DNA of 64,000 nucleotides from the human T2T-CHM13v2.0 reference genome, Homo sapiens, in the NCBI RefSeq assembly GCF_009914755.1, contig NC_060946.1. One strand, written 5' to 3'. The translations under genes and the position numbers were made by a program. The notes under the pieces were generated by a model, which did not search any database, was not told the origin of the DNA, and saw nothing but the letters and a program-made list of their open reading frames with translations. Positions 1 through 64,000 of the stretch are shown here, piece after piece; the stretch's first letter is position 1, and each line of letters starts with the position of its first letter.

Positions 1-15387: not shown

Positions 15388-15524
15388 ATTACGCTCTGGG
15401 GAAGGACTGTATTATGCACGGGTACATGCTGAAACTGGGAAACCCATTTCTGACTCAGTGGCAGCGTCGCTATTTTTACCTCTTTCCAAATAGACTTGAA
15501 TGGAGAGGAGAGGGAGAGTCCCGG
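15388..15524 (+). CDS. GRK3: GRK3 coding exon (PH domain start: [46 protein letters not shown])
   Basis: Acceptor tattcctcag, donor CGG|gtaagt; 137 nt, phase 1 to 0. Confidence 0.97.
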
Positions 15525-15957
15525 GTAAGTCTAAGGCAGCCTCACCGAGCATGTTTCCCAGTACGTACAATGGCATATGGTTATTTCATGTTGCTGACAT
15601 GTTTTATACACTATCCTCCGAAACTCTGTGATTCTATTTTACTGCTCTACATGAGATTGTAATGTGCAAACTTTAACTTGTTTTTAAACTTCCAAGTCAA
15701 GGAACAACTTGGTAATACCTGAAAATAGAACATGCTTTTTAGTGAGGTCAGAAGCACCACATCATCAGATGGATTTGAAGAAGGCTGGAGAGCAGTTAGA
15801 CAGATCTAAAAAGAAAAGACAAGCTGGACTTTGAAGTCAGACAGAGGTGTTCAGCTCCACTGCTGAGTGTCTCTGGGACTTTGAACACGTCACATTGACT
15901 CTCTCAGCCTCCGTTTTCTCATCTGTGAAATGAGGGAAATAGAAATCATAACAACTG

Positions 15958-16298
15958 CAGTCAGCCCTCCATATCCACAGATCCCCATCCTGGGATTCAA
16001 ACAACCAAGGAGAGAAAATATGCGGGAAAAAGAAATTTAAAATAACAACAAAACAATAAAAACTAATACAGAAAAAAAACAACACAGTCTAACGACTGTT
16101 TACATAGCATTTACGTTAGAGGTGATTTAGAGTATACAGGAGGATGTGTGAAGGTTATATGCAAATACGATACCATTTTATATCAGCAACTTGAGCATCT
16201 GTGGATTTTGTATAATTTGGACCTGGGCAGATTATACATTTATTATGCTACTCAGGGGTTCCTGGAACCAGTCCCCTGTGGATACTAAGGGATGACTG
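15958..16298 (+). mobile_element. MER2 DNA transposon fossil
   Basis: TIR-like ends cagtcagccctc / agggatgactg; similar to the copy at 13782-14430. Confidence 0.8.
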
Positions 16299-17562
16299 TA
16301 CTGTAATTTTTGCATGTTTATCTGAGGTCAAGTGCTGTTAAAAAAAAAAAAAACTCCATGTGTTTGGGAACCTTTGAGGGTCCAACTCTCATTTTATAAA
16401 GAGGAAAGCAGGCTTAGAAGAGGAAAGTCTGCCACCCAAAAACACAACTGGACAGTTAGGAGGTGGAAGGGTGACTCAGACCAGGTCATCCTGTGCCCTC
16501 AGTCTCTCCATTGTACGGCCTCTCCTAGTTGGGTCAAATAAAATGTCCCAGGCCATGACACTTGGCACAGAGATGAGGTCACCAAAAGATGCTTCCTTGT
16601 GTCTCCACCTTGTTGAGAATTTGTAGGTGGATCATACAACAGACAGCAAGATGTAGCTGCCCTCTAAGATCCTTTCGAGAGCTAATGTTTGTGAACAAGA
16701 TAAAAAGAAATTTCTGATCCGCACTACCTTTCAGCAAATCAGGCAGCATTTATTAAGTGCCTACTGGGTGAAGAGCCCAGGGCTTGTCAACAAGGAAGGA
16801 GCCAACCCTGGTGGAAGGCATCTTTTCTTTTCTTGGTGGGGTGGGGGGGGGGCCTGGTGAGTCATCGTAAGCAGGACGATGGTCCCAAACACTCAAAACA
16901 TTGTTTATGTGTTGGATATGTTGGAATACCACCCATCTGTTCTCCAGAGATCAGAAGTGTGGAAAACAGGGCACCTAAATCTCATGTATTTGACTTTGGA
17001 CTGTATTTTTAGTTTACTGTTAGCAAAGTTTTCATTCAATTATGAATGATTACAATTGCATATCACTCCATTTCTTTGAAAAGAAAGAAGATCTTCCCAA
17101 CCATCACTCCTGCCATCGAAGTTATTTTTGAAAAATTAGAATCTAGGATCTAAGTTCCAATTAATAAGATCCTTTTGGGGACCTGAAGTGTAACTCAGGG
17201 CTGGGAAGCATCAGAGTAGCTCCCCAAAGCTCACTGTATTTCCAGGTAATGAGCGGACCTGGGCAGATTATACATTTATTATGCTACCCACTGGCATGTT
17301 AAAAGGAAATCACCCCACTTTTCAGGCTGTTTGAAAACTTAAAAAAACAAAACTTTTACCTTTGTTTAACATTGGATGCAATAAATGAGCTTGGTTTTAA
17401 AAGGTTCAACATTTAGTGTTCTATTTAAGAAGCTACATAATATGCATGAGCAGATTTGTAAGTCTAAGTAAGGAAAAAGAAAACCTGAGTGTTTATCAGA
17501 GTGCCATTTCTCATTCAGGATTCCTGAAGTATTTATTTAAAACAAAAACCGTAAGACGCTAA

Positions 17563-17917
<355 letters not shown>

Positions 17918-18426
17918 TATAGACCTTTTAATCTTTTAATGAAACCACCTCTATTTATGACATCATTGGGATACTATCAAAATATTGTTAGCTTACAAGC
18001 TGACATCAGTAAACATTTACTGAGTTGCTGCCTTAAAACTGAACCACACACCTTTGGCTCACATAAATCATATGTGGCTCTGTTGCTTCCTCACAATGTT
18101 ATTGACAGAATGTATATGAGTGTGCCATACAGCAAGTAGGCTTGCGATTCATCATCATTCAAAATCAGTTCTGTGTTGAGGGAACAGCTTTGCCGTTTTT
18201 CCCTAGCAAAACATTGCTTTCTCTGCAGTTTTCCTTGAAACATTATAATTTGAACTTTTGTTTGTGTTCCTTTATAGCCATTTTCCCCTTACTTCTAGAA
18301 TACCATCAAAGAAAGAAAACCGAATGTGTTTTCTTTTTTTACTTGTTCTAACTTGGTAGTTTTTGGTATTACTACTTAAGAAATCACAAAATAATTTGAA
18401 TTTTAAATTTCTGTTTTTATGGTTAG

Positions 18427-18540
18427 CAAAATTTACTGACAATGGAACAGATTCTCTCTGTGGAAGAAACTCAAATTAAAGACAAAAAATGCATTTTGTT
18501 CAGAATAAAAGGAGGGAAACAATTTGTCTTGCAATGTGAG
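18427..18540 (+). CDS. GRK3: GRK3 coding exon (PH domain: [38 protein letters not shown])
   Basis: Acceptor tttttatggttag, donor GAG|gtgagt; 114 nt. Confidence 0.97.
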
Positions 18541-19431
18541 GTGAGTTTTTATTTTTTCTTAGGTGAATGTTAGAATAATTAAATATTCAGCAAAGTTGAC
18601 TGCCTGTCTATAAAACATTTTCTTATGCCATGTTTTATCACTTACAAACTTAGTAAGAAAGCCCCAAGGTACAAGGTTTTCAGCAAATTCATCGTGATTT
18701 TTTAAAAAGGCAAATATTAGAAAATGGCAGGAGGATGCAGGTGAAATAATGTCATTACTCTATCTGGAAAATCTGCTCAGTATTTAATAGGGCTGGAATT
18801 TTATTTGTTCTATAACTTTGAAGATTTTTCGGCATGTTCGATGTTAAGGTTTATATATTTAGATAAATATAAGACGGCAAACTGAAATGCCATCTTCTCT
18901 AAACGAAAATGCCATCTTTTCCTCAAAGTTACATTGTAACACAAATTTCATTCCTGGACACTTTGTGACTGGTTCACTAGTGTGTGTGTTTTAAGAGAGC
19001 ATATTTAGAGAAATAAACACGTATTAGATGCAAAAAAATCATTTTTACTAACATCAGTACTACATTACATACATGAATATATATTTAAAACATTTTTTAA
19101 TTTGTCAAAACTCCTTCCCCTATATTATTATAGATTTCAGTTGTTTTAGAAATCAAAAGTAATCTCTAAACAAATTAAAGGCAGTGATTCTCAGAGTGGG
19201 ATTGTACTGGAATCATCTGAAGGGTTTTAATGTGGCCTTTCCCTGCTCTTTTCAAGAGATTCTGGAGAAGGTGGCAGCGTGACCCATCAGCTAGTAATGC
19301 CACTGGGGGTGGACACGTAGGGTGTGCTTCCTTCAGGGGTTCCAGGGACGCTGGTAATCAATAGGGGCAGCCTCCGCTGTTGGCAAAATGGGTGAGCCTG
19401 TCACAACGGCTGCCTTTGTATTCCCCCTCAG

Positions 19432-19593
19432 AGTGATCCAGAGTTTGTGCAGTGGAAGAAAGAGTTGAACGAAACCTTCAAGGAGGCCCAGCGGCTATTG
19501 CGTCGTGCCCCGAAGTTCCTCAACAAACCTCGGTCAGGTACTGTGGAGCTCCCAAAGCCATCCCTCTGTCACAGAAACAGCAACGGCCTCTAG
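19432..19593 (+). CDS. GRK3: GRK3 last coding exon ([53 protein letters not shown]), G protein-coupled receptor kinase 3 / beta-ARK2
   Basis: Acceptor ttccccctcag; 53 codons plus TAG at 19591-19593; PH C-terminal helix with conserved Trp and basic Gbetagamma-binding extension. Confidence 0.97.
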
Positions 19594-19787
19594 CACCCAG
19601 AAACAGGGAGGGTCCTCGAGGAGGACACACCAGGGTCTCAGCCTTTTGGGGTGAACGAGGATGAGGCATCTGATCTATTCGCTACCGGGACTCCTCCAGG
19701 CTCCCGAGAGGAGTCGGGACCCTTCGGCTTGGGGTCAGCTCAGCTCCCTGCCTTGTCACATTTGTCTGCATTAGAAACTACTGAAGA

Positions 19788-19793
19788 AATAAA
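19788..19793 (+). terminator. Candidate proximal poly(A) signal of GRK3
   Basis: AATAAA ~195 nt after the stop, followed by a U-rich tract (gttctttttctttg). Confidence 0.45.
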
Positions 19794-21256
19794 AGTTCTT
19801 TTTCTTTGCTACACACTTTGGTACCTATGAACCTAGAACTTGAAGTGACTCCTACTTATCACGTAAATTTTTATGTCTGATATCAAACACATCTTAGACT
19901 CCCCAGAATGGAATTTAAAGATGTTCAGTGTTGGGTAACAGATTGCCCTAAGCATTGCCACATATTCTGTCTAGTCACTGCTGATTTTCTATGTCTTTGC
20001 TCCATACTGCTGGGGGATGGGAGAGCCACAGTGTGTTTCTTTTGTGCACTTCGCAACTGACTTCTTGTCCTGGGGTTAAAAGTTGAAGATATTTTCTGAT
20101 GATATTAAAAGTTGAAGATATTTCTGCACTTGGGCCCTCCTCTGGGAGCCGCACCCACATGACTGCCCTGCCTCTGACCAGTCTGTTCCGGGGCCCCCTC
20201 AGCCAGGTGGGAATGACGGACACGTACTATCCAAGTGTATGGGATTAACTAATCATTGAAGGCATTCATCCGTCCATCATTGGAAAGATTTACAGTGATT
20301 CTGAAGGACAGGCCGTGGAGTTTTAGGTTTCAGGGGCAAGAGCAGTTTTCAAAAGTCTTTGAGTCCAGTGTGCACGAGTCGACAAGCAGTACCTGGCATG
20401 CAGGAGCACTCATGGGTGAGTCCGTCTCAGGTCTCGACAATTAGCAGTTGTGTGACAGTCATTCTGGTTCCTTCTGCCTGACCCTGGGAGACATATCAGT
20501 AATGGATGTACAAAAGCAGGTCTGTTTTATGTCTTAGTATAATTTCAGATGAATTGTATTGAAAAAATGCTGAGGAATGAATGTGTCAAAATGGGTTAAC
20601 TGTGTATATTGACTTTCATGTCGTCATGCATCTGTCATGAATGAATGATACTTTGCACTGGGCTGTACGACAGTGAGGACCTTAGGGCATGAAGCCTTTT
20701 TCCTGGTCCCAGCAGCATCTGCCCTGTGAAGTTTGTTTTCTCCCACTGCCTCCAGGCCCCACTGATACCCCCAAATAGATGCTGGGTTATGAGAACCAGC
20801 GAAATCCCCCATGTCATCAGTCTTAAAAAAAAAATTTTACAAATCCACGTATTTGTCCCATTCTTGGAGTAGTTTTAGTGTATGTCTTTACATTAACTAC
20901 TAACAGTATAAATAACTTGACATCGTAATTGTCTGCATCCTGTCCTTGATATTTTTAGCAGTTCCAAATCTTTGTTTTTGTATTTGTTTGCTGTGTTCAT
21001 GGGCAAAGTAAGTACTTTTTAATGCAGTTATTTTGAGAGTTTGGAAGATAATTACCAAAAGGGTCCATTATTTCATAAGAGTTACTTTGCAAAAAAAAAA
21101 ATGTGGGTTTTTTTTTTTGTCTATCTCAACTACTAGTTGGGGTTTAAATTAACATACATTTTCTACTATCTGTTATTTCCAGTGTGGGAGGAGGGATGTA
21201 CTACTTACATGCATTCTCCTTATTTAAAAAGGAAGAATAGTATTCAAATTCTGTTG

Positions 21257-21258
<2 letters not shown>

Positions 21259-21294
<36 letters not shown>
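21259..21294. repeat. (AC)18 microsatellite in the GRK3 3'UTR
   Basis: Perfect dinucleotide run. Confidence 0.97.
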
Positions 21295-21296
<2 letters not shown>

Positions 21297-21996
21297 CAGA
21301 AGCAGAAAAGCCATTGTTCTTAAAGAGTGAATGTCTTCCCAGCCCTGGTTAATTATAGCTGTGACTGATGCCGTTCCCGTCTGCATCTCAAGCTCATAGG
21401 TTCTCAGCATGTGCAGTTGAGGATGCGCTGGGCCTCATGCCTGTTCTAGATCTCCAGGATAAAGGGCCTGCTGTTGACTCCACCAGGGTCTGGGCTTAGC
21501 GTCTAATATCTCGTACCTAGGGCGTGAGCTGCACAAACGTGTTCAGAAAGATTATTCAACTTTCCCATACTTGTTCTAAAATTGAGCTGATCCGCATCTC
21601 TTTCAAAAACTAGAATTTCTGCTCTAAGAATAGAACATAAGGCTCCACTCCCTTTTAGAAAAGATATATGAATTGGAAAATGCTCTGAAAGTCCTTTTGC
21701 TTCAAACAAAAGTGTAAACTTTTACACTTCCCCAACTCACATTTGATTTGTAATGATATGGTTGAGAAGTACATCTAGATGTCATTTATTAAAAGTGCTT
21801 TGTAAGACTAGATTGAGCTGTTTCTGAGGGCGGTCACCAGTTGTGTTGGGGTCTGGTTTGAGTGCCTTCTGCCAAAATGTTGTGATGGAGGTGTTTCTGC
21901 GACCAGACACAGGATACCGCTGTGTCTGCACCCGGTTGCCTGCATGGCCAGAGGAAAAGTCAGTTGGATTAAACATCATGGTATACTTGGCTGTTG

Positions 21997-22279
<283 letters not shown>

Positions 22280-22807
22280 TAGTACTTGGATGTTTTAGAA
22301 GGTTTTCCAAGTATTACATAATTCCTAGATGTTCACCCTTATTACACTCCAACTATTAAAAAGGTCAAAATTCAGCCTATTTTTTTTCATTATTTTAGAT
22401 TCCTGTGGTTGGGATATTTTAACATTGATGAGAAAAATAATTGAGGTTGATATTTTTACAAAATCATGCGGTAATAAGTCTTGATTTCATGATTCAAAAG
22501 AATCAATAAAGCCTAAAAATAATAGATTACTTTAAGCTGCTATGTAAGATATATATGGAATAAATTAAAAACCTTTGTGAATTCAGGTTTATTATTTTTA
22601 ACCTAAAACATTCTCTTTGGTTCATTCATCCCCTCATGTCATGGGGGCTCATTGGTTTTCCTTCTTTGTCATATTTAAGTATGATTTTTCAACAAAACTT
22701 CTAGAAGTCAGCTTATTATGTCACCATTCATGCAAAGTGCTCATGCCTCTGATTGGTCCATTCACTGACGTGACAATTTCAGGTCCTATGTTTAAAAAGA
22801 AGGGGCT

Positions 22808-23277
<470 letters not shown>

Positions 23278-24053
23278 CTACAAAGTAATGTTTACCAATT
23301 GACGACAGGGATTTAACTAGATTAAAAAGATCAAAGTGTGGTTTTTCTCTGCTTTTTAAAATTTCACTCGGAATTTGTAGCTGGGCCAATTCAACACATT
23401 TTACTTTTCAGTGGAATTGATTTTTCTAATGTTTCAGAATTTTAACATATCAAGAAGAAAACAACGTTCTCAAAGTCTGGCCTCTTTAGCATGATGTAAA
23501 CCTATAGAAATGCTTTGAAATGTGCTGGTGTAAGATAAGAGTTATCTTGTATGATTTAATCATATGCAGTGTTGTCTCAGTTACGTTCAGGGAAATGTTT
23601 CTGTGTCATTCAGAGATGCTTGATGAATTAACACCTCCCACCCTGAGTGAGGGGTTGACTTGTTGGGAGATGATTTGGGCTTCACTGGGATCTGTGACAG
23701 GTGGGGGCTGGGCTGGGTGTCACAAAGAGAATAGTGGTAGAAATCGGGCGAAGGAAGAAAGAAGTTACTGGTAAAAATCATTACACCATAAAGCACCAAG
23801 GAAATAACTGAGTTAAAATAGGTGAAGTTTCTTTTTTCCCCCCTGTAACAGGAGAGTTTTCCTTATGATAATTATTCTGAGACTTGGTCACTTTGTTTTT
23901 GAATGTGGAGCTGCTGAACTCATTCAGAAGCCATTTGCTGCCTATCAGGACTTTCTGAAGAAGTTCTTTTGCCTCTGCCTACCCTCTGGCACCCTCCCAT
24001 GGAGGCACAGGGGACCCAGAGCTAAAGCATTACCAGGCCATCTCCAAAACACC

Positions 24054-24056
<3 letters not shown>

Positions 24057-24102
<46 letters not shown>
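24057..24102. repeat. (TG)23 microsatellite in the GRK3 3'UTR
   Basis: Perfect dinucleotide run. Confidence 0.97.
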
Positions 24103-24103
<1 letters not shown>

Positions 24104-26417
24104 ACTTTGCAGCCCCCGAGGTGGAGAGGCAGTGTCTGGATCACTGTGAATGCATTGCCCCATTGGTCAGTTGGGGACACTGTTACAAATCCACTGAAGT
24201 CCTGGTAAAACTGTCAAGAGTAACAGGCCTCTTCTGTTCTACCCTGCTCACTTCCACGGTGAGTTACCAGCCTGGGCAACACAGCAAGACCCCATCTCTA
24301 CAAAAAAAATTTTTTTAAGTAATTAACCGTTTAAATTTTTTCCTAAAGATTTAACATGATTTTTCCCTCCTATGTAAAGTTTACTGGAGAGACTTGAATT
24401 ACTTAAATTCATGTTAATATGATTTTTTTTTAATCCAGGTCACATTTTAACAAAGTTTATTATGAAACAAATGAAATTTGAACTCTAAAATGGTACTCCT
24501 TGGCTTCCTCAAGTCACAATGAACTTTATATTTTCTTTGTCCTTAAGGACTAAGATAGTTGTTTTATTTCAGCCGAATCACAGAGATAACCACTCCTGCA
24601 GGCCCCCACAGCTGGCCCAAAGGGGCTGTCTTTCTGACCTGGCTGTGTTAGCACTGATTGAGAAATGCAGGCTCCCAAATTTTAAATTGCCTTTATTAAA
24701 AACACAAACTACAGAAAATGGGTTAAGAGTATACGCATTTCATCAAACACATATAGGGGAAAAAATCCTTCAATTTAGAGTTAAATAACTCAGCTTTGTA
24801 TAGTAGAGTTAGCGCTCCAGTATCTAACAATCTCAGAATCATCTCTGAAAACTGGTAACTATGCTTCCATTTTTAATTTTGTCCTAAATATCAGATGTCT
24901 TTGATGTAAGGGTAGGGAATGGAGAAATATTTTCAATTGTGTATTTGTATTACAAAGAACTTGAAATTTACTTTCTTAGTTGATTATATTAAATGATGTA
25001 TATATTATATGTGGTTTATAAGCTCAACACTGGCCATTTTTTTAGTTTTATTGTTAAATGGTATTTTTCTATGTTTAATTATAATAGATCTGGCTTTTTC
25101 TGGATAGCATAAAGATCACTGAACTATATATATATAAGAAACAAGAGTTCTATTTTAGCACAAAGGCATTTTATATTATTTATTGAATCCATAAGTTTGT
25201 TTTCGTCAAAAACATTCCATATTATTTCTGCTCCTTTTTATTTGTATAGTTTGTTATTTAAAGAAATGGCAGTCCTTCCTGTTCTTAATACAATAAAATT
25301 GAAATAATGCACCTAGTAATGTGGCCGACATCTCTTCTCACCACCATGGACTGTTTTCAACAACAGTTGATCTTCTGGTCTGTGCTGAGAGGCGCATGCA
25401 TGTCTTTCGTCACGTCGGGCAGCACACCTGCTGTGAAATACTGCTTTCATCTACCTCTTCAGAAGGCTTCTTGCTTGTTGACAAGTACCGCAAAGGCTTT
25501 ATTCTGGACTGGCTATCTCATAAAAGGATTTCTGTAAGACTTTGCAGTGTCATTCCCTCAGAACCTAGGTTTGTTTCTAAAGCCACGGTATTGTCCAGGA
25601 GCCCCTGTGTGTGGGGCAGGTAGCTATCCCTCCCATGTCATTAGTAATCCTTTAGGATTTAAGGTACAACTGGACAGCATCATTCCTTCCCCTTATTGTG
25701 CCAAATCCCCACCATCAGCCTTGCCATTGCCTTAAGATTTGATTATTGCACCCAATTACCTAACCACTAAACAGAAAGGCCACCTTCACTCTTTGAAAAA
25801 GGCAAGCTGTGCTTAGAAACACTGCTTTTAAGAGTAGCACATTTGAGTGTGACTTTTTCCCCCCTTCACTATTTCAAAATGGTTTTGAAATGGGGTCTTA
25901 AAGGTAAGCGCCCTCATACATGACTGAAACTTTGTGAGAGGTCTTATATTTGAATGGACCCTTAATGATTTATGTGAAATAGAATGAAGTCCTGTCTCTG
26001 TGAGAGAACGTGCCTCCTCACTCAATTTGTCTCTGTCTGTTTTCATAGCCATCAATATAGTAACATATTTACTATATTCTTGAATACCCTTGAAGAAAGA
26101 AATCCGTTTTCTATTGTGCATTGCTATACGAAGTGAAGCCAGTAAACTAGATACTGTAAATCTAGATATTGTACCTAGACAAAATATCATTGGTTCTATC
26201 TCTTTTTGTATCTGTTGTGCCAGGGAAGGTTTATAATCCCTTCTCAGTATACACTCACTAGTGCACGTCTGAAATAGTATCCCACGGGAGATGCTGCTCC
26301 ACGTCTGAGGTCACCTGCCCTGTGTGGGGCACACCACCGTCAGCACCACCGTTTTTACAGTTACTTTGGAGCTGCTAGACTGGTTTTCTGTGTTGGTAAA
26401 TTGCCTATATAAATCTG

Positions 26418-26423
26418 AATAAA
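26418..26423 (+). terminator. Distal poly(A) signal of GRK3
   Basis: AATAAA, CA dinucleotide ~12 nt downstream, then cgtgtgctgtctttcc downstream element. Confidence 0.7.
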
Positions 26424-27711
26424 AAGGATCTGTACAAAGATATCGACTTCCGTGTGCTGTCTTTCCCCTCAATTAAAAGCTGCATTTCTTTACCAAGCTG
26501 TTAAGATATCAGAAAGTGACTGATTGGAAAGAATCCCGACTCTGGGGGGAATTCACGCAGAGGCTGATTTTAAATAGAGGAAGAAGGGGACTGCCGAAAG
26601 CATTTCTGCTGATTTGGTGGGTCGCTGGAGCACAGCCAATTTCACAGTTTCAGGGTTTGGGACACCAGCGCTTGTGCCCCAGAATAACACGTTGCAAATG
26701 AAGAGCCTGGAGAGCCTAGGCAGTGAGGAAATCCAGTAGGTCTGGCTCATCTAGAAGCTATTCCATGCTCCCCAGCCCACTACGGGGGAGCTTTGGATTC
26801 CCTCCCAGAAGACAAGACCTCTTGCTCCCTATCCCTGCTCCCACAGAAATGTGCTGAGATGCTCCCCATCTCCCACCCCTACCGGCATGGTGCCTGTCAC
26901 TGTAAACCAGAAATCCAAGGTGACAGTCCCCAAGCCACAGCTGCCTGGGCATGACTGTCTTCCTGTAGGTCCGCGGGTCAAGGGCAGGCTGGGTATCTCC
27001 TGTCTTTAAGCTGGCGGGGGTGGGGAATACCCTCTCTCTTGCTAGTTCAGGAAAGAAGGAAGTCACGATTGGTCCATGTAGCCACTGAGTAACCCTGGGG
27101 TGTATTTGTGCTTGCCAATTTGAAAACCATTTTGCAAAATAGTTGACAGGGGACCGAGCTATGGAGTGTGTAGCCAGGTCCATGGGCAGGAGGCGACAAC
27201 CATCATGGAACCCTTGGTCTAATGTGTTACGTAACCGAGGGAAGCTGGATATGGGGGTTCAAACAAGCACTCCAACCCCTCTCAAGAGCTGCAGAAATCA
27301 AGTCACCCCCTCAGGAGCCAGAAGGAGGGGAAATAGCATCAGGATCTCAATTCCCAGCATCATCACTTTGGACAACCTCTTTGGCCCTCAGTTTTTTCAC
27401 TCCTATGTTACAAGGATCAAATTAGAGGATCCTGAAAGGTCATCCAAGCCAAAAACATCCTCCGTCTCTGACTTGAGGTAAGTGACGTGTTGAGGCTGCA
27501 AAAAGGAAATGCCTTCCAAGTCCTAGGTTCCTCCTACCTTGCATTATGAGTAATGATGTTAATGTCCCCCCTTTAAACTGTGAGTTCCTGGATGCAGGAG
27601 CCCCTCAACTATGTACTGAATTTGAGGAGAGCCATCTAACAACTGCAAGGCTTTCTTTCCCTAGGCACTTTTACCAGTTTGGATATTGGAGTTCTAAAAA
27701 AGAGTTTTTCA

Positions 27712-28029
<318 letters not shown>

Positions 28030-28653
28030 TCAGGCTATTTCCAGAGATCAGATTCACCAAATAAAACCTTCAGCTTTTACTCTGTGCTCACATACACAGT
28101 TTTGGACGTGCACATAATTAATGAAATCCATGAAGGGAAATTTAATGGCTCATTTTTTTTGTTTTTTTAATGTTTAATTTTTGTGGGTACATAATAGGTG
28201 TATATATTCAGGGGTACACAAGACAGTTTGATACAGGCGTTCAATATGTAACATCCCATCAGGGAAAGTGGGGTATCCATCACCTCAAACGTTTATCCTT
28301 TCTTTGTGTTACAAACATCCCCATTATACTCTTAGTTATTTTAACATGTACAATAAATTATTGTTGTCTATAGTCACTTTATGGTGCTATCAAATACTAG
28401 ATCTTATTTATTAAACTATGTTTTCGCACCCACTAACCATCCCCACTTCCCGCCCTCCATCCCCATACTACCCTTCCTAGCCTCTGGTAACCATCATTCA
28501 ACTCTATCTCTCCATGAGATCAATTGTTTTAATTTTTAGCTCCCACAAATGAGTGTGAACAAGCAAAGCTTGTCTGTCTGTGCCTGGCTTATTTCACTTA
28601 ACATAATGTCTTACATTTCCTTCCATGTTGTTGCCAATGACAGGTTCTCATTC

Positions 28654-28953
28654 TTTTTTTTTTTTTTTTTTTGAGACGGAGTCTCGCTCTGTCACCCAGG
28701 CTGGAGTGCAGTGGTGTGATCTTGGCTCACTGCAAGCTCTGCTTCCCGGGTTCATGCCATTCTCCTGCCTCAGCCTCCTGAGTAGCCGGGACTACAGGCG
28801 CCCACCACCAGGCCTGGCTAATTTTTTGTATTTTTAGTAGAGACGGGGTTTCACCATGTTAGCCAGGATGGTCTCGATCTCCTGACCTCGTGATCTGCCC
28901 ACCTCGGCCTCCCAAAGTGCTGGGATTACAGGCGTGAGCCACCGCGCCCAGCC
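28654..28953 (-). mobile_element. AluY-type inside L1
   Basis: Antisense Alu; TSD tctcattcttttttt. Confidence 0.92.
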
Positions 28954-29328
28954 GAGAGGGTCTCATTCTTTTTTTATGGCTGAATAGTACTCCACCCTGT
29001 GTATGTACCACATTTTTTTTTTAATCCATTCATCTGTTGGTGGAAGCTTAGATTAATTCCAAACCTTGGCTATTGTGAATAGTGCCGCAATAAACATGGA
29101 ATGTCTTCAATATACTGATATCCTTTCTTCGGGATATATATCTCACAGTGGGATTCTGGATCATACGGCAGTTCTATTTTTAGTATTGCAGGCACTTCTA
29201 TATTGTTCTCCAAACTGTTCTCCATACTGGTTATACTAATACACATTCCTACCAACAGTATATGAAGATTCTCTTTTCTCTGCATCCTCACTAGCATTCA
29301 TTATTGCCTGTCTTTTCAATAAAAGGCA

Positions 29329-29657
29329 TTTTATTTTATTTCTTATTTTATCTTTGGAGACAGAGTCTTGCTCTGTCGCTCAGGCTGGAGTGTAGTGGCG
29401 CAATCTCAACTCGCTGCAACCTCCACCTCCCACATTCAAGCAATTGTTGTGTCTCAGCCTCCCTAGTAGCTGGGATTACAGTTGTGTGCCACCAAGCACA
29501 CAACTTGCCACCAAGTCCTGCTAATTTTTGTATTTTTTGTAGAGACAGGGTTTCACCATGTTGGTCAGGCTGGTCTCCAACTCCTGGCCTCAAGTGATCC
29601 ACCTGCCTCAGCCTTCCAAAGTGCTGGGGTTACAGGCGTGAGCCACCACACTGGGCC
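29329..29657 (-). mobile_element. Alu (S-type) inside L1
   Basis: Antisense Alu; TSD-like aataaaag(g/c)cattt. Confidence 0.88.
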
Positions 29658-30560
29658 AATAAAAGCCATTTTAACTGGAATGAGATTAGAGGCTCATATT
29701 AATGGGTCTGTAATTTGAGAAGGGAAATGGGAAACGAAGGCAGAGAAGCACAGCAAGGAAGCATTTTGCATAGCTTATGGATATCCGAAATGACTGGATT
29801 TTATTTAATACATTTTTATATTTTAACCATAGTGTCTGGGTAAAACACCCGGTTTATCATTTACCCTTCTGGGTGTAGACACAGTCCCTATTTGATAGCG
29901 TATAAACCCAATCTCTGCCTGGGGGTAATATGTGGCAGAAGGAAGTGGAGTCAGTTTGTCTAGGAGCTATACCAAGCTCCTCAACTTGCTCCCAGGGTGT
30001 CCTGAAAAGTAGCTCCCAGGAACCCCCAGGGACCTGCACCGTTTCATCTATACAACGGGCATGATGATAACACACACCCCACATCCATTACAGGTTTTCT
30101 GAGGAGGTTGTAAGTAGAAACATACCAAGCGCTCAGAACGGTGTGCAACATACAGTATTCTCACAATGCAGATTGACTTTTTATTTCTATGAATATTTTG
30201 AACTGTTTGTAGATCCACCACAGCATATTTTAAACTACAGCTCACTATACCAGGTTGGGGAATGCCATGAAGTCTGCAGCCCAGGCATTGAAGGGTACCT
30301 CTTGTCTCTCATTTTCAGAAGTGATAGGCAAAGCCGGTGCTTCCTGCAGAAGGCAGGAGGGAATGGGGGTGCCGCCCTTCCTCATGCCCTCAAAACCTAC
30401 CCAGTGGGTCAGTCAAGGTGCAGCTACTAGGTAAGGAAAGATCTACGCTTAAGATCTATGTAACTGAAATGTGTTTAAATGTATAGATTTACACCAATCA
30501 CAACTCAAACCACATGTGGTGTGGGTGTGCCAGGGGTTCAAACTTAGCTTTGCGCTTGGG

Positions 30561-30877
30561 TTTTTTTGTTTGGTTGGTTTTGGTTTTTGAGATGGAGTCT
30601 CACTCTGTCACCCAGGCTGGAGTGCAGTAGTGTGATCTCGGCCCACTGCAGCCTCCATCTCCCAGGTTAAAGCGATTCTCCTGCCTCAGCCTCCCAAGTA
30701 GCTGGGACTACAGTTGCGTGCCACCCATGCCTGGCTAAATTTTTTTTAAGTATTTTTGGTAGAGGAAGGGTTTCACCATGTTGGCCAGGCTGGTCTTGAA
30801 CGCCTGACCTCAAGTGATTCGCCAACCTCAGCCTCTCAAAGTGCTGGGATTACAGGCGTGAGCCACTGTGCCCGGCC
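30561..30877 (-). mobile_element. Alu (S-type)
   Basis: Antisense Alu consensus. Confidence 0.92.
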
Positions 30878-30955
30878 ACGCTTGGAATTTTTGATGCCGC
30901 TGCCTTTGGATAGTCTGTCTGCTTCAGGGAGAAGCAGATTCAAGGTGTCCTTTCT

Positions 30956-31363
<408 letters not shown>

Positions 31364-31773
31364 TCATTCTTCACCAGGCCCGGAAGATGAAGTCACGGAC
31401 GCAAGTCCCTGGTATTTGATTCTTACTGCCTTTCAGAGTTGCTCTGAACGTTGCACTTGGAGGCAGTTCCAAGGTTCATCATCAGGTTTCAGAATTGGAG
31501 GTTTAAGCTCTTAGCCCCCTCACCAAAGATCAACATGGCAGAGGGAACCAGTAATGAACATGAGTCATAATAAGGTAACTGCAAAAAGGAGGAAGCGTTT
31601 TCTTATTCATTATGATTCAGGCTGCCTAACTTTAAAAAATGTCAACTGGGTAAAATATGGATACATTTTGGACTTGAAGTTCAAAATGCGTATTAAACAT
31701 TCTATGGCAACCACTGAAAAAATAGAAAGAGTGAATAACTACCAAACTAGTATCAAGAAAAGTTGAAAATTAA

Positions 31774-32080
<307 letters not shown>

Positions 32081-32451
32081 AAATAAAAATGGAAAATTAG
32101 AAAGGAAAACCCTTCCTCCCCAAAAATGCAAGGAAGGATAAGTATTTAACTTTTCTTCACTGAAAGACACACAGAATGAAAGACAAGCCATGTAACTGAG
32201 CGAAGATATTTGGGATATGTATGACCCAAGGACTAGCAGGTATAACATATAAACAACTCCCATCAATCAATAAGAAATCAGTTCATCCGGTGAAAAAATG
32301 GGCCAAAGACACAAAGTGACAGTTCATAGAAAAGAATCCAAAAGTGGCCCAAAAACCCAAAAAGATGCACGATGTTATCAGTAACCAGGGAACTGCAGGT
32401 TACTAATTTCCACTTCAGAAAGACAAGAGTTTAAAATTAAAGTCAGATAAT

Positions 32452-32773
<322 letters not shown>

Positions 32774-33162
32774 AAGGGATTTATTTTCTTTTAGCTTGTC
32801 CACAGTGGACTTGTGGTACCCATGTAATATGCTTAAATGTTTTGTCCCAGGAGTCTTGCCCATGTGGACTAGAACAGCAGGCTCCCTTAGTGTCTGACTT
32901 TTGCTGGGGTTCAGAAAAAGGAGGCCTCTCAGGATAACAGAGGGCAAGAGGTGAAGGAAATTGCAGTCACAGTCCCCAGGCTCCTCCCTCCAAGTAACCT
33001 TGAGCCAGCTGTTCCTGCAGCTGTCAGCCGCAGCTCATCAGGCAGCCCCTCTCTGCAGCTTTCCTGGCCACATACTCCTTCTTCCTTCAGGCCAAGAAGT
33101 GGAAAAGACTTTCTGCCACTGCTAGCCCCTGAGGCCTCTACACTCCTTGTTGGTTTTCCTAA

Positions 33163-33466
<304 letters not shown>

Positions 33467-34201
33467 TGCAAATACTGTCTTTATTAAACTCTGCTCAGAT
33501 TAACCAATTTGAGGATGTCTTTACTGCTGTGACCCCCAGACGAATACACACATACTTCCTCCCACATCCTGCCCTCAATGTGTATGGTATAGACTTCTTG
33601 ATAGTACTGGTGGGCTATGACAAGATGCCCTCTCCCTCCTCAGGAGCCTGGGGTTATAACTGTGTCAAGAGGGTTTGACCACAACACCACTGACAGTTGA
33701 GGCCAGGTTCTTTGTTGGAGAGAAGGTGGTTTTCCTTTGCATCATGGAATAAGTAGCAGCACCCCAGCCTCTATCTGCTAGACGCCAGTAACATTCCCCC
33801 CTCCAAATCTTCACAACCCCAGATGTCTTCAGACATTGCCAAAGAAAGGTACCTTCAGGGCAAAAATTACTCTCCCCCACCAACCGCCGCACCACCCCAT
33901 TTGAGAACCACTGGTTTAGATGATAGGAGATTCTCGGTGTGTGGCAGATAGGATTGAGGTTGAAGGCTGATGCCAGGTGTAGGGACCAGGGCTCTAACTC
34001 CTCAGAGAGCACGTAAACCATGAATCTACCCTGTAGTTGCTGTGCCCAGATTCATTGCCATTCCAGGAAATGAGCTTACCACATTGACTGTTGAAGTCAC
34101 GCCAGCCCCAGCATCAAAAGCAAAGGAGTGGATGTTTCAGTTAAAATTGCGGGAGGGGACTTGGTCCTTCCTGTTGCTTCTTCTGACACCTGCATCACCG
34201 C

Positions 34202-34534
34202 TTTCTTTTTTTCTTTTCTTTTCTTTCTTTATTTTTATTTTTATTTTTTTTTTGAGGTGGAGTCTCGCTCTGTCGCCCAGGCTGGAGTGCAGTGGCGCGA
34301 TCTCGGCTCACTGCAAGCTCCGCCTCCTTGGGTTCATGCCATTCTCCTGCCTCAGCCTCCCAAGTAGCTGGGACTACTGGCACCCGCCACCTCACCCAGC
34401 TAATTTTTTGTATTTTTAGTAGAGACGGGTTTTCACCATGTTAGCCAGGATGGTATTGATCTCCTGACCTCGTGATCCACCCACCTTGGCCTCCCAAAGT
34501 GCTGGGATTACAGGCCTGAGCCACCGCGCCCAGC
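34202..34534 (-). mobile_element. AluY-type
   Basis: Antisense Alu with a long composite T-rich tail. Confidence 0.92.
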
Positions 34535-35515
34535 CTGCGTCACCCCTTTCTTGATGTCCATGTATCTGATATAGTTTTCTAGACAGCAGAGCTGCAGATC
34601 CAGAAGACACAGTTGGGTCAGGGACCTGAAACGCCGTGCTGGTGAGCTTCCCATTCAGCTCAGCCTGTGCTAAGGGAGGTTGAGATGCAGGATTCCTGCA
34701 GTAGACGGTGAAGGAAGAGATCAAAGAGCTCAGAGACGTCAGCATACTTGAGGGGATATATTAAATAAGGCCAGACCACCCACTGGGGACCCAGGACACA
34801 CGAAGGCCACTGGGAGAGAGGGCACCCACATTGCTAAGAATTTTAGTAGTGGCTCTCCCCCGCAGACAGCACCAGTGGTAGGAAAGCCTTTTACAGACCT
34901 AAACGCAGCCATTCAGTCATTCAACAAACATCCACTGAGCACGTACTATGGGCCTTGTGGACTGTAACAGTCACTGTAACAGCCCCTTCAGTGGGACTTT
35001 CTCTGCATCTCTTCCTCCTCCACACTCCCAGTTGCAGCCCTTTGTTCACTCATTACTTTGTTCACCAGAGAGTCCATGAGCAGCTACTCAATGCCAGGAA
35101 TGAACCAGGAGGCTAGAGACCGCTGGAGGATAGACAGGTAGACAGACAGACAGACATCTAGGGAAAGCACAGTGCAGGACTAGGTCTTCAGACACTCGCT
35201 CCAGTCCAGTTTCCATGCGTTTACTGTAAACCAGCCTCAAGAGACACAGAGACAGTTTCTCTTCATTGCTACAGGGATGGTGGCACACAAGTGAGGCCCC
35301 TGCAGTGGTCACAGGGATGGATTTTCATGATTGTTGTACATACGAACACGCATAGGCCTGTTCTCCAGTTTATTAACACACACATCCATGCACATCCATG
35401 CACATATACTCACAAACTTCCATGCTCACTGTACAGTCATATCCTACCCATGGGCACACAGGACAGCTTCTCTCTCTCTCTCTCTCTGTCTATGCCTGTC
35501 TCTGTCTCTGCTCTG

Positions 35516-35544
<29 letters not shown>

Positions 35545-35546
<2 letters not shown>

Positions 35547-35880
35547 GTAGTTCCCCCTTATATGAAGGGAATACCTTCCAAGCCTCCCAGTGGATGTCTG
35601 AAACTGTGGATAGTACTGAACCTCCCTATACACTATGTTTTATCCTATATATTCATACCTATGATAAAGTTTTATTTATAAATTAGGCACAGTAAGAGAT
35701 TAATAAAAATAATAATAAAGTCAACAATTATAACAATATACCTGTACTATAATAAAAGTTACATGAATGTGCTGTCTCTCTCTAACACCTTAATGTACTA
35801 TACTCACCGATTGTTGGATGGTGGTTGACTGCAGGTAACTGGAACCTTGTAAAGTGAAACCACGAACGAAGGGGGACTTG
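35545..35880 (-). mobile_element. MER44-like (Tigger7) DNA transposon fossil
   Basis: TIRs cagtagttccccctt / aagggggacttg; internal ataaattaggcacagtaagagattaa. Confidence 0.7.
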
Positions 35881-35955
35881 TATACCCACACGGCTCCCCG
35901 ATAGCAATGGAGATGACAGGACCCCGGAATGATAGAGATCAGGTGGCAGCACTCA

Positions 35956-36696
<741 letters not shown>

Positions 36697-37577
36697 TTAG
36701 GGATGATCAAGAGATAGAAGTCAATTGTCCATATAAAATGTCACAATCCCTTGGCTGTTTTGTGGATCCAGAACTCCTTAGCCTAAGGAGAGGCCAAATC
36801 TCCAGGGGAAAGGAACAACAACCCCACAGCAGGTATGTAAAGTGATGATTCCCTTGGTCTTTGCCCAGACAAACCCACAGCCACTTGAACTGTCCTGACA
36901 CCCAACAGAATAGCACCACGATCCACTCTTTCCATGACACCACGCCAACTGGATCAGATGAGCCCAAAGCAGCCGGTTCTCTGGATGCCTTGATAAGAAA
37001 GCCTCCACCTTCTCGTCTTTTCCCCCAGCCTGGGGAATGAAGCCTGGAGACTGGACAGTAAATGCTCAGCTGGGTGACAAAATCTTGCTTATAAGGGCTG
37101 CCCTAAATCACCGTGTGCTCAAGGTAATACTTGGTCATCTTGTGTAGCAAAAATCCACCCACCACAGGTACCAACAAGGTGAATGGAGCAAACACATGCC
37201 ATGTTGACTCCTTGGGGAACGGAGGTCCCTTCAAGTCAACGGAACCATCACTGCAGGTCATGGCCTATAGAGAGTCCCAGCCCTGGGCCCAGAGAATCAT
37301 TTCTGCATGTCAACTCTACCACTTCAGACCAACAGCGTCGGAAAGACAGCAAGGACAGAAAAGCCCAGGAGCCAATGGTTCAGGACTTGTGATGCAAGGG
37401 GCGGGAGAAGGGAGGTTCTTGTTTCAATGTCAAATGATCTAGCACAACCTGGAGAAAACAGCTCACCGGGACCTGTCTCCAAACTCTTCCCCTGGTGTGG
37501 CCTAAATGTCCCATGCCACTCTCCACTGGGGGCCGCAGGGACCCCTCCTCAACCTCATGTATATTATGTATATTGTA

Positions 37578-37945
<368 letters not shown>

Positions 37946-38225
37946 TGATTGAATGCTAATTTTCAAGACCTCGGCAGAAGTGAGTACTTTGGGAAAATAT
38001 TGCTCGATGAGCTCTGGGGAAAGAGGAGCAGCACCACATAGCAATTATTGAAACAATTCTCACAGGAGCAGTATCATGCTGGGCTGATTGCGGTCTTTGG
38101 AACCAGAAAGACTTGGATTTGAGTCATGACTCTACCCTTTGCTAGCTGCATGGACCTGCATGGTTTATCCAATTTATTGAAGTCTGTACTTTGCTCCTTT
38201 TAGGCAGTGGACAAAGCACTTTTTT

Positions 38226-38679
<454 letters not shown>

Positions 38680-38989
38680 CAAAGCACTTTTTTATAGCCC
38701 CTAGTTTGCTGTTGTGTCTGTTTCCTCTACGGCCCGCACAGCCTGGGTTTGAATTCTGGCTCTCCATGGCCTTGGGCAAGTTGGTTAACTTTTTGTGTCT
38801 CAATTTCCCCACTTGTAAAGTGGGGCTGGGGAAAAACCCTACCTCATAGGGAACATTAAGTGAGTTCATGAAAGCCCTCGGTGTGTGGCATGCGATAACC
38901 ACTACCTAAGCATAAGGTATGTTTACATGCACTGGTTGTTTACCACGACGCACCAGCATTCATTCAAGTTATTTTCTTCCAGAGTCTGC

Positions 38990-39600
38990 CTGGAATGTAG
39001 AACCGGCCAGCTCTCCTCCTCAAACAGTTCCTGCAACCTCTGGTTATCTGTGTGGGCAGAGGCGGGAGTGTGGGTGTGTGGCCCTGCCCTGGGACAGGGA
39101 TGACGAGAGAGCATGTGCTTGTGTCCAGAGCTGTCCCCTTCCCTGCTCAGGGGCCACCAAATATGTCCATGGTCTCTGCTGCCTGGTCAACGGCCACCCC
39201 GGGCTGCCGTCTCCTGGCCAGACCTGGAGCTCACAAGCTAATTTTAGAAATGACTGGTCGACTCAGCTGCTGCTATCACATTGGCCCAGAAGGAGGGTGG
39301 GGGGAGGACGGGTCGGGGAGGGGCAGTAAGGGGAAGGGATGTGTGTCGGTGTGTGTGGAGAGGGTGCTCCTTCGCTCCTGCTTTCCCGGCTCGGTGGGGT
39401 CCCTTCGCGGCCACCCGGGGAGACGTCTTAGACAGTCGTGGTTCCTGTGATCTGTGTCCTCTTTGCAGAAGGTACTATTGGGCTGGGTTTTAGACGGGCA
39501 CCTTGCGAGCGGATCGGCGAGTTTTAATTTTCCGGAATGCGCTGCTGGGGGCTGCGGTGGCAGGCCTCCGGTCTTTTGGTCTATTTTAGGCCTTTCTGGT
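38990..39600 (+). promoter_or_regulatory. MYO18B: Probable MYO18B promoter (CpG-enriched, muscle motif cluster)
   Basis: CpG enrichment in unique sequence; MEF2 CTAATTTTAG 39238-39247; E-box CAGCTG 39264-39269; MCAT TGGAATGT 38991-38998; G-rich tract 39294-39338; lies upstream of the MYO18B ATG exon, which has its own acceptor. Confidence 0.6.
39340..39471 (+). other. MYO18B: Putative non-coding first exon of MYO18B (start uncertain)
   Basis: Lies within the promoter-like region; candidate donor AAG|gtacta at 39472 (alternative GCA|gtaagg at 39326); boundaries are inferred. Confidence 0.4.
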
Positions 39601-40629
39601 GTTGAGAGCTTCCGAGGCCTGATTCCTTTGCCTGTTGCCCGTGCTGCTCACTTTGAAAACAAGAGTGTTTCGGTGGAAGGATTTGAGAACAAAATGCTGG
39701 GGCAAATGGACATTCGTAAGAATCACTCTCCTCAGGCCCCAGCTGTTCGCTAATAATTTTTAAAAATGTGTTTAGAATCATGAGTTAATCTCCACTGTGA
39801 ATCTTTGCCCGCAGACGTCAGGGTTTATATTTTTCCTCAACTACCAGTAATTTCTGCTTCACTGGTGTTCAGTTATGGTCGGGGAAGAGCCAGGCTTCCC
39901 CTTTCGTGTTAACAACGCTGTTGAGTCGAAATGTTAATTTTAATGTTCTTTTTTAAACTGCAAATTAAGCATGTATGAGTGTTGGGGGAAGGGCAATGGA
40001 AGTTCATGGCTGAAGGTTTCAATTTCATGCCACCTTCCTTGAGCTCTGTCTGAGGGAAGGTGTCTTATCTGGCACCCCGGATAGCAGGCATTTCTCTGAA
40101 TGAAGAAGATTCACAGGTCCCAGTGGCCCCATAGTGGGGCAGAAGGGGGCTATGCTTTGACATGGAGCTCTCTCCCAGGAGAGGAGAAGACCTCACCAGC
40201 TACAGGCCTCTGGGCTGCTGCCTTCCTGCAGCTTTTCCATGGAGGAGGCCAGGAGTGGGGAGGCCCGGAATGGGGAGCCCAGTCGGCTCCCAGTCGGCTC
40301 CAAGCTGTCCAGTCTGGCCTCAACCCGCAAGTGTGGGGATCTGGGCTTCTATCCTGTAGGGCCTGGAATACGACGAGGCTGTTACTTTCACTTTGTGGCT
40401 GTCCAAAAAGATGCTGCCTCATTCAGTGCACCAGCTCATGGAGGCTGAGTGTCCCACTAGGGCTTCTAGACTCCAACAAGGATAATGGTGGCCTTGGGTG
40501 CTGTATCCATTGCTGACCTAAGTTGTATTCTCCTATGCCTGGGTACCATGTCCAGTGTGTACCTTGGGAGCAGAAAAGAGAGGGGTCTATATACTCTTAG
40601 GCTATGGATGAGTTCTAGAAAATAATAGT

Positions 40630-40815
40630 GGAGAGGAGAGAGAGAAAAGAAGGAAGAGGAGGAGGAGAAGGAGAAGAAGAGAAGGAGGAGGAGGAAAAAA
40701 GCAGGAGGAGAAAGAGAAGAAGGAGGAGAAGAATAATAGCAAAGGAAAAGGCCAAAAGAAAAGGCCAAGTGGGTGGAGGAGGGAGGAGAAGGAGGAAGAG
40801 GAGGAGGAGAGGGAG
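40630..40815. repeat. Polypurine (GAG/GAA) low-complexity tract
   Basis: ~185 bp almost entirely G/A on the + strand. Confidence 0.9.
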
Positions 40816-41627
40816 TCTCCTGGTCTCCTGGCTTTTGAAGGGCTGCATGTTACCAATCAACAAATATTTGATGTCACCTGCCTCCAGGCCTGGTCACCTT
40901 GAATATCCTGGTGTGGGCTCTGTAACCTTGGATGAGTACTCTCCCCAGTCGGAACTCAGTTTCTCCTTCTAAAACCTGAGGGGGTTGGGCTAGACCACCT
41001 CTGGGATCTTTCCTAGGATTCAGCATCCAGGAAGGTTTTTCTTGAAGTGACGGTCGTTGACGACCTACCCATCAGACTCATGTGGGGCAGGAGGCGGGGG
41101 GCTGTTTTAAAATGCAGATTCCTGGGTTCATCCTAGACCTTTTGAACAGTCTTGGGGGAAGGGGCCCAGAAATCCACAGATTTTAAACCTCACAGGTGGT
41201 TCTGGTGCCCACCCAAATTGGAGAAGAGCTTTTCCTTTCACTTGAGCTAACAAAACCACAGAAGGCTGTTGCTCAGCACCTGCCCTGTCAAAACTCATGG
41301 AATTTCCATGTTTCACAAACATGGAAAACGTGCACAGCACTTTATTAGGGTCTAACTATCGCAAAGATTTTATTGGGCAGGTGTTCCTCCAGGGGTAAGA
41401 TCAAGACTTTCTATGGCATTTTGAGGTGGGAATGGAGGGCCCCCAAACTGAGCAGAACCACTTCCAGCTGCCAAAAGATAGGGACCTGGGGCTGTGAGCC
41501 TACAAGGCTATGGGGAGATGGCCCTTCACTGGGTCCTGCTAGATACAAACAACTGTCTGAATGGCCCATTTGAAGCACATGGTCAGCTGCTGTGGTGTGT
41601 GGCATATCTTTAATATTTAAACAAAGT

Positions 41628-42081
<454 letters not shown>

Positions 42082-42279
42082 TCAAGGACACACAGCCCTG
42101 CAGCAAGAGCATTGGGCCAAGATCAGCCCCTGCTGTCACGGCTGGTGTTCAGGGAGCAACCACGAGCCCCTTATGTTAGAAATAATAGTCAAATCCACCA
42201 TATATATTATCCCCCCGCACCAAGATCTTAAGGAAAGGATAAACCTCAGCTCTCATTTGAATGGGGGCAGCAAAAATAA

Positions 42280-42586
<307 letters not shown>

Positions 42587-42649
42587 CAGAAAATGAACTT
42601 TATGACACAAACAAGGGCCTTGGACATCAAGGTAGATTTCTTTCTCTCT

Positions 42650-42651
<2 letters not shown>

Positions 42652-42693
<42 letters not shown>

Positions 42694-42695
42694 CA
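42652..42695. repeat. (AC)n microsatellite
   Basis: Dinucleotide run with one interruption. Confidence 0.95.
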
Positions 42696-43596
42696 TCTCA
42701 TTCAGTCTGAAGGATCCAGAGACACCATTAGCTTCATATGAAGCTCTCCTCTCCCACAGCCTGACTCATCCAGTTTCATAATTTTCCCTATCTGCTTCTT
42801 TTTTACTGTGTTTCTCCCTGATGCTGATTTACTTTTAAGAATTGTAGTTTCTGGCAACAGAGGAAAGATCCTCAAGAATCGGCAAAGTGAGTTTACCCTT
42901 GGCCAGTGCTCATGTGTAGGGTAGCAAGAATTTCAAGGTTCAGGGTTTCAAGTGAATTTTTCTCTGCCCATAAAAGATGGAATGCATTTTCAGCTGTTTC
43001 TTGGGTACCAGCTGGGGTTTGAGTTTCAATTTCATGGAGGGCAGCTGGATTAACTGTTGCGTTGAGGTAGAGATGGTTGCTTGATGGGATTAAATGTCTC
43101 ATTCACGCTTAATATTCCAGTGAGCTTGGGCGTGAGTTATTAGCCCCATTTTACAGGCCAGGAAGTGAGATTTGGAGCCTGGAGTGACCCCAGGTTATCC
43201 AGGGTGAAATAAAAGCAGGACTGAATACCTTCCTGCCAGAGACTGGACTGTTCAGCATAATGTAATAAACAACATCTGTTGAGATAATAAATTGTGTGGC
43301 ATTGTTTCACAGAGACAGATAAGAAAGCTTTTTCACATTCATTACCTCATTTAATCCACTGATGATCAAGGCAGGTAGTGATATAGTCCCAGTTTTATAG
43401 AAGAGGAAACTCAGCATCAGAGAGGTTTAGTGACTTGCTTTTCTGCTTGTTTTTCTGCCAACAGTGGATGACTCATTTTTTCAGTTCTTTCCCTGTTACA
43501 CCTAGTTATTATTCAAAGCAAAGATGATATTGCCCTCTTCTTCTCTTGATGCTCCTTCCCATTTGTCATGATTCTTCCAGACCAGGGTTCTAGACC

Positions 43597-43982
43597 AGTG
43601 TCAGCGTAGACACTATTGACATTTGGGTTGCATATCTCTTTGTTGTGGACCTGTCATGTGCTTGGAAAAATGTGTAGCAGCATCCCTGTCCTTGACCCAG
43701 TAGATGCCGGTAGCACCTCCTCTCCAGTTGTGACAACCCAAAATGTCTCTAGGATGTTTCCAAAAATGTCCATTGGCAGGCACAATCACCACTTGGTGAG
43801 TTCTGTCCCACACAACTTTCTGCGATGATAGGAATCCTCTGTATCTGTGCTGTCCAACATGGTAGCCATGAACCACGTGGCTCATACAACTGAGACGCTA
43901 AATTTTTGATTTAATTTAGTTAGAATTCATCTAAATTTAACAAGCCACCTGTGGCTAGTGGCTACTGTATTAGTACAGCTCT
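43597..43982. mobile_element. MER20 plus MER3/MER33-like hAT fragments
   Basis: gttgtgacaacccaaaatgtctc and ctgtgctgtccaacatggtagcca...gtggctagtggctac motifs. Confidence 0.55.
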
Positions 43983-44022
43983 AGGTAGCAACACAGTAGT
44001 GGATAGAAAATTAGCCCTTTGA

Positions 44023-44357
<335 letters not shown>

Positions 44358-47054
44358 TCAATCCCTAAAATCAGTCAGGGGAACCTGTTACCAAAAGTCT
44401 AACCAGCTTCTTGCTTCATGGTGGCCGGGAAACACTAGGTTGGAAATGGCAAATACTTGGCACAGGTTCCATCCCTAGCCATTCCTATACCCGTGGCAGA
44501 CATTGCTAGTCAATCACAGCATGCTGTCTTGTTCAGCCCAGGCACAGCTCAGAATGTTTCTCAATACAACACTCTGGGCAGCCCCCAACTACAGATCAGT
44601 TGGTGCTGGCAGGTGAAAGAAACATTATTGGCCATCCTGGCACTCAGCCACGAGGCCCATCTGTGAGGTCCAGCATCTCATCAGCCTGTAGGAGTGGCCT
44701 GATGACTCACCGGGTGGCCAGGAGTGTGTGGCCAGCCTAGGTCAGTGGAGCAACCATGATACAGAGAGGGGAGAGCCAATGGGCTGGAGGAGCTGAGATT
44801 TTTTTTTTCTAATTTCTCATAGAAACACCCACTGCATGATTTAGCAATGGAGGCTGGCAGGGTGGGGTGAGGCTACTGGCTGGTCAGCCACTGATATGCA
44901 AAGCATTTGAAGATTTTAATCTGCCTGGGACTGAATCTGAGTCAACCGGGGACATAGCTGCTGCCAAGGACATGGTAATAACGTCAGAAATGGCTCACAG
45001 GCCTACGGAGCATCTAGTACTCAAACCGCTCCGTGAAGTGGGTGAGAAAAACTGCATCCCCATTTGACAGACAGAGGAGTTGGTGACCTGAGAGGTTTGA
45101 CAACAGGCATAGTGAGGCCCACTCTTAGATCTAAGACTTCCAGGGCTGCTGTGGACCCATGGAAATGCAGGAAGCCTGCTGTGTGTACCCTCATCAACCC
45201 TTTGCAGAGTGAAATGTCCACTTCTGCGGCAGAAGGCAGGTTAGAGAAGTCCCAGGAGACTGAGCATTGTTCTGAAGAAACTAGGAGCCATGTCCCCTGA
45301 GAAAAGGCTGAAGGTGACAGATGAGAAAACTGGGGGCGGATTCCATCATTTCAGTTGGAAAAGGGGTTAACCTCGTTGTCTGTTGTTCCAGAGAGTGGAA
45401 CTGAGGCCACTGTGTGACTGTCCTGGGAAGGTAGCTCTCTGAGAAGGAAGAAAAAGCATCAGACTTTACTCATTGGGACATGAGGACCTTAGTTCTGCTA
45501 TTGTCGCTGTAGGACCTCGAGAAAGTCACTTCCCTTCCCTGGTCTATGGATGCCAGGATATAGGAGAAGTAGGTTTTGTGGCTTCTGAGGGCCTTTCGGA
45601 GCTCTGGTTCCAAGGAAGAAACACAATTAGAGCAGACTCCAAATGTCCTATGTATTAGTGACCTCCCTGTCAATGGACATGACCAAGAGGGAACTCATTG
45701 ACTGTCTATCCTGGAAATTCCTTGTGAAGTGAGCTGGGTCTCTGGGGTTTCTCCATGTGTAAAGGCCCCAGGTTCTGATGCTGAGGGGCATTTCTGGCAG
45801 CCTTCACACCTGCTGCTCCCTGCCCGCCATTCTTCTTCATCTCACCACCCCATCTGCTTTTCTCTTCCTTCCTCCCTCCCTCTTCAACATTTCATTTTCC
45901 CTCCATCAACCTTCCTGCCCTTGCTTCTCACTCATCCCTCTCCCTTTCTCACCTTCATGTGTATTGTTGTGAGCATGGTCTGAATCCCTGGCTATAGCTG
46001 GCTGTGAGCCACCCTTGCCCTGATTAGGGAGAGGATCTGTGTGCTGGGCAAAGTCCCTTTTCATTATTGCCTGGCTCTTTGGCCATCAAACTCCAGGCTT
46101 GGGTGAAGTAGGCTGGACTTTGTATGGAATCATGAGTCTCTTTTGTCCATTTAGCCTGTGGATGGCAATAGATAGCACTTATGCCCCATTCCCTCTTTCC
46201 ACGCCCAGGGCAGACATTAATAAACAATCAGAGCACCCTTCTTCCACTCAGCCCAGATAAAAGCTCACAGTCCTTCCCATGTAACCCACGAGGCAGCCAC
46301 TATCCGTCTATCAGGATTGATATGTGAATTAAAACCTACTTCCCTACTGACTGTATCAGTCAAGGGCCCACTAGAAAACAGCACCCTCAACTGGTATCCT
46401 GGAGAGCCTTTTTAATGAAAGAACTCTCCCAAGAAATGTGTGCAGGGTTAGGGGAACCAACAAAGCATGTTGAAGCCCTCAGAGATAAGCAGTGGTGGGA
46501 ATACCTTACTAGCCTTGGGGCTGTATGGGACAAGGGAGAGGAGGGGTGATTTAGGAACACAGAGATAGCTGGAGTTGGTGGACAGGGACCACTTGAAGGG
46601 TGTTGTGGTTGTAGATGGAGAAACACAGCATTTCTAAAATTAGGGCCTGATACAGAGAGAGGTGGGTAGAGTGGGAACTAAATACCTTGACCACTAGTTC
46701 CTCTCATATGCAGGTCCTCCCAGAGCCTTCCATTGGCCAAACGAGGGGAAGCCAGAGAGCAAGAGAGCCTGGGGGTAGGGAGCACAATGCCTAGTGGTCA
46801 GCTCCTGGGGCACACAGCAGTGTGGCCTGAAGGTGGCCCTTGGAGAGGGCATGCCACGTGGATGTCAGGGCGGTCGTCTTGTTCCCCATTACTCAATCCT
46901 CTCCTGGGACGTTCTTTTCCTTCTTGGGGTGAGGCAGCTGTAAAGTCAGGGCTATAGTAGGGTGCAGAGGGCTCACTCCAGTGGGGCCATTTGAGGAGTT
47001 TAGGAAAAAAACTGTTTACCAAAGTAGGGGCAGGATGCAATGGTAGCATTAAGG

Positions 47055-47275
47055 TTAACAGTCAGCAAATGACAGCCCACGGCCAGATCCAACTCTCTGC
47101 CTGGTTTTAAAAATAAAGTCAAATTGAAACAGCCATGCCCATTCATTTACGTACTAAGTATGGCTGCTTGTGAGCCGCAAGGGTGGAGCTGAGTCATTGT
47201 AACAGAGAACCTACAGGCCTCAAAGCTCAGAAGATTTCCTATCTGGCGCTTTACAGAAAATATTTGCTGCCGCCT
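47055..47275 (+). mobile_element. MER58A-like hAT fossil
   Basis: gtcagcaaat...aaataaagt...ttgaaacagccatgcccattcatttacgta...ctttacagaaaa pattern. Confidence 0.7.
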
Positions 47276-49375
47276 CCCTTAAGGGATGCTGCAGCACTTT
47301 GAGGATAGCAACAGTGAAGCTGTTACTTTTCTGGGCCTGAACTGTCAGAGGAGGGAGCTGCTGCCGCAACAGGAGAGGGGAGAGAGTGGAGAGAACAGCC
47401 TGAAGGCGCCTTTGGAAGAGGGAGGAAGGCAACCATGGTCATCCAGGAGGGAGAGTGAGTGAAGACACAGATGCCCTCTGATCTCCTACTAGTGGATGAT
47501 TCCCATTAGCTTAACCCACCTGGAAGATGGAAAGTGAGGGAGTCCATTGGAAGAGTCCACAGGGTCAGCAGCCAGACATAGAGCAAAGTAGAAGAGATGG
47601 AGGGGGAATCTGAAGATGGTGTCTTCAGTTCTCCAGCATCCTTTGTTTCCCTCGCTGTCTGGCCTCCGATATGACCATCACAGAAACCAGGTGTCAGGCA
47701 GTCAGATCATTCCTGCTGAGCATCTAAGCTCCATGCTGGTGTTCTCACTGGCCAACCCCTCTGCCTGCCTCCAGGAACCTTGTGGAACAGCTGAGGAATT
47801 ACATGCTTACACTCACCAACCAGACTATGGGCAAGACAGAATTCTAAATGAAGATCCAATTAATAAAGAACCAAATAGTGACCTAAGCCTTGTGGCCAGT
47901 GGAGGGGAGGGCAGGTGACAGCGGGTGTTTGGGTGGAGGCTGCAGGAGGCTGTCATAGAATCCTGCAGGGTGACATTGGCTGGCACCCTCAGGCATGGTG
48001 TCATGGAGGAAGGTGTCCCCACAGGCACGTGAAGGATGGCGGAGTCAGAGCCAGGAAGGGGAAGGAAACAGCTTTTATTGAGAAGCTGCTGTGTGCCAGG
48101 CACACGTGGCAGTCCATGCTGGGAGGCCAGTGTGCTAAAGTGGCTGTGAGCTCAGCCTCTAAAGTCAGACCATCTGGTCCACGAATCAGCCCCACCACCT
48201 CCTGGCTGGGTGCAAGACACATCCCCTCCCTCTGCCTGAGTGTCCTGAGATAAGAGTTACTCAGAGAATCCACCTCTTCGGATGGAAAGAGTAAATGATG
48301 TGATCTACTTAAGTCCTCAGTATTGAGTAATGCAGAAATCCTAGTGGTACCATTATCCATAGCCCTGATTTTGTCGTGTCCCCTCCTGCTAGGGAGGAAG
48401 GACAGAAATCTCAGAGTGGAACAGAAAAAATACAGGGATTTAGGCACTTAGGTTATCTTTACCTCCTCCTGTGTGACCTTGATCCAATTTGTTAACCTTT
48501 CTGATCCCAACTACCACACGCCCTGTGCTGTGACTAACACCAAACAGATGCTAAGTAAATACCAGTGCCCCCTGCACACCCTGCCCTACCCCTGAATGTA
48601 CCTACTTGAGCCAGCTTCCTAGGCTTCCACAGCTTGCCACCACGACATAGGGCACGTCTGAGGCTTGGCCTGGCACCCACAGATTGGTCCTCTCTTATCA
48701 TCACTAATGTGGAGCTTTGATGGGAAGCTGAGCATGTGTGGGAGGAGTCAGGCACACCTTGGGGTAAGTCTCGCCTTGGCTTTCTTGCTGGGGGACCTCA
48801 GACAAGTGTCTCGACCTCTCTGAGTCTGTCTGTTCTGTGGGAGTGATGCCAACCATGTGGTCCTATTGTGGGAATGAAATGTGATCATGGATTTTAATAT
48901 AATGAAATTCCAGGTCCAGTAGGAATATAAGGGTCATGGGGGAGTTTAGGAGTAAGGATCTATATCGGTGCTTGGCACACGGTTGGTTCTCCCTAAATGT
49001 TCTGTGAATTGTCTTGTGCTGGGTGCTGGGCTGGGGTCTTCAGTCCGGTTTTAACCGTGGAGTAAAGGGAAAGTGAAAATCTGATTGAGAGAGGTTACCA
49101 GGGATCCAGCACATGCTTGTTATGTGGGTGTCCTCTCACTGCACGGCTAGGAAAACTGAGGCTCAGAGAGCTCCCTGGGGTGTCAAAGGATGTGAACTCA
49201 GGCCATGATAAACATGCTTTCCCATTATGTGTGGATGCAGACAGCACAGGGGGACATCAGAAATCTCTGCCCACAGACTTGCTGCTCTATCCCTTCTCAG
49301 GCTCATTTCTAACTGTTCATTCATTCATTCATTCACCTACTTATTCATTTGACAAATATTTAACTTTTATTTTAA

Positions 49376-49674
<299 letters not shown>

Positions 49675-49681
49675 TTTAATT

Positions 49682-51222
49682 AATTTTTTAAGAGACAGAG
49701 TCTATTACTGCCACTTGGACTGGAGAGCAGTGGCGTGATCACAGCTCACTGTAGCCTTGAACTCCTGGGCTCAAGTGATCCTTCTGCCTCAGCCTCCTGC
49801 ATAGCTGCAAACCACAAGTATCTGCCACTACACCTGGCTAATTAAAAAAAATTTTTTTTTAGACATGGGGTTGAGAGGTGACAACATGCTAGCAGCCCTT
49901 GCTCACTCTCGGTGCCTCCTCCGCCTCGGCGTCCACTCTGGCCATGCTTGAGGAGCCCCTCTCTAGGCTGGCCGAGGCCGGAGCCGGCTCCCTCTGCTTG
50001 CCGGGAGGTGTGGAGGGAGGGACGCAGGCGGGAACCGGGGCCAGTGCGAGTTCCGGGTGGTCGGAGGCTCCGTACTCGGAGCGGCCGGCTCGCGCCGCTA
50101 GCCCCGGACAGTGAGGCGCTTAGCACCCAGGCCAGCAGCTGCGGAGGGTGCGCTGGGTCCCCCAGCACTGCTGGCCCGCCCGCGCCGCGCTCGAATTCTC
50201 ACCGTGCCTCAGCTGCCTCCCCGCGGGGCAGGGCTCAGGACCTGCAGCCTGCCATACCCGAGCCCCCCACCACTGGTAGGATCGCGCGCGGCCAGAGCCT
50301 CCACGGCACCGCGTCCCATGGACTGCCCAAGCGCTGATTAGTGCGGGAAGCTCAGCCCCTGGCCCCAGCGCAAGATCCACAAGGCGAACCCAGCTGGCCT
50401 CCCGAGTCGGCTGGGGGCGGGTGTGCGGGGGGCGGGGGTTGCTGGATTGGAGAACTTTCATGTCTAGCTAAAGGACTGTAAACGCACCAATCAGCAGTCT
50501 GGCACTCTGTGTCTAGCTAAGGATTTGTAAACGCACCAATCAGCACCCTGTCAAAACAGACCAGTCAGCTCTCTGTAAAACGGACCAGTCAGCTCTCTGT
50601 AAAACGGACCAATCAGCTCTCTGTAAAATGGTCCAATCGGCAGGATGTGGGTGGGGTCAGATAAGGGAATGAAAGCAGGCCGCCAGCACCAGCACTGGTA
50701 ACCCGCCCGGGTCTCCTTCCGCGTTGTGGGGTGGTTGTGTTTTCGCTCTTTGCAATAATTCTTGCTGCTGGTCGATTGTTGGGTCCACGCTGCGTGTGTG
50801 AGCTGTAACACTCACCGCAAAAGTCTGTAGCTTCACTCCTGCAGCAGGCGAGACCACGAACCCATCAGGAGGAACGACCAACTCCAGACGCGGTGCCTTT
50901 AAGAGCTGTAACATTCACCGCGAAGGCCTGCAGCTTTACTCCTGAAGTCAGTGAGACCGCGAACCCATGAGAAGGAAGAAACTCCAGACCCGTCCGAAAG
51001 TCAGAAGGAACAAACTCTGGATATACCGTCTTTAAGAACTGTTAACACTCACTGCGAGGGTCCACGGCTTTATTCTTGAAGTTAGCGAGACCAAGAACCC
51101 GCCAATTCCAGACACAGGGTCTTTATGTTGCCCAGGCTCTTTTGGAACTATTGGCTTTTAAGTGATGCTCCTGTCTTGGCTTCTGGAAGTGCTGGTGTTT
51201 CAGGTGTGATCTGCTGTGCCTG
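49682..51222 (-). mobile_element. AluJ-like element split by the LTR12 (pieces 49682-49871 and 51117-51222)
   Basis: Alu sequence agacatggggt resumes as gggtctttatgttgcccaggct after the LTR. Confidence 0.85.
49872..51116 (+). mobile_element. Solo LTR12-family (ERV9) LTR inserted into an AluJ
   Basis: Starts TGAGAGGTGACAAC, ends CCAATTCCAGACACA (TG...CA); exact 4-bp TSD GGGT at 49868-49871 and 51117-51120; CCAAT tandem repeats; CpG-rich 5' part. Confidence 0.93.
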
Positions 51223-52198
51223 AACTAACAAATGTTGATTGAAAGCTAAGTATGTGCTAGGCACTAAGGACTACAGTAAGTGAAGAGAACGCGTTGAGAA
51301 TTCTGGCCTTCATAGGGGCTGTTCTGGAGGAGGAGTAGGGTGGGATTGGGAGTTAAGCTGCAATTTAAATAGGGAGTGAGCACAGGCACATTGAGAAGAC
51401 TTTAGGTGACGATGTGAGCCATGCAGCAGGAAAAGCATTTGAGGCAGAGAGAACAGCATGTGCAAAGTTCTTGAGGTGAGAATGTGCTTGGAAGGGCGTA
51501 TCCTGGAGGTCAGTGTAATTGACAGGGAGGATAGAAAGGGAGGGTCGCTAGGACAGGTGGTTATGGCGGGGGCGCTACAAAGACTTGGGAATGTATTCTA
51601 TGAGACAGGTGCTATGTTACAACTGGACATTGTGGGGTAGTGGGGGAAAGCCTTGAGGGTCCCATGGAACCACTACTCAGATCCAGTATGTGTACGCGGA
51701 AAACAGTTTCAAGTCATCTCCTGGCTTTGGGGTTGCGTTTTCTCTCCCCAGCCTCTCTCCCCTTTAAGGGGAGACTCGCGATTTTATACCGTGAATTCCA
51801 AATGTCTATGGCCACCTCATGGGCTTAAAACAGCAGCTGACGAGGCAGGTGTATGTTTTGGGCCCGGACCGGAGTATGGAGATAAGAACACTTGCTTAAA
51901 TTAAGTCTTGACAAAACCTCCCCGGCGGGATTGGCTCCTGGCCCTGGGTCAGTGGAGCTGGCGCAGGACCTCTGAGGGGGCAGGACATGAGGGGTGAGGC
52001 CCCACATGGGGTTCCCTCGCATTGTCCCTTTCTGCTAAGGCCCTCTGGGAAGGCTGGCAGCCTCAGGGCTAAGGACAGCCCCTACGACAGCCAGGATTCC
52101 CCCTGGAGCCCGAAGCTGAGGGTGATTCTTGGGAAGCGGCTGCTGACGTGGCCAGGCCTGGGCTGGAGAGGAAGGCGGGTAGTGGCGGCCAAGGCAGC

Positions 52199-52223
52199 CA
52201 CCTGACGTCAGGCCTATTTATAA
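52199..52223. promoter_or_regulatory. E-box/CRE/MEF2 composite site in MYO18B intron 1
   Basis: CACCTG 52199-52204, palindromic CRE TGACGTCA 52203-52210, MEF2 CTATTTATAA 52214-52223, in CpG-containing unique DNA. Confidence 0.5.
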
Positions 52224-52388
52224 TTCGGGCTTTGCTCCTTAGGCATGGAGTCTGTGAGTCACTCGGGGGCCTCGCCAGTGTCTCCCAAGGGGACGACGGG
52301 AGGGGAGGGTGTCTTTCCTTCTCTTCTTTCCCCCATCCCCTCTCCCCTTTTGTCCACCCTCCCAGCTTCTTGTGTCTTTTTAAATTAA

Positions 52389-52690
<302 letters not shown>

Positions 52691-52721
52691 CACTTTCCTG
52701 TGCCTTTGTAAGCTGGAGATC

Positions 52722-53448
<727 letters not shown>

Positions 53449-53964
53449 AAAGCCCACACTGTGGGAAACTTTTTCTTAAGGTAAAGACTTCGCTGTTGGC
53501 ACTTGGACGTGTATTTGTGGCCTCCCATTGGGCATGTGACCTCATTAGAGCCGAAATGCTCCTTGGATTTTTGGATCCTGGGATTTCACTCCTGCAGGGC
53601 TGCGTAGGCATGCTGAGGTCTCAGCTAGTGACATGCTGATAGGCGTGGAATGGCCAGCTCCCAGAATAAAAGACCTGATTTGTAGCATTTGCCAATTTCC
53701 GTGGTGTAAACACTCCCATGGCTGCCGTTAAGTTATGAATTAGGCTTTGCTGAATGCAGACTTGGAAAGAGATGTTCACAATGGACTCTCAGAAGATGAA
53801 TAGTGGGGGCTTCAGCACAGCAGCAGGGACCAGCCAACTCTTGGGCTCACCAGCTTCCAGGATGTGAAACTGCCTAAGCAGCCTTCATCTTTTCATCTCA
53901 AAAATGTACCATTTCTCTGTATTGGGAACATTCCATGTCCTTCTATTTGAAACTATATATTGTT

Positions 53965-54258
53965 GGCTGGATGCAGTGGCTCACGCCTGTAATCCCAGCA
54001 CTTTGGGAGGCCGAGGCAGGTGGATCACTTTAGGCCAGGAGTTTGAGACCAGCCTGGTCAATATGGCAAAACCCCGTCTCTACTGAAAATACAAAAATTA
54101 GCCAGGCATGGTGGCATGTGCCTGTAATCCCAGCTACTCAGGAGGCTGAGACAGGAGAATCACTTGAACCCAGGAGATGGAGGTTGCAGTGAGCCGAGAT
54201 CGTGCCACTGCTCTCCGACTTGGGCAACAGAGCAGGACTGTCTCAAAAGAAAAGAAAA
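53965..54258 (+). mobile_element. Alu (S-type)
   Basis: Sense Alu consensus. Confidence 0.92.
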
Positions 54259-54504
54259 TATATAATATTATTGTTAACTATAGTCATATAGTGCTATAGA
54301 ACACTAGTACTTACAAAAGCTTTACATACGCCTCTTATATGGCATACTATTCTACTCTAGGTATCAGGCAGGGAATGAAAATGCATGTCCATTCAATACT
54401 TTTGCATAAAAATTCATAGCAGTTTTATTTATAATAGCCACCTTCTAGTTAAGTCACTGAAGGGCAGCTACTTCCAGGCTTACAAGGCCTTGAAGTCCTG
54501 GTCA

Positions 54505-55518
<1,014 letters not shown>

Positions 55519-55943
55519 TGAATTAAACATAAAATTATTATACTACCCAGCAGTTTCACTCAGAAGAACCTATGTGACTTTGTAGCGACATTATTCGTAG
55601 TGCCCCTAAAGTGGAAACAGTCTAGCTGCTCATCACCTGTTGCATGGATTAAGAAGAAAAAAAAAAAGCAAAAACATGTCTATCCATGCAACAGGAATGC
55701 AATTGAGCAACAAAGTAATGAGGGGCCGACGCACACAGGAGCGTGGATGAATGTCAAAAACATGCAAAGTGAAAGCGGCCAGGGGTAAATGACCAAATAC
55801 TTTATGATTCCGTTATAGCGAATGTCCAAAAAGGGCAAATTTATAGGGATAGAGAGTAGATTTGTGGTTGCCTGGGGCTGAGAGAGGGAACAACTAGTGA
55901 CAGTAAATGGGCATGAAAAGAAGAGTTTTTTTGGGGGTGATGA

Positions 55944-56238
<295 letters not shown>

Positions 56239-56371
56239 TGGGGTGATGAGAATTTCTAAAGTTAGATTGTGGTGACAATTGCACAGCTCTGTAAATTTAT
56301 TAAAAATCAAGTTGAAACTTAGCTGAATGTTATGACATACAAATAATACCCCAATATAACTTTAAAAACAA

Positions 56372-56862
56372 ATACCCAAAGGATTATAAATCATACTACT
56401 ATAAAGACATATACACATGTATGTTTATTGTGGCACTATTCACAATAGCAAAGACTTGGAACGAACCCCAATGTCCATCAGTGATAGACTAGATAAAGAA
56501 AATGTGGCACATGTAATACTATGCAGCCGTAAGAGAGAATGAGTTCATGTCCTTTGCAGGGACATGGATGAAGCTGGAAACCATCATTCTCAGTAAACTA
56601 ACACAGAAACAAAACCAAACACTGCACGTTCTCACTCAAATAGGAGTTGAACAATGAGAACACATGGACACAGGGAGGGGAACATCACACACTGGGGCCT
56701 GTCGAGGGGTGGGGGACTAGGGGAGGGAGAGCATTAGGAGAAATACCTAATGTAGATGATGGGTTGATGGGTGCAGCAAACCACCATGGCACGTGTATAC
56801 CTATGTAACAAACCTGCATGTTCTACACATATATCCCAGAACTTAAAGTATAATAAAAATAA
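56372..56862 (+). mobile_element. L1PA 3' end fragment
   Basis: gggacatggatgaagctggaaaccatcattctcag ... gtgcagcaaaccaccatggcac ... acttaaagtataataaaa. Confidence 0.92.
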
Positions 56863-57318
56863 AGTTACAACTTTGGCTGGGAAGTAACAGGTGTAAATAA
56901 ACAAGGAAATATAGTAATTGTATGGAGATATGGCAAGTAAAAACAATGCTTGCTAAACACTCTTTTTTTGATGGTTTCATACTGTTACTGCGAATTGGAG
57001 GTACTCTAATTTATTTGACATTCTCTAGTTATCGGACTTCATGTCTGCTCTTTCAATGCTACAGTCAACATGGTGATGAAATTTTCTGGTTTAGGATTAC
57101 TTCCTCAAACTTGTTTCCCAGAAAAGGGCTTTCTGGGTCAAAAGTTATCAAAATTTTCTAAGGCTCTCAATATGATGACAAATGATTTCTCCAAGCGTGG
57201 GACAGATTGAGAGCTACAGTTTCCTGCCCTTACCTCATCTTCCAACTATGGAACCAAGTATTCCCTTCACAAAGAAAACCCATGATTCATGGTGTTAGAA
57301 GTCAGAATAGTGGTTTCC

Positions 57319-57647
<329 letters not shown>

Positions 57648-58168
57648 TCAGGAAATATTGACCAGAAGGGAGCATGAGGGAAGTTCTAGGTCTCTGTTTA
57701 CTTTTTGATCAAGCTACAAGGCTTTTCCTAAGCACCAGAAGGTTCCCTCATGCTTCTTCCCAACCAAAAGCGAATGGCTCCTCTGACTTCCTTTACCATA
57801 GATTAGATTTGCCTGTTCTTGAACTTCTTATAAATAAAATTATAACTTTTAAATCTTGATCAGGGTGCTAGTTATATTGGTGTGTTCTTTCTGTAAGAGC
57901 CACTGAGCTGTACCTTATGATATATTTTTCTGGTTGTATAAACGTGTGGGGCCAAGAGGAAGAATATTTCAGGGCACTGTTCACTCCGCGGCCTGCAGGG
58001 TCCTGCCTGACCATCCTCCTTGCAGAGGTAGCTGACAGTGTCTGTACCTGACTGTGCCCATTCCCCCATGTGGTCTTGGTTTATGGCGTTGGTGGGGGTG
58101 GGAGTAGGGCTGTGCCCATGAGCTAACCTGTCTCTCTCTTCTCTCCCCACTGTGTCCCTGTGTGTCAG

Positions 58169-58277
58169 TTCTGTGTCCATCTCATGTGCTGCGTGTGTCT
58201 GTAAAGCCTCATTCCGTGCTGTCTGGCAGGAAGCTCCATCTCATCTCATCATCTCACGGCCCTGGCACTGCCTCAGC
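58169..58277 (+). other. MYO18B: MYO18B 5'UTR part of the ATG-containing exon
   Basis: Branch point CTAAC 58123-58127, long pyrimidine tract, acceptor gtgtcag ending 58168; 109 nt to the ATG. Confidence 0.8.
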
Positions 58278-58316
58278 ATGGCCATCTCATCACGCCTCGC
58301 CCTGTGGGAGCAGAAG
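58278..58316 (+). CDS. MYO18B: MYO18B first coding segment (MAISSRLALWEQK), unconventional myosin XVIIIb
   Basis: ATG in agcATGg Kozak context; peptide matches the MYO18B N-terminus as recalled; joins 60416 in frame only via the AAG|gaaagt donor. Confidence 0.9.
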
Positions 58317-59026
58317 GAAAGTGACACTCATGGCTGGGGCTGCAGCCATCTGCAGGGACTGACTCGACCCTCGGGAGACAAGTCCGACCTTTCCCACCTT
58401 GAGTGGGGAGTCTGACATCCAGCCCTCCTAGTAGCATGTGCAATCCCACCTTCAACCTTCTCCCAGCCAGCTCGGTTAGCCTTGGCCTTTCCAACCCAGC
58501 TGGACACTGATGGCCATACCCTTGACGCCCCCCCGAGGGCTGCCTGGTTGTTTCCTGTTCCACAGGTGGTGGTGGTGGTGGTGGGGGGTGGTAGACCAGC
58601 TGTCCCAGCTGGATCCTCATGGCAGCTCTGATGAGCACTGGAGTTTGGGTGGGAGGAGGGGCACATGGGGGACAGAGGCAGGGCTGTCAGCTGCCAGGTT
58701 TATGCCACAGGGGTGGGTTTCTGTGGTCCCTGCCTTCGGGCACCATAGAGAACCGGAAACGGGCTCTCCTCCCCAGATATTCCTTTCTCCCCTTTAGTAT
58801 TTTTCATGATACGCTACGAAGGGCTGCCTCTTTCTAAGATGCCTGTCACTTCCTGCACCCTCACTCCACCTTGTGCATGTGATTTGATGAGTTGGAGGTG
58901 GGAGGGTGAGAAACTTCTTTCTGGCTGCCTCCTGCCTGCCCCTGCCCCTGCCCCTCCCAGCCTGATCTGGGGGTAGCAGCTAAAATGGCATTGGAAGCTG
59001 CAGAGGGTGCCTTAAGACTGTCTCTT

Positions 59027-59309
59027 GGCCAGGCGTGGTGGCTCACGCCTGTAATCCCAGTACTTTGGGAGGCCGAAGCAGGTGAATCATGAGGTCAGGA
59101 GTTCGAGACCAGTCTGGCCAACATAGTGAAACCACGTCTCTACTAAAAATACAAAAAATTAACTGGGTGTGGTGGTGTGTGCCTGTCATCCCAGCTACTC
59201 AGGAGGCTGAGGCAGGAGACAGAGGTTGCAGTGAGCCAAGATCGCGCCATTGCACTCCAGCCCGAGCGACAGTGCGAGACTCCGTCTCAAAAAAGAAAAA
59301 AAAAAAAAA
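59027..59309 (+). mobile_element. Alu (S-type) with a ~20-bp right-arm deletion, in MYO18B intron 2
   Basis: TSD aagactgtctct; gaggcaggag joined directly to acagaggttgcag. Confidence 0.9.
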
Positions 59310-60415
59310 GACTGTCTCTCACTTATGAAGTGTCTTTCAGTCCCACATCAGGAAGGAAAGAAGGGAAATGATGTTGATGTGGGCCCTGCAGTGCTGCCCC
59401 TGCTTCTCTGTCCCTGGGCAGAGGTCTGCATTCACCAGCTTTATCCCATGGCCTTGTCTCCTGGCCTTTGCTATCTCCTTTGAATTCCTCCCTTATCAGT
59501 TGGGCTACACACAGCAAGTCTTTACCATACATGCACAGAGGTTCTTGATAAGGAGGCTATTTTAGACCAGTATGGAGCTCTTCCGTATAAAGCACTGGTG
59601 ACTTTTTTTTCTTCTCATGGGCTGTCACTGATGCAGGCTAAAGACACACTTCAGTCGGCCACAGCTGGTCTCATGCCTCAGCCTCCAAGTCGCTGTAGCC
59701 AACAGCGGGGTCTCAGCTGCACCACAAGTCCAGCCAGTGCTGGCCTAGGCCGTATTTCTGGGGGGTAAAATATCAGGGTCCAACCTGCCTGTTCTAGGAC
59801 CCAGTGTTAGAGAGCTCCTGGCTGACCAAGTCCTGGTTTAAGGACTGTCAGGAAGCCACAGCACTGTGTCAGTTGAATGGGTTGGAGCCACAAGGTCAGG
59901 TCCTTATATAAGTCATGGCTGTAAGCCCTTCCCTATCTTACCATGTTCCTGGTGCATAGTAAGTGATTAATTGGTTCATCTATTATATTAACTATAAGCT
60001 GAGGGGGACCAGGAGAGCGTGGATGATTCCCTGTGATCCATCCCCTTCTGGAAACTGGGAAACCTCCTTTCAGAGCAGGTCCTTCTAGAAATGGGCATGT
60101 CCCATGGCAAGGAAGGGAACCAGCAGCCTTGACCATACAAGTGACTGTTCATATCACAAGGAGAGTGGATCCAGGCAGAAATCACATTGACCCGCATAAT
60201 TCCTGGCTGCCCCTGTGTTCCATTTTCATGCGCTGTCTCAGGGACCCCCCTGAGTCGTGCTGGGCCTCACCTGCTTGGCTGTGGCTTCTCATACATGGGC
60301 TTGGTCATGTATGTCTCCTCCGCCCCCTCCCAGGCTCCATCACAAACTTTGAAGGGCAGCTTGCTCCTGCTGGTTGACTCACTGAGCTCTCTCTTTCCTT
60401 GCTTCTGCAAAACAG

Positions 60416-60574
60416 ATTCGGGAAGAGGACAAGAGCCCTCCACCATCCTCGCCCCCTCCTCTTTTCTCTGTCATCCCAGGGGGCTTCATTAAGCAACTGG
60501 TCCGGGGGACTGAAAAAGAGGCCAAGGAAGCGAGACAGAGGAAGCAGTTAGCTGTCGCCTCTCCAGAACGAGAG
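60416..60574 (+). CDS. MYO18B: MYO18B second coding exon (IREEDKSPPPSSPPPLFSVIPGGFIKQLVRGTEKEAKEARQRKQLAVASPERE)
   Basis: Acceptor ctttccttgcttctgcaaaacag, donor GAG|gtaagt; 159 nt, phase 0 to 0; matches MYO18B as recalled. Confidence 0.93.
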
Positions 60575-63500
60575 GTAAGTGGTTCCTAAGAAGGAGGACC
60601 GTATGCGTTTCCATACCCATCATTCTGTCTTGTGAGCTTCCTCTGAGTCATTTGTCATCCTGCCTTTGCTCCTGCTGTCCTGGTTTTGAGGAATGTCCTT
60701 TATTCAACTTGATCTATTGAGCTCTTATGTACCCTTCAAAACCCAGCTCAAACAGCACATCTCTGGAAAGTTCTTCCATTGCCTGCCTTCCTCTGAATCC
60801 TGCTGCACCTTCTATGCCTGTCTTAACTGTGGTTGGTTGGCATAGTACTTATTTGATTATATGACTTATTTGACTAGAAATTCCTTAAGAGCAACAATGA
60901 TTTCTCTCATTCAATTCTGTATCTTAAGCAGCCCTCATAGTACTTGGTCAGTAGTGAGTGCTTAACAGTTTGTTTAGTGAATGAATAAATGATATTCATT
61001 GATGCATGGTTGGTGGGGATTACTTGAACACTATTTTTATAGAAAAGGAAACCTAGATACTGGCTAAGATGTATAGTTGGTTCACTTTAAGCAGAAAGCT
61101 ATTGAGTTGGTACTAACTGGTGTAGTTGCATTGATTGTTAAAATATTGAATCCTTCATACCAGGTGGTAAATGGTTGTAACCCTTGGCCCCCCAAGTGCC
61201 TTCAGCTGCCATGTTTACCCAGGTCCCTCTCCTGAGTCCCTTGGAATGGCTACAATCCAATAATTACAGGGTTAATGCTTGGCACAGGTAGGAACCTCAG
61301 TACCTTCCTCCAGCTGGTGTCCGTCCTGATTGGTTGATGTCCACTAAAAATCCTTAGCTATTCTGAATAGCGCTGCTGCATTGAAGCAATAGTTGAATGC
61401 AATGTGGCCCTTACACTTTAAGGATTTGTAAACTTGTCGCTGGTGGTGGCCAGTGCTATTTCTCTCTTGTCCTCTTTAGCCATGGAACCTGGGCAGGATG
61501 ACAAGGTGGACCATGAGGGAGGCAGGCTTGGAATGCAATGCATCTTGGGAGTATCCCTGTGTTAGGTAGAAAGGGCATCTCTTTGTGTCTCCAGCGCCCC
61601 CTTCAGACAAGGTGAATGCTGCAATGCTTGGGCTGAGAGGTCTGGTGGCCTCAGGGCCTGGTGCTGGCTTGAGCCCAGTGACCCATCCTGACTCTTCCTT
61701 CCCCTCCCCTTCAGCTTTGGTTTGCCCGGCTAGTCCCACATGTGCCTGCACCTGTCTGATGAACGACTTTGATGCATTAGAGAGGTCTTCCAGCAACTGA
61801 ACAGTAGCAGCTGCTGAAATACCTCGGCCAAGTCTTTGTTGGGGAGGTTGACAGGGAGGACAGGCTCTGTTCCCACTCTTGCCTGACCTAAGGCATAAGT
61901 GGGGGCCAAAGTTGACCCCGGCAGGCTGTTGTTAGGTTATGATGAAATGTTACTGTGTGCTGTTTATCTCCAGACAATGCTGCTTTGCTGCTCATGGGCT
62001 CATTTAATACCCCGTGCAGCAATGCAGGTGGATGGGATTCTACCCATTTATCACAGGTGGAGACTGAGGCCAAAAGAGGTCAAGTGATTTTCCCAAGGTC
62101 ATCAGACCAGATAGAGGCAGAGCGAGGGGGAGAGCCTGTGTGTTCTCTGCTCTCACAAGATGCCTGGAAAAGGACCAGTCTGGTGAGTGAGGTGGCCGGG
62201 GTGGTGCCACAGAGACCTGGGGGAAAGGGTTCCATGAGATTGACACCAGCAGCGCTGGTGTCACTGTGAGCAAGTAAAGAGGCAGAGTTAAGCCATGGAT
62301 GGGGACAAACTGTCACTGCTGTGCCTGGATGGAGACTCAGAGCCAAGATGCAGGATGGCTCTGAGCCTCAGCCCACAGCAGGTGGCTGGACCATGGGCCA
62401 AGATATTCCTGGGGCTGGAGCAAGGGAGCCTCAGGACATGTTTCCACAAGGCAGCAAGCTCTGGCTGGTTCCTGCCAATTTAATTTTCTTGTCCCAATCA
62501 ATAAATAACTCCGTACTCTCTTGCCTTGTCCCAGCACAACTGTTTCATTTGATCCTCATCTAATCCTTGCAAGAAGCCATTAGAATCCATCCCATTTTGC
62601 AGGAATGGAAAACAAGGCTTGGGGAAGTGACCTGGTTCTCCTAGGGCTACCCAGTCAGTGAGGAACAGGGAGAGGCTGGAATAACACTGGAGTGGAAAGT
62701 AACCCGTATTGAATGTCAAGGAGACCTAGATTCTAGCTCTGGCCCTGCCGCTTTTTGTGGTCCTGGCTAAACCCCTTCCCCTTTCTTGGCCTCAGTTTAC
62801 TCATCTGTAAAAATGTGCTATTAGTTTCTATTGGCCCCAGTTATTCTAGAGGTGCTGTTTCCCTCTATATGCTAAAAAGGGTGGCAGGGTGGGGGGACCA
62901 AAGGCTTTGATGACTTTGAAGGTCCAAAGGAAGAGAATCCATGGGCATATGAGGGTGGGGTGGGAGGAGGCTGGCACTGGTTATCTTGTTTGGCCCACCC
63001 CATGTTACTGTCTCCTCTGTGGTGGTTGGTTAAAAATAAGGCACTGACTTACTTTTCAATATGGTGTAGACAGTGGTGAGATTTGCCAAGTGCAGTCAAT
63101 CCCCCTTCCAAGGCTATGTCCTGCCTTCCCCCAGAAGGTCAGGAGAAGCTACTCGGCCTTGGGCCCCAGAGCCATGATGCTGAGCACCAGCTGAACCTCG
63201 TAATCACCCGGGCAGTCACAACCCAGGCAGACTCAATCAGAGTCTCTGGGAATAAGGCCAAGGAGTTAAGGTTTTTAAAAGTGCCCCAGGAGATTCCAGA
63301 GAGCCCTAGAGAGAAAAGGAAGGGCATCTAATATGCCGCAGTTCAAGGCACTGGCTTTGGAGTCAGAGAGAACTGGCTTTACATTTCACCTTTGTAGCTG
63401 GGTCACCTTACATCTTTACATCTAGTTCTTTGCTTGTAGAATGGGGAGAAGTTCAGAATCTACTCCAGTTGTTCCTTCGGAGGATTAAATAGGAGATTGC

Positions 63501-64000
63501 ATGATGGTGATATAGGGCTCATTGCAAGGAAGATATAAATGATAGATACTATTATTATTGTGATTATTACAAAGATGAAAACAGAGACTTTGCTGTGGCA
63601 TTGGTCACCTAAAACAGGAGAGAGACACAAAAGCCAGAATGGAACGCAGAAGGTGGCCACGCTGTGACTGGTGTACTAGCATAGTGCTCTGGAACTTTGT
63701 GCAAGCTTGGAACAATTTCTGATTGAGGTCTTCAGGCAAAGATTTGTAGAGAGGAGATAGAAGAGATATTTGAGCTGGGTATAGAAGATGAGTAGACCAT
63801 GGACAAGTGAAGAGGGGAAAGGGCACGCCAGGCAGCAAGCTCAGCATGGGCAACAGCCTGGAAGCAGGGACTGGTCAGGTAGGAGAAGGTGACCAGTACA
63901 GTTCATGCATGGGAACAAGTAGGGACAATATGGTCAGATTGGAGGCTGGGGTTCCTTGTTGAGGAATTTGAAAGACCAATGGTGGTGCCAAATGATTTTC

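What the first reader, a model, noticed from the sequence alone, without database searches (positions are those of the whole stretch)
58305..60492. MYO18B reading frame needs a GA-AG non-canonical intron, with a frameshifting GT donor 4 nt downstream
Seen: after ...GAG CAG AAG (EQK, ends 58316) the sequence is GAAAGTGAC, the donor consensus AAG|GTAAGT with only the invariant +2 T replaced by A. Splicing 58316 to 60416 gives EQK-IREEDKS, the MYO18B N-terminus as I recall it. The nearest GT (58321, AAA|GTGAC) adds 4 nt and reads E-NSGRGQEP...RGLH to a stop at 60490-60492. Known: GA-AG introns are very rare; the described FGFR case also has a GA donor next to a nearby GT donor. Inference: choice between the two donors could switch MYO18B between productive and NMD/short-peptide mRNA right after the start codon. 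I cannot tell whether this is already annotated or is a variant of this haplotype.
Basis: partly seen in the sequence, partly recalled or inferred. Interest (0 to 1): 0.8.

Follow-up and report, generated by a model that had tools for sequence, protein, structure and literature searches.

The report
MYO18B's conserved GA-AG intron, already catalogued
The second intron of the human muscle myosin gene MYO18B really does begin with GA instead of the near-universal GT, but this rare splice site is already in the reference gene models and in a 2014 catalogue, and the proposed on/off switch with a neighbouring GT remains untested.

Summary
The start codon is at 58278. Exon 2 ends at 58316, and the intron (58317-60415, 2099 nt) starts GAAAGT and ends AG. 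The annotated join keeps the frame open. The GT at 58321 adds 4 nt and runs into TAA at 60490-60492.

It is not a haplotype quirk or an error:
- Parada et al. 2014 (PMC4176328, supplementary table) list the same 2099-nt GA-AG junction in hg19. It is classed as U2-like, with 6 cDNAs and 846 tissue reads (heart and skeletal muscle among 6 tissues), and four GENCODE v17 transcripts use it.
- ORFs called on unspliced genomic contigs of other, unnamed vertebrates read through the donor. In 8 of 8 the codon after EQK is Glu, so +2 is A. Three sauropsid models read Gly, so +2 is G.

Apart from +2, the donor is a full consensus site. It can form 8 of 11 pairs with U1, against 6 of 11 for the +5 GT.

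The "switch" idea is unproven. No exon in the gene table ends at 58320, and I had no junction counts. Reporter work (Erkelenz 2018) does show that a +5 GT can be co-activated at GA sites.

Verdict: a real, conserved non-canonical donor that is already annotated and catalogued. Interest is modest.

The parts
58169..58316 (+). MYO18B exon 2 (5' UTR plus the first 13 codons; ATG at 58278)
   Evidence: Hub gene table; (translation).
58306..58321 (+). Purine-rich tract across the junction (15 of 16 purines); candidate exonic enhancer
   Evidence: An enhancer role is inferred, not tested.
58317..58322 (+). Non-canonical GA donor core GAAAGT (+1 to +6); consensus at every position except +2
   Evidence: Used in transcripts according to Parada 2014.
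58321..58322 (+). GT at +5/+6 of the GA donor; a possible cryptic donor adding 4 nt (frameshift)
   Evidence: No annotated exon ends at 58320 (hub table). Use not measured.
58332..58340 (+). G-rich element GGCTGGGGC at intron +16 to +24. Its first Gly codon is invariant in 9 of 9 aligned read-through ORFs
   Evidence: An enhancer role is inferred.
58317..60415 (+). Intron 2, 2099 nt, GA-AG, U2-type
   Evidence: Parada 2014 supplement.
60374..60382 (+). Branch-point candidates (TTGAC, CTCAC; A at 60377 and 60381)
   Evidence: motif match only.
60386..60415 (+). Pyrimidine-rich tract and AG acceptor. There is no other AG in the last 29 nt
60416..60574 (+). MYO18B exon 3 (53 codons, phase 0), followed by a strong GT donor
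   Evidence: Hub table. Homologues.
60490..60492 (+). TAA reached if the +5 GT donor is used; it lies 82 nt before the end of exon 3

Best explanation
Intron 2 of MYO18B is a genuine U2-type intron whose donor is GA instead of GT. It is conserved in evolution, and it is the donor used by the main MYO18B mRNA. The site matches the donor consensus at every other position (AAG|GAAAGU). U1 snRNA can therefore still dock in the normal register, with 3 + 5 base pairs around a single A-A mismatch. Positions +4 to +6 keep the bases that U6 normally pairs with. The strongly purine-rich exon end, a conserved G-rich element 16-24 nt into the intron and a clean acceptor probably supply the extra help that GA donors need in reporter assays. 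The GT 4 nt downstream is the +5/+6 GU that every consensus donor carries. It pairs poorly with U1 in its own register. At most it is a minor, frame-breaking by-product site. Shown here: the sequence, the junction, its use in human tissues (from the literature) and conservation of +2 A. Inferred: U1/U6 recognition, the enhancer roles and low use of the +5 GT.
For: Sequence and frame.

Transcript use: in the Parada 2014 supplement, sheets 'Total' and 'U2_U12_like' list MYO18B as GAAG, 2099 nt, class U2_GTAG, score 76.1. Support is 69 reads in the 16-tissue mix, 6 cDNAs and 846 reads in 6 tissues including heart and skeletal muscle. Four GENCODE v17 transcripts use it. Among the 14 GAAG rows I counted in that sheet, it has the second-highest tissue read count, after FGFR1 (2739).

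Not a variant: hg19 and T2T-CHM13 agree, and the paper removed sites with dbSNP135 variants.

Conservation: 8 of 8 read-through ORFs from other species read EQK-E-S. In alignment A1 an invariant block runs from 2 codons before the ATG to intron +6 in 9 of 9 sequences. The hedgehog model runs into the intron with ES.... Four annotated models (snub-nosed monkey, Weddell seal, sand lizard, softshell turtle) have the same EQK|IREED junction.

U1 pairing: 8 of 11 positions, dG -6.7 kcal/mol, for the GA register; 6 of 11, dG -2.4, for the +5 GT register.

Not U12-type: there is no U12 donor or branch-site motif.

The gene table lists no exon ending at 58320.
Against: I had no junction read counts for 58320>60416, so low use of the +5 GT is an inference. 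RNA-seq aligners and annotators favour GT, yet none of the listed RefSeq exons uses it, which is only weak support.

Erkelenz 2018 found that GA sites in a reporter needed a strong enhancer and that the +5 position was co-activated. In fibroblasts only GC and TT non-canonical sites stood as primary sites without a highly used GT nearby. A stand-alone primary GA donor goes against that generalisation.

G runs are not clearly enriched at the start of the intron: 4 in the first 150 nt, against 39 in 2099 nt.

Conservation of +2 was read from amino acids of unnamed contigs, not from aligned genomes.

The original FGFR paper (PMC152907) and the MYO18B gene-structure paper (PMC129434) were not held.
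Confidence: 0.88

Rival explanations
1. The GA donor and the +5 GT donor form a regulated pair. Muscle cells shift between the productive mRNA and a frame-shifted mRNA that is degraded or makes a 39-residue peptide, and this sets MYO18B output.
For: The +5 GT exists, and using it gives a stop 82 nt before the next exon junction. In reporters with the same GAAAGT core, the +5 position was co-activated at GA sites when both enhancers were present (Erkelenz 2018). Secondary GT sites cluster at +5/+6 of primary donors genome-wide (same call).
Against: No exon ending at 58320 appears among the exons the gene table lists for the 14 RefSeq transcripts. The +5 GT pairs weakly with U1 (6 of 11, dG -2.4) and lacks G at -1 and +5. 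The stop lies within about 120 nt of the start codon, a zone where decay is often inefficient (recalled, not from a call). There is no evidence of regulation. A +5/+6 GT is present in every consensus donor, so its presence here needs no special explanation.
Confidence: 0.1
2. The GA is a reference-specific allele, an assembly error or a reverse-transcription artefact, and the real donor is canonical.
For: Two bases (AG) are shared at both intron ends, so the junction can be placed in three ways. Short repeats of this kind can promote template switching.
Against: Two independent assemblies (hg19 in Parada 2014; T2T-CHM13 here) have GA. Sites with dbSNP135 variants were filtered out. Six cDNAs and 846 reads support the junction. 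8 of 8 read-through ORFs from other species have Glu, not Val, after EQK. Models from four named species share the protein junction.
Confidence: 0.01
3. The intron is removed by the minor (U12) spliceosome, or becomes canonical through RNA editing.
For: Some non-canonical introns are U12-type. ITPR1's GA-AG intron was once misfiled as U12 (TOGA2 preprint). Parada 2014 found a few sites made canonical by A-to-I editing (abstract).
Against: There is no U12 donor motif at the intron start and no U12 branch-site motif in the last 60 nt. Parada classed it as U2_GTAG. Editing A to I at +2 would read as GG, which is still not GU.
Confidence: 0.01

Closest known systems
GA donors of FGFR1, FGFR2 and FGFR3 (Twigg 1998; Brackenridge 2003; both known to me only through citing papers)
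   Same: U2-type GA-AG introns that are conserved, efficiently used, and have a GT a few bases away. FGFR1 and FGFR2 sit in the same Parada 2014 list with similar scores (76.7 and 74.5, against 76.1). Downstream intronic elements are said to be needed in FGFR. MYO18B has a conserved G-rich element at +16 to +24.
   Different: As described by Parada 2014 and by Frey and Pucker 2020, the FGFR GA depends on a canonical GT 6 nt upstream, and the pair is an in-frame alternative. In MYO18B the nearest upstream GT is 13 nt away (58304). The only close GT is 4 nt downstream and breaks the frame. The GA site is the donor of the main transcript, not the minor partner.
ITPR1 GA-AG intron (Parada 2014, Figure 6A text; TOGA2 preprint supplementary legend)
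   Same: An annotated U2-type GA-AG intron in a large conserved gene, confirmed by RT-PCR, and prone to misalignment onto a nearby GT.
   Different: It lies in the middle of the gene (intron 24), not right behind the start codon. I did not compare its sequence context.
Reporter GA site CAG|GAAAGTAT (Erkelenz et al. 2018, PMC6280755)
   Same: The same GAAAGT core. It shows that a GA site with full flanking consensus can be spliced, and that the +5 GT can be co-used.
   Different: The reporter's GA site ranked low (GC > TT > AT > GA > GG > CT) and needed a strong SRSF7 enhancer. MYO18B uses its GA site as the main donor in vivo.
Abundant GA/GG donors in the copepod Eurytemora affinis and in Oikopleura dioica (PMC5714493 abstract, from a search listing; PMC7072748 passages)
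   Same: GA (and GG) donors with AG upstream and A downstream.
   Different: There it is a genome-wide property (about 12% of introns in the copepod). In humans it is a handful of sites.

Membership tests
U2-type GA-AG non-canonical intron | The intron starts GA and ends AG, with transcript support that cannot be re-placed on a canonical pair | tested here: met
   only GA-AG, GG-CA or AG-AC give the same mRNA. Transcript support comes from the Parada 2014 supplement and the hub gene table.
U2-type GA-AG non-canonical intron | The remaining donor positions fit the U2 consensus and can pair with U1 | tested here: met
   8 of 11 positions pair, with the only internal mismatch at +2. The consensus and the U1 5' end were recalled, not taken from a call.
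U2-type GA-AG non-canonical intron | No U12-type donor or branch-site motif | tested here: met
   0 matches to the four recalled branch-site patterns in the last 60 nt, and none to the donor pattern at the intron start. Parada 2014 class U2_GTAG.
U2-type GA-AG non-canonical intron | Not a polymorphism or an assembly error | tested here: met
   hg19 and T2T agree. Sites with dbSNP135 variants were filtered out. 8 of 8 read-through ORFs from other species keep Glu. Population frequencies were not available to me.
FGFR-type GA/GT alternative donor pair | A canonical GT 6 nt upstream that supports the GA site | tested here: not met
   there is no GT between 58306 and 58316; the nearest upstream GT is at 58304. 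The feature is as described; the original paper was not held.
FGFR-type GA/GT alternative donor pair | Both donors are used and give in-frame isoforms | tested here: not met
   The offset is 4 nt, so the frame shifts. No exon ending at 58320 is in the gene table. Use of the GT was not measured.
Alternative splicing coupled to nonsense-mediated decay | The unproductive junction is observed and rises when decay is blocked | not testable with these tools
   No read-level data could be reached. Only the sequence consequence was shown: a stop 82 nt before the exon end.
U12-type (minor) intron | A donor /RTATCCTY and a branch site TCCTTRAY 10-26 nt from the acceptor | tested here: not met
   (motifs recalled).

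The most novel reading that the evidence does not exclude
The MYO18B exon-2 donor is a stand-alone, constitutive non-GU donor that has carried a purine at +2 since the amniote ancestor: GA in mammals, GG in birds and reptiles. It has no canonical partner to lean on, which contradicts the view that GA sites work only beside a strong GT. Leakage to its own +5 GU is then used to tune how much full-length MYO18B muscle cells make.
Probability: 0.1. Interest if true: 0.6.

Novelty: already known. Interest (0 to 1): 0.3.

Why it matters
MYO18B is needed for sarcomere integrity, and loss-of-function variants cause myopathy (literature seen). Its first coding junction depends on one of the rarest donor types in the human genome.

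The practical consequences are real. Aligners, gene predictors and variant-effect tools that assume GT can mis-place this junction. Several automated vertebrate models lack the first coding exon or run into the intron.

For splicing research, this is a natural GA donor used as a main site, apparently conserved across mammals. That makes it a useful test case next to FGFR. The fact itself is already in the annotation and in a published catalogue.

Tried and rejected
- **Papers not held:** Brackenridge 2003 (PMC152907), Nishioka 2002 (PMC129434) and Burset 2000 (PMC113136). The FGFR mechanism is therefore quoted second-hand. Whether the first MYO18B gene-structure paper noted the exception is unknown.
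- **Literature searches:** 'MYO18B' + 'GA-AG' gave 0 papers. 'MYO18B' + 'non-canonical splice' gave 2. I read passages of one, which were unrelated to this junction, and saw the other only in the listing. 'MYO18B' + 'noncanonical' + 'splice' gave 4, judged unrelated from titles and abstract starts only. In that library, no main text discusses this donor.
- **Parada 2014 supplements:** file 1, which may hold the mouse-conservation list, could not be searched.
- **Sheth 2006:** no GA-AG entry in the passages found.
- **Rfam scan of 57000-61500:** only sub-threshold Alu-like and microRNA-like hits; nothing at the donor.
- **G-run enrichment near the donor:** not convincing.
- **Whole-library HMMER search:** it added no informative read-through ORF. 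P0041 is a multi-stretch hit that I took for low complexity without fetching it. P0042 reads the donor in another frame, where +2 is a wobble base. Both were dropped from the count.
- **Rejected readings:** U12-type, RNA editing and template switching (see rivals).

Full report
**Observation.** I read both ends of the claimed intron and translated the alternatives from the window.
- The start codon is at 58278.
- Thirteen codons end with ...GAG CAG AAG at 58316. The next bases are GAAAGTGAC, so 58317-58318 is GA.
- The acceptor is ...CTTGCTTCTGCAAAACAG|ATTCGG, with AG at 60414-60415.
- Joining 58316 to 60416 gives EQK|IREED... and stays open through exon 3 (60574).
- Using the GT at 58321 adds four bases and ends at TAA 60490-60492, the 40th codon, 82 nt before the end of exon 3.
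- Of nine junction shifts tested, three reproduce the same mRNA: GA-AG, GG-CA and AG-AC. Only GA-AG has an AG acceptor behind a pyrimidine-rich tract.

Every coordinate in the finding is correct.

**Is it real, and is it known?** The hub's gene table shows that the selected RefSeq transcript NM_032608.7 uses exactly 58169-58316 and 60416-60574. The GA-AG intron is therefore implicit in the annotation.

Parada et al. 2014 (PMC4176328) list the junction in their supplementary workbook. I read the header and the rows.
- The row is MYO18B, chr22:26157098-26159197 (hg19), 2099 nt, dinucleotides GAAG, class U2_GTAG, score 76.1.
- Four GENCODE v17 transcripts use it.
- The length equals that of the window's intron.
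- The row appears both in the sheet 'Total' and in the sheet of high-confidence U2/U12-like sites. The paper gives 184 such sites; I did not recount them.
- In that sheet I counted 14 GAAG rows: CAGE1, CKS1B, FGFR1, FGFR2, ITPR1, METTL23, MYO18B, RP11-58B17.1.1, TEX101, TRAF3, two unnamed genes, UPF3B and XAF1. Six of the 14 were annotated in GENCODE v17.
- MYO18B has the second-highest tissue read count, after FGFR1 (2739).
- The authors removed sites overlapping dbSNP135 variants.

The main text never mentions MYO18B. My three MYO18B literature searches found no paper whose main text discusses this donor. The junction is catalogued but not individually described.

**Conservation.** No vertebrate genomes were available, so I used an indirect reading. 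The protein database holds ORFs called on unspliced genomic contigs. The human stop-to-stop ORF through exon 2 (58122-58412, 97 residues) continues past EQK into the intron. The codon after K therefore spells intron +1 to +3: Val would mean GT, Ala GC, Glu or Asp GA, and Gly GG.
- Searches at two length ranges returned eight such ORFs from unnamed contigs, 46-79% identical to the human ORF. All 8 of 8 read EQK-E-S.
- In the alignment, an invariant block runs from two codons before the ATG through intron +6 in 9 of 9 sequences. It is followed by an invariant Gly codon at +16 to +18.
- Two further hits from the whole-library search were dropped as uninformative.
- Eight annotated models carry the exon-2 peptide. 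Four have the human junction: snub-nosed monkey, Weddell seal, sand lizard and softshell turtle.
- The hedgehog model runs 8 residues into the intron, beginning ES.
- A gecko model runs 14 residues in, beginning GS. A duck model and a turkey model insert GS.
- The other named models fetched start elsewhere or are partial. That is what one expects if predictors stumble on a non-GT donor, but this is an inference.

The +2 A is therefore not human-specific. Sauropsids appear to have G at +2, which I could not check at the DNA level.

**How it most likely works.**
- *U1 and U6.* Apart from +2, the site is a full consensus donor. In the normal register it can form 8 of 11 pairs with the U1 5' end (3 + 5 around one mismatch; dG -6.7 kcal/mol). 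The +5 GT manages 6 of 11 (dG -2.4). The same site with U at +2 gives -11.4. Positions +4 to +6 keep the bases that U6 usually pairs with (established knowledge, recalled).
- *Flanking elements.* The 16 bases across the junction are 15 of 16 purines. A G-rich element (58332-58340) is conserved.
- *Acceptor.* It has a 29-nt AG-free zone, 70% pyrimidines, and two branch-site-like motifs 35-39 nt upstream.
- *Not U12-type.* There are no U12 donor or branch-site motifs.
- *Reporter evidence.* Erkelenz et al. 2018 (PMC6280755; abstract and sections read) tested the same GAAAGT core. The GA site was spliced only with a strong upstream enhancer. It ranked below GC, TT and AT. The +5 position was co-activated when both enhancers were present.

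My reading is a U2-type donor recognised through flanking complementarity plus enhancers, with the +5 GT as an intrinsic and mostly silent by-product site. The recognition steps are inferred.

**The switch hypothesis.** Its sequence premises are right, and the reporter data make some +5 use plausible. Several points weigh against it:
- The gene table lists no exon ending at 58320.
- The +5 GT is weak in its own register.
- A GT at +5/+6 is part of every consensus donor.
- I could not obtain junction counts.

I rate it as possible but unsupported (about 0.1).

**Comparison with known cases.** The FGFR GA donors are the textbook relatives. According to the papers I could read, they depend on a canonical GT 6 nt upstream and on downstream intronic elements. 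One citing paper says U6 rather than U1 sets the site. MYO18B differs in three ways. It has no upstream GT within 12 nt. Its nearby GT is downstream and out of frame. And the GA is the main donor. That last point runs against the fibroblast-based generalisation that only GC and TT non-canonical sites act as primary sites without a highly used GT nearby. MYO18B is not named anywhere in that paper's main text.

**Verdict.** The feature is a real, conserved and rare donor, but it is already annotated and catalogued, so interest is modest. What remains open and testable is how much the +5 GT is used, and how old the non-GU state is.

Noticed in passing
window 58323-58474: This alternative first exon from the gene table has an ATG at 58436 that is in phase with exon 3 (13 codons), and a canonical GT donor at 58475. 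That gives a second short N-terminus that bypasses the GA donor. An upstream ATG at 58330 opens a short ORF.
   Followed up: partly
window 58500-58565: A 66-nt cassette exon with AG/GT flanks, open in the MYO18B frame (22 codons). If it is spliced from exon 2, it would make a second GA-AG intron of 183 nt. Its donor sits on a (GGT)n run at 58566-58590.
   Followed up: partly
window 62057-62182: A 126-nt cassette exon with AG/GT flanks between exons 3 and 4, open in frame (42 codons).
   Followed up: partly
window 57319-57600 and 59026-59290: Two Alu-like stretches on the + strand (sub-threshold SRP-RNA and microRNA-family hits). One lies upstream of exon 2 and one inside intron 2.
   Followed up: no
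window 58150-58205: A TG-rich tract spans the exon-2 acceptor and the start of the 5' UTR. It could bind GU-rich-element proteins.
   Followed up: no
proteins P0020, P0025, P0028 (gecko, duck, turkey models): These read EQK-GS before the exon-3 peptide. This implies GG at +1/+2 in sauropsids and, in birds, perhaps a GT donor 6 nt further on. It was read from protein only.
   Followed up: partly
protein P0012 (unnamed 2144-nt contig): A transcript-like ORF in which exon 3 is already joined to the next exon but is preceded by intron-2 sequence. This suggests intron-2 retention or an internal start in another mammal.
   Followed up: no
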